From contig JBDHDE010000001.1 of the NCBI GenBank assembly GCA_039591655.1, positions 32,001-96,000 on the forward strand: a DNA stretch of 64,000 nt. The letters run 5' to 3'. The translations under genes and the position numbers were made by a program. Below the pieces are notes generated by a model. The model saw only the letters and a program-made list of their open reading frames with translations. It was not told where the DNA came from and ran no database searches. Source of the stretch: Gemmatimonadota bacterium (lineage in GTDB: Bacteria; Gemmatimonadota; Gemmatimonadetes; Gemmatimonadales; GWC2-71-9). This document shows positions 1 to 64,000 of the stretch, piece by piece; the stretch's first letter is position 1; the number at the start of each line of letters is the position of its first letter.

Positions 1-1138
<1,138 letters not shown>

Positions 1139-1142
<4 letters not shown>

Positions 1143-1816
1143 CCCCTTGTCTGGTCATTGCACACCGGGGCGCGTCGGCCTACGAGGTGGAGAACTCCCT
1201 GGCGGCCTTCCGGCTGGCCCGGGACCAGGGTGCCGACGGCGTGGAGCTGGACGTGCACGTGAGCGCCGACGGCGTACCCGTGGTGCATCACGACCCCCAT
1301 GTGGACTCCCTCGCCATCGCTGCCAGTCCCCACAGGGAGCTCCGGGAGCTGCGCCTCCCCAACGATGAGGCGCTGCCCACGCTGTCCGAGGCGCTCGACG
1401 TGCTGGGGAAGGATCTCAACGCCTATGTGGAGGTGAAGGACCTCCCGCCCGAGCACGACGCGGCGATCCTCGAGGCGTTGGAGCGCGGTCCGGCTCCGAC
1501 CCGCTATCAGGTACACTCCTTCGATCATCGCATAGTGTGGCGGCTAAGGGCGCAGCGGCCTGCCCTGCCCACTGGCGTCTTGGTCGTGGCTCACGCGGTT
1601 CGCCCCCTGGTCCTCCTGGAGGACGCCGGGGCGAGTGTGCTGTGGCAGCAGGAAGGTCTGATCGACGAGCCGCTGGTCGCCGCCGCACACGAGCGCGGGT
1701 ATCGCGTCATCGCCTGGACGGTAGACGATCCGGCGCGCATGCGGCTACTTATTGAGGCGGGCGTAGACGGTATCTGTACGAATCGACCGGACGTGGCGAG
1801 GAGGGTCGTCGGATGA
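1139..1816 (+). CDS. Glycerophosphodiester phosphodiesterase
   Basis: IAHRGAS..ENSLAAF, GVELDV..SADG..VVHHD, WTVD and GVDGICTNRP. Confidence 0.92.
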
Positions 1817-2676
1817 AGCGGCTCGCCGTGGTGGGCGCGGGCACCATGGGGCACGGGATCGCCCAGATCGGGGCCGTGGCCGGATACGAGGTCGTGGTGA
1901 CCGATGCAGACGCCGATGCGCTGGGGACGGCCCGGGACCGGATCGAGACGAACCTCGAGGGCGGCGTGAAGCGGGGCAAGCTCTCGCGGGAGGACGCGGA
2001 CGCGGCGCTGGACCGGATCGCCCTGGAGCGGGACCTCGAGGCCACGGCACGCGATGCCGACATGATCATCGAAGCCGTCGTCGAGGACCTGGACGTCAAG
2101 CGCGACCTCTTTGGACGACTCGACGGGCTCGTGGCGCCCGACGCGGTGCTGGCAACCAACACCTCGTCGCTGTCCATTGCCCGCATCGCCGCTGCTACGG
2201 ACCGGCCGCAGCGCGTGTTGGGCATGCACTTCTTCAACCCAGTGCACATCATGAAGCTGGTGGAGCTGGTCGTGCACGCGGGCACCGCCGAGGCCGCCGT
2301 CGCCCGGGCACGGGAGGTCGTGACGCGCATGGGCAAGGACCCTATCGTCGTGCGCGACAGCCCCGGGTTTGCGTCATCCCGCCTCGGGATCGCGCTGGGT
2401 CTCGAGGCGATGCGCATGCTGGAAGAAGAGGTGGCAAGCCCGGAAGACATCGACAAGGCGATGCAACTCGGTTACGGGCATCCCATGGGGCCGCTCGAGG
2501 TGAGTGACCTCGTCGGTCTCGACGTCCGCCTCGCCATTGCCGATTACCTGCACCGCGAGCTCGGCGGAGCTCGCTTCGATGCGCCCGAGATCCTGCGCCG
2601 CAAGGTGCAGGCGGGCGAGTTGGGGAAGAAAACCGGGAGGGGGTTCTACGAATGGCCAAAGAAAGCGTCGTCCTAG
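1813..2676 (+). CDS. 3-hydroxyacyl/3-hydroxybutyryl-CoA dehydrogenase
   Basis: VVGAGTMGHGIA Rossmann motif, NTSSL, GMHFFNPV, HPMGP and LGKKTGRGFY. Confidence 0.95.
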   Translation: MKRLAVVGAGTMGHGIAQIGAVAGYEVVVTDADADALGTARDRIETNLEGGVKRGKLSREDADAALDRIALERDLEATARDADMIIEAVVEDLDVKRDLFGRLDGLVAPDAVLATNTSSLSIARIAAATDRPQRVLGMHFFNPVHIMKLVELVVHAGTAEAAVARAREVVTRMGKDPIVVRDSPGFASSRLGIALGLEAMRMLEEEVASPEDIDKAMQLGYGHPMGPLEVSDLVGLDVRLAIADYLHRELGGARFDAPEILRRKVQAGELGKKTGRGFYEWPKKASS

Positions 2677-3434
2677 TCGATATCGCGGACCGGATCGCGA
2701 TCGTCACCATCAATCGTCCCGACAAGCTCAACGCCCTCAACGCCGACGTGCGCCGCGAGTTCGTCCGGGTGATGGATGAGCTCAAGCATAACGAGGACGT
2801 GAGGGTCGTCATCGTCACGGGGGCGGGCGACAAGGCATTCGTGGCCGGCGCCGACATCGCCGAGTTCGCGGACCGCACAGGCGTCGACCAGTTCCACGTC
2901 ACCAAGAGCTTCGGGATATTCGAGGCGCCGGAGAAGTTCCCGCGGCCCGTTATCGCCGCCGTGAACGGCTTCGCTCTGGGCGGCGGCTGCGAGCTGGCCA
3001 TGGCGTGCGACATCCGAATCGCCTCGGACAAGGCCAAGCTCGGCCAGCCGGAGATCACCCTCGGCATCCTGCCCGGAGGCGGCGGCACCCAGCGCCTGCC
3101 CCGTCTGGTGGGACTGGGGAACGCCTACAAGCTCCTCTATACCGGTCAGATGATCAAAGCCGATGAGGCCCTCCGCTTGGGACTGGTGGACGAGGTCGTA
3201 CCCCACGATCAGGTGATGCAGCGGGCCCGGGAGCTGGCCGCAGAGATCGCCAAGAAGAGCCCGGTGGCTCTGGAGTTCATCAAGGACACCGTGAAGGCCA
3301 GCGTCAGGATGCCGCTGGACGAGGGCGTGCGGTTCGAGACCACGTATTTCGGCCTCGCGTTCTCGTCGGAGGACAAGGAAGAGGGCGTGAAGGCGTTCCT
3401 CGAGAAGCGGGAACCCGAGTTCAAGGGCAAGTGA
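2652..3434 (+). CDS. Enoyl-CoA hydratase (crotonase)
   Basis: AFVAGADI, ALGGGCELA, GQPEITLGILPGGGGTQRL; both catalytic Glu present. Confidence 0.93.
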   Translation: MAKESVVLVDIADRIAIVTINRPDKLNALNADVRREFVRVMDELKHNEDVRVVIVTGAGDKAFVAGADIAEFADRTGVDQFHVTKSFGIFEAPEKFPRPVIAAVNGFALGGGCELAMACDIRIASDKAKLGQPEITLGILPGGGGTQRLPRLVGLGNAYKLLYTGQMIKADEALRLGLVDEVVPHDQVMQRARELAAEIAKKSPVALEFIKDTVKASVRMPLDEGVRFETTYFGLAFSSEDKEEGVKAFLEKREPEFKGK

Positions 3435-4321
3435 GCGCGAGCGCGGCGGCCGGGTCAGGGGCGGAGCGGGCCGGCATCAGCGATCTCCACGTCCACATCC
3501 AGCCCTGGCGTGACCTCAAGCCCGACGTCGCCGCCAAGATGCGACGGGGCAAGGAGGATCACTGGGAGCGGCTCCTGGCCATGATGGACGATCCCCAGGT
3601 CCTCCTGCAGGTGCTCGACCAGGCCGGCATCTGGCGGGTGGGGCTGGTCAACTACCCCAGTCCCGATCTCATGGGGTTCAGCGACGACACAAACGGCTTC
3701 GCAGCGCGGTACGCGCAGGCAGCGCCGGAGCGTTTGCTGCCCTATGGAGGCGTCCATCCCCGGTTCACCACCGATCCCGAGGGGCAGGTCGAGGAGCTGC
3801 TGCAGCTCGGCATTCGCTGCCTCAAGATCCACCCACCGCACCAGGTCTTCCCGGCCAACGCGCACACCATGGGCCTCGAGGCGTTGGGGCGTATCTACCG
3901 CCGCTGCGAGGAGCGGGGGCTGCCCGTGATGGTCCACACCGGCACCAGCATCTTCCCCGGCGCCCGCTGCAAGTACGGCCGTCCGATGGAGCTCGACGAC
4001 GTGGCCATCGACTTTCCCGATCTCACCATCCTCATGGCGCACGGCGGACGTCCTCTCTGGATGGACGAGGCGTTCTTCATCCTGCGGCGGCACCGCAACG
4101 TGCACCTTGAGCTGTCGGGCATACCGCCGAAGAAGCTGCTCGAGTACTTCCCGCGGCTCGAGGAGGTCGGGGACCGCATCGTGTGGGGGACCGACTGGCC
4201 GAGTCCGGGCGTCGACGACCTGCGGCGCAACCTGGACCAGTTCCTGGCCCTCCCGCTGCCGCAAGCGCTCAAGGACCGGGTCACCCGCACGACGGCACTC
4301 GAGCTGTTCCCCGTGCGATGA
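3431..4321 (+). CDS. Amidohydrolase family 2 metal-dependent hydrolase
   Basis: DLHVH, LKIHP, VMVHTG, MAHGG and WGTDWP motifs. Confidence 0.88.
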   Translation: MSASAAAGSGAERAGISDLHVHIQPWRDLKPDVAAKMRRGKEDHWERLLAMMDDPQVLLQVLDQAGIWRVGLVNYPSPDLMGFSDDTNGFAARYAQAAPERLLPYGGVHPRFTTDPEGQVEELLQLGIRCLKIHPPHQVFPANAHTMGLEALGRIYRRCEERGLPVMVHTGTSIFPGARCKYGRPMELDDVAIDFPDLTILMAHGGRPLWMDEAFFILRRHRNVHLELSGIPPKKLLEYFPRLEEVGDRIVWGTDWPSPGVDDLRRNLDQFLALPLPQALKDRVTRTTALELFPVR

Positions 4322-5775
4322 TTCGCCGCGCAGTGGTGGGCCTTGGGCCTGTCGCCTTCCTGCTCACCGTGTTGCTCCCGGCACCCGGCGCGCTCTCCGA
4401 GCAGGCCTGGCACGTGGCGGGGCTCGCGGCCTGGATGGCGGCGTGGTGGCTCACCGCCGCGGTGCCCCTCGAAGCCACTGCGCTCTTGCCGATAGTGTTC
4501 CTTCCGCTGGTCGGTGTGGCGCCGCTGGCGCGGGTCACCCGGTCCTATGCAGACCCGATCATCTTCCTGTTCCTGGGGGGCTTCCTCCTCGCCGCGACCC
4601 TGGAACGCTGGAACCTGCACAAGCGCTTTGCCCTCAGCACCGTGCGCGCCGTGGGGACCGACGCCCGCCGTGTGCTGTTGGCCTTCATGCTCGCGTCCGC
4701 GGTGGCGAGCATGTGGATCTCGAATACCGCCACGGCGATCATGATGCTGCCGATCGCTGCAGCCGTGCTCGGGGGACGACCCGGGAGAGGAGGGGGGATC
4801 GGGGCGGCGCCGGGCGGGCTCGGTGAGCTCCCCGCCGCCCTGATGTTGGGGGTGGCGTACGCGGCTTCCATCGGCGGCGTCGCTACGCTCATCGGCACGC
4901 CGCCCAACGCGATCTTTGCCGGCGCGGCGCGGGAGCTCCTGGGCGAAGACGTTAGCTTCGCGCAGTGGATGGCCCTCGGCGTCCCCATCTCAATCGTGAT
5001 GCTCGCCGGGTGCTGGCTCGTGCTGGTGGCGCTGTTCCGGGTGCGCGGCAAGGTCCCGGGGTTGGCCGACACGCTGGAGCGGGAGCACAGGGACCTGGGC
5101 CCGCTCACAGGCGGTGAGCGGTTCGTGCTCACCGTGTTCGGGCTCACGGCCCTCGCCTGGGTGCTGCGCGCGCCGAAGGAGATCGGCAGTCTCAGGATCC
5201 CGGGGCTGTCCGACCTGCTGCCCGGGATCTCCGATCCTGCCATCGCGATCGCGGCTGCTCTCGTGCTCTTCGTTACGCCGCTCAAGGGTCAACGGCACCG
5301 GGTCGCTCTGGACTGGGAGTCGGCCAGCAAGGTGCCCTGGGGCATCCTACTGCTGTTCGGCGGCGGGCTCGCGCTGGCCGGGGCGTTCGAGGCGAGCGGC
5401 CTGTCCCAGTGGCTGGGCGGTCGGTTGGCCTCCCTGCGGGGTGTTCCCCTGCCGTTCGTCATGCTGGTCACCGCGGCGGTGTTCGTCTTCCTCACCGAGC
5501 TCACCAGCAACACCGCCACGTCGGCGCTGGGGATGCCCCTCATTGCAGGGGTGGCTATAGGGCTGGGGTTGCCCGCCCTGCCCCTCATGGCCACGGTGGC
5601 CGTGGCTTCGTCGATGGCGTTCATGCTCCCCGTCGCGACGCCTCCCAACGCCATCGTGTTCGGCAGCGGGTGGATTCGACCGGCGCAGATGGCCCGGGCG
5701 GGAATCCTGCTGAACCTGATGTCGATACTGATTACGACCGTTGCGCTGTCGATTCGGGCGGCGCTGACGGGCTGA
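4318..5775 (+). CDS. DASS/SLC13 sodium:dicarboxylate (or sulfate) symporter
   Basis: Two SNT motifs (MWISNTAT, ELTSNTAT), two GTPPN/ATPPN motifs, many TM segments; ATG 4318 overlaps upstream stop. Confidence 0.93.
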   Translation: MIRRAVVGLGPVAFLLTVLLPAPGALSEQAWHVAGLAAWMAAWWLTAAVPLEATALLPIVFLPLVGVAPLARVTRSYADPIIFLFLGGFLLAATLERWNLHKRFALSTVRAVGTDARRVLLAFMLASAVASMWISNTATAIMMLPIAAAVLGGRPGRGGGIGAAPGGLGELPAALMLGVAYAASIGGVATLIGTPPNAIFAGAARELLGEDVSFAQWMALGVPISIVMLAGCWLVLVALFRVRGKVPGLADTLEREHRDLGPLTGGERFVLTVFGLTALAWVLRAPKEIGSLRIPGLSDLLPGISDPAIAIAAALVLFVTPLKGQRHRVALDWESASKVPWGILLLFGGGLALAGAFEASGLSQWLGGRLASLRGVPLPFVMLVTAAVFVFLTELTSNTATSALGMPLIAGVAIGLGLPALPLMATVAVASSMAFMLPVATPPNAIVFGSGWIRPAQMARAGILLNLMSILITTVALSIRAALTG

Positions 5776-5791
5776 CGCGAGTGGCATAGCG

Positions 5792-6025
5792 ATGAATCAC
5801 GACGACGAGAAGCTGACGGCGATCGCGAACTTCCGCACACGCCTCGAGGCGGAGACGGCGTCCGGGTTGCTTGTTGCAGAAGGCATCCCGTTCCTGATTC
5901 AGTCCCGAGAGGCGGCGGGGCTCGGCCCGGGGCCGGCCGGCGCCAGCATCCTGGTGCGAGAGGAGCACGCGGGGCAGGCCACGGAGATCCTGCGCGATGC
6001 GGGAGCCATCGAGGACGACGCGTAG
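5792..6025 (+). CDS. Small DUF2007-like putative signal-transducing protein
   Basis: Pattern EA..ASGLL.AEGIP...ILVREEHA.QA.EIL is typical of DUF2007. Confidence 0.7.
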   Translation: MNHDDEKLTAIANFRTRLEAETASGLLVAEGIPFLIQSREAAGLGPGPAGASILVREEHAGQATEILRDAGAIEDDA

Positions 6026-6083
6026 TGACGCACGAGCGTCGCAGCGCCACACACCCGACTCCCGAGCGACCCCCAGCCAGCCC

Positions 6084-6719
6084 ATGACACGCCGCCCACG
6101 CCTCACCCCGGCAGAGCGGCGCGTCGTCACCCGCTGCCGCTCACCCCAAGCCACGCAGCGCTGGATCAGGTCGCTGCGATACAACTGGGAGCGCGACGGC
6201 GACACGTTGCGCTCATTCCGCGCCGTGGTCCGACATCGTTCAGCCCATTGCCTCGAGGCGGCCATCGCGGCCGCGGCGGTGATGGAGCAGCACGGCTATC
6301 CGCCACTCCTGTTGGACCTGGAGTCACGGGATCACCTGGATCACGTGGTGTTCGCCTTTCGGGCCAACCGCCGGTGGGGCGCGGTGGGGGGCTCCCGGGA
6401 CGTAGGTTTGTGGGGACGCAGGCCGGTCTTCCCGAGCGCCGAGGCGCTGGCGCGAAGCTACTACGATCCCTACATCGATCTGACAGGGCGCATCGTGGCC
6501 TACGCCGTGGTGGATCTCCGGGAACTTGGCGGCTACGATTGGCGCTTCTCGGGGCGAAACGTCTGGAAGGTCGAGCGGTTCCTGATCGATGCGCGGCACC
6601 GAGCCATGCCCACCTCCTACCGGCGTTATATTCGGTTGCGCGAGCGGTATCGGGAGTTCATAGCGACACACGACCCGCGGGACACGCCGTTCAAGAGCGG
6701 GCGGCGGCACTGGATGTGA
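6084..6719 (+). CDS. Conserved hypothetical protein, possible transglutaminase/papain-like Cys-His fold
   Basis: LRYN, AHCLEAA and DHVVF..WGAV motifs; ATG 6084 chosen over the upstream extension. Confidence 0.65.
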   Translation: MTRRPRLTPAERRVVTRCRSPQATQRWIRSLRYNWERDGDTLRSFRAVVRHRSAHCLEAAIAAAAVMEQHGYPPLLLDLESRDHLDHVVFAFRANRRWGAVGGSRDVGLWGRRPVFPSAEALARSYYDPYIDLTGRIVAYAVVDLRELGGYDWRFSGRNVWKVERFLIDARHRAMPTSYRRYIRLRERYREFIATHDPRDTPFKSGRRHWM

Positions 6720-6726
6720 GGAGTCG

Positions 6727-7566
6727 ATGAACCGGATCGTGTACCTCAACGGCGAGTACCTGCCCTTCGAGCAGGCCCGGATCTCCCCCGAGGACCGGGG
6801 ATTTCTATTCGCCGACGGCATCTACGAGGTGGTGCGCAGCTACGGCGGGACGTTCTTCGAGCTGGACGCCCACCTCGACCGCATGGCCAGCGGCCTCGCG
6901 GCGCTCCACATCCAGGGGGTGGACGCCCGTGGCCTCGGCGCCGTGGCGCAGGCCCTGCTGGAGCGCAACGGCCTCGCGGGCCAGGACACGCTCGTCTACC
7001 TGCAGGTGACTCGGGGCGCTGCCACCCGGGGGCACGCGTTCCCCGATCCCCCCGTGCCACCCACGGTGTATGCCGCGGCGACGCCGTTCGCTCCCAAGGC
7101 AGATCCCGCCCGGGGCGTGGCCGTGATCACGGCTACGGATCACCGCTGGTCCCGCTGCGACATCAAGACGGTCGGTCTGCTGGCGAACTGCCTCGCGCTA
7201 CAGCAGGCCCGCGACGCGGGTGCCCTCGAGGCGATCCTGGTGCGGGATGGCGTGGCACTCGAGGGCACGCACACCAGCTTCTTCGGCGTGTTCGACGGGG
7301 TGGTTCGCACCGCTCCCCGGAACAACTACATCCTCCCCAGCATCACCCGACGTGTGACGCTGGAACTGTGTGCCGAGCACGGTGTGACGGCCGAGGAGAC
7401 GCCGATCTTCCACCGCGACCTTCCCGCGGCCGACGAGCTCTTTCTGGCCGGCACCACCATGGAGATCATGCCCATCGTGAAGCTGGACGGCCGGCCGGTG
7501 GGAGGCGGCAAGCCGGGCCCTGTGGCACGGCGCCTCCTCGAGCGTTTCCATCTTCGCACGCCGTGA
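6727..7566 (+). CDS. dat: D-amino-acid transaminase (class IV PLP enzyme)
   Basis: DRGFLFADGIYEV, TRG..RGHAFP, RWSRCDIK and ILPSITR; RBS GAGGAG. Confidence 0.85.
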   Translation: MNRIVYLNGEYLPFEQARISPEDRGFLFADGIYEVVRSYGGTFFELDAHLDRMASGLAALHIQGVDARGLGAVAQALLERNGLAGQDTLVYLQVTRGAATRGHAFPDPPVPPTVYAAATPFAPKADPARGVAVITATDHRWSRCDIKTVGLLANCLALQQARDAGALEAILVRDGVALEGTHTSFFGVFDGVVRTAPRNNYILPSITRRVTLELCAEHGVTAEETPIFHRDLPAADELFLAGTTMEIMPIVKLDGRPVGGGKPGPVARRLLERFHLRTP

Positions 7567-7607
7567 GCACGTAACCCGGAAGCGGCCCGCTCCGTAGTCT
7601 CTTACGT

Positions 7608-8084
7608 ATGGCACAGCTCGAACGCTGCGATCGCTGCGGACACGCCCTGGAGATCCTCTCCAAACCGGTGCGGCGCCTGCGCTGGACCCGCTACTGGTGG
7701 CAGGGCGTGACCAGCCTGTTCACCGGGCCGATGCAGATGTGCCCCCAGTGCGGTGCGATCTACTCGGCCGAGGGCGTGTTGCTGGCCGCCGGCGCCATTG
7801 AGACGGACACCGAGCACCGCCTGAACGTGTACCGCAGGGACATGGCGTATCTGCGCGACGCCTTCGGGGGAATCATCCTCGCCTCGGGGGTGGCCCTGAC
7901 GTGGCTCCTCACGGGGGCCGACAGCTTCGAGCTCGCCAAGGTGATCGCCGCCAGCACGGTGGGGGGCGTGTCGTTCGCGCCGTTCATCTACTTCGGCCAC
8001 AAGGCCCGTCTCGCCAAGCGCGACCTCAAGCGCCTGCGGGAGGCCCGGCAGGAGGGGCGTATCCTCCGCAGCCAAGGGAGCTAG
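7608..8084 (+). CDS. Hypothetical membrane protein with N-terminal Zn-ribbon
   Basis: CDRC and CPQC pairs, two hydrophobic helices, basic C-terminal tail. Confidence 0.7.
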   Translation: MAQLERCDRCGHALEILSKPVRRLRWTRYWWQGVTSLFTGPMQMCPQCGAIYSAEGVLLAAGAIETDTEHRLNVYRRDMAYLRDAFGGIILASGVALTWLLTGADSFELAKVIAASTVGGVSFAPFIYFGHKARLAKRDLKRLREARQEGRILRSQGS

Positions 8085-8167
8085 CGCCCCGTTGCGCTCT
8101 TGACGGTCCTGTGGGCCCGCGGCAGCTTGCACGAGCGCCCACTCTCTGCCAAGGCCGCTTTACCTCC

Positions 8168-9796
8168 ATGCTGTGCGTCCACTGCTCCACACCGGTACCG
8201 GACAGTGCGGCCTACTGTCCCACGTGTGGGTCCCAGGTCTCCGCCACGGGGCTGGACTCGGACGCGCCCGACGGCCTGGACACCGGTTCCCTCAAGCACA
8301 TCGAGCAACTGCTTCACGAAGACACCGCCGACGAGTTCCGCATCGAGGGCATGCTAGGCCGGGGCGGCATGGCCGTGGTGTACCTGGCCACCGAGGTGCG
8401 GCTGGCCCGCAAGGTCGCCATCAAGGTGCTGCCACCGGAGCTCACGTACGGGCACGGGATCCAGCGCTTCGAGCGGGAGGCGCGGTTGGTGGCGAACCTC
8501 GAGCACCCCAACATCGTACCCATCTACCGGATCAGCTCCGGCGAGCAGCTCTTCTGGTACGCCATGCAGTTTCTGGAGGGGCGCTCTCTGGACGACGTGC
8601 TGCATGAAAAGGGACGCTTCTCCCTGGAGGAGACGATCCCGATCCTGGAGCAGGTGGCAGAGGCACTGGATTACGCTCATGAGCGACAGGTGATCCACCG
8701 CGACATCAAGCCATCCAATGTGATGCTGGACGCCAAGGGTCGCGTGGTGGTCACCGACTTCGGGATCGCGAAGGCCCGCAGCGAGGGTACGCTCACGGCC
8801 TCGGGCTCGGTCGTGGGGACACCCTACTACATGTCCCCCGAGCAGGGGATGGGCAAACCGGTCACCGGGGCGTCGGATCAGTACTCGGTAGCGGTCATGG
8901 CGTACCGCATGCTCTCGGGACAGGTACCGTTCGAGGGCGACTCGGCCGTCGAGATCGTGCACAAGCACTGCACGATGCCGCCTACGCCCCTCGACATCCT
9001 GGCGGCGGGAGTGCCGCCACACGCGGTGCGGGCGGTGCACAAGGCGTTGGAGAAGAAACCGCACGACCGACTTCCCAGTGTGGGCGCCTTCGTCGATGCA
9101 CTGCGACGCTCCACGCGGGAGACGGCCGCGAGTGCAGCGCCCACGGTGCGGACGCCGCCGTCGCGGCAGCCGGTGGGAAAGACCGAGATCAGCCGGGCGA
9201 AGACACAGGTCGTCGGGACGTCCCCCAGGCGCACCGGGCGGCGCACGTGGGCCGCCATCGGCTTCGTCGCCGTCGTCGCCATTCTGGGCACGTGGTTGAT
9301 GACCAGGGGTGGGACGCCCGCCGTCACGGACGGGAGCACGGAGAGCACACCGGGTGAGGCTGCTGCGAGTCAGCCTGCAGTCGAGCCCAGCCCCGCAGTG
9401 GTTCAGCCGCTCGGCGCCCCTCCCGCCGAGGCCGCCGCCGCGGCGGCGGATCTGGACGCTGAGCCGGGCCCGCCGGAGCCGGATCCGATCGCCGCTCGAG
9501 GCCAGGCCGGTGAGACTGATCTACCGGACCGGGCTGCGCCGGCTGCCGCCGAAACCGCAGCGGCCACGCCCGGTGGCACGGGCATAGTGAGCGTCACGGG
9601 ACTTCCTGCGGGCGGCATGGTCTCGGTGGACGGGCGGCGGCAGCTGGGGACGACCTTCCAACTCGCGGCCGGAGTGCACGTGATACGGATGGCGGCGCGG
9701 GGCTACGTGCGGATGGACACCACTGTGACGGTCGCTGCGGGCCAGACAATCACCATTCAGTTCAACGCGCGCCCGTTGCCGTTCGGGGGCGCTTGA
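8168..9796 (+). CDS. Membrane Hanks-type Ser/Thr protein kinase (Zn-ribbon, kinase, TM, Pro/Ala linker, PEGA-like domain)
   Basis: CVHC/CPTC; GRGGMAVVY, VAIKVL, HRDIKPSN, DFGIAK, GTPYYMSPEQ; TM WAAIGFVAVVAILGTWLM. Confidence 0.93.
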   Translation: MLCVHCSTPVPDSAAYCPTCGSQVSATGLDSDAPDGLDTGSLKHIEQLLHEDTADEFRIEGMLGRGGMAVVYLATEVRLARKVAIKVLPPELTYGHGIQRFEREARLVANLEHPNIVPIYRISSGEQLFWYAMQFLEGRSLDDVLHEKGRFSLEETIPILEQVAEALDYAHERQVIHRDIKPSNVMLDAKGRVVVTDFGIAKARSEGTLTASGSVVGTPYYMSPEQGMGKPVTGASDQYSVAVMAYRMLSGQVPFEGDSAVEIVHKHCTMPPTPLDILAAGVPPHAVRAVHKALEKKPHDRLPSVGAFVDALRRSTRETAASAAPTVRTPPSRQPVGKTEISRAKTQVVGTSPRRTGRRTWAAIGFVAVVAILGTWLMTRGGTPAVTDGSTESTPGEAAASQPAVEPSPAVVQPLGAPPAEAAAAAADLDAEPGPPEPDPIAARGQAGETDLPDRAAPAAAETAAATPGGTGIVSVTGLPAGGMVSVDGRRQLGTTFQLAAGVHVIRMAARGYVRMDTTVTVAAGQTITIQFNARPLPFGGA

Positions 9797-9812
9797 CGCC
9801 GCTGCTGCCCGT

Positions 9813-12662
9813 CTACCGCTCCCTCTCCCACCGCAGCATTGTCTCCGCCCCGGGTCGACCCGGCACGGCCCTCGGCTCTTCCCTACCTGCACGATCCACC
9901 ACGTAGACCGAGTCCCCCTCCACCCGCGCGGCCACCCACGCACCATCGGGTGACCACACGGGGCCACCGCTAATGGGTGCGGGAAGCCGTACCCTGACCG
10001 GTACGCTGCCCGGCGCTGCATCACCCAAAGCGAGCGCGCTGCCCTCCGTCACGCATGCCAGGCGGCCGCCGTCACCGGACCACGACACGGCGAAGGGGCC
10101 TGTGCACCAGTCGATCCGCCCAAGCACCCCTCGCTCGACGCTGAGCAGCACCACTTCGGGGCCTGTCACTCCCTGGCGCACGGCCAGTAGGCGGTCCCCC
10201 CCCGGCGAGATCGAGGTGGCGTTCGCGTCGTAGGCGCCGGCGACACGCAGCGGGTCGGTGGAAGAGCCGGCCAACGATCCGGGGAAGACCGGCTCGAAGA
10301 CAGTCACGGAGTCCACACCCAGCGCCCAGGCATTGCCCGTCTCGGCGGCAAACGGTATGGCTGCCGCCGGCTCCGCGCTCGTTTCCCCACCCAGGCCGGC
10401 CAGCACGGCCCGGATGATGGCGAACGCCGCCACGGCCGCCGCCGCACTGGCAGCGGGAATCCCGTAACGCCTCCAGCCCGACCGTTGCCCTGCGCGAGCG
10501 TGCAGCCAGCTGCGGGGTGAGCGCTTCCCCTTCAACATCGGTGCGAGCCGCGCCTGCAGTTCGGAATGGGCTGCCTCCGGCATGGCGTTGAGCACCGCCT
10601 GCAGCGTCTCCCGCGCAGACTCATGTCCCGACGTCTGTGCGGCGGCCGCGGCGGCGCGGGCTGCGTTCACAGCCGCCCGGTCGATGTCTCCACCGGCAGC
10701 CGCGTGATGGGCTGCCACTGACCACTCGGCGGAGCGCCCCAACCGGGCGCTCTGCTCGGCCAACTCCATGGCCCGCTGGTGGAACCGCCGTGCCTCGGTG
10801 TGCGGTACCCGCTGCAGGGCCGCTGCGGCGAGCTCGTCGTGCAGCGCGGCCGGCATCCCGCGCTGTCGCGCGATGAGGCGACGCCGCTCCAGGGCGTTGA
10901 GCGCCGCGCGGACAGCTTCCATTTCCAATCCGGTGAGGTAGGCGAGATCCTGTACCGAGGTCTCACGCTCGCGCACCGCCAGCGCGGCGAAGACCTGGAG
11001 GGGTCTATCGCCCAAGACCTCCAAGCGCTTCTGCAGGATGGCACCGGTGGATTCGGGTACCGGCAGGGGCTGGGCCGGGTCCTGCAGGCGCTCACTGAAC
11101 CGCCAGACGCCATCCTCGACCTGGAGCTCGCCCTCGTCGTACAGGGCCTTGAGCAGCTCCAGCACGTAGAACGGCACACCCGCCGTCTGCTTGGCCACCC
11201 GCTCGGCCAGCCGGTTGCCGGACTCCCCTTCCGGCAGCGTGGCGATGGACCCGATGAAGTGCCGCACGTCGGTGCCGTCCAGCGGCGCGAGCCCGACTTC
11301 GGCCACCACACCGCCACCGGTGAGATCCCGTAGCGCGCGGCCGGTCTCGGGCACACGGGCCACGTCCCGGGCCGTCACCAGGACCAGCAGATGGGTCGAC
11401 TGCGCGCGGCGGGCGAGGCGGTGCACGAATTCGAGGGTCGCGGTGGTCGCCCGGTCCAGGTCCTCGATGATGAGGGCGAGGGGCAGCTCCCCTGCGATGG
11501 CCGCATAGGCGTCCAGCAGTGACGCCGACAGCGCCTCCCTAGGAATGGGTGCCGGCCGGGGGGTGACCGTACCGGTGAACCGGCTGGCGATCTCCGGTAT
11601 GAACGCCCCCAGCACTTCCAGGGACGACGGTGACGCGGCCCCGAGACCCGGCGCGGCCTGGGCCTCCCTCAGCATCTCGAGGAACGGCGCCAGGGGATCG
11701 GACTGCTCCACCGTGTGGCAGGCGGACTTGAGTACGAGGCAGGGGTCGTGCTGGAAGCGACGCTCCAGATCCCGGGCCAGCCGCGTCTTGCCGATGCCCG
11801 CCTCGCCGGAGATCAACACGGCTCCTCCCTCCCCGCCGACGGCGTTGCGCCAGCGGTCCACCACCGCTCGGAACTCCGCGGCCCGCCCCACCAGCTCCGG
11901 ATGCCGCGGGAAGCCCCGGGACTGCCGGCGGTCGGGCACGGCAGTGGGGGAGATGGCCCGGGCAAGAGCGGTCGCCACGACCGCGGGGATCCGTTCTCCA
12001 TGGATCTCCACTGCCACGCGGCGCACTTCCTCGGCCGCCGCTTGGGCGCGCACCTCGTCGCCCGCCAGGGCCAGCAGCTCCACCATCTTGATCCGCGGCT
12101 CGAGGTCGTAGGGATCCCGCTCGATGAGCCGAGCCGAGTACTGGGCGGCATCCGTCCAATTCCCGCCGTCCACCGCCATCGCCACCAGGCTCCTCAGGAG
12201 CTGGCGCCACTCGGCCGCCAACTGCTGGCGCATGCCCTCAGCCCATTGCTCGAACTCCCGTGCCCCCGAGAGCGCGACGTTGGAGAGGAAGTCCGTCTCG
12301 TACACCAGATACGCCTCGCTCAAGCGTCCGCCGGCGAGGTGCGTCCGAAACGTCTCCACGTCGAACGCGAGCAGGTCCTTGCGGAGTGCCAACACCTCGT
12401 CGCCGCTCAGCAGGTCGCGATCGGTGCCGTGGCGAATCTGATAGACCACCTGCCGCAGAGCCTGGCGCGCGTCGTGCGGCGAGGAACCCTCCCACAGGAG
12501 CCCGATCAGCTCCTCTCTGGTGGCACGAGCCTGAGGTCGGGAGGCCAGGTAGATGAGGACTGCGAGCTGCTTGGAGAAGCGCAGCCGCTCCTCGGCATCG
12601 GTGCCCTCTCCGAGGGTGAGGCCGGGGGTGCGGGCGAGAGTGCGGAGGTGGAATCGGGCCAT
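9813..12662 (-). CDS. SARP/BTAD-domain regulator fused to STAND-like AAA ATPase, TM helix and TolB-like repeats
   Basis: TREELIGLLW..ARQALRQ HTH, BTAD (FDVETF, EFEQW, DPYDLE), Walker A GEAGIGKT, Walker B IIEDL, WSPDG/WSGDG repeats. Confidence 0.85.
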   Translation of the reverse strand: MARFHLRTLARTPGLTLGEGTDAEERLRFSKQLAVLIYLASRPQARATREELIGLLWEGSSPHDARQALRQVVYQIRHGTDRDLLSGDEVLALRKDLLAFDVETFRTHLAGGRLSEAYLVYETDFLSNVALSGAREFEQWAEGMRQQLAAEWRQLLRSLVAMAVDGGNWTDAAQYSARLIERDPYDLEPRIKMVELLALAGDEVRAQAAAEEVRRVAVEIHGERIPAVVATALARAISPTAVPDRRQSRGFPRHPELVGRAAEFRAVVDRWRNAVGGEGGAVLISGEAGIGKTRLARDLERRFQHDPCLVLKSACHTVEQSDPLAPFLEMLREAQAAPGLGAASPSSLEVLGAFIPEIASRFTGTVTPRPAPIPREALSASLLDAYAAIAGELPLALIIEDLDRATTATLEFVHRLARRAQSTHLLVLVTARDVARVPETGRALRDLTGGGVVAEVGLAPLDGTDVRHFIGSIATLPEGESGNRLAERVAKQTAGVPFYVLELLKALYDEGELQVEDGVWRFSERLQDPAQPLPVPESTGAILQKRLEVLGDRPLQVFAALAVRERETSVQDLAYLTGLEMEAVRAALNALERRRLIARQRGMPAALHDELAAAALQRVPHTEARRFHQRAMELAEQSARLGRSAEWSVAAHHAAAGGDIDRAAVNAARAAAAAAQTSGHESARETLQAVLNAMPEAAHSELQARLAPMLKGKRSPRSWLHARAGQRSGWRRYGIPAASAAAAVAAFAIIRAVLAGLGGETSAEPAAAIPFAAETGNAWALGVDSVTVFEPVFPGSLAGSSTDPLRVAGAYDANATSISPGGDRLLAVRQGVTGPEVVLLSVERGVLGRIDWCTGPFAVSWSGDGGRLACVTEGSALALGDAAPGSVPVRVRLPAPISGGPVWSPDGAWVAARVEGDSVYVVDRAGREEPRAVPGRPGAETMLRWERER

Positions 12663-12836
12663 GGTGTTATCGGAAAGGTGTGACGTCCGGCAGCGGGGTC
12701 AAGTGACGGCCGACACCACGTCAGCAAGGCGTTATTGCGCAACGAGATCACGCCCCTCTCACGAGCTTTTCGTAGCAAGAGACAGGCCCAAAGAGTGGCG
12801 AGTCTTGTGGAGAAGCCGAGGGCGAGAGGCACACCC

Positions 12837-13070
12837 GTGAGGCGTCCGCGTTGGCGGATGGTCGCCGGCGGGGTGTGCCTGACCCTGGTGGGCGCGGCTG
12901 CCGGGTGTGCCACCGGTGGCCAGTCCGGCCCGTGGGAGCGCCGCGCCCAGCTCGACTGCCCTAACGGCACGGTTGCGGTCACCGACACCGTGATCGTGAC
13001 GGGTGTCGACGGGAACCGGGCGCTCCTGGAGCGCCGCCAGTTCGAGTGTGCCCGGCCAGCACGCCCCTGA
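12837..13070 (+). CDS. Small hypothetical lipoprotein
   Basis: GAGAGG upstream of GTG 12837; basic N-terminus, hydrophobic stretch and AAGC lipobox. Confidence 0.5.
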   Translation: MRRPRWRMVAGGVCLTLVGAAAGCATGGQSGPWERRAQLDCPNGTVAVTDTVIVTGVDGNRALLERRQFECARPARP

Positions 13071-13140
13071 TGGGCGAGGATCGGCTGGAGCACCCGGAGG
13101 CAGCAGCTCCCCGCGATAAGCAACCCCCTCCGGCTGTGAG

Positions 13141-13183
13141 AAAACGGCGGCGGGCCCCGCTTGGGGGCCCGCCGCCGTCTCTT
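13141..13183. terminator. Intrinsic terminator, probably bidirectional, downstream of rpmA
   Basis: Perfect 15-bp stem ACGGCGGCGGGCCCC/GGGGCCCGCCGCCGT (13144-13178) with 5-nt loop, flanked by AAA and CTCTT between convergent genes. Confidence 0.85.
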
Positions 13184-13202
13184 GCTCGCTTCCGGGCGCC
13201 TA

Positions 13203-13469
13203 CTACGCCACGGCCTCCAGCGGATAGACGCTCACCTGCTGGCGCTTCTTGCTCTTGTGCTCGAACCTGACGACGCCGTCGACCAGGGCGAAGAGCGTGT
13301 CGTCGCTCGCCCGCCGCACGTTCGTGCCCGGGTGGAACTTGGTACCGCGCTGCCGCACCAGGATGTTGCCCGCCCGCACCACCTGGCCCCCGTAGCGCTT
13401 CACACCCAGGAACTTGGGTTGTGAGTCGCGGCCGTTGCGGCTGGAGCCGACACCCTTCTTGTGAGCCAT
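13203..13469 (-). CDS. rpmA: 50S ribosomal protein L27
   Basis: [16 protein letters not shown] and [15 protein letters not shown]. Confidence 0.98.
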
Positions 13470-13473
13470 ATCG

Positions 13474-13791
13474 CTACCCGAGCTTCAGATCGGTGATCTT
13501 GATTTCCGTGAACTGCTGTCGGTGACCGGTCTTGCGGCGGTAGTTCTTGCGCCGCTTGAACCGGAAGACGAAGATCTTGTCTCCCCGACCGTGACGGACG
13601 ATCTGGCCCACCACCTTGGCACCCTTCAGTGTGGGCTGGCCGGCCGTCACCTTCTTGCCGTCACTCGAGAGCAAGACCTCGCCGAATGTCACCTTGGCAC
13701 CGGGCTCTCCCTCCAACTTGGGAACCCGCATCGTGGCACCCTTCTCGGCGCGAAACTGCTGCCCGGCGGCCTTGAAGATCGCGTATGACAT
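13474..13791 (-). CDS. rplU: 50S ribosomal protein L21
   Basis: [12 protein letters not shown] and [17 protein letters not shown]; adjacent to rpmA. Confidence 0.98.
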
Positions 13792-13799
13792 AGGCGGTA

Positions 13800-13828
13800 A
13801 GCCTACCTAGGACAGGGGGTTGGGTCAA
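13800..13828 (-). promoter_or_regulatory. sigma70-type promoter of rplU-rpmA, near-leaderless
   Basis: TTGACC-17 bp-TAGGCT; 8 nt to ATG and no SD. Confidence 0.7.
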
Positions 13829-13890
13829 GTAGCACCGCCGGATGGCTTGGCTTTCTGCAGTTCGCGGCGGTGAGGCCCACCCCCGAGCGA

Positions 13891-15420
13891 CTAGGCCACC
13901 GCGTACCGCTCTGTCACGTCCCGCCCTGCCGGCTGCGCAACCAGCCGGAACTCATCGATCCGGGTGATGGGATCATCGCGCAGCTCCAGGGCGATACCCG
14001 TCTCCCGTGACAGCACGTCGAAGAACTCCGGTTCCTGCTCTACGAGATAGAGCGCCACCTCAGGGTGCAACCGCACCGTGATCCGCTGCTGGCCGCCATC
14101 GGCTGCGGCTCGTGCCAGGGAGCGCTCCAGTCGCCGGGCCACCACTTCGGGCCGGAAGACCTTCCCTATGCCGCCGCAGGAGGGACAGTTGGAGGCCATC
14201 GTATCCCAGAGGGACGGGCGCACCCGCTGCCGCGTCATCTCGATGAGCCCCAGCTGGGAGACCTGGAAGGCCCTTGTCCGGGCCCGGTCCCGCCCCAAGT
14301 GGGTGCGCAGCTCATGCAGCACCTTGTCGCGATTTGCCTGTGACTCCATGTCGATGAAATCGATAACGATGATGCCTCCGAGGTCCCGCAGCCGCACCTG
14401 GCGCGCGATCTCACGCGCCGCCTCGAGGTTGGTGCGTAGGATCGTCTTCTCGGGGTCCTGCTTCCCGGTGTAGCGACCCGTGTTCACGTCGATGGAGACC
14501 AGCGCCTCGGTCGGCTCGATGATGAGGTAGCCCCCGGTGGGCAACTCCACCCGGTTGTGGAACAGATCGCGGATCTCGGTCTCGAGGTCGTACTTGTCGA
14601 ACAGCGTAGCGGACTGCTTGTGCAGCGTGACCCGTTTAATGAGCTCCGGCTCGACGTTTCTCAGATACCGCCGAATCTCCTCGTGGACCTCCTTTGAGTC
14701 CACGATTACCCGATCCACTTTGTCGCTCAGCAGGTCGCGGACGATGCCGCTGGTGAGCGACGTTTCCCGGTGAACGAGCGCGGGGACCCGCAGGCGCATG
14801 AAGTGCGCCTTGCGCTTGATCTTCTTCCAAAGGCTGCCGAGGGACTTGAGTTCGCGCTTGACCTGCCCCTCGGTGAGGTCCTCCGCCACCGTGCGGACGA
14901 TGATGCCGCCGATGTCCTTGGGCGTCAGCCGTCCCAGCATCTCTCGCAGCCGAGCCCGCTCCTCGCGGCTCTCGATCTTGCGGCTCACACCTATCCTCGA
15001 TGCGAACGGCATGTAGACCAGGAACCGTCCGGCAAGGGAGATCTGCCGGCTCACGCGGGGGCCCTTGGTGCCGATGGGCTCCTTGGTCACCTGCACCAGG
15101 ATCGACTGTCCCCTGGTGACGTGGTCCTGAATGTTCGGAAGACCGCGGTTGTTGCGTGCGGAGCGCGCGTCATCCTCCTCCGCGTCCTCATCCGGTTCGA
15201 CGAGGTCGGAGGCATGAAGGAAAGCGCTTTTTTCGAGGCCGATGTCGACGAAGGCCGCTTGCATTCCCGGCAAGACCGCGTCGACCTTGCCGAGGTAGAT
15301 GTTACCTACGGAGCGGCGAATCTCCGGGCGATCATGAAGGAGCTCGACGAGACGGTCGTCCTCCAGAATGGCCACACGCGTCTCGCGCGGGCCAGCGTTG
15401 ATGAGAATCTCGCGTTTCAA
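13891..15420 (-). CDS. Rne/Rng family ribonuclease (RNase G-sized)
   Basis: GNIYLGKV..VLPGMQAAFVDIG S1 domain, VQVTKEPIGTKGP, IDVNTG, LRDLGGIIVIDFIDM; likely TTG start at 15420. Confidence 0.95.
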   Translation of the reverse strand: MKREILINAGPRETRVAILEDDRLVELLHDRPEIRRSVGNIYLGKVDAVLPGMQAAFVDIGLEKSAFLHASDLVEPDEDAEEDDARSARNNRGLPNIQDHVTRGQSILVQVTKEPIGTKGPRVSRQISLAGRFLVYMPFASRIGVSRKIESREERARLREMLGRLTPKDIGGIIVRTVAEDLTEGQVKRELKSLGSLWKKIKRKAHFMRLRVPALVHRETSLTSGIVRDLLSDKVDRVIVDSKEVHEEIRRYLRNVEPELIKRVTLHKQSATLFDKYDLETEIRDLFHNRVELPTGGYLIIEPTEALVSIDVNTGRYTGKQDPEKTILRTNLEAAREIARQVRLRDLGGIIVIDFIDMESQANRDKVLHELRTHLGRDRARTRAFQVSQLGLIEMTRQRVRPSLWDTMASNCPSCGGIGKVFRPEVVARRLERSLARAAADGGQQRITVRLHPEVALYLVEQEPEFFDVLSRETGIALELRDDPITRIDEFRLVAQPAGRDVTERYAVA

Positions 15421-15658
15421 CTTCCCCTGCCCTGGCTCTCGCAACCGGTCGCGGGCCGGAAGAGCTTTCCCCCGCGGCCGTCGCGCCGAGCCTGTGTTCG
15501 TGAAGCAGCGGCGGCACGCCCCCAACGCGGGCGCGCACCGTCGCACTGCCGGTAGTTACCATTGGCGGGCCCCCGAGTGCCGGCGCAGACGTCCCACGCC
15601 TCCCGGCAGCCGGATGCCCATATGGCACGGTCATGCTCGCTTCAAGCATGGTGCCGTA

Positions 15659-15687
15659 AGGATAGACACTATAGGGAGTTAGGTCAA
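15659..15687 (-). promoter_or_regulatory. sigma70-type promoter about 240 nt upstream of rne/rng
   Basis: TTGACC (15687-15682), 17 bp spacer, TATCCT (15664-15659). Confidence 0.65.
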
Positions 15688-15751
15688 TGGGGCCGCGCCC
15701 CCCCTGGCCTACGCATCGTGCGCTGTGTTTCGTTGGTCTTCGGAGGAGAGC

Positions 15752-16291
15752 GTGGAGTCCTTACCCAACGACGGCAGGCTCGCCGATGGCGGCGCCCCGG
15801 CTACCCCGGAGGATCTGCTTCGCCGGCTCCGGGAGCTGGGCATCGAGCCTCAGACCATTGAGCATCCCCCCGTCTTCACGGTGGAGGAGGCCAAGGCCGT
15901 TCGGGGACACATCCCCGGGGCCCACACCAAGAACCTCTTCCTGCGGGACAAGAAGGGCCGGCGCATGTGGTTGGTGACCTGCCTTGCCGACCGCGAGGTG
16001 GATCTGCGGGCGCTTGCGGGGCGCCTGGGCTGCTCCACCCGCCTCTCCTTCGGGAGCGCGCAGCGCTTGATGAAGTACCTGGGCGTCGTTCCGGGCGCGG
16101 TCAGCCCGTTCGCCGTGGTGAACGACAAGGAGCGTGTGGTGCGGGTCGTCGTGGACCGGCGCATGCTGGAGCACGACCCCATCAACTTCCACCCACTGGA
16201 CAACGCCAAGACGACGTCGATCCGGGCGGGAGATTTCCTCAAGTTCCTCGAGGCCGAGGGCCATCCGCCCCAACTGGTCGATTTGGGCTGA
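15752..16291 (+). CDS. YbaK/ProX (PrdX) prolyl-tRNA editing protein
   Basis: HPPVFTVEEA, HTKNLFLRDKK, PGAVSPF, NFHPLDN; GGAGGAG before GTG 15752. Confidence 0.9.
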   Translation: MESLPNDGRLADGGAPATPEDLLRRLRELGIEPQTIEHPPVFTVEEAKAVRGHIPGAHTKNLFLRDKKGRRMWLVTCLADREVDLRALAGRLGCSTRLSFGSAQRLMKYLGVVPGAVSPFAVVNDKERVVRVVVDRRMLEHDPINFHPLDNAKTTSIRAGDFLKFLEAEGHPPQLVDLG

Positions 16292-16372
16292 TTCCGGGGG
16301 TCACGCGACGCGGCCCCGGAAGTCTCGCGCTCCCGAGGCCGCTCACCGTGCGGACGGCGGGACCTGGCCCGC

Positions 16373-17605
16373 TCAACCCGTCACATCGATCAAATCCCCC
16401 AGCAGCTCCCGGGCAATCACGATACGCAGGATCTCGCTGGTCCCCTCCCCGATCTCCCCCACTTTGGCGTCCCGGATCATCCGCTCCACGGGGTAATCCG
16501 TCGTGTACCCATAGCCGCCGTGAAGTTGCACGGCTTTGGTGGTTGCCCGCGTGGCGAGCTCCGATGCGAAGAGCTTCGCCATGGCTGCTTCCTTCTTGTA
16601 AGGTCTTCCGTTCTGCCTCAGCCACGCCGCGTGGTACACCAAGTGCCGGGCCGCCGCGATCTCCGTGGCCATGTCGGCCAGCTGGAAATGCACACCTTGG
16701 AACGATGCAACGGCGCGACCGAACTGCTTGCGCTCCGTCGTGTACTTGAGAGACTCGTCCAATGCCCCCTGCGCGAGGCCGAGGGAGAGCGCCCCGACGC
16801 CGATCCGCCCGTCGTCCAGTGTCTTCAGGAAGTTGACGAAGCCCTTGCCCCGCTTGCCCAGCATGTTCTCCTTCGGCACAACGGCGTTTTCCAGCATCAG
16901 CTCCCGGGTATCCGAGGCCCGCCAGCCTAGCTTGTCCTCCTTCTTGCCCGCCGTCACGCCGGGTGTCTTGGGCAGGTCCGGCTCGTGCCCGACCCCCACC
17001 TCCTGGCACCGCTCCAGGTCCACCGTGTCCTTCGTGACGATGAACGAGGTGATCCCGGCGTTGCGCTTCGCGGGATTGGGATCGGTCCGGGCGGTGAGGG
17101 AGAAGATCTCCCCGACGCCGGCGTGCGTGATGAGGATCTTAGAGCCGTTGATCACCCAGTGATCGCTCTTCTCTACGGCGCTGGTCTTCGTGCCGCCGGC
17201 ATCCGAACCGGCCTCCGGCTCCGTGAGCCCGAAGCCCCCCAACACCTGGCCGGTAGCCAGGAGCGGCACGTAGCGCTTCTTCTGCTCGTCGTTCCCGAAG
17301 TAGACGATGGGCGAGGTGCCCAGGGTGGTATGCGCCGAGACTGTGATGGCGTGGCTGGTGTCCACGCGCGCGAGCTCCTCGACTACGATGATGTAGGAGA
17401 GGTAATCCATCCCCGCGCCACCCAGCTCCTCCGACCACGGCGCCCCCATGAAGCCCAGCTCCCCCATCTGCTTCACTGTCTCCCAGGGGAACTTCGCCTC
17501 CAGGTCGTGCTCCCGTGCTATCGGGCCGATCTCCCGCTCGGCAAACTCCTTGGCGATTTCGCGGACACGATGATGATCGGCGGTGAGAAAGGGGCTCTCG
17601 CTCAT
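16373..17605 (-). CDS. Acyl-CoA dehydrogenase
   Basis: [38 protein letters not shown] and IGEGTSEI. Confidence 0.95.
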
Positions 17606-18187
17606 CTAATCCCAGCCTTTGGGCGGTGACAGGATCGTCTTCCAGATCACCGCCTGCCGTGCGGTCTTGGGGGTGAGGCGCCGTAAGCTCGCCCGCGGCG
17701 TCTCCCGCTCCGTGGGTTCTTGGGGCGCGTCCACGTAGCGCTTATGGAACAGGTCGTGGTCCCTGCCGCCGTCCGCCTCCAGCGACTCCAGGGATTGCGC
17801 CTCGATGTCGACCTGCCGGGGCGACTGGGCCTCTGCGGCCCACGGCGGCGCGGCCTCCAGCTGGGTCTCTACGGCGGGCTCCGGAAGTTGCGCGCCCAGG
17901 AGCTCGAGGATGTCCCGGGTCAATCCCTCTCGGGTGGGGAGTGGCTGTGGCTCTGCAGGCCGCCGCTCGGGTGGCGCTCCCCGGGACGGCGCTCCGATGG
18001 CGCCTGGCTCGGTCCGCGGCGGATCCCATTCCCGGCGCTCGCGAGTCGGTCTGGTCTCAGGTCGGGGGCGGGGCCGCGGCGGCCTGCCTGCCTGCGCCCC
18101 CGTGCCCGCCCTCTTCTTCCTCCCGCCCGCAAGGAGGGTGAAGAACACGACCGCAAGGAAGATCAGCAGCTCGATGAAGTCTCCCAC
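17606..18187 (-). CDS. Hypothetical membrane-anchored protein, YqfB-like position after floA
   Basis: N-terminal TM, disordered middle, C-terminal ARQAVIWKTILSPPKG; lies directly after floA. Confidence 0.7.
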   Translation of the reverse strand: MGDFIELLIFLAVVFFTLLAGGRKKRAGTGAQAGRPPRPRPRPETRPTRERREWDPPRTEPGAIGAPSRGAPPERRPAEPQPLPTREGLTRDILELLGAQLPEPAVETQLEAAPPWAAEAQSPRQVDIEAQSLESLEADGGRDHDLFHKRYVDAPQEPTERETPRASLRRLTPKTARQAVIWKTILSPPKGWD

Positions 18188-18196
18188 AATGCTTCC

Positions 18197-19189
18197 TCAG
18201 CTCGCCTGCGGCCCTTCGCCCTTCGCGATGCTGCTCCGCATCTCCGTGTCGCTCTCGATGTTGCGGTAGCGCACGAAGTCCATGACGCCGAGATTGCCGC
18301 TGCGGAACGCCTCGGCGATGGCCAGGGGCACCTGGGCCTCGGCCTCCACGACCCGGGCTCGCATCTCCTGGGTCCTAGCGATCATCTCCTGCTCCGAAGC
18401 CACGGCCATCGCGCGCCGCTCCTCGGCCTTGGCCTGCGCAATCCGCTTGTCCGCCTCGGCCTGGTCGGTCTGGAGCTCGGCTCCGATGTTCTTGCCGACG
18501 TCCACGTCGGCGATGTCGATGGAGAGGATCTCGAAGGCGGTGCCGCTGTCGAGTCCCTTGGCCAGCACCGTCTTCGAGATGTCGTCCGGATTCTCCAGCA
18601 CCGCCTTGTGCGAGGTCGCGGAGCCGATGGTCGACACGATGCCCTCACCCACGCGGGCCAGGATCGTCTCCTCGCCGGCTCCCCCCACCAACCGGTTGAT
18701 GTTCGCGCGCACCGTCACCCGCGAAATGGCGATTAGCTGAATGCCGTCCTTGGCCATGGCCGCGACCTTGGGCGTCGCGATCACCTTGGGGTTCACGGAG
18801 ACCTGCACCGCCTCGTGCACGTCCCGGCCCGCCAGGTCGATGGCTGCCGCCTTTTGGAACGAGAGCTCGATCCCGGCCTTGTCTGCGGAGATCAGGGCGC
18901 GGACCACCCGATCGACGCTGCCGCCGGCCAAGTAGTGCGCCTCGAGCTCGTTGATGTGGAGCGTGAGCCCGGCCTTGGTGGCGGCGATCAGGGGACGCAC
19001 CACGGCAGGCGGGCTCACCTTGCGCAGCCGCATCCCGACGAGGGTGCCGAGCGCGATCCGCACGCCCGAGAACCAGGCCTCGATCCACAGCCGGACCGGA
19101 ACGAAGTTGAACAGCAGTCCCACGAAGATCGCGCCGACGACCAGCAGGACGACGATGAACCACGTTCCCATCTGCGCCAGATCGTTCAT
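18197..19189 (-). CDS. floA: Flotillin-like protein FloA (YqfA/SPFH)
   Basis: [58 protein letters not shown] before ATG 19189. Confidence 0.95.
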
Positions 19190-19211
19190 CGAGTACTCCT
19201 TAGCTTCGTAG

Positions 19212-20546
19212 TTATGCGCTCGGCCCCTCGTCGACGGGCTCGACGACGTGCCGGTAGCTCTCCGAGCTGATGATGCGGACGCGCTTCCCCTGGGCGATGA
19301 AACCCACGTCGGACACGACGTCAAGACGCTCGTCTCCGACCTTGATCGTTCCCGACGGCCTGAGGTCCGTGATGGCGACCCCTTCCAGGCCCACCAGATC
19401 GTCCCGCGTGGCGCCCGCGATGTACCCGTGCGCCCGATCGGTGGACGCCCGCAGGAAGATCCCCCGGGCGCGGCGGGCGGCGGGCAGCTTGCGTACGAGG
19501 ACGTAGACCGCCGCCACGATGATGAGGGCCGCGGCGAAGAGGATCCCGCTGGCGCGGGCCACGTCGGCCCACGTCGGGAGATTGCCGATCAACGCGAGGA
19601 AAACGGCCGAGCCGATACACAGCAGCGCGACGACGCCCGCGATCCCGAATCCAGGTACCACGAAGACCTCGATCCCCAAAGCCACCAGCCCCACGCCCAG
19701 GAGGATGACCTCCTCCAGGCCGGCGAGGCCGATGAGCAGATGGCTGCCGAAGAAGGCGGCGAGCGACAGCAGCCCCACCGCACCGGCCATGCCGAACGAC
19801 GGCGTCTTGATCTCGATGATCAGGCCGAGCGTTCCGATGGAGAGCAGCAGGGGCGCCACGAAGGGATGAGACAGGAACCGCACGAGGGCCTCAGCCCAGT
19901 TGATTCCCACGGTGACTACCTCTGCTCCCCCCAGATCGTGGAGCGCCAGCAGCGCGTCGAGATCCTCGACCTCACCGGCGGCCACGTCAAGCGCCACCGC
20001 CTCCTGGACCGTCAGGGTGAGGAGCTTCCCCTCCTCGATTACGCCCTCGATGGCGATCTCCTCGTCCACCATCGACTCCGCGATCCGGGGATCCAGCCCG
20101 CGTCGCTCGGCGAGAGCCCGCATCTCGCTCCGCATCGCGCTCACGATCTTCTCGGGAGCCTTCTGCCCCGACCCGGTGACGGGCGTGGCGGCGCCGATGG
20201 AGGAGGCGGGAACCATATAGATGGAGTCGGTGGCGAGTGCGATGATGGCGCCGGCACTCCACGCGTGCGTGTTGACCAGCGCGTGGATCGGGACCTCGCT
20301 CGCGGCAACCGCCTTGACGATCTGCTGCGCCGCGTCGATGCGGCCCCCCGGCGTATCGATGTCGAGGATCACGGCGGCAGCGCCGGCCTGTTGCGCCTCG
20401 GCTATGCCCCTTGCGATGTACGGTGCCAAACCGAGCTCGATGGTGCCCGTAACGGGTATGCGATAGACGAGCTGCTCCTGAGCCAGCCCGGCCGTTGGCT
20501 GCGCCACGAGCCAGGCGGCAACCAGCGTCATGCGCCAACGGGACAC
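19212..20546 (-). CDS. NfeD family membrane-bound serine protease (YqeZ-like)
   Basis: [22 protein letters not shown] block, C-terminal OB domain (TDLRPSG). Confidence 0.92.
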
Positions 20547-20709
20547 GGCATCCCCCGCGTAGAGGTGATACTGGAAGTTAGGGGCCTGGTTGACGGCGGG
20601 GAAGTTGCGGCGCGCCGTGGCCGACCTCTCGTGAGCCCTGCGCCACGCTGCGTGCGCTATGCGACATTCAGGTCATCGATGGAGGCCGAATCGCAGGGAT
20701 GTCTTGCGG

Positions 20710-20827
20710 GGGGAAAAGAACGCTGCGGTCTGCTGAGCCCGGGCTTGCGTGGTCCCGCTCGTCCCCTCCCGACGAGATACCTTGCCTGGCGGCAGGTTGC
20801 TCAGCAAACCGCAGTGTCGTCTTCTGC
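20710..20827 (-). ncRNA. Candidate structured non-coding RNA of unknown family
   Basis: 26-nt imperfect closing stem 20713-20738/20799-20824 enclosing two to three hairpins; wobble pattern favours the minus strand; sigma54-like element upstream. Confidence 0.5.
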
Positions 20828-20838
20828 GGTATTCAATC

Positions 20839-20882
20839 GGAATATCTGTGCCACGGCTGCGCCCGCGCGTAAGCAGTTGAGT
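20839..20882 (-). promoter_or_regulatory. sigma54-like -24/-12 element plus IHF-like site
   Basis: TGGCACAGATATTCC (20853-20839; one mismatch to TGGCAC-N5-TTGC) and ACTCAACTGCTTA (20882-20870; one mismatch to WATCAANNNNTTR). Confidence 0.45.
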
Positions 20883-20966
20883 TGCTGTAGCTTAGCGGTC
20901 CGTGGCACCGCTTCGCACCACCCGGGTTGACCGGTATTCGGCACGGCGGCTCGCAAAATAGGACAC

Positions 20967-23306
20967 TCAACCAGGCGGTTGAAGTTGTCCCGGGCTGGTC
21001 GCCGCCCCCAGCCGGACCCACCGCAGCGAGGTGACGAAGGCCAGGGCGTACATGCCAAGAGCCAACAGGTAGAGCGAGCGGAAGCCGAAGTACATCGAGT
21101 TGTACTCCAGAAACCCTCCCAACATCGCGCCGAACAGGTTGGACGATAGCGCCACCGCCACCGAGGAGGACCGCTTGAGCTCGGATGAGAACGCGAAGCC
21201 GGAGAAGAACAGCGGTAGGGTGAGCAAACCGGTGAGCAGGACACGCCCGAGCCACGGCGCCAGGGCGCTCAGATCCGCCGTCCCCAGCAACATGCCGGCG
21301 ATCAGCGAGGCACCCAGGAGGCCGTAGGTCACGATGGGCCGGGGCGCCCCGACGCGGATCACGGCCAGGTTGGCCAGGAAGGCCATGATGAGGATCGCGG
21401 CAATCACCGCGCCGACCACGATCCAGGTGCTGCCATAGACCAGGGCCAGCTCGGTGATGCCCTTGGTCTCGACCAGCATGAACCCCGCGCCAAGGAAGAA
21501 GCACGGCGCGGACCATGCGCCTCGGCCTCCGGGTGTGAGCTGGCGGAGCAGTACCACAGACAGGAGGAGCAACACCACGATCATGGCGAGATACGTGCTC
21601 GGATAAGTGCGGACCGGCATGTAGAAGAACGGCCAGTCGTCGGTCGAGACGTCTGCCCGCAGCGTATCCTGGGCGAACAGGGAGCTCTGCCGGATGTCAC
21701 GCGTCGCGATGGGCGTTGCCGGACCGGTGAGTGACTCGCCGATCACGAAGGTGTACCCCTGGTCGTAGACCGTGCGGTACACGAGGGGTTCCTGGCCGTC
21801 GAACGCTTCCCGGAGCATCAGGTACAGCTTCCTGCCCAGGCCCGGGCTGACCACGCTGAAGGTCAGGCAAATGAGGCCGCCGTCCCGCAGCCGGGCCCGG
21901 GCCTCGCGGAATGCCTCGACCGTGTAGACGTAGGAGTCCAGCCGCACCCCCCCGCGACCTGACAGCAGCGTGTGCGAGTCCAGCAGACCGTACACGATGA
22001 GGTCGTATTCCCGGTTTGTGCCGCGGATGTGGGCACGCGCGTCGTTCACGATCGCGGTGACGTTCTCCGCCCGGTAGGGCAGCGTCGGGTGCAGCAGCTT
22101 GCCGAACCTGAGAATCGCGGGATCGATCTCCACCGCGTCGATCTCCCCGGCGCCGAACTTGACGGCAGCCGCCACATCGTTGCCGGTGCCACTCCCGACG
22201 ATCAGCACCCGCTCGGGTGCGGGCTTGAAGCTATACGGAACCGCATAGTGACTCGCCCAACCGCTCACCTCGCCTTGCGGTGTGGAGTCGGCGCTAAGGT
22301 CCAGCAGCCGCTGGTAGTACACGTTGTTGACACGCACCTCTGGAGGTGCGTTGCCCGTCACGATCAACGTCAGGATCTGATATGGGGAGAAGACGTCCAG
22401 CTGGTTCGGCCGCAGTGACACTCCAAGGAGAGCAACGGCGCAGGCGCCGGCGACGGCGGTGGGAAGCAAGCTGCGCATGCGGGCGCGGAGGAACACCAGC
22501 AGCGCCAGCACGGCGGCCAGGTACCAGATCGCGGGCGGCGCCCACATGAACGACAGCACGTTGAACAGCACGATGCCGAGCAAGCTGCCGGCCAGGTTCC
22601 AGCTGTACGCGACCAGCTTGCCGCGCCGCAGCATGAGGCGGGACGCCAAATGCCCGAGGGGGATGAAGCAGACGGCGTTGAATGCGTACACCGCCACCAT
22701 GAAACCGTAGACCGCCATCGCCCGGCTGTAAGAGCCGGCGGAGTGGATCCCGAGCCCCAGTTGTTCGGTCACGGGAGTCTGCAGCGAGACCGCCACCGGG
22801 TGGTGCCGCAGCAGGTACATGAGCACGCCCTGCAACGCCAGGAGGGGCATCACGAGGGGCGTGGTGAGCGGCCGGCGGGGTCCGAGAACGTACCCGATGC
22901 CCAGTCCCAGGAAGCACGACAGGAGGCTCACGTTCTTGAAGTACGCGAAGAGCTGGAAGTAGGAGGCGTGCAGCCGGATCATCATCAGCTCGGCGTAGAG
23001 CCCCAGTCCGGCGGCGAGGGCGATGTATAGCCCCAGGCGTCGCGCGGGCAGCTCGTCGATGCCGTCGGTGTGCTCCTCCAGCAGCTTCACGATCCACGGC
23101 CACCAGCGGTGCCGGTTGAACCAGAGCGTGGCCACGAGGACTGCCAGGAGAATGGGGGAGTCGAACAAGAGGATGTCCGCCCACGACTCGAGAGGCTCGC
23201 TCCAGAACACGCCCATGGCGAACAACGTCCAGCCGACGCACACCACGGCGATGATGAGCCAGAACCACTGCTGCGCTCTTGTTGCGTGCACCGGCTCTCC
23301 GGTCAC
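20967..23306 (-). CDS. Polytopic membrane protein with central spermidine-synthase-like SAM-binding domain
   Basis: LIVGSGTGND, AVEIDP, VNDAR, YDLIVYG and TDDWPF between two TM blocks; RBS AAAGGAGG. Confidence 0.85.
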   Translation of the reverse strand: MTGEPVHATRAQQWFWLIIAVVCVGWTLFAMGVFWSEPLESWADILLFDSPILLAVLVATLWFNRHRWWPWIVKLLEEHTDGIDELPARRLGLYIALAAGLGLYAELMMIRLHASYFQLFAYFKNVSLLSCFLGLGIGYVLGPRRPLTTPLVMPLLALQGVLMYLLRHHPVAVSLQTPVTEQLGLGIHSAGSYSRAMAVYGFMVAVYAFNAVCFIPLGHLASRLMLRRGKLVAYSWNLAGSLLGIVLFNVLSFMWAPPAIWYLAAVLALLVFLRARMRSLLPTAVAGACAVALLGVSLRPNQLDVFSPYQILTLIVTGNAPPEVRVNNVYYQRLLDLSADSTPQGEVSGWASHYAVPYSFKPAPERVLIVGSGTGNDVAAAVKFGAGEIDAVEIDPAILRFGKLLHPTLPYRAENVTAIVNDARAHIRGTNREYDLIVYGLLDSHTLLSGRGGVRLDSYVYTVEAFREARARLRDGGLICLTFSVVSPGLGRKLYLMLREAFDGQEPLVYRTVYDQGYTFVIGESLTGPATPIATRDIRQSSLFAQDTLRADVSTDDWPFFYMPVRTYPSTYLAMIVVLLLLSVVLLRQLTPGGRGAWSAPCFFLGAGFMLVETKGITELALVYGSTWIVVGAVIAAILIMAFLANLAVIRVGAPRPIVTYGLLGASLIAGMLLGTADLSALAPWLGRVLLTGLLTLPLFFSGFAFSSELKRSSSVAVALSSNLFGAMLGGFLEYNSMYFGFRSLYLLALGMYALAFVTSLRWVRLGAATSPGQLQPPG

Positions 23307-23415
23307 GACTTGCCTCCTTTGGCCTCGGACTCTGCAACGCGGCCGTACCCCAGCCCGGCGGGCGGCGCTCGTGCGATGAGATGCGGCCTTTGCACGGGAG
23401 AAACTATGTCAGACA

Positions 23416-24645
23416 TCACACTCCCCGCAGCGCGGTCGGCCCACATCGGTCGCAGCCGCTGCACCGCGGCAGCTGCTCCCCGAGGTAGGCCAGGAGCACC
23501 CGCCGCCGGCAGCCCCTGGTGCTCACGTAGCGGCCCATGGTGCGCAGGCCCCGTCGCCGGGCCTCGCGCAGGGCCGCGGAGTCGTGTGACGCCGCCGTAC
23601 CCTCACCGGCGAGGCGCCGGGCCAAGGCCAGGTCCCCGGGGATCCACAACATCTCGCACCGGGCCGGGGATCCGTCACGGCCCGCCCGGCCCGCCTCTTG
23701 GAAGTAGGCCTCCGGTCGCGGTGGGACCCCGAGGTGGGCCACCAGCCGGACGTTGGGCTGGTCGATCCCCATCCCGAAGGCGTTGGTGGCCACGATTACG
23801 CGGACCCGGCCGTCCAGGAACCGGACCAGCAGGCCCTGCCGCGCGGAGCCCGGGAGCCCCGCATGGTAGGGCAGCGCGGCGTAGCCCCACTGCCTCAGGA
23901 TAGTGGCCACGCCGTCGGCCTGATTGCGCGTCGGTACGTAGACGATCGCGCTACCCTCGAGCGGCCCCAGCAGCCGGCCCAACTCCCTGAGCCGCTCGCG
24001 ATTGGCGGGATACCGCCGCGCTGCGAAGAAGAGATTCGGCCGGTCGAACGACTGCAGGATCCGCACGGGCCGCCGCAGCCGTAGCACACGGACGATGTCT
24101 CGCCGCGTCTCAGGAGTCGCCGTCGCAGTTACCGCTGTCGTGGGCGGTCTCCCCAGTGCCGCCCGGTGCGTGCCCAGCGCCCGGTAGTGCGGCCGGAAGT
24201 CGTGGCCCCACTCGCTGATGCAGTGGGCCTCGTCCACCGCGAGGAGGCTCGGGGGCCGCCGCAGCACCGCCACCAGCTGCCCCACCCGCTCCGGGGCCAC
24301 GTACAACAGCTTGATTCGGCCAGCCCGCAGGCCGGCCCACACGGCGCTCCGGGTCGCCGGCTTCTGGGTGCTGGAGAGGTAAGCGGCCGCCACGCCACGG
24401 GCGCGCAGGGCGGCGACCTGGTCCTGCATCAGCGAGATTAGAGGGGAGACCACGATGGCGAGCCCGGGCAGGGCCAGGGCCGGCACCTGGTAGCACAGGG
24501 ACTTCCCTCCCCCGGTGGGTAACACCGCCAGGCAGTCACGGCCTCGCAGCGCCGCCAGGACGGCGCGGCGCTGATGATGGCGGAACCCGTTAAAGCCCCA
24601 GAAACGTCCCAGGATGGCCTGGGCGTCGCTCAACGTAAGCTGCAC
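23416..24645 (-). CDS. recQ: RecQ family DNA helicase, short form
   Basis: LPTGGGKSLCYQ, VDEAHCISEWGHDFRP, ATNAFGMGID, QEAGRAGRDG; terminal Zn motif CRR..CSGCDRC. Confidence 0.92.
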   Translation of the reverse strand: MQLTLSDAQAILGRFWGFNGFRHHQRRAVLAALRGRDCLAVLPTGGGKSLCYQVPALALPGLAIVVSPLISLMQDQVAALRARGVAAAYLSSTQKPATRSAVWAGLRAGRIKLLYVAPERVGQLVAVLRRPPSLLAVDEAHCISEWGHDFRPHYRALGTHRAALGRPPTTAVTATATPETRRDIVRVLRLRRPVRILQSFDRPNLFFAARRYPANRERLRELGRLLGPLEGSAIVYVPTRNQADGVATILRQWGYAALPYHAGLPGSARQGLLVRFLDGRVRVIVATNAFGMGIDQPNVRLVAHLGVPPRPEAYFQEAGRAGRDGSPARCEMLWIPGDLALARRLAGEGTAASHDSAALREARRRGLRTMGRYVSTRGCRRRVLLAYLGEQLPRCSGCDRCGPTALRGV

Positions 24646-24759
24646 CCGCCGACCCTCGGAGGCAGTGAAGGTCGACGAAACGTGGGGTACCGTGAGGTAG
24701 TGGTGGGATTACACCGCCGCTCGGTGTATCACATCTCCGCGGTTGCTGCCTCCGTCGCT

Positions 24760-25704
24760 TCAGTACACCTCCAGGTCCTTCCCGTAGGCGACGCGGCCGT
24801 CCCACCCGCTCTCGACCTCGGCCACCAACTCCTCGGGCGTCGCGCCCCAAAGCAGCTGGTGGTACAGCACCAGCAGCTGCGGCCGGGCTCGGTGGGCGAG
24901 CGCCGCCAGCTGCAGGCTGGAGGTATGGGACTGAGCGTGATACGCCTGCCACACGGGCGCGCGACCCTCATAGCCGCTCTGCGAGTACACCTCGTGCACC
25001 AGCACGTCGCAGCCGTTGCAGTGCTCGACGACGCTCTCGCTCGGTGTGGCATCCCCGGAGACGACGATAGTTCGCCCCGCGCCCTCGAAGCGGAACCCGA
25101 AGGCATGATCCCACGATCCGTGGTGCACCGGAAACGCCGTTACCCGGACCTTGTCGTCCTGGTATACGAGGCCGGCGGAGATCTCGTGCACCTCTACGCG
25201 GTGGCCCCCGGGGTTTGCCGGCTCGAGCCCTTCCAAACGAATGGCGACGTCCTCGGCGTAGGCCTCGCTGAGGTGTCTCACCATGGCAGCGACGCCCGGC
25301 GGCCCGTACACCGCCAGGGGGCGGTCGCGTTCCAAGACCCAGGGCGTGAACATGAGGTCCGGGAGCCCCAGCGTGTGGTCGCTGTGGAGGTGTGTGAGGA
25401 AGACGATGTCGAGGTTCGGCGCGTCCAGAGCCGCCACCCCCCGGTCCCTGGCGGCATGGGCCCGCCGCACGATCCCGGGCCCGGCGTCCACCAGGTAGGG
25501 CCGCTCGTCCACTATCACGGCGAGGGCGGGGCCGGATCGCTCGGGCTCCGCGTTGGGCGTGCCCGTGCCCAGGAGCACCACACGGGCGCGGGACATGTCC
25601 GCGGGCCGCGCTCCCCCAGGTGCCGACTCCCCGCTCCCACACCCGGCGACCAGCGCCATGACCCCGAGCAGCAGCGACCGCGTCAGGTCACCGTGTCGCA
25701 GCAT
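24760..25704 (-). CDS. MBL-fold metallo-hydrolase (RNase Z/arylsulfatase-like), probable lipoprotein
   Basis: LLGTGTP, LVDAG, THLHSDH, SGD, LVHEV and SHT motifs; VAGC lipobox. Confidence 0.88.
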   Translation of the reverse strand: MLRHGDLTRSLLLGVMALVAGCGSGESAPGGARPADMSRARVVLLGTGTPNAEPERSGPALAVIVDERPYLVDAGPGIVRRAHAARDRGVAALDAPNLDIVFLTHLHSDHTLGLPDLMFTPWVLERDRPLAVYGPPGVAAMVRHLSEAYAEDVAIRLEGLEPANPGGHRVEVHEISAGLVYQDDKVRVTAFPVHHGSWDHAFGFRFEGAGRTIVVSGDATPSESVVEHCNGCDVLVHEVYSQSGYEGRAPVWQAYHAQSHTSSLQLAALAHRARPQLLVLYHQLLWGATPEELVAEVESGWDGRVAYGKDLEVY

Positions 25705-26209
25705 AGACAAAGACGTCCTGAGGCTCGGTGCCGAGGTTGGGAAACAGCATGTACCGGTGCAGCACGCCCTCGCGCACCATACCGGCCTTCTCCATGACCC
25801 TGGCCGAGGCGCCGTTGTCGACGTGACACATCGCCTGCACGCGGTAGATCTCCGGGAGCTCCAGCCCGAAGTCGATCACGGCGCGCACGGCCTCGGTTCC
25901 GTATCCCCGGCCCCAGTGAGATCGGGCGATGTTGAATCCGAACTCGGACCAGGGCGCATGAACGCGGAGGTGCATGGCGCCGATGACACCGCCGGCCGTC
26001 AGCGTCATGACCCAGGGGTAGCCGTCTTCTCCATGCTCCAGGAAGTGATCCAGGAACGCCACCGTCTCCTCCATGGAGCGGTGCGGCTTCCAGATGACGA
26101 ACCGGGCGACCTCCGGATCGGTGGCATACCCCTGGTAGATCGCCTCCGCATCCTCGCGGCGGGGTGGACGGAGGATCAGCCGCTCCGTCGCGATGGTGGC
26201 CAGGGGCAT
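25688..26209 (-). CDS. GNAT family N-acetyltransferase (RimJ/RimL-like)
   Basis: TERLILR, HWGRGYGTEA and NGASARVMEKAGM..EG. Confidence 0.9.
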   Translation of the reverse strand: MPLATIATERLILRPPRREDAEAIYQGYATDPEVARFVIWKPHRSMEETVAFLDHFLEHGEDGYPWVMTLTAGGVIGAMHLRVHAPWSEFGFNIARSHWGRGYGTEAVRAVIDFGLELPEIYRVQAMCHVDNGASARVMEKAGMVREGVLHRYMLFPNLGTEPQDVFVYAATR

Positions 26210-26244
26210 GCGGCTCGTCTCGGCGGCACTCGCGCAGGTGCGCG

Positions 26245-26778
26245 CTACTGGATGATCGATGCCACGTCGCCCGGCACCGCGGTGAACGTTCCCGCGAGCA
26301 TTACCGAGTCGTCCCCCACGAAAAAGCTCGTGGCGGAGAAACCGAACGAGCCCTGCAGCGTGTCTCCACTGGCGCTCGCGATAGTGAACGCGCCTGTGTC
26401 CGATACGAAGAACCCGAAGTCGGCCAGTGTCACCTGGTGGAGGTACGCGGCCGTGAAGTCGTCCGCCGTGCAGCTGGTGCAATCCCCGGGGAAGATCACG
26501 TAGTCGCCGGGACCGGGCGCCGTGGGGTTGTCCCGCCCGATCGTGATGAGATCGGAGTTGTTGGTCCCAGGCGTGCCGCGCACCATGGCCAGAACGAACA
26601 CGTCTTGACCCTGGACTTGGGCCGTCCCGTGGATCGCCTCCCCGCTCAGGTTGAGGCTCAGGTGGCCGCTCACGGTCGCCTGGAACGACCCTTGGGTCGC
26701 GGGCGCCGTGCTGTCGCCGCCGCACGCGGCCGCTGCCAGAAGCACGGCTCCCCAGAGCCACATCCGTTGCTTGACCAC
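26245..26778 (-). CDS. Hypothetical lipoprotein
   Basis: Signal peptide with AAAC lipobox, followed by a beta-rich body. Confidence 0.7.
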   Translation of the reverse strand: MVKQRMWLWGAVLLAAAACGGDSTAPATQGSFQATVSGHLSLNLSGEAIHGTAQVQGQDVFVLAMVRGTPGTNNSDLITIGRDNPTAPGPGDYVIFPGDCTSCTADDFTAAYLHQVTLADFGFFVSDTGAFTIASASGDTLQGSFGFSATSFFVGDDSVMLAGTFTAVPGDVASIIQ

Positions 26779-26801
26779 GCTTCCCCCTTTGCTCTCCTCG
26801 T

Positions 26802-27563
26802 CTACTTCTCCAGGAACCGCCCCACCGCTTCCTTGAAGTCCGGCGTGCTCCGTGCCACCGCGTTCACCTTCGCGCCCAGAGCGATGGCTTCCTCGAAGCT
26901 GCGCCCGTCGATTTCGTAGAGCTGCTGCTTGATGAATGCCAGGGCGGAGCCGCTGGCCCCCGCCACCTCGCCCAGCAGCGCCGTCGTGTCATCCTCGAAG
27001 CTCGCCGCCGGCAGGACCCGGGAGACCAGCCCGACCTGCCGCGCCTCCTCCGCCGAGAGCATCCGGCCCGTGCCCACCAGGTCGAACGCCACCTTCTCGC
27101 CCACGGCGCGCCTGAGCATCGCCATCACCATGGCCGGCACGAATCCACGGCGCACCTCCGGATAGCCGAAGGTTGCCTCGGCATGGGCGAAGACGAGATC
27201 ACAGGCGCTGGCTAGCCCGCAGCCGCCGGCAAGCGCCCTGCCGCGCACCACTGCCACCACGGGCTTGGGCAGCGACCGCATGCGTATGAAGACCCGGCCG
27301 AGGCGCATCGCCCCGGCCTCGTTCTCCCCCGGCGACTGGTCGGCCGACGCCAGCAACTCGGCTAGGTCGGCTCCGGCACAGAAGTCCTTGCCGGCCCCCC
27401 GGAGGGCCACCACTCGTACCGCGGCATCCAGGTCGGCGCGCTGCAACTGCTCGTGGAGCTGCTCCACCATCGGTGTGTCGAGGGCGTTGCGCTTCTCCGG
27501 ACGGTTCAGCGTGAGCTCCAGCACCCCGTCGCTCACCTGCGCCAGCACCCGTTCAGTCGACAT
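26802..27563 (-). CDS. Enoyl-CoA hydratase family, methylglutaconyl-CoA hydratase-like
   Basis: LNRPEKRNAL, FCAGADL, ALAGGCGL and PEVRRGFVPAMV; context with carboxyltransferase. Confidence 0.85.
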   Translation of the reverse strand: MSTERVLAQVSDGVLELTLNRPEKRNALDTPMVEQLHEQLQRADLDAAVRVVALRGAGKDFCAGADLAELLASADQSPGENEAGAMRLGRVFIRMRSLPKPVVAVVRGRALAGGCGLASACDLVFAHAEATFGYPEVRRGFVPAMVMAMLRRAVGEKVAFDLVGTGRMLSAEEARQVGLVSRVLPAASFEDDTTALLGEVAGASGSALAFIKQQLYEIDGRSFEEAIALGAKVNAVARSTPDFKEAVGRFLEK

Positions 27564-27879
27564 CGAAGCCTCGCGGTATCGGGATCTCCATCCGCAGTAG
27601 CGCGGTGGAGAGCACCTTGCCCTGTGCATCGGTCTTGAGGGAGAGGGTGCCGCCCCCACCGAGCGCTCCATGCAGCAGGAAGTTGAGCGCGTTGAGGTTG
27701 GGCAACTCGTAGCGCTCCACGTCACCGGTGATCAAGTCCCGGAAGTGTCGCGCCACGCGCTTGGCCGTCACGGCCTTCGCCAGGAGCGGGTAGTACTCGG
27801 GCTTGAGGGCGATGAGGCCGATGTTCGCCGTGTCACCCTTGTCGCCGGAGCGGGCGTGGGCCAGCCGGAGCAGCGGCAC
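27553..27879 (-). CDS. AtuA-related small protein (stand-alone C-terminal domain); start uncertain, could be 27924
   Basis: AHARSGDKGD, VERYELPNL.ALNF and LGGGG..SL.TDAQGK. Confidence 0.85.
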   Translation of the reverse strand: MPLLRLAHARSGDKGDTANIGLIALKPEYYPLLAKAVTAKRVARHFRDLITGDVERYELPNLNALNFLLHGALGGGGTLSLKTDAQGKVLSTALLRMEIPIPRGFDVD

Positions 27880-27913
27880 CGTTCTGCGAGGCTCGGAGGC
27901 TGCCGATCCGAGA

Positions 27914-29281
27914 TCAGGCTGCAAAGATCTCGACCTCCGGCACAACCTCCGACTTGGGAATCAGCGCCGGCCAGAAGGCCACGATCTCCTCGACCTTGGG
28001 CCGCCCGCCCGCGAATCCCGTGACGCTGGGAGGACCGTTCAGGATGAGGGGGGCGATCTCACGGGTGAAGCGCTGTACCGGGGCCGCCTCCCGTGCCCGG
28101 ACTCCCACGCGGAGCTGCACCTCGGCGATGTCGGGATCCGGCTCGCCAGCGAGGCGACCGTGGGTGGCATTCACCCCCACGTACTCGGTCAACACCTGCT
28201 CGAACCCCAGTCCCAGCCGCTCCAGCCGTTCCCGCAGGATCGCGTCGGCCCTGCGCGCCTTCTTGTAGGCGTCGGGCCAGGCGTACACCAGTGTGCCGAC
28301 CGCCTTGTAGCCGTACAGGTAGGAGATCGAGACCTTGTACGAGTCCGTCGCGGGCCGCCCCCGTATCCCGGAGACCCGTACCCGGTCCTTCCCTTCCTGC
28401 TCCAGGTGGATCGTGGTGAAGTCGGCGATCCCGTCGGGTGTGATGTACGTGCCGGGATCACCCATCTCGTACAGGAGCTGCTCGGTTACGCTTGCCACGG
28501 TCACCAACCCGCCCGTCCCGGAATGCTTGGTGACGGTGAACGTGCCGTCCTCGTCCATCTCGACGATCGGGTAGCCCGGATCGGCCATGTCCGGTATGCG
28601 CTCCCAATCCACGAGGCAGTTGCCCCCGGTGCACTGCGCCCCGCACTCGTTGATGTGGCCCGCAACGGTGCCGGCCGCGAGCCGGTCCCAGTCGTCCTCG
28701 GCCCACCCGAACTCGTGCAGCATGGGAGCCAGCGTGAGCCCGGTGTCGGTCACTCGACCCGTGATGACGATTGTGGCGCCCTGGCGCAGCGCTTCCACTA
28801 CCGGCCACGCACCCAGGTACACGTTGGCACTCTGCACTCGATCCCGCACCGTCTCGAGCGGCTCCCCGGTGTCGAGATTGACCAGCTTGCGGCCCCGGGC
28901 CATGAGCTCGTCGAGGCGGTCGAGGATGTCGTCGCCGGTCACCACTCCGACACGGACTCGTCCGCCCAGGCCGAGATTCTGTGCCGCCTCGTTCACGGCC
29001 TCACCGCACGCGCAGGGATTGACGCCGCCGGCGTTCGACGTGACATGGATACCGTGCTCGACGAGCTTGGGAAGCAGCCGCTCCATCAGCGGGACGAAGT
29101 CCTTGGCATAGCCAACCGCCGGATCCCGAGCGCGCTGCTTCTGCATGATGGACATCGTGACCTCGGCCAGGTAGTCCATCATCAGGTAGTCGATGGGCCC
29201 GCCCGTCACCTGGCGAACCGGCGCCTCGAGCCAATCGCCCCAGAAGCCCTGCCCCGATGCAATGCGAATGGTGCGCGTCAC
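27914..29281 (-). CDS. Acyclic terpene utilization AtuA family protein (DUF1446)
   Basis: [42 protein letters not shown] and EQLLYE. Confidence 0.92.
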
Positions 29282-29314
29282 CGTGACTCCGCCTGGCGTC
29301 CGACCCCGGCTACT

Positions 29315-32182
29315 CTAGCGCTCCACCGCACCACGTCGGGTGGCGGCCGGACCCACTGTGGGCTCCGCGGTGACCTCGACGAACGGTACGAACCCCTCGG
29401 GCACCTCCACCTCGGGGGGCACCGGCGCGAACTGGAGCCCCAGGGCGCGTCCCGGGGTCACCTCGACGGTGGCCGCGGCGCCGTATCCCAGGGGCGGCAG
29501 GGGGACGCGCTCCGTCCCCAGGTAGGTGATCTGGACATCGGCGCGCCAGGTCTCGGCCGGGCGCACATGGGCGAAAGCGGGATACAGCTCCACGATGAGC
29601 GACGTTCCCTGCCTCGTGGAATCCAGCTCCAGCGTCAGCCGTCCGAACGGGTAGTCGAGGGGTCCGTCACGCAGCAGCAGCCCAGTGCTGTCGAACACGG
29701 TGACGCCGAAGTCCGTGAGCTGATGCCACAGGTTACCTGGCAGCTCCACATCCACGATCATCTCGGTGGCCCATGGTGGGGCCCGGGTCTTGACGAAGCG
29801 GGGGGCGGCGCCGCTGCCCTCGAGGGTCTCGCGGTGCGCCACCCCAATGAGGTCCGCACTCACCCGGGCCACGACAGGTTCGGTCCCGGTGCAGCGGAAG
29901 GAAGCGGAGGGCCCCGTGCCCAGGGATGCCACGCTCACCTCTGGTAGGGCCGCGCTGAACTCGTACTTGACGGCGTCGAGTGGAGGCGCCACGACCACTG
30001 CCTCGTACACACCCGGCACCAGGTCGTTGCCCGACACCATGAGGTTCACGGACTGCGGCTGGAGGCCTCCAGCCGCACGGCTACTGCCACCCCGGAACGG
30101 CTGCCCGTTGCGCTCGAACAGGTACACCGTGGCCTCGTCGCCCCGCCTTGGGAGGCTGAGCTCTAGGGCGAGGCCGCCGCTCCCCTCCGGCACGTCGAGG
30201 AAGTAGCGGGCAACGGCCCCGGGCGTGAGCATGCCGCGCACCTTGAGGGGCGTGTCCAGGGTGTACGGTACCACAACCGTGTTGGTGAGACCGAACGATG
30301 GTCCGGCCAGCGTATCGCTGGCGGGGCGCGCCCAAACGGTGCCGACATAGAGCCCCGGATCACGCAACTGCTCGGCGTCGTAGGAGAGACTCACCGTCAC
30401 CGGCCCGCCTCCCGGCTCCATGACGCGGGGAGTCTCGATCCACGGGGTGTCGGACTCGAGGAGCAGCCGGGCGGCCGGCTGGCCCCCTACCGAGGTGACC
30501 ACGAACCGCTGAATGGTATCCCCCGACGACGCCAGCCCCGAGCGTCGGTAAGCCGCTGATCCCCTGGATGTGTTCCCCCCATCGGGGAGCGCCTGGACGT
30601 GGTACACTCCTGCCTGATGGGCCGCCCTGAGCCAGCGGTAGGCTGCCGTCGCGTTGGGAATGCCGCTTCCCTGATCGAGCACCGTTCCACCGCCCAGCGG
30701 CCTGGCCGTGGCCTGGATGGCCTGCTTGAGGTCGATGGCCCGCACCGAGCCGCCGTTTTGCTGGATGCCCGACAGCAGGAGCGCCGCTAGCCCGGCCACA
30801 TGGGGGGCCGCCATGCTGGTGCCGCCGGAGATCTCCTCCCCCGCCTGCCAGGGAGGGACATTGGAGAACGCCACGCCCGGCGCGCAGACGTCGGGCTTGG
30901 CGACCTCCCCACCCCTGGCGCTCCACCACCCCAGCACGTCGGTCTCGGGAGCGACGCCGGGCTGGGGCGCCTTGGCAAACACGCCGGGGAACAGCGCGCA
31001 CACCGATAGTGAGTAGGCCGCCGAGCCCGGGAATCCGAGACTCGAGATTCCCGGCCCGTCGTTGCCGACGCTGATCACGAACAGCACATCGGGGTGCTTG
31101 AGGCTGAATTCATTGATGAGGGAGTCGATGGCCGCGATCCCTTCGAGCTCGTTCCCGACCCCGAAGCTGAGGTTGAGCACCAGCGGCAGCGCGCGCCGGC
31201 GGGCGAAGTTCGCGGCGTAGTTCATCGCCCGCACCATGCTGCCGGTCACGGAGATGCCGCCCCGCGTATTGTTCGAGATCTTGAGGCCCAGGAGCTGGGC
31301 GCCGGGTGCCACCCCATCGAACCCTTCGACACCGAACATGTTGTGCCCTGCCGCGATGCCGGCGACGTGGGTTCCGTGACCCGAGTTGTCGAGGAAGAAA
31401 TCCAGGACGGGACGGCCATCCTCCTCGGAGAAGTTGACCGCAATGGTCATCGACCCCGACCCCTCACCACCCATGGGACTCAGGTAGGAGAAGGTCTCGG
31501 CGGCTACCAGGTAGTCGTGCACCGGGCGCTCGTCGTCGAGCATGCCGTCACCGTCGGTGTCCGTCACCACCACCCAGCCGCCGCTGGCCCGGCCCACGAC
31601 CACGGGGAACTCGTCGGTCATGCGGCCGTTGTCGTTCACGTCGGCTGCCGGCGTGGCGCCGAGCGTGATCTCCCGGAACAGCCCGCCATAGTAGGGACCC
31701 GCCGCGAAGCCGGCCACCCGTGCGAATCCGGCCAGGCGATGGCCCATGACCTCCATGGTACCTTCGACGCCGCGGGCTATCGGGGACAGGGGGATGCGCC
31801 CCTCGCCTGAGAAATCCCTCAGATCCAGGATCTTGCGCACACCGTGGCCGGTCACCTGTAACCCCGGCACCACGGCATCGAGCCCGCTGTCCAGGATGCC
31901 GATCACCACGCCGCGTCCGTCGTAGGTCGGGTAGGCTAGACGGAACGAATCCACCCCGATGCTTCGCACCGGCATCAGCCCCGCCAGCATGGCGTACTGC
32001 GGCGGCAACACGGGCTCCTTCGTTGCGACACCGGTGCGATCGGCACGAACGGCCGGCGCGACTGTGGGTGGCACGACGGCGGGCCGAGGCTCCGCCTGCG
32101 GCGCCGAGCTCCCGGCACACGCGGTTGATGCCGCGGCGATGAGCACCCACCACGGCCACTGCAACGTGATCGGCTGGCTCAC
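29315..32182 (-). CDS. S8 serine peptidase, tripeptidyl-peptidase II-like, probable lipoprotein
   Basis: Catalytic triad motifs ILDSG, HGTHVAGIAAG and GTSMAAPH; long insert between Asp and His; STAC lipobox-like N-terminus. Confidence 0.88.
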   Translation of the reverse strand: MSQPITLQWPWWVLIAAASTACAGSSAPQAEPRPAVVPPTVAPAVRADRTGVATKEPVLPPQYAMLAGLMPVRSIGVDSFRLAYPTYDGRGVVIGILDSGLDAVVPGLQVTGHGVRKILDLRDFSGEGRIPLSPIARGVEGTMEVMGHRLAGFARVAGFAAGPYYGGLFREITLGATPAADVNDNGRMTDEFPVVVGRASGGWVVVTDTDGDGMLDDERPVHDYLVAAETFSYLSPMGGEGSGSMTIAVNFSEEDGRPVLDFFLDNSGHGTHVAGIAAGHNMFGVEGFDGVAPGAQLLGLKISNNTRGGISVTGSMVRAMNYAANFARRRALPLVLNLSFGVGNELEGIAAIDSLINEFSLKHPDVLFVISVGNDGPGISSLGFPGSAAYSLSVCALFPGVFAKAPQPGVAPETDVLGWWSARGGEVAKPDVCAPGVAFSNVPPWQAGEEISGGTSMAAPHVAGLAALLLSGIQQNGGSVRAIDLKQAIQATARPLGGGTVLDQGSGIPNATAAYRWLRAAHQAGVYHVQALPDGGNTSRGSAAYRRSGLASSGDTIQRFVVTSVGGQPAARLLLESDTPWIETPRVMEPGGGPVTVSLSYDAEQLRDPGLYVGTVWARPASDTLAGPSFGLTNTVVVPYTLDTPLKVRGMLTPGAVARYFLDVPEGSGGLALELSLPRRGDEATVYLFERNGQPFRGGSSRAAGGLQPQSVNLMVSGNDLVPGVYEAVVVAPPLDAVKYEFSAALPEVSVASLGTGPSASFRCTGTEPVVARVSADLIGVAHRETLEGSGAAPRFVKTRAPPWATEMIVDVELPGNLWHQLTDFGVTVFDSTGLLLRDGPLDYPFGRLTLELDSTRQGTSLIVELYPAFAHVRPAETWRADVQITYLGTERVPLPPLGYGAAATVEVTPGRALGLQFAPVPPEVEVPEGFVPFVEVTAEPTVGPAATRRGAVER

Positions 32183-33801
32183 GAGAGGACGAAGTCCAGT
32201 GGCGGCAGGACGAAGGCTCCCAGGTGGGGGCCCCGGTAGTATCGCGTGGCACCCAACGCGAACCCCAGCATGGCACGCGCGTCCTCGGGAACGACTATCG
32301 CGTCCACGAAGCCCCGGGCCGCCGCGTACTTGGCGTCGAGGTTGTGCTCGTAATCGGCCCGCATCTTCTCCACCGCATCGGCGAGTTCGGGATCGTCGAC
32401 CCGATCCCCGAATACCGCATTCACCGCCGACTCTCCCTCCATGACACCCATGCGCCCGGTGGGCAGCGACAGAATGAAATCGGGGTCGAACCCCTGGCCC
32501 GCCATCGCGTAGTAGCCGGCGCCCGACGCGTGATTCACCGTGAGCACGAGCTTGGGCACCACTGCCGCAGCCATCGCCTCGACGAACATCGCTCCCGCTC
32601 GGATGATTCCGGAGTGCTCAGCCTCAGGCCCGACCATGAAGCCGCTCACGTCCTGCACGAACAGTAACGGAATCCGCTCACGGCTCGCGTTGTCGATGAA
32701 GTAGGCAACCTTCTCGGCGCTCTCGGTGTAGACGATGCCCCCGACCTTGGGAGCCTCGCCGGGCTGACCCTTGATGAGGCCGCGCCGGTTCGCGATGAGG
32801 GCGACCCGGTGACCTTCGACTGCTCCGTGACCACAGATCATCTCCTCCGCGATCTCGGGTTGGAACTCGTCGAGCCGACCCTCATCGAGTATGCAGTCCA
32901 GCACGTCCCGCATGTCGTACGCCATACGGTGGTCCGGCGGGAGAATATCGTACAGCTCGGCCGGCGCTCTCTTCGGGGGCTCCCCGGAGCCGCACTCTGC
33001 CGCCTCCCGTGCGAACGCCGCATCGGGTAGCCGCGCCACATAGTCGCGGATCTTGGTGATGCACTCGGAGTCATCCTTGGCTCGGTAGTGCGCCACGGCA
33101 GAGACGGCGGTGTGGGTGACGGCCCCTCCCAGCATCTCGCCGTCGACCCGCTGTCCCGTGGCCCCCTTCACGAGGTTCGGGCCGCCGAGCCCCATGAACG
33201 ACGTCCCGTCCGTCATGAAGATCACGTCGGACAGCGCAGGGAGGTACGCACCTCCCGCTACGCATTGCCCCATTACCGCGCTGATCTGTGGCACGTGGAG
33301 GTAGCGACGCATCAGCGAGTTGTAGTAGAAGATCCGCGCGGCGCCGTACTGCCCGGGGAACACGCCTTCCTGATATGGCAGGTTCACCCCGGCCGAGTCC
33401 ACCAGGTAGATGATCGGTATGCGCTCCCGCATGGCGATCTCTTGTGCCCGGAGCATCTTCTTGATGGTCTCCGGCCACCAGGACCCGGCCTTGACGGTGG
33501 CGTCGTTCGCGATAACGACGACGTGCCGGCCCGCCACCTGTGCGACACCGGTGATCACGCCCGCTCCAGGCGCCTGTCCGTCGTACCGATCGTAAGCGAC
33601 CAGAAGGCCCACTTCGAGCCACGGTGTGTCCGGATCCCGCAGCTGGCCGACGCGCTCGCGGGCCGTCAGCTTCCCCTGGTCGTGCTGTTTCTTGATCTTG
33701 GCCGGTCCCCCGCCCTGCTCGAGACGGACCGCCAGCTCGCGGTACTCCTCGCCGAGCTCGCGGAGGCGGGAGTGCTGGGTCAAAGATCCGCCGCTCGTCA
33801 C
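32179..33801 (-). CDS. Acyl-CoA carboxylase carboxyltransferase (beta) subunit, MCC-beta-like
   Basis: [30 protein letters not shown] and [12 protein letters not shown] 33801 overlaps upstream TGA. Confidence 0.92.
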
Positions 33802-34214
33802 TCGGCGCCCTCTTCCGACCACGCGATGATGTAATCCACGATCTCCTGCGTGGCGCTGCCGGGGCCGAACAGCTTGGCGACCCCCTGGTCCTCGAGCTTC
33901 TCGATGTCCTCTTGGGGGATGATCCCGCCGCCGATGAGAAGCACCTCGGGTCGTCCGGCCTCACCCAGGAGCTCTCGCACGCGGGGGAAGAGCGTCATGT
34001 GGGCGCCCGAGAGAATGGAGAGACCGACCACGTCCACATCTTCCTGCACGGCCGCGGTGGCGACCATCTCGGGGGTCTGATGCAGCCCCGTGTAGATCAC
34101 CTCCATCCCCGCATCCCGCAGCGCCGCCGCCACCACCTTGGCCCCTCGGTCGTGGCCGTCCAAGCCCGGCTTGGCGACCAGGATGCGGATGGGACGACCC
34201 ACTCTCTTCGCCAT
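33798..34214 (-). CDS. Cobalamin-binding small subunit of acyl-CoA mutase (IcmB/McmA2-like)
   Basis: [11 protein letters not shown]12 motif, SILSGAH and GGIIP. Confidence 0.95.
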
Positions 34215-34223
34215 GGTGCGCGG

Positions 34224-34252
34224 AACCTAGCGTTGAGTGTGAACGGAAACAA
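34224..34252 (-). promoter_or_regulatory. Possible internal sigma70 promoter, near-leaderless, for the B12-subunit gene
   Basis: TTGTTT-17 bp-TAGGTT; 9 nt to ATG. Confidence 0.5.
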
Positions 34253-34273
34253 GCGTCGCGCGCATCATCTCTC

Positions 34274-35449
34274 TCATCGCTTTCTGAAGCGCAGCAGGGC
34301 CGCGAGGCCGTCCACCCGGGAGCGAGCGTCGCCGTCCTCCACGACCTCCACGTGACTGCCCTGTCGCAGAGCTTCCTCGATGGCCTCGTCGATCACGTCG
34401 GGCACGGCCTCCGCATCGCCCTCGGCGCCGCAGTCCTCGTCCGCCGTGGTCAGGCGGCCGGTCTGGGCACACCGGAAGCCGCTCCGCTCCACCGTGGGAT
34501 CCACGAGGAGGGTCCGGACCTGGCCCTGCGCCAGAGCTGCGAGCACCGCCGCCACGCCGTTCACCGCCCACCCGGTCCCGAGCCGCTCCCGGAGTGAGGC
34601 TACGTGCTCCGCTTCCCACATGCGCTCCGTGTCACGGCGCACGCCGAGCACGGCGTCGCGGACCTCGGCCGGCGTGGCGGTCTTGGGATTCAGCTTGGCA
34701 GAACCGAGGAGCAGCTTCACCAGGTAGGGATGCAGGTGTGGCTCGACGGCATCCGCGTCGGCACCCGTCCCCGCCAGCACGATGCCCCTGACAGCCAGCT
34801 CCCGGGAAGCGTCGAACAACCGGTGCGCGATCTGGGCGTAATGGCGCTGCTTCTCTTCCCGGATGCGCTGGTGGTACTTGTGCTCGCCGGCCGACCCCAG
34901 GCCGCGGAACCGCCCGGGTCGCGTGGTATCCCCCGCCGGGAGGCTGGAGTGCTCCTCCACCCCGAAAGCGGTGACCTCAAAGAAGCGTGCGCCGGTGCGA
35001 TCGTACGCGGCACACAGCACGAGGCCGAACTCGTCATTGAGCGCCGCCGCCTCGCGAATCAGCGGGGAATGGTCGATGGCGAGCCGGGAGCGGAAAACTC
35101 GCGGTAGCGGCACCGCTTCGAACAGGTCGAGCGGTTCACACGCGAACAGCGCGATGCCCGCTCCAGTGGCGAGATTGCCCGGGTCCTCCAGGTATTCCCT
35201 AATGCGGTTCAGGTCGCGTGCGATGACCTCGCGATCGTTCCGCGGGATGTCCCGCTCCTCCAACCGTGCAAGACGTTCCTTGATGCGGTTCTTGAGCTTG
35301 ATCAGGTACTTCCCACGACTCCGGTCTCGTGGCTCCAGCTTGAGATAGCACGAGACCACCCAGTGCTCAGTGGCGCCGAGCTCCGCCAGCCAGTCAACGA
35401 TCGGCTGTACCGTCGCGGCGCGACCGGGCTCCGACGTCAGCCGGCCCAT
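34274..35449 (-). CDS. Bacterial archaeo-eukaryotic release factor 1-like protein (baeRF family)
   Basis: VSCYL N-domain, GIALFAC, RNase H-like middle (GIVLAG), C-terminal L7Ae-like domain (AVNGV..V..AL..GQV.TLLV, GLAALLRF). Confidence 0.8.
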   Translation of the reverse strand: MGRLTSEPGRAATVQPIVDWLAELGATEHWVVSCYLKLEPRDRSRGKYLIKLKNRIKERLARLEERDIPRNDREVIARDLNRIREYLEDPGNLATGAGIALFACEPLDLFEAVPLPRVFRSRLAIDHSPLIREAAALNDEFGLVLCAAYDRTGARFFEVTAFGVEEHSSLPAGDTTRPGRFRGLGSAGEHKYHQRIREEKQRHYAQIAHRLFDASRELAVRGIVLAGTGADADAVEPHLHPYLVKLLLGSAKLNPKTATPAEVRDAVLGVRRDTERMWEAEHVASLRERLGTGWAVNGVAAVLAALAQGQVRTLLVDPTVERSGFRCAQTGRLTTADEDCGAEGDAEAVPDVIDEAIEEALRQGSHVEVVEDGDARSRVDGLAALLRFRKR

Positions 35450-35474
35450 GCCACCGCGGGTTGCGCTCGCGCCT

Positions 35475-37121
35475 CTAGAAGAAGATGGGTTCGCGGTATG
35501 CACCGTATACCTCCTCCAGGGCATGACGAATCTCATAGAGTGTGCAGTAGGCCCGGGCGGCATCGAGCATCGCCGGGATCACGTTCTCGTCTCGCGCCGC
35601 CGCCTCCCGCAGTGCGACGAGGGCGCCGTCGGCCCGGCGTGGGTCCCGCCGACCGCGGAGCTCCGCCAGGCGACGGTGCTGGAACTCCGCAGGACCCTCG
35701 GTCACCTTGAGGATCTCGAGCTCCTCCCCATCGGTATCCTCGAACTCGTTCAACCCGACGACGATGCGTCGCTTCTGCTCCACCTCGTGCTGGAACCGCA
35801 ACGCGCTCCGGTGGATACGGCGCTGGAACCAGCCCTGCTCGATCCCCGCCACCACGCCGCCCATGCGCCCGATCTCCTCGAACAAGGCCTCGGCCTCGCG
35901 CTCCATCCGGTCGGTGAGCGCCTCCACGTAGTACGAGCCGGCCAACGGGTCGATGACGTTGGCGATCCCGGTCTCGTAGGCCAGGATCTGCTGCGTGCGC
36001 AAGGCGAGCTTGACGGCGTCCTGGGTGGGCAGCGCGAGCGTCTCATCCAGCGAGTTGGTGTGCAGCGACTGCGTGCCTCCGAGAGCGGCGGCCATTCCCT
36101 GGTAGGCCACGCGGACCACGTTGTTCAGCGGCTGCTGCGCCGTGAGCGACACGCCGGCCGTCTGGCAGTGGAACCGCATCTTCCATGACCAGGGGTCCTT
36201 GGCGTCGTAGCGCTCCCGCATGTGCCGCGCCCAGATGCGACGGGCGGCGCGCATCTTGGCGATCTCTTCGAAGAAGTCGTTGTGCACGTCCCAGAAGAAC
36301 GAGAGGCGCGGCGCGAAATGGTCCACGTCCAGGCCACGGGCGATCCCCCGTTCCACGTACTCGAAGCCGTTTGCCAGTGTGAAGGCCAGCTCCTCGGCGG
36401 CCGTAGCGCCCGCCTCGCGGATGTGGTAGCCGCTGATGGAGATGGTGTTCCACTGCGGGGTGTGCTCGGACGCCCACTCGAACATATCGACGATGATCTT
36501 GAGTGCAGGCTCGACGGGGTACACCCACGCGTGCTGGGCCATGTACTCCTTGAGTATGTCGTTCTGTACGGTGCCCCGGATCTTCGCGATGTCCACGCCC
36601 TGGCGCTCGGCGGCCGCCACGTAGAAGCAGAACAGCATGGCCGCCGGACCGTTGATCGTCATGGACGTGGAGACCCGCTCCATCGGGATCCCGTCGAACA
36701 GCGTCTCCATATCCGCCAAGGAGGAGATGGCGACCCCGCACTTTCCTACCTCTCCTTCGGCCCGCGGGGAATCGGAGTCGTACCCCATGAGCGTGGGGAA
36801 ATCGAAGGCGACTGAGAGCCCCGTCTGGCCTCGCTCCAGCAGGAACTTGTAGCGGCGGTTGGTATCCTCAGCGGTTCCGAACCCGGAGAACTGCCGCATG
36901 GTCCACAGCCGCCCCCGGTACATCGTGGGATGGATGCCTCGCGTGTACGGATACGCGCCGGGGTAGCCGAGCTGCGCCTCGGGGTCGAACCCGCCCAGGT
37001 CGTCGGGCGTGTACACCGGCTCGACCTCGGCGGAGCTCTGACTCACGAAGTCCACGTCGCGCCGCTTCGGCGCCTCGTCGAACTGGGCCCGCCAGGCCTT
37101 GCGGGAACCGTCCTTGCTCAT
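35475..37121 (-). CDS. B12-dependent acyl-CoA mutase large subunit with isobutyryl-CoA mutase-type residues
   Basis: [41 protein letters not shown] and GGTQSLHTN. Confidence 0.93.
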
Positions 37122-38152
37122 CGTTTCGAGGCCTCCTGTAGATCCGCCACGATGTCGTGCGCCAGCTTGTAAGGGCTCACCCGCCCGCTCACAACGTCAT
37201 CTATTCCCGCCGCCAGCCTCGCCTCTCCGTCCCCCTCATGCCACACGAGATTGCTCAGCGCGCGGTCGACTACCTCGCGGGTGTGGCGCGCCAGCCTCTC
37301 CCGTCGCAACGCGTCGAGCATCCCACTTCGTTCCAGGTGGGAGTAGTGGGCGTCGAACGCCTCCGTCAGCGCGTCGATCCCCTCCCCGCTCACTGCCACC
37401 GACGACAGCACCGGCGGCGACCACTCGGCGGCCACACTCTCGCCTTCGGGCCGGTCGGGGCTCCCTTCGATGCCGCTATGGTGCGGCGCAATGTGCCGGA
37501 AGGCGTTCCCCCTCCGAATCCCCAGCATGATATCCACCTCCTGCACGAGGCGGTCGGCACCGGGGCGGTCTGCCTTGTTCACCAGGTAGAGGTCGGCGAT
37601 CTCCATGACGCCGGCCTTGAGCACCTGTACGCCGTCACCGGACTCCGGCACGAGCACCAGCGCCGTGGTGTCGGCGCTACCCGCGATGGCCAGCTCCGAC
37701 TGGCCCACACCCACGGTCTCGATGATGATGCGCTCGAACCCGAAGGCATCGAGCACATCGCAGACCTCGCGCGTCGTGGTCGCCAACCCGCCGTGCGCCC
37801 CCCGGGAGGCCATCGACCGGATGTACACGCCGGGATCCAGCGTGAGGGATTCCATGCGAATCCGGTCTCCCAGGAGCGCCCCGCCGGTGAACGGACTCGT
37901 GGGATCCACTGCCACCACCGCGACGGTGGCGTCGCGGTCGCGGTACGCCTGCACCAGACGCTCGATCAGCGTCGATTTACCGCCCCCGGGCGGTCCCGTA
38001 ATCCCGATGCGGTGTGCCCGTCCCACCATCGGGTGCAACGTGGATAGGAGACCCTCGTAGCCGTCACGCCCGTTTTCCACGAGCGAGATGGCTCGAGCGA
38101 GAGCGGGCATCCGACGCTGCTTGATGCCTTCAATGAGGCCGTCGTTCGCCAT
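37118..38152 (-). CDS. meaB: MeaB/ArgK mutase-associated GTPase chaperone
   Basis: [39 protein letters not shown] and NKAD. Confidence 0.95.
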
Positions 38153-38194
38153 TGTCCTAAGTTCGCGACAGCCGGGTTTGACCCGCAACCCGCG

Positions 38195-39541
38195 CTACCT
38201 GCCGGGAAGCAGCAGGAGTGCGGCCAGCCCCAGCAGAATGAAGAATCCGGCGATGTCCGTGACGGCCGTGACGAAGCCCGAGCTCGCGACCGCCGGGTCG
38301 ACCCCGATGCGCTGCAGCAGCAGGGGGACCGCCGCCCCCACGGTAGCCGCCACCACAAGGCTTCCCCACATGGCAACCATCACTACGGCCCCGAGCTCCC
38401 AGCCGCGGCCGAGAGCGATGGTCACCAGTCCCACCACCAGACCGATGGCCAGGCCGTTGATGATTCCCACCACCATCTCCTTGCCCACGAGGGCCAGTCC
38501 CTTCCGGGCCGGTATCATCCCCAACGCGATGCGCCGCACGGTGACGGCGAGAGCCTGGGTACCGGCGCTGCCACCGAGGCCGGCCACGATGGGCATGAGA
38601 GCGGCCAGTACCACGAGCTGGCTGATGGTCTCCTCGAAGGAGAGCACCACCGCCCCCGCGAAAAAGGCGGTGAACAGGTTGACGTAGAGCCACGGTAGGC
38701 GGCTGCGCACGGCGTGGAACCAGGGTCCTCCTAGCTGCTCGTCGCCCGCGCCGCCGCCGAACATCAGCAGGTCTTCGGTCTGCTCGGCCTCCACCACGTC
38801 GATCACGTCGTCGAAGGTGACACGCCCGAGCAGCTTGCCGTCCGCGCTCACGACCGGGACGGCAGGCACATTGTAGCGGCCCATGAGGCGCGCCACTTCC
38901 TCCTGGTCGGTCTCGGGCGCGGCTACCACCGACGGCGCCTCCATGAGTTGGCTGACCGGCGTCTCGGGCCTCGCGACGACCATGCGCTGCAGCGGGAGGA
39001 TCCCCACGAGGCGATGATGGTCGTCCACGCAGTAGATCTGGTAGAACTCCCCCACCTCTTCAGCCTGGCGCCGCACTTCATTGATCGCCTCGCCCGCCGT
39101 CGCGCTCTGCTGGACGGCGACGGCGTGGGCGGTCATCCGGCCCCCGGCCGTCTCCTCGTCGTAGACCAGCAACCGCTCGATGTCCGCACGGTCCGCGACG
39201 TGGGTGAGGATCCGCTCCCCGGTCTCCGGCGGCAGCTCGCTGATCAGATCGACCGCGTCGTCGTCCTCGAGCTCCTCCACGATGTCGGCGGCCTTCTCGG
39301 GTCTGAGCGCCGCCAGGAGCTCTTCGGGGTGCTCCTCCTCTTCCATCTCCGCCAGGGCCTCGGACACCACTTCCGGCGGCAAAGTCTGAACCAGCCGCAG
39401 CCGCGTGTCCTCGTCCAGCGCCGCGAGGATGTCCGACAGATCCGACGGGTGCAGCTCGCGGGCGCGCGCCGTCAACCGGGCGACGTCCCCCGACTCTGCC
39501 AGCTGCCGCAGCTCTTCGATAACGACTTCTTGCTCGTTCAT
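38195..39541 (-). CDS. mgtE: Magnesium transporter MgtE
   Basis: N-domain (HPSDL, DDAVD), CBS pair, RLPWL, GGSAGTQ and DPAVAS..VTAVTD. Confidence 0.95.
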   Translation of the reverse strand: MNEQEVVIEELRQLAESGDVARLTARARELHPSDLSDILAALDEDTRLRLVQTLPPEVVSEALAEMEEEEHPEELLAALRPEKAADIVEELEDDDAVDLISELPPETGERILTHVADRADIERLLVYDEETAGGRMTAHAVAVQQSATAGEAINEVRRQAEEVGEFYQIYCVDDHHRLVGILPLQRMVVARPETPVSQLMEAPSVVAAPETDQEEVARLMGRYNVPAVPVVSADGKLLGRVTFDDVIDVVEAEQTEDLLMFGGGAGDEQLGGPWFHAVRSRLPWLYVNLFTAFFAGAVVLSFEETISQLVVLAALMPIVAGLGGSAGTQALAVTVRRIALGMIPARKGLALVGKEMVVGIINGLAIGLVVGLVTIALGRGWELGAVVMVAMWGSLVVAATVGAAVPLLLQRIGVDPAVASSGFVTAVTDIAGFFILLGLAALLLLPGR

Positions 39542-40266
39542 CCCTGCGAGTCCTTGAGGAGCGAATCCAGGTCGAGCCCGCGCCGCCGAAACCTGGGTGC
39601 CTCGCCCTGTGGGCTCACCGCGCCGGCCGAGATGACGAGCTTCATCGCCTCGTCGATCGTGATGCTGACCTCCCTGGTCCTGGCCCGTGGCACGACGAGC
39701 ATGAGCCCGGAGGTCGGATTGGGCGTGGTGGGCAGGAACACGTTGATGCACGGCTCGCCCACTATCTCCGACATGACCGGCGCGTCCTCGTTGGTCACGA
39801 ACGCCAAGGCCCACATCCCTTCCGTGGGATAGGGAACGAGCACGACACGGCGGAAGAAGCTGCGCTGCTCGCCGATGACCGTCTGCACGATCTGGCTCAT
39901 CGTGTTGTAGATGCGGCCCGTCAGGGGAAACCGCGCGAGGGCTTCGTTCCACCAGTGCAGTAGCTGGCGGCCGGCAGCCAGGTGTACCGCCCAGCCTACT
40001 GCCAGCACCGCAAGCAGGAGGAGGACGAACCCGAGCCCCGGAATGCGAAAGCCCAGGGCGGCCCGCAGCGGGTCTCCCAGGATGTTATCGATCGTGCGGA
40101 ACAGCCAAACGAGCACGACCGCCGTCACCCCGACGGGCGCCATGACGATGAGGCCGGTGAAGAAGTAACGCCGGATGCGGCGCGCCTTGGTCTTCACCCC
40201 TGCGGGATCCACCCTCTCGAACTGCCCGCTGAGCCGCTCCTTGAGTTGCTGAACCGGATCCTTCAT
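39538..40266 (-). CDS. DUF502 family membrane protein
   Basis: FFTGL..P, VLVPYP and VFLPTTPNPTSG. Confidence 0.9.
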   Translation of the reverse strand: MKDPVQQLKERLSGQFERVDPAGVKTKARRIRRYFFTGLIVMAPVGVTAVVLVWLFRTIDNILGDPLRAALGFRIPGLGFVLLLLAVLAVGWAVHLAAGRQLLHWWNEALARFPLTGRIYNTMSQIVQTVIGEQRSFFRRVVLVPYPTEGMWALAFVTNEDAPVMSEIVGEPCINVFLPTTPNPTSGLMLVVPRARTREVSITIDEAMKLVISAGAVSPQGEAPRFRRRGLDLDSLLKDSQG

Positions 40267-41459
40267 TTCGTCTTGCCTCGCTCCAACGAAACGCTCGGCA
40301 CGGGTCCTCGGCGTATTAGGACCCGCTCCAGGCGCGTAGGCGTGGCCGATAGTACGTCGAACTCGAGACCCGCCATCACGAATCGCTCGCCGACCTGCGG
40401 GATTCGGCCAGCCGCCCGCGCCAGGAGCCCGCCGATGGTTTCGGCTTCTTCGGGAAGAGCCACACCGTAGTGCGCCGAGACCTCCTCGAGGGGGGTCGCT
40501 CCGGTAGCCTCCAACAGCCTGACGGCAGGGGCGTCCTCAGATCGCACCTCGTCGTGCTCCTCGAAGATCTCGCCAACCAGCTCCTCGAGCAGGTCCTCGA
40601 ACGTGACGATCCCGGCTGTCCCCCCGTACTCGTCCAGGACAACGGCCAAGTGGCGGCGCTCCCGCTGCATTTCGAACAAGAGATCGGCACACGGCTTCGA
40701 TCCCGGCGCCGACGCAATCGGCCGGAGCGGCAGCTCCGCGCCCGGTGCGACCTTCAAGAGATCGAAGGCGTAGATCATTCCCAGAATGTTGTCCAGCGAC
40801 TCTCGGTAGATCGGAATGCGCGAGTACCCGGAGTCGGCGAAGAGCCGCCCAACCTCTTCTAGCGATGCGCCCTCTCGCACCGCCACGATCTCCGTACGGG
40901 GCGTCATGACCTCCCGGATCGGTCGTTCGGTAAACAGCAGCACCTCTGAGAGCACGGGCAGCTGGTCCCGCTCCAAGGACTCCTCGGCGTCACCACCCCG
41001 CAGGCGCGCGTCGAGGGCGCTGCCCGGCCCGGCATCTGCCGCACGCGGGAAGAAGGGTGCGAAGATGGCCGCTAGCCGCCGCAGCCAAGGTACGGTGCGC
41101 CGTACGGTGCCGGCAGGCCAGCGCCGGCCCACCGCCCGCGGCAGCGCATACACCACCCCCAATAGCAGCGGGATGCCCGCCAGCAGCAGCGCGCCGGAGG
41201 CCAAGGGCTGCGGCAGCCCGCGTGCGACCTCCGCCATTCCCAACGCGCTCAGGATGACCCCGGAGGTCGCGACACCGTGGGCCGCTCTGAGGATCCGGCC
41301 GGGAGCTGAGAGCACCGTGGAGGCGGCGCCGGCTCCCGGGAGATCACCCGCCGCCCAGCGGTAGAGATCCACGCGGCGCACGGCTGCCGCGCTCACACCG
41401 GCGACGACACCGCTGCCCGCTATGAGCGCACCGAGGACGACCAGCGCCCAACCGATCAC
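40263..41459 (-). CDS. Hemolysin/CNNM-CorC family CBS-domain protein
   Basis: EVMTPR, YSRIPIY, VLDEYGGTAGIVTFEDLLEELVGEI and CorC C-domain. Confidence 0.9.
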   Translation of the reverse strand: MIGWALVVLGALIAGSGVVAGVSAAAVRRVDLYRWAAGDLPGAGAASTVLSAPGRILRAAHGVATSGVILSALGMAEVARGLPQPLASGALLLAGIPLLLGVVYALPRAVGRRWPAGTVRRTVPWLRRLAAIFAPFFPRAADAGPGSALDARLRGGDAEESLERDQLPVLSEVLLFTERPIREVMTPRTEIVAVREGASLEEVGRLFADSGYSRIPIYRESLDNILGMIYAFDLLKVAPGAELPLRPIASAPGSKPCADLLFEMQRERRHLAVVLDEYGGTAGIVTFEDLLEELVGEIFEEHDEVRSEDAPAVRLLEATGATPLEEVSAHYGVALPEEAETIGGLLARAAGRIPQVGERFVMAGLEFDVLSATPTRLERVLIRRGPVPSVSLERGKTK

Positions 41460-42655
41460 GTTCCTTCCTCCAGCGCCGCCTCGGCGTCCACGCCGTCGGG
41501 ACGGCGCTCGAAGTACACCCGCCGGATCCTGCGCCGTATGACCTGCTCCACCACCACCCGGAACTCGCCGATGCGGAGCTCCTCACCGGGACGCGGCACC
41601 CGGCCGAGCTCCGAGTAGACGAGCCCTCCCACGGTCGCCACGTCCTCACGATCCATGGTGGTATGCAGCGCCTCCGACAGCGTGTCGAGTGTCACGCTCC
41701 CATCCACCCAGAACCGATCTTCGCCCTCCGACGTCACCGGCGGGGCCAAGTCCCGGTCGTACTCGCCATGAATCTCCCCCACGACCTCCTCGAGCACATC
41801 CTCCAGCGTCAGCAGGCCCGCAGTGCCGCCAAACTCGTCAACGACGATGGCGAGATGCGTCGGCCCCCGTTGGAAGTCACGCAGCTGCGCGGCGAGCGAT
41901 TTCGATTCGGGCACGAAGAGGGCCGGGCGTACCAGTTCCTGCCAGCGGTCCGGTCGTGGCGCAATGCCAGCGACGGCCGGTGTGAGATCCTTGGCGTAGA
42001 GCACCCCGACGATGGTGTCCAGGTCCTGATCGTACACGGGGAGCCGCGCGTGCTCGCCGCGCCGCAGCCCCTCGACCACCTCGCCCCATTCCGCCTGCTC
42101 CTCAATGGCCACTATGTCGAGCCGCGGTGTCATGGCCTCGGCCACGTCACTGTCGCGCAGCGAGACGATGCCCGCCAGCACGTCGCGCTCTGGTGTGCCC
42201 AGAGTGCTCTCGCGAGGAACGCTGGGCGGTAGCGCAACTTGCAGCCCACGCTCCAGAGCGGTCACGAGGCCCAACAGCGGGGCGAACGGCGTGAGGCTGC
42301 GGCGCGCGAGCGGAGCAGCGGCGGCGGCCAGCTGCGGGGCGAGCACCCCCACACCGCGGGGGAGCCCATCCGCTACCACGTAGAGGAGAGCGCCCGCGAG
42401 CACCAGCGTCGCGGCGGCCTCTGGCGGCGGGCGGCTCCACCAACCCACGGCGCCGGAGGCCGCGACCCCCGCTACCACGAGCAAGGCCATGCGGCTCACT
42501 TCGATCGCGCGATAGAGGGGCACCGCTTGCCCGCGCGCCGTCGGCGGATCGCCCAGCGCCCGCGCCAGGGTGGGAGCCTCTTCGGCGAGCACCAGGAGGC
42601 CGGCCCAGAGCGCAGCCAAGGCCGCGACCGCGATGCTGCCGAGCATTACCGACAT
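41456..42655 (-). CDS. Hemolysin/CNNM-CorC family CBS-domain protein
   Basis: AMTPR, HARLPVY, VVDEFGGTAGLLTLEDVLEEVVGEI and TVGGLV. Confidence 0.9.
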   Translation of the reverse strand: MSVMLGSIAVAALAALWAGLLVLAEEAPTLARALGDPPTARGQAVPLYRAIEVSRMALLVVAGVAASGAVGWWSRPPPEAAATLVLAGALLYVVADGLPRGVGVLAPQLAAAAAPLARRSLTPFAPLLGLVTALERGLQVALPPSVPRESTLGTPERDVLAGIVSLRDSDVAEAMTPRLDIVAIEEQAEWGEVVEGLRRGEHARLPVYDQDLDTIVGVLYAKDLTPAVAGIAPRPDRWQELVRPALFVPESKSLAAQLRDFQRGPTHLAIVVDEFGGTAGLLTLEDVLEEVVGEIHGEYDRDLAPPVTSEGEDRFWVDGSVTLDTLSEALHTTMDREDVATVGGLVYSELGRVPRPGEELRIGEFRVVVEQVIRRRIRRVYFERRPDGVDAEAALEEGT

Positions 42656-42659
42656 TCCG

Positions 42660-43136
42660 TCACCTCAGCGCGCGGGCTGCGAGGCGCCGAACGTAGCGCT
42701 CCTGAACCCGCCACATGCGCGACCCTGACCGCGCGGTCCCTTCGGGATGCTCGTGACCCAGCACGTGGAGCACCCCGTGGATCACCAACCGCATCGTCTC
42801 CTGGCGTACCGGCACACCTGCCTCCCGTGCGGTGCGGCGCGCGACGCTGGGACAGATGTAGATGTCTCCAGCCACCACGCCCGGGTGGTGCAGAGGGAAC
42901 GCGATCACGTCGGTGGCTCGATCCCGGGCCAAGGAGCGGCGGTTGAGCGCCCGCATCCGCTGACTCGAGAGGAACGTGATGCTGATTGCTGCAGCACCCA
43001 CCCCTTCACCTTCCAGGACCGCGTTCGCCCAGTGACGCACGGTGGCCACCGCGACTCCGGCCGGCGCCCCCGCCTCCGCCACCCGGACGTCACGCGCCGG
43101 AGGCTGCCGCTTCCCAGTCCGCACCGATGCCGCCAC
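42660..43136 (-). CDS. ybeY: rRNA maturation RNase YbeY (start uncertain)
   Basis: LNR, TDVIAF, GDIYIC and HGVLHVLGHEH. Confidence 0.93.
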   Translation of the reverse strand: MAASVRTGKRQPPARDVRVAEAGAPAGVAVATVRHWANAVLEGEGVGAAAISITFLSSQRMRALNRRSLARDRATDVIAFPLHHPGVVAGDIYICPSVARRTAREAGVPVRQETMRLVIHGVLHVLGHEHPEGTARSGSRMWRVQERYVRRLAARALR

Positions 43137-45297
43137 TCGCCGCCGGGTAGTCGATGCGGTTGTGGTGGGCGCCCCCGAGCACCCGCACGAACTCCTCGCG
43201 GAGGCGGTTGAGTTGCACCAGGGTGAGGGGCGCTTCTTCGAGCTGGCCCGCTTCGATACGGTGCCGAATGATGTGATCTATGGCGTTCCCCAGCTTCTCG
43301 GGCGACGGGTCCTCCAAGACCCTGATGGCCGCTTCCACGCCGTCGGCGAGCATGGCGGCGGCGGTCTCCACCGATTGGGGACGCGGCCCGGGGTAGCGGT
43401 AGTCCTCGAGATCGACACCCGCTTCCGGCTCCCGGCTCCGGGCACGCTCTAGGAAGTAGGTGATCTCCATGGTGCCGTGGTGCTCCGGGATGAACGCCTT
43501 CACGACCTCGGGCAGCTTGGACTCCTCCGCCAGGGCGATGCCGTCCCTCACATGGTTGCGGATGATCCCCGCTGAGACCTCGGGCTTCAGCTTGTCGTGC
43601 GGGTTGGTGCCAGGCGTCTGGTTCTCGACGAAATGCTGCGGCTTCTTGAGCTTTCCGACGTCGTGGTAGTAGCACCCCACCCGCGCCAGGAGTCCATTGG
43701 CACCGATGGCATTGCACGCCGCCTCGCACAGGTTGGCCATGGCGATGCTGTGTGCGTAGGTGCCGGGCGCCTCGGTGGCCAAGCGTCTCAGCAGGGACCG
43801 GTCCGGATCGGACAGCTCCAGGAGCGTCAGGTCCGTCGTTATCCGTGTAACCGATTCCACGACGGGCAGCAGCGTGAATGCCAGCGCGGCGGACGCAAAG
43901 GCCGTCAGCCCACCACGCAGCCCGGTGAGTCCAACCTCGGTGAGGGACCAGTCCGCACGGAGGCCCACTGTGATCCCGGTGAGGAGGTAGGCACTCGCCA
44001 CCACCACCACTGCGATCAGGAACTGATTGCGCCGCCGGATCGACCGCACGCTCACTGCGGCGGCCACCCCGCCCACCATCGCAACCAACAGGGTGTCAAC
44101 GTCAGCATACACGGACTGGGAGGCAACGAGTACGGCCAAGACCATCGCCGCCACCATGGCCACGCGCCCCCTGAAGAGGACCGTGATCAACATTGCCGCG
44201 AAGGGGATCGGAATGAGCTCGGGAGCGTCAACGATGAACCGTACAGTCAGCGCCGCGCCGACAACCACGACGCCGAAGAGCAGGGCCAGCACCAGCATGT
44301 GCCTGAACGTGGCGTAGGTGCGTGGCCGGTAGAGCATGATGAGGAGCCAAAACACTCCGATGACCAAGCCGTTGGCCAGCACCTGCCCGATGCTTGCCCC
44401 CACACTGCGGTCCTCGCCGCCGCGCTTGAACTGCTCCGCCCGTAGAGCCGCCAGTCGTTCGTGGACCTCCTGGGTGACGACCTCGTTGGCATCGATGATC
44501 CGCTCACTCGCCTGCACCCGGTACTTGACCGGATCCAAGCTCTCCCGCAACTCACGCCGGTGTTGCTCGTACTCCGCCGTGTTGGGCACGAGCGTCGGCT
44601 GGAACAGCCCGTTGATCAGCTTGACGAAGACCGGATTGGACAGGGGCGCCTGGGGATCGGGCTGGAATGCCTCGCGGCTGGCGAAGAACAGCTCCCGCGT
44701 GAGCAGGGTGTCCCGACGGACGACGGCCTCACGCTCGCCTCGCCGCAGCACGACCTCGGTTGTCCGCTCCTCCTCCAGCGTACCGAAGTCTGCAACCCCT
44801 CGAGGCAGGTAGCGGCGGTACATGTTCCTGAGCGCCCCACGAAACCGGTTGAGTCGCCCCCCCTCCATCAGGTACGCTGCCTCCTCCACCGTCAGTGCCA
44901 CCCCTGCCCCCTGGGCAATGGTGACGAGGCTGTCGGGGACCGCCACGCCACTCAGGGTCGCGAACAGGGAATCGATCGCTGCCAGCACCGTGTCCAGGAC
45001 TCCGCCGCGGTACTCGTAGATGGGCCGCACGGTACCCTCGAGCTGTGCCGCCTCCCGTTCCTGCTCGGCCGGCGACTTCTCCACATCGAAGGCGAACGGG
45101 GCAATCACCTCCTCCTGCGCGACGTCGCCCGGGTCGGGCACCTGCCCTTCGAATCCACCAGCTACGGGGAACAGGAGGTACGTCAGCACAGCCAGCGCCA
45201 GCAGCAAGCCCCAGCGGGCAGCGTGAAACGCTACGTCTCCGGGCACCCGGCTCGGCTTGAGCTCGAGGTTCAGAGAAGGACGTGATCGCCTGGTCAT
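43090..45297 (-). CDS. 7TM-HD phosphohydrolase (PgpH-like putative cyclic di-AMP phosphodiesterase)
   Basis: Extracellular domain, 7 TM, APGTYAHS, YYHDVGK, FVENQ, EHHGT and YPGPRP; phoH-HD-ybeY synteny. Confidence 0.9.
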   Translation of the reverse strand: MTRRSRPSLNLELKPSRVPGDVAFHAARWGLLLALAVLTYLLFPVAGGFEGQVPDPGDVAQEEVIAPFAFDVEKSPAEQEREAAQLEGTVRPIYEYRGGVLDTVLAAIDSLFATLSGVAVPDSLVTIAQGAGVALTVEEAAYLMEGGRLNRFRGALRNMYRRYLPRGVADFGTLEEERTTEVVLRRGEREAVVRRDTLLTRELFFASREAFQPDPQAPLSNPVFVKLINGLFQPTLVPNTAEYEQHRRELRESLDPVKYRVQASERIIDANEVVTQEVHERLAALRAEQFKRGGEDRSVGASIGQVLANGLVIGVFWLLIMLYRPRTYATFRHMLVLALLFGVVVVGAALTVRFIVDAPELIPIPFAAMLITVLFRGRVAMVAAMVLAVLVASQSVYADVDTLLVAMVGGVAAAVSVRSIRRRNQFLIAVVVVASAYLLTGITVGLRADWSLTEVGLTGLRGGLTAFASAALAFTLLPVVESVTRITTDLTLLELSDPDRSLLRRLATEAPGTYAHSIAMANLCEAACNAIGANGLLARVGCYYHDVGKLKKPQHFVENQTPGTNPHDKLKPEVSAGIIRNHVRDGIALAEESKLPEVVKAFIPEHHGTMEITYFLERARSREPEAGVDLEDYRYPGPRPQSVETAAAMLADGVEAAIRVLEDPSPEKLGNAIDHIIRHRIEAGQLEEAPLTLVQLNRLREEFVRVLGGAHHNRIDYPAASGGIGADWEAAASGA

Positions 45298-46244
45298 GTC
45301 CCCTGGTCCTCCGTGTACGCGCGAATGATCTCCTTCACGAGACGGTGCCGTACCACGTCGCGTTCGTCCAGGTAGCAGAAGGCGACGCCATCGATTCCGG
45401 GGAGGATGCGCTCCACCTGTATCAGGCCCGATTCCTCGCGGAGCGGGAGGTCTATCTGGGTCTTGTCACCGGCAATGACCGCCCGCGAGTTCAGGCCTAG
45501 CCGAGTCAGGAACATCTTCATCTGCATGCCGCTTACGTTCTGTGCCTCGTCGAGGATGACGAACGCGTCCTGGAGCGTCCGGCCCCGCATGTAGCCCAAC
45601 GGTGCAATCTCGATCGTCCGCGTCTCCAGCGCCCGCTGAATCCGGTCCAGGGGCATCATGTCCTCCAGGGCATCGTACAGAGGACGCAGGTAGGGATCGA
45701 CCTTCGCCTGGAGGTCCCCCGGCAGGAATCCCAACCGCTCCCCCGCCTCCACCGCCGGACGGGCAAGCACGAGGCGCCGTACGTGCTTCCGGGTGAGGGC
45801 CTCGACCCCCATCGCCACGGCGAGATAGGTTTTGCCGGTGCCGGCGGGCCCCACGCTGATCACGATCTCGCTCTCTCGCATGGCCTCGACGTACTGGCGC
45901 TGTCCCGCCGTCTTCGGCTGTACCGCCCGCCGGGCGCCGGGAAGCAGGATCTTGAGATTCCCGTTGGCCAGGTGGGCGTCCTTGCCGCCGTCGGCCACCA
46001 GTCGCCTCACGTCCTCGGCGTTGAGCGTCTCGCCGAGACGGGCGAGATCGACCATCGCGGTTGCCGCGCGGGTAGCGCGCTCCACCGCGTCGAGCTCTCC
46101 GGACAACGTGCACTGCTCGCCGCGTACCGAGACCTGCACCCCGGTAGCCTCCTCGAGCTCCCGCAGGTTGGAGTCATTGACGCCTGCCAGGGTGAGGGGG
46201 TCGGCACCTTCGGTCGAAATGCGGTGCACCACTTCCTTGCTCAT
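45294..46244 (-). CDS. PhoH family ATPase
   Basis: GPAGTGKTYLA, RPAVEAGERLGFLPGDL, MRGRTL and DEAQN. Confidence 0.95.
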   Translation of the reverse strand: MSKEVVHRISTEGADPLTLAGVNDSNLRELEEATGVQVSVRGEQCTLSGELDAVERATRAATAMVDLARLGETLNAEDVRRLVADGGKDAHLANGNLKILLPGARRAVQPKTAGQRQYVEAMRESEIVISVGPAGTGKTYLAVAMGVEALTRKHVRRLVLARPAVEAGERLGFLPGDLQAKVDPYLRPLYDALEDMMPLDRIQRALETRTIEIAPLGYMRGRTLQDAFVILDEAQNVSGMQMKMFLTRLGLNSRAVIAGDKTQIDLPLREESGLIQVERILPGIDGVAFCYLDERDVVRHRLVKEIIRAYTEDQGT

Positions 46245-48016
46245 GCGTTATCGACCTTCAGCGCGAGCTCGCTGAGCTCGGCCGCATTCAGGACCGTGGG
46301 AGCGTCCTCGAACAGCGCACGCGCCGCCGTCGTCTTCGGGAACGCGATCACGTCGCGCAGGTTCTCGACCCCCGCCAGCAACATCGCCACGCGATCGAAC
46401 CCCACGGCGAACCCCCCGTGAGGCGGCGCTCCGGCACGGAGCGCGCGCAGCAGGAAGCCGAAGCGGCGCTCCGCTTCCGCCTGGGAGATCCCCAGCAGAT
46501 CGAACACCAGCAGCTGGATCTCGGGATCGGTGATTCGGATGGATCCGCTGCCCAGCTCATGGCCATTGTAGACCAGGTCGTAGTGTAACGCGCGAACACC
46601 CAGCCGCTCGCCGGCCCTGAGCTGATCGACGTCGTCGGGATGCGGTGCCGTAAATGGGTGATGCGCCACCAACCAGCTGTCGGACCCGGCGTCCCACTCG
46701 AACAGGGGGAACTGCTCGACCCACGCGAAGGCATGCGCGGCGGTGGCAACGGGCTTCAGGCGCCCGATGACTCCGCGACGGACCAGGTCCAAGGCCGGTG
46801 AGGTCACGTGGTCGGGTCCCGCCGTAACCAGGAGCAGCGCTCCATCTTCGAGCTCGGCGGCAGCCGCGCTCACGCCGTCGAGCTTGGCCAGCGGTCCCGT
46901 GAGCTGTCCATTGTGGTGCTTGAGAGTGGCGAGCCCCCCGGCGCCAACCTCCTTGGCGAGACCGGTCAGGGCATCCACATCCTTGCGGGACAACGCGGCC
47001 CCGCCAGGTATGCACAGGCCCCGCACCCGACCGCCGTCTGCCACGGCGTCATCGAAGGCCCGAAAGCCCCGGCCACCGAGGAGACCGGTCAGGTCGCTGA
47101 GGGGGAACCCGTAGCGCAGGTCGGGCTTGTCCGTGCCGTAGCGCTCCATCGCATCGGCGAATGCCAGCCGCTCAAACGGCGCCGACACCTGGTGCCCCGC
47201 CTCCTCCCACAGGCCCGGGAAGAGCGTCTCCAACACCCCGTACACGTCCTCGGGTGCAACGAACGACGCTTCGATATCGATCTGGGTGAACTCCGGTTGC
47301 CGGTCGGCCCGCAGATCCTCGTCCCGGAAACAGCGGGCCAGCTGGAAGTACCGATCGAACCCCGCCACCATGAGAAGCTGCTTGTAGAGTTGGGGCGACT
47401 GCGGCAGCGCATAGAACTGGCCGCGGTGCACCCGTGACGGCACCAGGAAGTCCCTGGCGCCCTCTGGCGTCGGCTTCGTCAGAATGGGCGTCTCGATCTC
47501 GTAGAAGTCGAGAGCAGTGAGGGTGGCTCGCGCCCGTTGGAGCAACCGATGGCGCAGGGCGAAGTTGCGCTGCAGATCGGGCCGCCGAAGATCCAGGTGC
47601 CGGTGCAGCAGCCGCAGCTCCTCGCCAGGCAACTCCTCCCCCTTGGTGCGCCATACGGGGATCGGCAACGCCTCCAGTGCGGCCGGGCCGACGACCTCGA
47701 GTTGGTCTGCGTGCACCTCTACCTCGCCGGTCGCCATATCGGGATTCAGGGCTTCCGCCGGCCGGGGGGCGACCTCTCCGCCCACCAGGATCACGGACTC
47801 GGTCGTCACCGCCGTCGCCTGCTCGATGACCTCCGGCGGACTCCAGTCCGGTCCGAATGCGACCTGCACGATCCCGTCGCGGTCGCGCAGATCCAGGAAG
47901 ATCAGCCCGCCGAGATCGCGCCGGCGGTGGATCCAGCCGCCGAGCTTCACGCGCGAGCCGACATGGGACGCGCGGAGAGCACCGCAGCGGTGTGTGCGCA
48001 TGGCAGTGGCGGTCAT
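46241..48016 (-). CDS. aspS: Aspartate--tRNA ligase
   Basis: MRTHRCG, RRDLGG, TPEGARDF, YALPQSPQ, CFRDEDLRADRQPEFTQ and GAPPHGG. Confidence 0.97.
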   Translation of the reverse strand: MTATAMRTHRCGALRASHVGSRVKLGGWIHRRRDLGGLIFLDLRDRDGIVQVAFGPDWSPPEVIEQATAVTTESVILVGGEVAPRPAEALNPDMATGEVEVHADQLEVVGPAALEALPIPVWRTKGEELPGEELRLLHRHLDLRRPDLQRNFALRHRLLQRARATLTALDFYEIETPILTKPTPEGARDFLVPSRVHRGQFYALPQSPQLYKQLLMVAGFDRYFQLARCFRDEDLRADRQPEFTQIDIEASFVAPEDVYGVLETLFPGLWEEAGHQVSAPFERLAFADAMERYGTDKPDLRYGFPLSDLTGLLGGRGFRAFDDAVADGGRVRGLCIPGGAALSRKDVDALTGLAKEVGAGGLATLKHHNGQLTGPLAKLDGVSAAAAELEDGALLLVTAGPDHVTSPALDLVRRGVIGRLKPVATAAHAFAWVEQFPLFEWDAGSDSWLVAHHPFTAPHPDDVDQLRAGERLGVRALHYDLVYNGHELGSGSIRITDPEIQLLVFDLLGISQAEAERRFGFLLRALRAGAPPHGGFAVGFDRVAMLLAGVENLRDVIAFPKTTAARALFEDAPTVLNAAELSELALKVDNA

Positions 48017-48297
48017 TGGTCGCTCAGCCTAGACGGTGTACGCCGTGCACGAGACGCGGTGGGACGTCGTTGGGTTGCCGGCACCGCCTGGGCGCGCAGC
48101 CGGATGCGCGGCGGGTGGGCTGCTCGCCTGAGGCCGTCTGTTGATGGGAACGCTGGTCGATGTTGGTATCGTCAAGTCGCTCGTTCGCCGCGACGTAGAG
48201 GTCGCCCAAGTACCGTTGCTGATTGAACATAATGGCCCCCTAGGGGGGCAGCAAGCGGCGCCTTGACACCTCCCCGGGGCGCGGCGAACCTTTCCCC

Positions 48298-49203
48298 GTG
48301 CGATCCACCGCCCCCTGGGCGCTCCTCGTTCTCAGCCTGCTCGGAGCCCGGCTGGAGGCCCAAGCCCCTGCTGCCGCCGATCTGTGGCGGGTCACCACGA
48401 CCTCTCTCACCAGGCCCGCCGCGCTCCAGTCCGGCACGATAGGCGTATTCTGGAACCCGGCGCCCGGTCCAGCGCCCGGGGGACTCGGGTTGGGGCTGGA
48501 GATGACCCAGACGCCGGATGTCCTGGGGCTGAGCGGGTTCATCGGCGGCGCCGGGTACTCCCCGTGGAAGCCGGTCCAGGTAGGGGTCATCGTCGGCCTA
48601 ATGCAGGTACGCGACCTCGTTCGTACCACGACCTCCCCCAACAGTCAGGACGGGTCGATCCCGGTGCACGAGCTCGTCGTCGGCGCGAACCTGGGCGCCC
48701 GCTCACCCATCGTCCAGGGCGGGGTGCTCCTGGCGCTGCACAGCCAGCGGTTCGACGTGCTCGAGGCGAGCGGTTGGACGCTGGACGCCGGCGTGAAGCT
48801 GACGCCCCACCCACGGCTGCGCCTGGCCGCGGCGACTCATTTCCTCCCCATCGATTTCAGCCGGACGCACACGACGGACTACTACTTGGGGGTCGAGTAC
48901 GTGGTCGGCGATTCGCTGGTGGTAGCCGGCATCGTCACCCGGGTCGCTCTGTCGTACGGTGCAACGTATCCCGGGTCGGGAGACTGGGAGCACACGCTGG
49001 CCGGAGGACTCCAGGTGGGTAGCGCGGTCCTGATCAGCGCCGCGCTCACGAGTGAGTCCGCATACGGTGAGCGGTCCTTCCGCGCCGGCCTCGGCGTCGA
49101 GCTCTTCATCGGCCGCTACGACATCGAGGCGGCGCTGGGCAGCGGCATGAACGACATCGGGCCCACCTATCGCGTCGGAATCGACGCCCGACTGCTGCAG
49201 TGA
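48298..49203 (+). CDS. Secreted, probably outer-membrane beta-barrel hypothetical protein
   Basis: Signal peptide, FWNPA motif and alternating amphipathic beta-strands. Confidence 0.7.
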   Translation: MRSTAPWALLVLSLLGARLEAQAPAAADLWRVTTTSLTRPAALQSGTIGVFWNPAPGPAPGGLGLGLEMTQTPDVLGLSGFIGGAGYSPWKPVQVGVIVGLMQVRDLVRTTTSPNSQDGSIPVHELVVGANLGARSPIVQGGVLLALHSQRFDVLEASGWTLDAGVKLTPHPRLRLAAATHFLPIDFSRTHTTDYYLGVEYVVGDSLVVAGIVTRVALSYGATYPGSGDWEHTLAGGLQVGSAVLISAALTSESAYGERSFRAGLGVELFIGRYDIEAALGSGMNDIGPTYRVGIDARLLQ

Positions 49204-50264
49204 ACCTGCTGGACCTGGCTCCCCAGGAAGCGGTCCGGCAGATCGAGCGCTGGGTCGCGAAGCAGGGCGAGCCAGAATATCGAGCGCGGCAGATCGCGCC
49301 GCGGCTGTGGCAGCGTCCGGTCGCGGCGTGGCATGAGGCCACGGAGCTCCCGACGGCCCTGCGCTCTGCCCTCGCCGCCGCGTTTCCGCTTGCCCGGCCC
49401 GTGGAAGCTGCACGCCAGGTCTCCGGCGACGGAACCATCAAGTTCCTGTGGCAATTCGAGGATCGCGGCGCCGTGGAGTCGGTGCTCATTCCCGAGGGAA
49501 GGCGCCGCACCCTCTGCATCTCCACCCAGGCGGGCTGCGCCTTCGGGTGCACTTTCTGCGCGACGGGCCGCATGGGCTTCCTCCGCCACCTGGCACCCTG
49601 GGAGATCGTCGCTCAGGTGCGCGAGATGTCCCTCGATCCCGCGCTCGGCAAGCCCAGCAACGTGGTCTTCATGGGAATGGGCGAGCCGCTCCACAACTGG
49701 AAGGCCGTGGACCGCGCACTCACCATCTTGAACGACGAGGGGGGACTCGGTATCGGGGCGCGGCACATCACGGTCAGCACGGTGGGGATCGTGCCACGGC
49801 TGCGGGACCTCGCCCGGCGGCCGGAGCAGTTCCGCGTGGCGCTGTCGCTCCACGCCCCCAGCAGCGAGCAGCGGTTGCTCCTGATGCCGGTGGAGCGGAA
49901 GTACCCCCTCTCCGATGTGCTGGACGTGCTGCGGCGCTTCCCGCGGCGCGTCACGTTCGAGTACGTGATGATCAGGGGGGTGAACGACTCCGAGACCAGC
50001 GCCCTCGAGCTGGCGCGGCATGCCCGCGCGTTGGGCGCGCTGGTGAACCTCCTTGCGCTGCATCCGGGGGGCGCACCGGAGCTCGAGCCGACGCCGCAAG
50101 AGGAGATCCGGCGCTTTGCGGCGCTGCTCGAAGGTCAGGGTGTGAGCGTGACGGTCCGCAAGAGCCGCGGCCTGGATATCAGTGCCGCCTGCGGCCAGTT
50201 ACGGACCGAAGTGGACCAGGGGCGCGACGTCGCTCCCCAGAAACACGCTGGCATCGAGGAGTAG
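49200..50264 (+). CDS. rlmN: Dual-specificity RNA methyltransferase RlmN
   Basis: CISTQAGCAFGCTFCATG radical-SAM motif, FMGMGEP, SLHA, FEYV and AACGQL. Confidence 0.96.
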   Translation: MNLLDLAPQEAVRQIERWVAKQGEPEYRARQIAPRLWQRPVAAWHEATELPTALRSALAAAFPLARPVEAARQVSGDGTIKFLWQFEDRGAVESVLIPEGRRRTLCISTQAGCAFGCTFCATGRMGFLRHLAPWEIVAQVREMSLDPALGKPSNVVFMGMGEPLHNWKAVDRALTILNDEGGLGIGARHITVSTVGIVPRLRDLARRPEQFRVALSLHAPSSEQRLLLMPVERKYPLSDVLDVLRRFPRRVTFEYVMIRGVNDSETSALELARHARALGALVNLLALHPGGAPELEPTPQEEIRRFAALLEGQGVSVTVRKSRGLDISAACGQLRTEVDQGRDVAPQKHAGIEE

Positions 50265-50606
50265 CCGCTCGTCGGGCTGCCACACGGCCCGTCCCACGCC
50301 CAGTGCCCTCCGGATCCGGGCTGCCAACTCCAACTCGCCTCGGCGCACTGCGATGACGGTCTCTTGCAGTGTGTCCATCGCCGCGGTGCCGAAGTAGACC
50401 ACGTCGATCCCGGCGTGCCGCAGCTGGCGGGTGGTTGCCCGGGCCAGCCCGTCGATGCCGGTGGCGTTGAGCACTTCGACGGTGATGCGCTCGCCCTCCC
50501 CGGGGATCGGGTACCGGCCCCGATCGCGCATCGCCAGGTGCCAGGCGAACCATGCGCCGGCGGTGACGGCCGCCCCGACCGCCAGCACCGTCAGGATTCT
50601 TCGCAT
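50199..50606 (-). CDS. LytR C-terminal domain-containing protein
   Basis: N-terminal TM, VEVLNATGIDGLA and VFLGSD. Confidence 0.85.
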   Translation of the reverse strand: MRRILTVLAVGAAVTAGAWFAWHLAMRDRGRYPIPGEGERITVEVLNATGIDGLARATTRQLRHAGIDVVYFGTAAMDTLQETVIAVRRGELELAARIRRALGVGRAVWQPDERLLLDASVFLGSDVAPLVHFGP

Positions 50607-51163
50607 ACGAGGGCGTTCCAGAACGCCACCGTCTCTGGAAGCAGCCGATGGCCTGCCGCGATGGTGAGTCCCAGCCGCTCGGCGGCGACGGCTCTGAGTA
50701 TCCCCGCCGGATCCTGCGGCACCCGCCTGGCTAGCTGCGCGCGCCGGCCCCGATCCTTGCCGCGTTCTGGCTCCAGGTAGTCGGCGAGGTAGAGCATCCG
50801 TCCGACGCGGCCCCACCCCGCGTACCCGACCGAGTGATACCGCACCGCGTCGAGCACTTCGCGATCACGCTCTCCGTCGCGCTCGGCCATGGCCGCTGCC
50901 GCGGGGCCATGACGCAGGCTGTCGCTGTCCCATGCCTCGGGAGCGAGCTCGCGCAGGACGCGCTTCGGGGCGTCCTTTAGGGCGTCGTGCAGGCTCACCG
51001 TCCTGAGCCAGAGGGCGCGCTCGCCGTCGGGAACCGCTAGCTCGGCCGCCCATTCCACCATCAACCGCGCCACACGCTCGATGTGGGCCACGCGCTTCTC
51101 GCTCACCTGGGCCCACGAAGGGAGGGCGAGCCCGTCCACTTCCCCCCGCCGGTCGGCGCTCAC
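50591..51163 (-). CDS. HD domain protein, YqeK-like (Ap4A hydrolase)
   Basis: R..H..RV, LHDALK, HGPAAA, RYHSVG and YLADYLEPER. Confidence 0.8.
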   Translation of the reverse strand: MSADRRGEVDGLALPSWAQVSEKRVAHIERVARLMVEWAAELAVPDGERALWLRTVSLHDALKDAPKRVLRELAPEAWDSDSLRHGPAAAAMAERDGERDREVLDAVRYHSVGYAGWGRVGRMLYLADYLEPERGKDRGRRAQLARRVPQDPAGILRAVAAERLGLTIAAGHRLLPETVAFWNALVCEES

Positions 51164-52035
51164 GCCGGCACGCGGATGTCGCCTGCCGTTCCGTCGCCCA
51201 AGACGATGTTGTCGATGAGGCGTGCGTCGCCCAAGCGGGCGGCGACTGCCACGATGCTCGAGGCTGCGACAGTGGCGGCGGGGGCGAGATTCTCCGGGTC
51301 CACGACTTCCAGGTACTCGAGGGCGAAGCGGGCCTCAGCCTCGATGGGCGCTCGGGCAGCGCGAAGCAAGCGGTCCCGGCTGCGCTCGCCCGCCCGAAAT
51401 GCTTCATGAGCGGCCTCCAGGCCACGCGCCAAGGCCGGCGCCACCCGACGGTCCTCCGGACTCAGGTAGGCGTTGCGCGAGCTCATGGCCAGGCCGTCGG
51501 GCTCCCGCACCGTGGGGGCGACGTCGATCTCCACGGGCAGGTTCAGATCCGAGACCATGCGGCGAATCGCGATAGCCTGCTGGGCGTCTTTGCGCCCGAA
51601 GACTGCGACGTCGGGCTCGACGATGTTGAACAGCTTCATCACGATGGTCAGCACGCCCTCGAAATGCCCCGGACGAGTGGCACCGCAAAGATTCTCGCCC
51701 AGTGAGCCCGGGACCACGCGGACCACCGCCGGCGCCGGATACATTGCCGCCTCGTCTGGAACGAACAAGCAGTCGGCGCCCCGGGCCCGCGCGGCTGCGC
51801 GGTCGCGTTCCAGGTCGCGGGGGTACGCGGCGAGGTCTTCCCGGGGGCCGAACTGGATCGGGTTCACGAAGATGCTCACGACCAGCTGGTCGGCGCGCTC
51901 TCTCGCTCGATCGATGAGTGTCAGGTGACCGGTATGGAGGTAGCCCATCGTGGGGACGAGCCCCACGGAGCGGCCCCCGGCGCGCTCGCCGCGGGACCAC
52001 TTGCGCATGGCATCGAGATCGGCGATCTCGATCAC
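51160..52035 (-). CDS. panC: Pantoate--beta-alanine ligase
   Basis: VPTMGYLHTGH, SIFVNPIQF, RPGHF, DGLAMSSRN and RLIDN. Confidence 0.97.
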   Translation of the reverse strand: MIEIADLDAMRKWSRGERAGGRSVGLVPTMGYLHTGHLTLIDRARERADQLVVSIFVNPIQFGPREDLAAYPRDLERDRAAARARGADCLFVPDEAAMYPAPAVVRVVPGSLGENLCGATRPGHFEGVLTIVMKLFNIVEPDVAVFGRKDAQQAIAIRRMVSDLNLPVEIDVAPTVREPDGLAMSSRNAYLSPEDRRVAPALARGLEAAHEAFRAGERSRDRLLRAARAPIEAEARFALEYLEVVDPENLAPAATVAASSIVAVAARLGDARLIDNIVLGDGTAGDIRVPA

Positions 52036-52847
52036 GCGTCGTAGGCGTGGCTGTCGTCCGGGTACCGTCCCTCGCGGACGTCCGCCCCGAACGCACGCAC
52101 CGCGCCCCTCACGGTCTCGGCCAGCTCGGCGTACCGCTTGAGGAATCTTGGCTCGAACCCCTCGTTGAGCCCCAGCATGTCGTGCAGCACCAGAACCTGG
52201 CCGTCGCAGTGCGGGCCCGAGCCGATCCCGATGGTGGGAATGCTGACTGCCTCGGTGACCTGACGCGCTGCATCGGACGGCATCAGCTCCAGCACGATGG
52301 AGAACGCACCCGCCTCCTCCAGCGCCCGGGCATCGGCTACGATGCGTGCCGTCGCGTCCGCTCCCCTTCCCTGGACCCGGTAGCCTCCGAGGGCATGCAT
52401 CGACTGCGGGGTGAACCCGAGGTGACCCATCACCGGGATGCCGATCTCCACGAGGGCCCGAATGGTCGGCGCCATCGGCGCGCCGCCTTCCAGCTTGACC
52501 GCCTGCACGCCGGTCTCCTTCAGTACGCGGCCGGCACTGCGCTTGGCATCCTCCACGGAGATCTGATAGCTCATGAACGGCATGTCCACGGCAACCAGGG
52601 CGTGGCGCACGCCGGCGCGCACGATGCGTCCATGGTAGATCATCTGGTCCAGCGTAGCCGACAGGGTCGTCTCTTCCCCGCAGAGCACGGTGTTGAGCGA
52701 GTCCCCCACCAGCACGACGTCGACCCCCGCCTCGTCGACCAGTGCGGCAAACAGGGCATCGTACGCCGTGAGCATCACGATCCGGCGCTTATCGCGCTTC
52801 ATCTGCGCGAGGCCCACCACGGTTACCGCCTTGCGCTCACCCGACAT
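52032..52847 (-). CDS. panB: 3-methyl-2-oxobutanoate hydroxymethyltransferase
   Basis: MLTAYD, LVGDSL, DMPFMSY, VKLEGG, GHLGFTPQ and DGQVLV. Confidence 0.97.
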   Translation of the reverse strand: MSGERKAVTVVGLAQMKRDKRRIVMLTAYDALFAALVDEAGVDVVLVGDSLNTVLCGEETTLSATLDQMIYHGRIVRAGVRHALVAVDMPFMSYQISVEDAKRSAGRVLKETGVQAVKLEGGAPMAPTIRALVEIGIPVMGHLGFTPQSMHALGGYRVQGRGADATARIVADARALEEAGAFSIVLELMPSDAARQVTEAVSIPTIGIGSGPHCDGQVLVLHDMLGLNEGFEPRFLKRYAELAETVRGAVRAFGADVREGRYPDDSHAYDA

Positions 52848-53256
52848 GGGAGGCTAGCTCCGCGAGCTCTCGCTGCCAGAACGGTCGGTTCGACAGTTCC
52901 GGATGGGGGATCTCGAGCTGGGGTTCCCGCACCTCGCGTTCGCCATAGCGCACGATATCGAGGTCGAGGGTACGCGCTCCCCAGCGCTCCCGACGCTCCC
53001 TCCCTGCCTCTCGCTCGATGCGCCGGCACGCCGCGAGCAGCTCCCGCGGGGTGAGGACGGTCTTCAGCAGAACCATCTGGTTCAGATACGGTCCCTGCGG
53101 AACGGGCCCGATGGGCTCGGTCTCCTCCACCGCGCTGGCGGCGGTGAGCTCCGTGCGTGGCAGCTCTGCCAGTCGGTCCCGCGCGAGCGCGAGCGCCGCT
53201 GCTCGATCCCCGAGGTTCGAGCCGAGCGCCACAAAGACCCACTCACTCACCGTCAC
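52837..53256 (-). CDS. folK: 2-amino-4-hydroxy-6-hydroxymethyldihydropteridine diphosphokinase
   Basis: ALGSNLGDR, YLN, RWGARTLDLDI and PHP..RPF. Confidence 0.95.
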   Translation of the reverse strand: MTVSEWVFVALGSNLGDRAAALALARDRLAELPRTELTAASAVEETEPIGPVPQGPYLNQMVLLKTVLTPRELLAACRRIEREAGRERRERWGARTLDLDIVRYGEREVREPQLEIPHPELSNRPFWQRELAELASHVG

Positions 53257-53618
53257 CCGCCCCGCTCCAGCACTACCTCGACGTGATCCAGTGGTCCACT
53301 GATCGGGGCGTGCGGCTTTCGCGCGGCTACCCGCACACGCTCCACCCGCGCCAGCCCCAGGGCCCGGTCCGCAATCTTGGCGCAGAGGGCCTCGAGCAGC
53401 TGGTGGTGACTCGTGCCGACCGTGTCGGCCACCAGTGTGTAGAGGTCGCGATAGTCCAACAGGTCGCTGGGGGAATCCGTCTGGCCCACGCTCTCCAGAG
53501 AGAGCCAGATGGTCAGGTCGAGCTCGAGAGGTTGCGGCACCGACTCCTCATGGGGTAGCAAGCCCACGAGGGTGTGAAACCGCATTCCTTTGAGGGTGAT
53601 GCTGTCTCGCGACGACAC
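53253..53618 (-). CDS. folB: Dihydroneopterin aldolase
   Basis: G..P.E...Q, LDY, LLEAL and KPHAPI; upstream of folK. Confidence 0.92.
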   Translation of the reverse strand: MSSRDSITLKGMRFHTLVGLLPHEESVPQPLELDLTIWLSLESVGQTDSPSDLLDYRDLYTLVADTVGTSHHQLLEALCAKIADRALGLARVERVRVAARKPHAPISGPLDHVEVVLERGG

Positions 53619-53644
53619 AAAGCCAATGGTACCCCTGAGTGGGG

Positions 53645-55750
53645 CTAGCTGTCAAAACGAGATTCCGCCTGGCCTTCCGTGAATCGGTGCGTGAGGTCGG
53701 CGAGCATCGTGGCGATGGCGTCGAGCTCCCGCGCCGCCAGGCTGATGTGGTCCACCCCGCGTGCCACCGACTCCGCCCGCTCGCGTACAGCTTCCGCGTC
53801 GGTTCGATTGTGGGCCGAGATGTCCGCCACGCTTCCGATCCGCTCTCCCAGCCGCTCCAGGGCCTCGCTCTGGCCTTCGGCCGTCTGAGCGATCCGCTGC
53901 GCGTGGTCCGTTGCGTCGTGCGTCGCGCGCACGATCGCCGCCAGCGCCTCGAGGCCCTGTGAGCTCATGCTCTCGACGCCGCCCACTGCTACCCGACCGC
54001 GGCGCATCTGCTCGACGACCTCACTGAGGCGTCCCTGCATCGCTTCGACCAGCTGACCGGCGTCTCCGGCTGCGCCCGCGCTCTGCTCGGCGAGGCTGCG
54101 CACCTCCCGCGCCACCTCGGCGAATCCCCTCCCATGTGAGCCGGCCCGCGCTGCCTCGATGGCTGCGTTGAGCGCCAGCAGGTTCGTCAGATCCGCGAGT
54201 TCCCGAATGGACGATAGGAACCGCACTATGTCCCGGGCTGCCGCGCCGAGTTCCCCTACCTTCTCGGAGCTCTCGGTGACGAACGACTCGAGGGAGACCA
54301 GCCGTTCCATCGCCTCGCCAATGGTCTGGCGATGCCGCTCGGCCACTTCACTCGCAGTCCCGCTGGCCGTGGCGGCTTCGGAACTGTCGCTCACGACCCG
54401 TCCGGTGGCTTGGCTGAGCTCCCGCGTGGCGCTGAGGCCGTCTGCGACTACGGCGTCCTGCTGCGAGAGTCCGGTTCCGATGGCCTCGGTGGAAGCGGTC
54501 ATCGAGCGCGCCGCCTCCCGGAGACCGTCAGCGAGCTTGCCCAGCTCCCGGACCTGGAGCGCGACCCGGTCCACCGTATCGAGCAGGGGTTCTCGGAGGT
54601 CGGCGATGTGCAGCAGCGTGGCGACCCGATTGGCGCACGTCTCGATGATGGACTGCTGCCCGCGCCCGTAAACGCGGCGCTTGTGGTGCTCCAGCTCGAG
54701 GGTGCCCAGCAGCTCCTCACCAAACACGAGCGGGTGCACCACGACGCTCTGAATGCCGGCCGCCAGGCCCATGCCCCGAGGATCGTGCACGACGTCGTGG
54801 ATCACGACGGCACGCCCTTGTGTTTCGGCCTCCTGGCGGAGGTCGTCCAGCTCCGGCGACGGCTCGCCATCCAGCACTGCACCGAGGCGACCACGGAAGA
54901 TCAGGCTGAAGCCGTCCGACGTCTTGCGATACACGCGCAGGTCGCGCCAGTCCAGCACCCGATGGGCCAGCGCCTCGATCCGTGCCAGGGCGTCTTCCAC
55001 GGCGAGGTTGCTGGTGATCACCCGCTCCATGTTCTGGATCTTGGTCAGCTCCTCGGCCTGGATGGCTTCCTCCAGGATGCGCTTGAACACAAAGGCCGCG
55101 AGCACCAGAGGAACGATCACCAGAGGCCACGCGAGGGGCGGCAGTTGCGTCACCGTGAATACCGCCGCCCCGGCGGAGCCGGCGGTCAGGCTGTAGGCGA
55201 CGATCTCGTAGCGCTGGATGAAGACGCGCTCAGGGGCGGTGAGCTTGCTGCGGATGGTGAGGGTATAGTAGAACAGCACCCGCGATGCAACGAAGTAGCC
55301 GACAGTGAGGGCCACGAGCGCGGGGATGGCCTCCAGCGTGATGGGACTCGTGGCTCCGGCACCCACCAAGGCCGCCGCGTAGAAGCCGAAAGCGACCACC
55401 AGCGAGATGACCTCACGGGACACGTTGATCCACGCGGCCGTGGGCTCCTTGCGGAGCACGGCCCAGTCGGCGGCGAACAAACCCAGGGCCACCGCGAACA
55501 AGGTGGGGCCGGGTCCGACCAGCAGCGCCCCTGCCAGGCTCGCCACACCTACCTGCGAGACGTAGGCGTACTTCCCCAGGGCGAGCTGGGGTACCCTGAG
55601 CAAGGTGGCGGCCGCGATGATGACCAGCACTTCGCGCCACAAGTGCAGCGGCACAGGGTCCCAGACCAGCACGGCGGCGAGGATGATCGGGCCGGAGGTC
55701 GCCAGCAGCCTGGCGTAGCGCGCGACCACCTGGGGGGCGGTCGGCCTCAC
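53645..55750 (-). CDS. Methyl-accepting chemotaxis protein with polytopic membrane domain and GAF domain
   Basis: About six to seven N-terminal TMs, GAF-like segment (SVVVHPL..ELLGTLEL), MA hairpin TNLLALNAAIEAARAGSHGRGFAEVAREVR. Confidence 0.9.
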   Translation of the reverse strand: MRPTAPQVVARYARLLATSGPIILAAVLVWDPVPLHLWREVLVIIAAATLLRVPQLALGKYAYVSQVGVASLAGALLVGPGPTLFAVALGLFAADWAVLRKEPTAAWINVSREVISLVVAFGFYAAALVGAGATSPITLEAIPALVALTVGYFVASRVLFYYTLTIRSKLTAPERVFIQRYEIVAYSLTAGSAGAAVFTVTQLPPLAWPLVIVPLVLAAFVFKRILEEAIQAEELTKIQNMERVITSNLAVEDALARIEALAHRVLDWRDLRVYRKTSDGFSLIFRGRLGAVLDGEPSPELDDLRQEAETQGRAVVIHDVVHDPRGMGLAAGIQSVVVHPLVFGEELLGTLELEHHKRRVYGRGQQSIIETCANRVATLLHIADLREPLLDTVDRVALQVRELGKLADGLREAARSMTASTEAIGTGLSQQDAVVADGLSATRELSQATGRVVSDSSEAATASGTASEVAERHRQTIGEAMERLVSLESFVTESSEKVGELGAAARDIVRFLSSIRELADLTNLLALNAAIEAARAGSHGRGFAEVAREVRSLAEQSAGAAGDAGQLVEAMQGRLSEVVEQMRRGRVAVGGVESMSSQGLEALAAIVRATHDATDHAQRIAQTAEGQSEALERLGERIGSVADISAHNRTDAEAVRERAESVARGVDHISLAARELDAIATMLADLTHRFTEGQAESRFDS

Positions 55751-56553
55751 GTCGCCTTCGCCGAGCCCACCGCAGCCCCGTCGAGGGCCGCCCGGAGCTC
55801 ATGCATCAGGGCCCGCGCCGGGCCGAGCCCGTCCGCCAGTCGCCGTACCAGTGCACTGCCCACCACCACTCCGTCCGCATACTGCGCCGCCTGGGCCGCC
55901 TGCTCTCCAGTACCGATGCCGAAGCCGACGACAACCGGAAGCTCCGTGGCCCGTCTCACTCGAGCTACGGTGTCAGCCACACCTGCATCGAGCCTCGTCG
56001 CGGCTCCGGTCACGCCCAACCGGGAGATGACGTACACGAAGCCTCGTGCTCCCTGCAGGATCTGCCTCAACCGCAGGTCCTCCGTCGTGGGCGCCACCAG
56101 GGTGATGACGGCGAGCGCGCTACGGCTCACCGCCAGCTCTACCTCGGGGTCCTCACCCCGCGGGAGATCGGTGAGCAGCAATCCGTCGATACCGGCCGCC
56201 GCCGCCTCGGCCAGGAAGCGGTCCAAGCCGTACGCCAGGATCGGGTTGAGGTACCCGAAGGCGATGACGGGAACCTCGAGGGCCGCCTCCCGGGCCAGCT
56301 CGAGGGCACCGCTCACGCTCATACCGTTCTCGAGGGCCACCTGCGTGGACCGTTGAATGGTCGGCCCGTCTGCCAAGGGATCACTGAACGGGATGCCCAG
56401 CTCGATGAAGTCGGCACCTGCATCCACCGCCATCGTCAGGGCGGCGAGACTCTCGTCGCGTGTGGGGTAACCGGCGGTGAGATAGGGGATGAGCGCCGGG
56501 CGTCGTGCCGCCGAGAGGCGGCTCCACCGCTCCCGGAGCGCCGCCTCAGACAA
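55747..56553 (-). CDS. trpA: Tryptophan synthase alpha chain
   Basis: YLTAGYP, IELGIPFSDPLADGPTIQ, YLNP, GVTGA, VGFGI and DGVVVGSA. Confidence 0.97.
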   Translation of the reverse strand: MSEAALRERWSRLSAARRPALIPYLTAGYPTRDESLAALTMAVDAGADFIELGIPFSDPLADGPTIQRSTQVALENGMSVSGALELAREAALEVPVIAFGYLNPILAYGLDRFLAEAAAAGIDGLLLTDLPRGEDPEVELAVSRSALAVITLVAPTTEDLRLRQILQGARGFVYVISRLGVTGAATRLDAGVADTVARVRRATELPVVVGFGIGTGEQAAQAAQYADGVVVGSALVRRLADGLGPARALMHELRAALDGAAVGSAKAT

Positions 56554-58021
56554 AGTAGTCCGATGGGTTGATGCCGTATGCTGCTGGGTCGGTCACCTTG
56601 ATGATGGTACGCTTGAAGCCGCCGCCCGCCCCGACCTCCGCCAGGTCGGCGAGCGGTCCTTCCTCGATGCGGGCTCCTTCCGCCGTGAGCACGATCCGGA
56701 CGACCGGCCGGTTGAGCTGGGACGGATCCGGGTTGGCGGAGTGCACGACGCCCACCTCGTAGGAATCGAGGATCACGCAGGTGCCCACGGGATAGATCCC
56801 CGTCAGGTTGATCAGCGCCTTGACCAGCACCGGGTCCTGCCCCCGCCGCGGGTTCTCCCACATCTCCCGCAGCACCTGGTCCGGCTGCAGCGGGACCGTC
56901 TGGTACGAGCGCCGCGTGGTGGCCGCGTCGAACGCGTCGGCCACGGCCACGACCTTGGAGAACACGGAGAGCTCGCGCGGCCGGATCGTCTTGGGGTAGC
57001 CCGTCAGGTCCACCTTCATGTGGTGTTCGAAGGCGGTGATCATGGGCCGGTAGGGGATCTCCCCGTAGCCCCGCAGCCCGAACAGCGTGAGCACGCCGAG
57101 CCACGGGTGCGCCTGCATGATCCGCCACTCGTCGTCGCTCAGCGGCCCTTCCTTGTTCAACACCTCCAGCGGCACCCGGCTCTTCCCGAGGTCGTGGAAC
57201 AGCGCGGCCAGCCCGAGATCGTAGAGCTGGAGCTTGGACAGCCCCAGGCGCTTCCCGATGGAGACCGAGAAGATCGTGACGTTCACCGAGTGGGTGAACG
57301 TGTACTCGTCATAGCCCCTGATCGTGGTCAGCCCGACCATGGAGACTTCGTTCTTGAGGACCTGGTCCACGATTCCCTGGACCGCCCGTTTCACCTTCTT
57401 GAGGCTGGCGGTGCGGCCCATGCGGACGCTGTTGATGACCTCCTTGGTGACGGTCACGGTCTGTTCGTAGGTCCGCTTGGCGACCTCCTTGGCCTTCTCA
57501 TGGTCCTCGAGGTCCTCATCCGTCTCGATGGGAGGCTCGACGCGGATCCGCGTCACGTCCCCTTGGGCCAGTTTCTGCTGCAGCTCCTGGATCTTCCCGG
57601 GCGCCGCCTCCTGCGTCGCGGCGCTGAGGATGAGGGAGATGAGCACCTGCCACTCCCGGCGGTCCGCGTCCTGGTCCGCCTCGAGCCGGCCCACGCCCGC
57701 CTGCCGGAACGTGGTGAGCACGTGGCCGAAGGTGGCGAAGTTGTCGAGGTCGAGTCGCAGACGGGTGGCGTTCACGAACAGGAACTCCCCGGCGACCCGC
57801 ACCTCCAGCTCTTTCTCGACTTGGAACACCCCCTTGGCCCGGACGACGAGATCGTCGAGGGAGCGTTGCGCCTGCTCGTTCTCGATGGGGTAGAGCTTGA
57901 GGTTTCGCAGCGCCGCGTAGAAGCCGACGAGGAACTCGCGGCCCGCCTGGCGGAGCTGCTGCTCCGCCCTGGCGTCCACCAGCGAGCCGCGGCCCTCGGC
58001 CGACGCCTGGGAGTCGGTCAT
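56546..58021 (-). CDS. HD-GYP domain protein (putative cyclic dinucleotide phosphodiesterase)
   Basis: DEYTFTHSVNV, FHDLGK, EHH..DLTGYP and VADAFDAATTRRSY. Confidence 0.92.
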   Translation of the reverse strand: MTDSQASAEGRGSLVDARAEQQLRQAGREFLVGFYAALRNLKLYPIENEQAQRSLDDLVVRAKGVFQVEKELEVRVAGEFLFVNATRLRLDLDNFATFGHVLTTFRQAGVGRLEADQDADRREWQVLISLILSAATQEAAPGKIQELQQKLAQGDVTRIRVEPPIETDEDLEDHEKAKEVAKRTYEQTVTVTKEVINSVRMGRTASLKKVKRAVQGIVDQVLKNEVSMVGLTTIRGYDEYTFTHSVNVTIFSVSIGKRLGLSKLQLYDLGLAALFHDLGKSRVPLEVLNKEGPLSDDEWRIMQAHPWLGVLTLFGLRGYGEIPYRPMITAFEHHMKVDLTGYPKTIRPRELSVFSKVVAVADAFDAATTRRSYQTVPLQPDQVLREMWENPRRGQDPVLVKALINLTGIYPVGTCVILDSYEVGVVHSANPDPSQLNRPVVRIVLTAEGARIEEGPLADLAEVGAGGGFKRTIIKVTDPAAYGINPSDYFV

Positions 58022-58022
58022 C

Positions 58023-59726
58023 TCAGGGCATCTCCTTCAGAGCCTTGGCCACGGCGTTGCGCACCAGCGGCTCCTTGTCGCCGGTGGCGGCATTCAGTGC
58101 CTTTCTTGCCTCGGGCGTGCCGATCTTCCCCAGCGCCATCGCGGCGCAGGCGCGGGTCTGGGGATCGGCCTTGCGCCGGAAGAACCCCTTCGGCACCAGC
58201 ATCGGCGCGAGCTTCCCGATCCCTGCCTCCCCTGCCAGCGTGCCGTACGCCTCGAAGAACGCGGTCTTCTCGGTTAGATCGGCACCGCGCAGGCCTTTGC
58301 CGCTCAGCGCGGACTCGATTTGGGGGAAGGCAGCCCGGTGGCCCTGAGCCGCCATGGCCCGGACCGAGGCTATGCGCACGTCGCGGTCGGCGTCGTCCAC
58401 CGCCCGCTCGAGCTGCTGCATCGCACCGGGCGTCGCGATGCCGGCCAAGGCCTCTACCGCCGCCCGCTTCACCTGGATGCTCGCACCATCCATGAGGGCT
58501 CCCAGGCCCGGCACCGCCGGCGGGAGCTTGGAGTGACTGATCACACGGATCGCTTCCAGCAGCACGCCCTCGTCGGGGGTCTTCAGCACCTCTGCAATGA
58601 TCTGGGGGTGAGCCTGCGCCAGCCTGATCGCCGCCGCGTCCAGCAGCTTGCGCACCTGCTCGTTGCCCAGGCGGGGGAGCCAGCCCAGGATGGACTCGAG
58701 TGCTTCGGGGCGCAGCTCGCGGAACAGCTCGGTGAGCTCGGCCTCCGTGGGATGGGCCATCGCTTCGTCGAGCGACTGCAGCAGCTGCCCCAGGACGTCC
58801 TCCTCCGACAGCCGGGCAGGGAGAGCCTGCAACGAGTCCCGATGCTCGGGAAGGACCTCCCGTGCCCGCTGGAGCACGGTGCGGATCTCCCGGAGGATAT
58901 ACGCCACCGACTGGAAGTCGCTGCCAGCGAGCAGGTATGGAATGAAGTTCTCGAGGATCGAGATGAGCTCCGCGCGCACAGTGCTGTAGGTTTGGAGCTC
59001 CAGCACGTCGAACAGCATGGAAAGCACGTTGACGCGCAGGTCCTGGGCGTACTCCCGCTCGATCTCAGCTTTGAGGTACGCGATCTCCTTCTCATCGAGG
59101 AAATACAGGGTCGAGTCGAAATCCTCGACCGAGACAGTGGCGGGTCCCCGCGAGGTCTCCTCTTCGGCGAGTTCCTGGGTGACCTGCTGCTTGACGTCCT
59201 CAGGCGTGGCGGCCGCCGCCCCGAACTCGAGACCCTCCTCCCGATCGATGTGCGGCGCATCGTCCGCCGCGAGATCGACGGCGTGATACCGGATCTGCTG
59301 GAAATCCTCTTCCCACAGCAGCGTCAAGAGGTCATCCGGCGCGTCGGCGGGGAGCGTGCGCACCTTGTGGATGACGTTGAGGAACTTGACGATCTCGCCG
59401 TCCTCCACACCGGGCGACAGGCTGAACGACCGCACGCCATCCTTGTAGAGCACCCAGGCGACGCTGTCGGACTTGCTCGGCTGCCCGAGCACCTCCTGGC
59501 CCTCCCATACCAGATCCGTCTCCGCCACCGAGATCTCCAACTCGGCGCACCGCACCCAAACCGGCTCGAACGACCGCTGGAGGTTTTCCATTGCGCGCTG
59601 GTAGACCGGGTTGTTCGGCAGGTAGAGCTGGACCGCGCGCAGTGCCTTGACCAGGAACTGCAGCATCTGCTGGACGGCGGTCGCGTCCTCGATCAGCTCC
59701 GGGTTCTGCGTCGTCGGCTCGGTCAC
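58023..59726 (-). CDS. HEAT-repeat protein
   Basis: C-terminal PBS/HEAT repeats ([39 protein letters not shown]). Confidence 0.85.
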
Positions 59727-60901
59727 GAATTTCGTTCCGCCTGTGCCGCCACCTGAGCGACGTCCTTGTCACCCCGTCCGCTCAGGGTAAGCAGCACAGC
59801 GTCAGCTGCGGTCCACTCAACGCCCGAATCGAGTATCCACGCCAGAGCATGCGCGCTCTCTAGGGCCGGCAAGATACCCTCCATGCGACCGAGCGCGTCG
59901 AAGGCGTCAAGCGTCTGTTGGTCGGTCACCGTCAAATACTGCACTCTCCCGGAATCGCGCAAGTGCGCGTGCTCCGGCCCGACACCCGGGTAGTCGAGCC
60001 CGGCGGCAATAGAATGGGCCCCCGAAACCTGGCCGTCCGTGTCCTGTAGCACATAGCTGCGGCTGCCGTGCAGTACCCCAGGCCGCCCCGCCACGAGAGA
60101 GGCTGCGTGCCGGCCGCTCTCGAGGCCTTCACCCCCTGCCTCGACGCCGACCAGCCGCACCTCGGCGTCGTTCAGGAACGCGGCGAACATACCCAGGGCG
60201 TTCGACCCCCCACCCACACAGGCCACGACCCACTGGGGCAGCTGACCTACCCGCTCCAGGACCTGCTGGCGAGCCTCGCGGCCGATGACCGCCTGAAAGT
60301 CGCGCACCATCCGCGGAAACGGATCGGGGCCCACCACCGATCCGATCACGTAGTGCGTCGTCGTCACGTTGGTCACCCAATCCCGCAGCGCCTCGTTGGT
60401 GGCGTCCTTCAACGTCCGCGTGCCCGAGTGCACGGGCACCACCGTGGCGCCCAAGACCTCCATGCGGAAGACGTTCAACTGCTGCCGCTCCATGTCGCGC
60501 TTGCCCATGTACACCACGCACTCCAGGCCGAAGCGCGCACAGGCCGTGGCGGTGGCGACGCCGTGCTGCCCGGCACCCGTTTCCGCAATGATGCGCCGCT
60601 TGCCCATCCGGCGCGCCAGCAGGACCTGGCCCAGCGTGTTGTTGATCTTGTGCGCCCCGGTGTGGAGCAGATCCTCGCGCTTGAGCAGCACACGACACCC
60701 CACCCGCTCGGACAGCCGCGGCGCTTCGGACAGCGGTGTGGGCCGGCCCGCGTAGGTGCGGAGCAGATCGGTCAGCTCGTCCTGAAAGGAAGAATCCCGA
60801 GCGGCCTCGTCGTGCACCCGGGCCAGCTCCTCCAGGGCGGCGATCAGGGTCTCGGGCACGTAGCGGCCCCCGTACGGTCCGAAGCGCCCCAGCGCCTTCA
60901 C
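59723..60901 (-). CDS. trpB: Tryptophan synthase beta chain
   Basis: [58 protein letters not shown] and [11 protein letters not shown] 60901. Confidence 0.97.
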
Positions 60902-61737
60902 CGGCGATCTCCGGCCCGCGGCACCGAGGCACCGCCGGCATCCGGCCGGCCCCCGGGACGGCGTGGCACGCCGCACAGCTCCCCCGCGGCCCATGCGGGG
61001 TCCTGAGCCCGGGCCAGCGCAGTTCCCACCAGAACCGCATCGGCACCCCACTCGGCCACCCGCTGGACATCGTCTCGGGTGGCGAGCCCGCTCTCCGCCA
61101 CCGCGATGACCCCGGCCGGCACCCGCCGCAGGACCGGCTCGATGGCCGACAGATCCACCGCAAAGGTCTCGAGATCGCGGCTGTTGACGCCCACCGACTC
61201 GGGTTCCAGGGCGAGTACCCGGTCCAACTCCGCCGGGTCGTGGACCTCGAACAACCGGGCGAGCCCGAGCTCCTGGGCCGCGTGAGCGAGGTCTGCCAGG
61301 AGTACCCCCTCCAGGGCACGTGCGATGAGCAGCACCGCGCTCGCCCCGGCCGCCCGGGCCTCGTAGAGCTGCACCGGATCGATGATGAAATCCTTGCGCA
61401 GCAGTGGCACCTGCACCGCGCCGCGGACCTCCTCGAGATCGGCCAGGGAGCCCCCGAAGTGAGCTCCCTCGGTGAGTACCGAAATCGCCCGGGCCCCACC
61501 GGCGACGTAGGCCGAGGCCCGGGTGGCGGGCTCGAGGTCGCTGGCGATGGTGCCGGCCGACGGCGAGCGGCGCTTGATCTCCGCGATGAGCGCCACATCC
61601 GCGCCGACCAGCACCTCGCGCCACGCCGGGGGGACCGGCGCTGCGCTGGCCTCGGACTCGAGCTCGGCCGCGCGCCCCCGCAGAGCACGCACCTGTCGGC
61701 GCGTCGCCTCGAGGATATGGGGCAGCCCGGCCGTCAC
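60898..61737 (-). CDS. trpC: Indole-3-glycerol phosphate synthase
   Basis: [31 protein letters not shown] and AESG; likely GTG 61737. Confidence 0.95.
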
Positions 61738-61746
61738 GAGAAGTGT

Positions 61747-61794
61747 TTGCGCTTCGGGGTGTATTCGGGTATATTCATTTCGGCGTTCTTTCGG
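61747..61794 (+). promoter_or_regulatory. lexA promoter with two overlapping TTCGG-N6-TTCGG candidate operators
   Basis: TTGCGC (61747)-17 bp-TATATT (61770); TTCGG at 61753, 61764, 61779 and 61790. Confidence 0.65.
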
Positions 61795-61816
61795 TAACGG
61801 CTCGACAGGAGCGACG

Positions 61817-62425
61817 ATGCCCCTCACCCGCCGGCAGAAGGAAATCCTGGATTTCCTCCAAACCTATATATCAGAGCAGGGCTATGCCCCTTCGTTCGAG
61901 GAGATCGCAGAGCATTTCTCGTTCCGGTCCCTCGCCACGGTGCACGAGCACCTGACGAACCTCGAGCGCAAGGGGTACATCCAACGCGGCCACAATGAGA
62001 GTCGCGCCATCGAGATGGTACCGCCCCCGGGTCAGGCGGGTGCGACGGAGCTGCCACTGCTCGGTCAGGTCGCCGCCGGCGAGCCCATCGAGGCCACGGT
62101 GACCCCCGAGACCATATCCGTGCCCAACGACCTGATCCCTCGCCGCGGCGCCTGTTATGTACTGCGCGTCCGCGGTGAGTCGATGATAGAGGAGCACATC
62201 GAGAGTGGCGACTTCGTTGTCATCCACGGACGCGACGATGCCGACAACGGTGAGATGGTGGTGGCGCTGGTGGATGGCACCTCTGCCACGGTGAAGCGGT
62301 TCTACCGCGAGGCGGGCGGCTGGATCCGATTGCAGCCGGCCAATGAGAGCATCCGCCCCATCCGCGTCCATGAGGACAACGTGCTCATCCAGGGGGTCGT
62401 GGTGGGCGTCATCCGGAAGTACTGA
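61817..62425 (+). CDS. lexA: SOS repressor LexA
   Basis: LTRRQKEILDF, PSFEEI, VAAG (Ala-Gly cleavage site), GESM (Ser), ATVKR (Lys); AGGAG before ATG 61817. Confidence 0.97.
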   Translation: MPLTRRQKEILDFLQTYISEQGYAPSFEEIAEHFSFRSLATVHEHLTNLERKGYIQRGHNESRAIEMVPPPGQAGATELPLLGQVAAGEPIEATVTPETISVPNDLIPRRGACYVLRVRGESMIEEHIESGDFVVIHGRDDADNGEMVVALVDGTSATVKRFYREAGGWIRLQPANESIRPIRVHEDNVLIQGVVVGVIRKY

Positions 62426-63464
62426 CCGCACCATCGTCCCGCAGACGCTCCAGCGCCGCCGCGGCCGCCCCGTCCTCCAGCGCCCCGGCGGCGCGCTGCA
62501 TTGCGGCGGCGAGATCCGGCTCCAGGCCCGCGACATACACGGCGGCTCCCGCATTGAGTATCACCGCCGCTCGCCCCACCGGGTCCGCCGCAGGGTCGCT
62601 CAGCAGGCGGCGCACCCGGGAGGCGTTTGCCGCCGGATCACCGCCTGCCAGAGCCGCGACGTCATCCTGCCCCAGTCCGAAGGAGGCGGGATCGATGCTC
62701 CCGCTGCTCACCTGACCGCCCCGCACCTCCCAGTAGCTGGTCAACCCGGCGGGGGCGATCTCGTCCATGCCCACCGTGGCGTGGACCACCAGTGCGTGCT
62801 GGGCGCCGAGGCGCGCCAACGCGTCTGCCATCAGGGGAGCGCGCCGGGCATCGGCCACACCCACGAGCTGGCGACGCACACCCGCAGGGTTCGCCAAGGG
62901 CCCGACGATGTTCATGACGGTGGCGACGGCCAGCTCCCGGCGCACCGGGGCCACGTGCCGCATGGCGGGGTGAAATGCCGGAGCGAACAGGAACGCGATG
63001 CCGGCCCGGTCCAGGAGCTGCGCCGCGCGCTGTGCATCGCTGGCGATGTCCACGCCCAGAGCTTCCAGGACGTCCGCCGAGCCGCACTTCGAGGTATACG
63101 AGCGATTGCCGTGCTTGGCCACGACGGCGCCGGCGCCCGCCGCCACCAGGGCCGCGGCCGTGGAGATGTTGAAGGTGGTGACCTTCCCTCCCCCGGTGCC
63201 GCAGGTGTCTATCAGGTGGGCATCGTCGGGAACCGCCACCCGCACCATGGCGCCGCGCAACGCCCGCACCGCTCCTGCGATCTCCGCGGCGCTCTCTCCC
63301 CGCACACGCAGCCCCATGAGGAGTGCGCCTACCTGCGCGGGCGTGGCTTCGCCTCTCATGATCTGGTCGAAGGCCTCGTAGCTGAGGGACTCAGCCAGGC
63401 CTTCCCCGCTCGCCAGGGAGGTGAGGGCGTGCTGGATCGGCGTGTTGCGCTGCGCGCTGCTCAT
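62409..63464 (-). CDS. trpD: Anthranilate phosphoribosyltransferase
   Basis: DTCGTGG, TFNIST, KHGNRS.TSKCGSAD.LEALG, FAPAFHPAM and GPLANP. Confidence 0.97.
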   Translation of the reverse strand: MSSAQRNTPIQHALTSLASGEGLAESLSYEAFDQIMRGEATPAQVGALLMGLRVRGESAAEIAGAVRALRGAMVRVAVPDDAHLIDTCGTGGGKVTTFNISTAAALVAAGAGAVVAKHGNRSYTSKCGSADVLEALGVDIASDAQRAAQLLDRAGIAFLFAPAFHPAMRHVAPVRRELAVATVMNIVGPLANPAGVRRQLVGVADARRAPLMADALARLGAQHALVVHATVGMDEIAPAGLTSYWEVRGGQVSSGSIDPASFGLGQDDVAALAGGDPAANASRVRRLLSDPAADPVGRAAVILNAGAAVYVAGLEPDLAAAMQRAAGALEDGAAAAALERLRDDGAVSTSG

Positions 63465-63497
63465 GGCGACTCCCGTCGGGCGGTCCCCGGAGCACCT

Positions 63498-63526
63498 ATG
63501 ATCTGCGCTTGCCCCGCCACTGTCAA
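63498..63526 (-). promoter_or_regulatory. Possible sigma70 promoter of trpD
   Basis: TTGACA-17 bp-GATCAT (weak -10). Confidence 0.45.
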
Positions 63527-63548
63527 TCATCGCAAGTCATTGTCCTGC

Positions 63549-63577
63549 TTGCTGCTAGGGGACAGGCCCCATATCTT
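63549..63577 (+). promoter_or_regulatory. Possible leaderless promoter of truA
   Basis: TTGCTG-17 bp-TATCTT; 7 nt to ATG 63585. Confidence 0.55.
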
Positions 63578-63584
63578 GCCGCCC

Positions 63585-64000
63585 ATGCCCGGTGCACCCT
63601 ACTATGCCGTGCTGCACTACCTGGGCAGCGAATTCGCGGGCTGGCAGCGCCAGGCCTCCGAGCGCACCGCTCAGGAGGAGCTCGAGCGCATCCTCCAGCG
63701 ATTGGCGGGGCGTCGAGTCGTGACCCACGCCGCCGGCCGCACCGACGCCGGCGTGCACGCCCTGGGGCAGGTCGTGAGCTTCCGGCTCCCGCGACCGTGG
63801 GACTGTCCCGAGCTGCTGCGGGCGCTGCGGGCTCTCACGCCGCGGGACATGTGGGTGGCGCGCCTCGGCCCCACCCCGCAAGGCTTTAACGCGCGGCGGG
63901 ATGCCACGGCACGGCGGTATCGCTACGTCGTCGGCTGCGACGCGGCGGCATTCTCACCCTTCCGCCGGCCCCTCGAGTGGTCCCTCGGGGTTCCCCTCGA
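63585..64000 (+). CDS. truA: tRNA pseudouridine(38-40) synthase TruA, 3' truncated by window end
   Basis: Manual translation from ATG 63585: Y.G..FAGWQRQ, AGRTDAGVHALGQV, FNAR.DA..RRYRY. Confidence 0.93.
   Translation, partial: MPGAPYYAVLHYLGSEFAGWQRQASERTAQEELERILQRLAGRRVVTHAAGRTDAGVHALGQVVSFRLPRPWDCPELLRALRALTPRDMWVARLGPTPQGFNARRDATARRYRYVVGCDAAAFSPFRRPLEWSLGVPL

Follow-up and report, generated by a model that had tools for sequence, protein, structure and literature searches.

A covarying four-helix RNA family with candidate sigma-54 and ECF promoters beside membrane-stress genes of Gemmatimonadota

The minus strand at about 20708-20827 of the window (the whole 64,000-nucleotide stretch of Gemmatimonadota DNA analysed here) probably encodes a four-helix small RNA of about 115-120 nt, which would be transcribed from a sigma-54 promoter, end at its closing helix P1 and the U-tract behind it, and play a part in the envelope stress response; we give this reading a probability of roughly 0.6. 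The element occupies the 420-bp gap between two minus-strand open reading frames, 20967-23306 and 19212-20546 (Table 1). A sequence-only reading of the same DNA had proposed a structured small RNA driven by sigma-54 and IHF at this place, and the proposal is strengthened by relatives of the element, in which each main part is conserved. Judged from the sequences of its homologues, the structured RNA is genuine, and its family is multi-copy and almost restricted to Gemmatimonadota.

Table 1. Predicted RNA, promoter elements, and neighbouring genes in the window (position 1 is the first letter of the window).
Feature	Position	Strand	Basis or remark
Predicted RNA transcript, ~115-120 nt	20708..20827	-	start (~20827) and end (~20708-20713) both predicted
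P1 5' arm CUGCGGUUUGCUGAGC	20799..20814	-	fold; 16 of 16 P1 pairs compensatory, 78 sequences
A-rich extension of P1 5' arm, GAAGACGACA	20815-20824	-	
P2 hairpin ACCUGCC-GCCA-GGCAAGGU	20779..20797	-	6 of 6 pairs covary, 99.1% of cells paired
P3 hairpin CUCGUC-GGGAGGG-GACGAG	20758..20776	-	95.9% of cells paired, 2 of 6 pairs covary
P4 hairpin CGGG-ACCACGCAAG-CCCG	20740..20757	-	82.5% of cells paired
P1 3' arm GCUCAGCAGACCGCAG, then CGUUCUUUUC (20722-20713)	20713..20738	-	terminator-like U-tract, 6 U in 8
Sigma-54-type -24/-12 element TGGCACAGATATTCC	20839..20853	-	-12 part is TTCC
25-bp inverted repeat TAAGCTACAGCAACTCAACTGCTTA, IHF-like	20870..20894	-	ends 16 nt before TGG, centre near -56
Position of activator-type site; window reads TGTCCTATTTTGCGAGCC	20948..20965	-	left half intact, right half degenerate
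nfeD1b gene	19212..20546	-	Pfam; regular gene downstream of sigma-54-type copies
floA	18197-19324		after nfeD1b

Between two arms of the region, 20713-20738 and 20799-20824, 21 of 26 positions form Watson-Crick pairs, as originally reported, and the strand asymmetry claimed for the other five holds as well: on the minus strand they read G-U, C-C, G-U, A-C, and U-G, three of the five being G-U pairs, and on the plus strand A-C, G-G, A-C, G-U, and C-A, with one G-U. Folded as the minus strand, 20700-20830 reaches a minimum free energy of -62.3 kcal/mol (z = -4.6; none of 200 shuffles was as stable). The structure consists of the closing helix P1, of 16 bp, and three hairpins, P2, P3, and P4, which agree exactly with those listed earlier. 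The plus strand folds well too (-64.7 kcal/mol, z = -3.4), so energy by itself cannot choose the strand. With the family model (R1) the minus strand gets 114.6 bits and the plus strand 33.5 bits, the covariance-model match spans 20713-20824 on the minus strand, and the alignment, read on that strand, contains 131 G-U cells versus 42 A-C. Together, the G-U and A-C counts, the position of the promoter, and the U-tract favour the minus strand. Sigma-54 promoters are expected to start transcription 11-13 nt after the -12 element, and the predicted start was obtained by placing +1 12 nt downstream of it; the predicted end follows from the position of the U-tract after P1.

Conservation and covariation in relatives had been named as a check on the structure, and the multiloop structure does covary strongly among them. 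In an alignment of 47 sequences (A3), 94.8% of cells are paired versus 33-47% when the partners are slid, and 24 of the 32 pairs vary in a compensatory way; with 78 distinct homologues (A5), 94.5% of pair cells are paired and compensatory changes are seen at 27 of the 32 pairs. The P1 sequences of the paralogues diverge but keep their pairing, which is evident even in a plain MAFFT alignment. The P2 loop is conserved as GCCN, the GGAGG of the P3 loop and the P3 3' arm are nearly invariant, and so is the GGGACC..GC of P4. A mutual-information scan for pseudoknots recovered the known helices alone.

The window's genome carries three copies of the RNA. Within the family of the host, 34 of 151 genomes and 17 of 78 genera contain matches, and a sample of the phylum gave matches in 13 of 151 genomes, all of family f1 except one of f6. 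A pattern drawn from the core found 65 loci, 56 of which the model confirms; the titles of these 56 name Gemmatimonadota, Gemmatimonadales, Gemmatimonadaceae, or Gemmatimonadetes, bar one metagenome-assembled genome labelled Myxococcota. The earlier remark that the RNA was not recognisable as SRP, 6S, tRNA, or a riboswitch agrees with Rfam, which gave no match at the gathering score across the whole window and, for 20500-21000 at E values up to 10, two eukaryotic chance matches only (mir-483 and a lncRNA). In the full-text literature we found nothing on this RNA and no paper describing any regulatory RNA in Gemmatimonadota. The promoter motifs described below would offer a first view of sigma-54, IHF-like, and ECF promoter elements in this phylum, which is common in soils and sediments.

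The canonical -12 element of a sigma-54 promoter reads TTGC (TGGCAC-N5-TTGC). The form TGGCAC-N5-TT(C/T)C is found at one constant distance from 37 of the 73 copies with upstream sequence, compared with 33 of 20,000 control windows (random, 75 nt each); the -12 element is TTCC or TTTC in most copies, the window's included, and TTGC in a few. The genome encodes rpoN (PF04552, 220.5 bits), nine strong activator (bEBP) genes (PF00158 matches above 190 bits), and two HU/IHF-family genes. The conserved motif and spacing and the presence of rpoN and activators speak for the proposed sigma-54 promoter, the non-canonical -12 element against it. A simple sigma-70 promoter scan of 20450-21050 found none.

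Farther upstream, a 25-bp palindrome, TAA-N19-TTA, ends 16-17 nt before the TGG in 17 of the 37 sigma-54-type copies, compared with 14 of 20,000 controls, and at equal spacing it also precedes another, unrelated promoter of sigma-54 type in the genome (contig C14). The IHF-like site first noticed in the window, ACTCAACTGCTTA at 20882-20870 on the minus strand, proves to be the right half of this conserved palindrome; an excerpt of PMC3045617 gives the IHF consensus as WATCARXXXXTTR. In 23 of the 37 sigma-54-type copies TGTC-N10-GACA occurs with at most one mismatch (701 of 20,000 controls), 18 of these sites beginning 112-115 nt before the TGG, and the same excerpt gives TGTCN10GACA as the consensus of the activator GlrR. 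The window's own predicted site retains the left half only. Elsewhere in the genome, a search for other regulon members, with TGTC-N10-GACA before a sigma-54 motif, returned none that was convincing.

Other copies bear a different mark. The sigW-like ECF motif GAAAC-N15-18-CGTA precedes 20 of the 73 copies, compared with 9 of 20,000 control windows. Its stricter form, TGAAAC-N17-CGTA, stands 13 nt before an ECF sigma open reading frame of the genome (C9:40413-41012; domains Sigma70_r2 and r4_2) and also upstream of TolC-like, HlyD-like, and M48 peptidase genes. In Bacillus subtilis, TGAAAC/CGTA is the mark of sigW promoters according to an excerpt of PMC5758882, and the core sigW regulon includes yqeZ(nfeD)-yqfA(floA) and yknWXYZ according to an excerpt of PMC3498285. 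We infer from these motifs that the paralogues may depend on an ECF sigma factor. In eight loci the ECF-type copies converge with argH, and in two they diverge from an HNH gene; they are followed by GC-rich terminator hairpins of their own; copy c of the window's genome is antisense to both of its neighbours. Several paralogues are stand-alone genes. In three loci the RNA has an hlyD-like gene on one side and an ABC ATPase gene on the other, all in the same orientation, and its U-tract is slight or absent.

It is possible, though clearly less likely than a free-standing small RNA, that the element is a cis-acting leader or attenuator. The sigma-54 promoter would then be the stress promoter of nfeD-floA and the RNA its 5' leader, in which P1 and the U-tract set termination versus read-through, perhaps through a protein or ligand, and in other loci the module would control an MFP-ABC pump downstream of an ECF promoter. 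This alternative, already raised in the sequence-only reading, gains some support from the genomic context: in 24 of 25 sigma-54-type loci (tblastn; flank of at least 380 nt) NfeD is encoded downstream in the same orientation, and it adjoins none of the 37 other copies, and the three same-strand loci between hlyD-like and ABC ATPase genes point the same way. The RNA keeps a co-oriented upstream position in these two sets, but not in the argH-convergent copies or in copies b and c of the window's genome. Against a leader speak the stand-alone paralogues, which either converge with argH or run antisense to both neighbours, and which have terminators of their own.

The evidence on termination is divided. 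P1 is followed by at least 5 U in 8 in 26 of the 37 sigma-54-type copies, and tracts of 7-8 U in several genera speak for an RNA that ends there; several relatives of the same genus have a weak tract (3-4 U in 8), and in 5 of 10 the distance to nfeD is only about 66 nt, so that co-transcription is likely in them. In the window, the stem before the U-tract has 26 bp and encloses a multiloop of 59 nt; a simple terminator scan, which allows loops of 8 nt at most, therefore misses it. Among the assembled contigs of a metatranscriptome run (X1), one of 232 nt from a relative's copy covers the RNA core and extends about 130 nt beyond P1 and a U-run, as a leader would, although it gives neither start, end, nor strand; its downstream part matched none of the loci compared. 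Between the RNA and nfeD, a two-block motif, TTTCGC-N17/18-TA(A/G)CTT, was seen by eye in four loci. We read it as a candidate promoter of nfeD itself, which would count against a leader, as does the mutual-information scan, in which no alternative antiterminator pairing appeared. The near invariance of the core beside a freely varying P1 resembles that of sensor domains and favours control in cis.

An extension of this idea, which we consider unlikely, is that the four-helix core is a ligand- or protein-binding sensor domain and P1 the terminator, so that binding would pick between a short RNA and read-through into nfeD-floA or MFP-ABC genes, and the stand-alone copies would relay that signal in trans. 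If the core were such a sensor or protein-binding platform, the family would represent a new class of RNA control over membrane-stress genes. On this view, evolution would have set the core behind promoters of three kinds: sigma-54, ECF, and, for one copy or more, a sigma-70-like one.

Two further explanations carry little weight. A dispersed repeat (REP/MITE), or a sequence that merely terminates the upstream gene, without any function as an RNA, would account for the inverted repeat, its A-rich 5' and U-rich 3' flanks with their terminator-like look, and the presence of more than one copy per genome, but is very improbable given that the genome holds just three diverged copies (the outcome of the check for REP/MITE elements suggested earlier), P1 sequences differ yet stay paired, synteny is kept across genera, specific promoters precede the copies, the internal hairpins are conserved and covary, and a separate terminator-like hairpin, at 20983-20966, belongs to the upstream gene. 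Equally hard to credit is an overlapping gene for a small protein, such as the plus-strand frame 20699-20872 (57 aa): open frames do overlap the region, as is common in DNA of 67% G+C, but the homologues vary by 1- and 2-nt indels in loops and junctions and their variation is compensatory across helices.

If the element is a free-standing small RNA, an activator bound near -130 would reach the sigma-54 polymerase by bending of the DNA at the palindrome (near -56), transcription would begin at about 20827, and P1 with UUCUUUUC would halt most transcripts about 160 nt short of nfeD. The RNA itself would then be the functional product, acting in trans through its nearly invariant core, GGAGGGGACGAGC-GGGACCACGC (P3 loop and arm, P4 arm and loop). 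Placed on its context, it may be a riboregulator of membrane or envelope stress. As to what it acts on, the odds appear about even between a protein that reads the core and C-rich mRNA sites that pair with the exposed GGAGG and ACCACGC loops. Across the genome there are 461 places with a 12-mer complementary to the three copies, close to the chance estimate at this G+C content, and whole-length RNAduplex comparison with nfeD leaders returned long duplexes without meaning.

Several familiar modes of action were considered and rejected. A search of the 95%-complete genome turned up neither Hfq nor ProQ, and we discard an Hfq- or ProQ-dependent mechanism for that reason. The exposed GGA had been taken as a hint of protein sequestration, and a CsrA-like form of it was not borne out: each RNA has a single GGA-bearing loop and the 95%-complete genome has no PF02599 match, and a sponge of the CsrB/RsmZ type is rejected on the same grounds. 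The same genome search gave no PF05731 match for Ro (TROVE), and with no Rfam match either, a bacterial Y RNA or YrlA is dismissed. GlmZ-like action on glmS is also rejected, since about 12 nt separate glmS from the gene before it and RapZ (PF03668) has no match in the genome.

The family would represent a complete unit of activator site, IHF-like site, sigma-54 promoter, covarying four-helix RNA, and terminator, and the apparent tie of its sister copies to an ECF sigma factor suggests that several stress pathways converge on one fold, beside the flotillin genes nfeD-floA. Among known systems, GlmY and GlmZ of Enterobacteriaceae have sigma-54 promoters, TGTCN10GACA activator sites, and IHF sites in between; they are paralogous structured small RNAs, and some of the paralogues have switched to another sigma factor (all from an excerpt of PMC3045617). 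Relatives of the window copy have an activator site of identical form to that in the excerpt. However, the RNA matches neither GlmY_tke1 nor GlmZ_SraJ in Rfam, its fold is a four-helix junction closed by a terminator stem, RapZ was not found here, glmS directly follows glmM without a long leader to pair with, and the phylum is another.

The Qrr1-5 RNAs of Vibrio are multi-copy small RNAs driven by sigma-54 and a response-regulator activator, Hfq-dependent and with a single-stranded seed. They would share with the present family its multi-copy character and its candidate sigma-54 promoter, but Hfq was not found here, the RNA ends are locked in a long helix, and Rfam gives no match. MicA, RybB, and MicL are envelope-stress small RNAs that depend on ECF sigma factors; they resemble the RNA described here in neither sequence nor structure, and their Hfq-dependent mechanism is unlikely in this host. 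The psp promoter of Escherichia coli places sigma-54, PspF, and IHF before membrane-stress genes, and the layout here, a sigma-54-type promoter with an IHF-like site and an upstream activator-type site before membrane-stress genes, is similar, except that the first product would be a structured RNA and not a protein-coding message. A further likeness is to the sigW regulon of B. subtilis: the paralogues carry TGAAAC-N16/17-CGTA, the form of sigW promoters in the excerpt of PMC5758882, and copies of the RNA lie beside homologues of operons, nfeD-floA and MFP-ABC, that the excerpt of PMC3498285 assigns to that regulon.

The 420-bp gap between the ORF for a 779-aa protein and the NfeD1b gene holds a structured and conserved RNA rather than a repeat. 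Its stem arms are complementary at 21 of 26 positions, as the sequence-only reading had it on rechecked coordinates, and three of the five exceptions become G-U pairs on the minus strand and one on the plus strand. The minus-strand RNA 20700-20830 folds (-62.3 kcal/mol, z = -4.6; 0 of 200 shuffles equally good) into exactly the multiloop described there, closed by the long stem and carrying three hairpins. Energy alone cannot pick the strand, because the plus strand also folds stably (z = -3.4). Rfam 15 gave zero matches at gathering score across the whole window and, at E up to 10 in the gap region, only two chance matches, both to eukaryotic families.

Coordinates of the RNA copies in the window's genome and of features around the window copy (C1, contig holding the window; C15 and C53, other contigs; positions without a contig are those of the window; R1, covariance model)
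Feature	Position	Strand	Remark
RNA copy a (window)	C1:52713-52824	-	R1 114.6 bits
RNA copy b	C53:3765-3876	+	R1 94.5 bits
RNA copy c	C15:74959-75069	-	R1 75.4 bits
-24/-12 element TGGCACAGATATTCC	20853-20839	-	window copy
Palindrome TAAGCTACAGCAACTCAACTGCTTA	20894-20870	-	window copy; right half is the IHF-like site of the sequence-only reading
Activator position TGTCCTATTTTGCGAGCC	20965-20948	-	left half intact, right half degenerate
Upstream ORF	20967-23306	-	779-aa protein, spermidine-synthase-like domain (Pfam)
NfeD1b gene	19212-20546	-	downstream ORF
FloA gene	18197-19324		next after NfeD1b
recQ-like gene	23416-24645		779-aa ORF sits between this gene and the RNA

BLAST within the window's genome found one additional, diverged copy, and across 61 genomes (this one included) it found matches in 15, among them 9 of the 10 other genomes of the genus. 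The covariance model R1, built from 23 aligned copies (A1) with the structure written onto the alignment, detects three copies in total in the window's genome and scores the opposite strand of the window copy at 33.5 bits. A dispersed repeat, the alternative raised with the original proposal, fails on these copies: there are only three, and in the diverged one the inner part is 81% identical while the closing stem, P1, has another sequence yet is still complementary. Across relatives the RNA is conserved and its helices covary: in two alignments fitted to a covariance model, with related member sequences, paired cells amount to 94.8% (A3, 47 sequences) and 94.5% (A5, 78 distinct sequences from 83 matches) vs 33-47% and 36-48% in slid-partner controls, compensatory change affects 24 and 27 of 32 pairs, and 0 of 500 shuffles reached the observed value in either. 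In A5 the covariation extends to 16/16 pairs of P1 and 6/6 of hairpin P2. A plain MAFFT alignment has two-sided change in 10 of 24 RNAalifold-predicted pairs, and P1 covariation between paralogues is visible there. Hairpins P3 and P4 are nearly invariant, with the core GGAGG-GGACGAG-C-GGGACC..GC, and a mutual-information scan revealed neither an extra helix nor a pseudoknot. The minus strand is favoured as the RNA strand: over all 32 pairs A5 has 131 G-U vs 42 A-C cells, a count taken on an alignment already fitted in minus orientation, and, independently of that count, reading in this direction puts the conserved promoter motifs 5' of the RNA; a run rich in U lies 3' of P1.

Among 151 genomes of the family, R1 found the RNA in 34, representing 17 of 78 genera, with 1-6 matches per genome. 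A second model built from A3 (R2) was positive in 13 of 151 genomes of the phylum; without the window's own genome, these fall in two families (f1, 11/71; f6, 1/6), and ten other families gave 0/73. An exact core-pattern scan with one genome per species returned 65 loci, 56 of which R1 confirms at E up to 1e-8; by title these are Gemmatimonadota, Gemmatimonadales, Gemmatimonadaceae or Gemmatimonadetes MAGs, bar one MAG labelled Myxococcota, and none is a titled cultured strain. Of the nine loci that R1 does not confirm, two belong to an uncultured-bacterium bin; the remaining seven carry the titles Actinobacteria, Streptomyces, Glycomyces, Bacillota, Chloroflexia, Steroidobacteraceae and Deltaproteobacteria.

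The covarying four-helix domain is accompanied by fixed alternative-sigma promoter motifs, which we counted over 74 distinct copies, 73 of them with upstream sequence, against random windows of the window's genome. The sigma-54-type motif TGG[CT][AG][CT]-N5-TT[CGT]C ends 5-18 nt (in one case 30) before the model start in 37/73 copies (control 33/20000 75-nt windows), and the ECF-type motif GAAAC-N15-18-CGTA ends 4-19 nt before it in 20/73 (9/20000 90-nt windows). The remaining 16, copy c among them, have neither; in at least one of these a sigma-70-like hexamer pair can be seen by eye. For the proposed sigma-54 promoter of the window copy, spacing and the TGGCAC-type part hold up and the canonical TTGC does not: most copies have TTCC or TTTC at -12, a weakness of the sigma-54 reading. 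If the C at 20839 is -12, transcription would start at about 20827, where the sequence-only reading had put it.

Two further elements recur at set distances. TGTC-N10-GACA with at most one mismatch, which matches the GlrR site consensus TGTCN10GACA as given in PMC3045617, precedes 23/37 sigma-54-type copies (control 701/20000 150-nt windows) and starts 112-115 nt before TGG in 18 of the 23; the window copy is outside this set because the right half of TGTCCTATTTTGCGAGCC is degenerate. The 779-aa ORF is followed, immediately past its stop codon, by a terminator-like hairpin (20966-20983) that adjoins the TGTCC half-site and whose T-run overlaps that half-site. In 17/37 copies (control 14/20000 55-nt windows) the palindrome TAA-N19-TTA has its end 16-17 nt upstream of TGG; in the window its right half is the IHF-like site of the sequence-only reading. 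This palindrome appears to consist of two inverted half-sites, YAA-N4-TTG ... CAA-N4-TTR; the IHF consensus is given as WATCARXXXXTTR (PMC3045617). A second, unrelated sigma-54-type motif of this genome, TGGCACAGCCCATGC (region C14:46046-46134), is preceded by the same 25-bp TAA-N19-TTA palindrome, whose end lies exactly 16 nt before it, so a general bending-protein site fits better than a specific-activator site; no TGTC-N10-GACA was seen upstream of it on this contig, and the ORF behind it (329 aa) has a signal-peptide-like N-terminus. The looser TAAS-N17-STTA has 104 strand hits over all contigs vs about 60 estimated from base composition, many matching TAAGTCATTG-N5-CAATGACTTA, and may be where a global HU/IHF-like protein binds. 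The genome encodes RpoN, nine strong bEBP activator genes and two HU/IHF-family proteins.

The ECF-type motif, present at copy b as GAAACC-N15-CGTAG (C53:3723-3748), resembles B. subtilis sigW promoters, marked by TGAAAC (-35) and CGTA (-10) according to PMC5758882. TGAAAC-N17-CGTA stands 13 nt upstream of an ORF (C9:40413-41012) that has Sigma70_r2 and r4_2 domains, and motifs of the same form lie upstream of TolC-like OEP, HlyD-like MFP and M48 peptidase genes of this genome. TGAAAC-N16/17-CGTA precedes both the ECF sigma gene and the next ORF (C9:40373-41575; loci L146 and L147), as well as Ser/Thr kinase and TetR genes; the genes behind it form a candidate ECF regulon.

Copies occur both as stand-alone genes and directly upstream of envelope genes. 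Twenty-five sigma-54-type loci, the window's among them, have 380 nt or more of downstream flank; by tblastn with the window's proteins, 24 of these have a co-oriented NfeD downstream (exception L053) and 20 a co-oriented RecQ-like helicase directly upstream, and NfeD is next to 0/37 other copies. Only in the window's genome does the 779-aa ORF separate the RNA from the recQ-like gene. According to Pfam on flanking ORFs, ECF-type copies are convergent with argH at eight loci and divergent from a small HNH endonuclease gene at two; the HNH gene has about 200 aa and occurs in two genera (L034:712-1323 and L025:1729-2388). At three loci the RNA lies between an hlyD-like gene and an ABC ATPase gene, all on the same strand, and copy c is antisense to both neighbours. 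In B. subtilis, yknWXYZ encodes an MFP-ABC pump. Both this operon and yqeZ(nfeD)-yqfA(floA)-yqfB are listed as core sigW-regulon operons in PMC3498285, and the likeness of the neighbours (nfeD-floA, MFP-ABC) places the RNA family in membrane-stress surroundings.

The main rival to a separate RNA is a leader or attenuator that acts in cis on nfeD-floA. We give it about one chance in four, because the RNA's linkage to nfeD is near-perfect and U-tracts are weak in some relatives. At least five U follow P1 within 8 nt in 26/37 sigma-54-type copies (7-8 in several genera), the window copy having six of eight, in CGUUCUUUUC; several same-genus relatives have only 3-4, and their nfeD starts no more than about 66 nt after the RNA. 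Just 3' of the argH-convergent copies stands another strong hairpin, with a U-run. Between RNA and nfeD, a conserved two-block motif, TTTCGC-N17/18-TA(A/G)CTT, can be seen by eye in four loci and is possibly nfeD's own promoter; it occurs in three relatives of two or more genera, the window (20561-20620) keeps the TAACTT block at 20580-20575, and it may hint at the housekeeping promoter form of the phylum. In one public metatranscriptome run, a 232-nt contig from a relative's copy covers 20715-20814 (92/100 letters), begins inside the P1 5' strand and continues, through a U-run, over about 130 nt. This hints weakly at read-through past P1, as a contig in an RNA library is silent on ends, strand and RNA origin.

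We prefer a gene to a leader: transcription of the window copy would depend on an activator, IHF and sigma-54 and yield an RNA of about 115-120 nt that mostly ends at P1 and the U-tract and may act in trans in an envelope-stress response. A core serving as a protein or ligand platform fits P3 and P4, invariant even where paired, the ends held in a long helix, and Hfq, ProQ and CsrA, which were looked for in the genome and not found. The exposed GGAGG and ACCACGC loops also fit loop-initiated pairing with C-rich mRNA sites; target scans gave no informative result.

The RNA family itself is new, with no family in Rfam and nothing on it in a full-text literature search. Its kind, a bacterial sRNA family under alternative sigma factors, is already known. 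The RNA is unlikely to act on glmS in the manner of GlmZ. In kind, GlmY/GlmZ would be the closest known relative, the likeness lying in a sigma-54 promoter with a site of TGTC-N10-GACA form and an IHF-type site.
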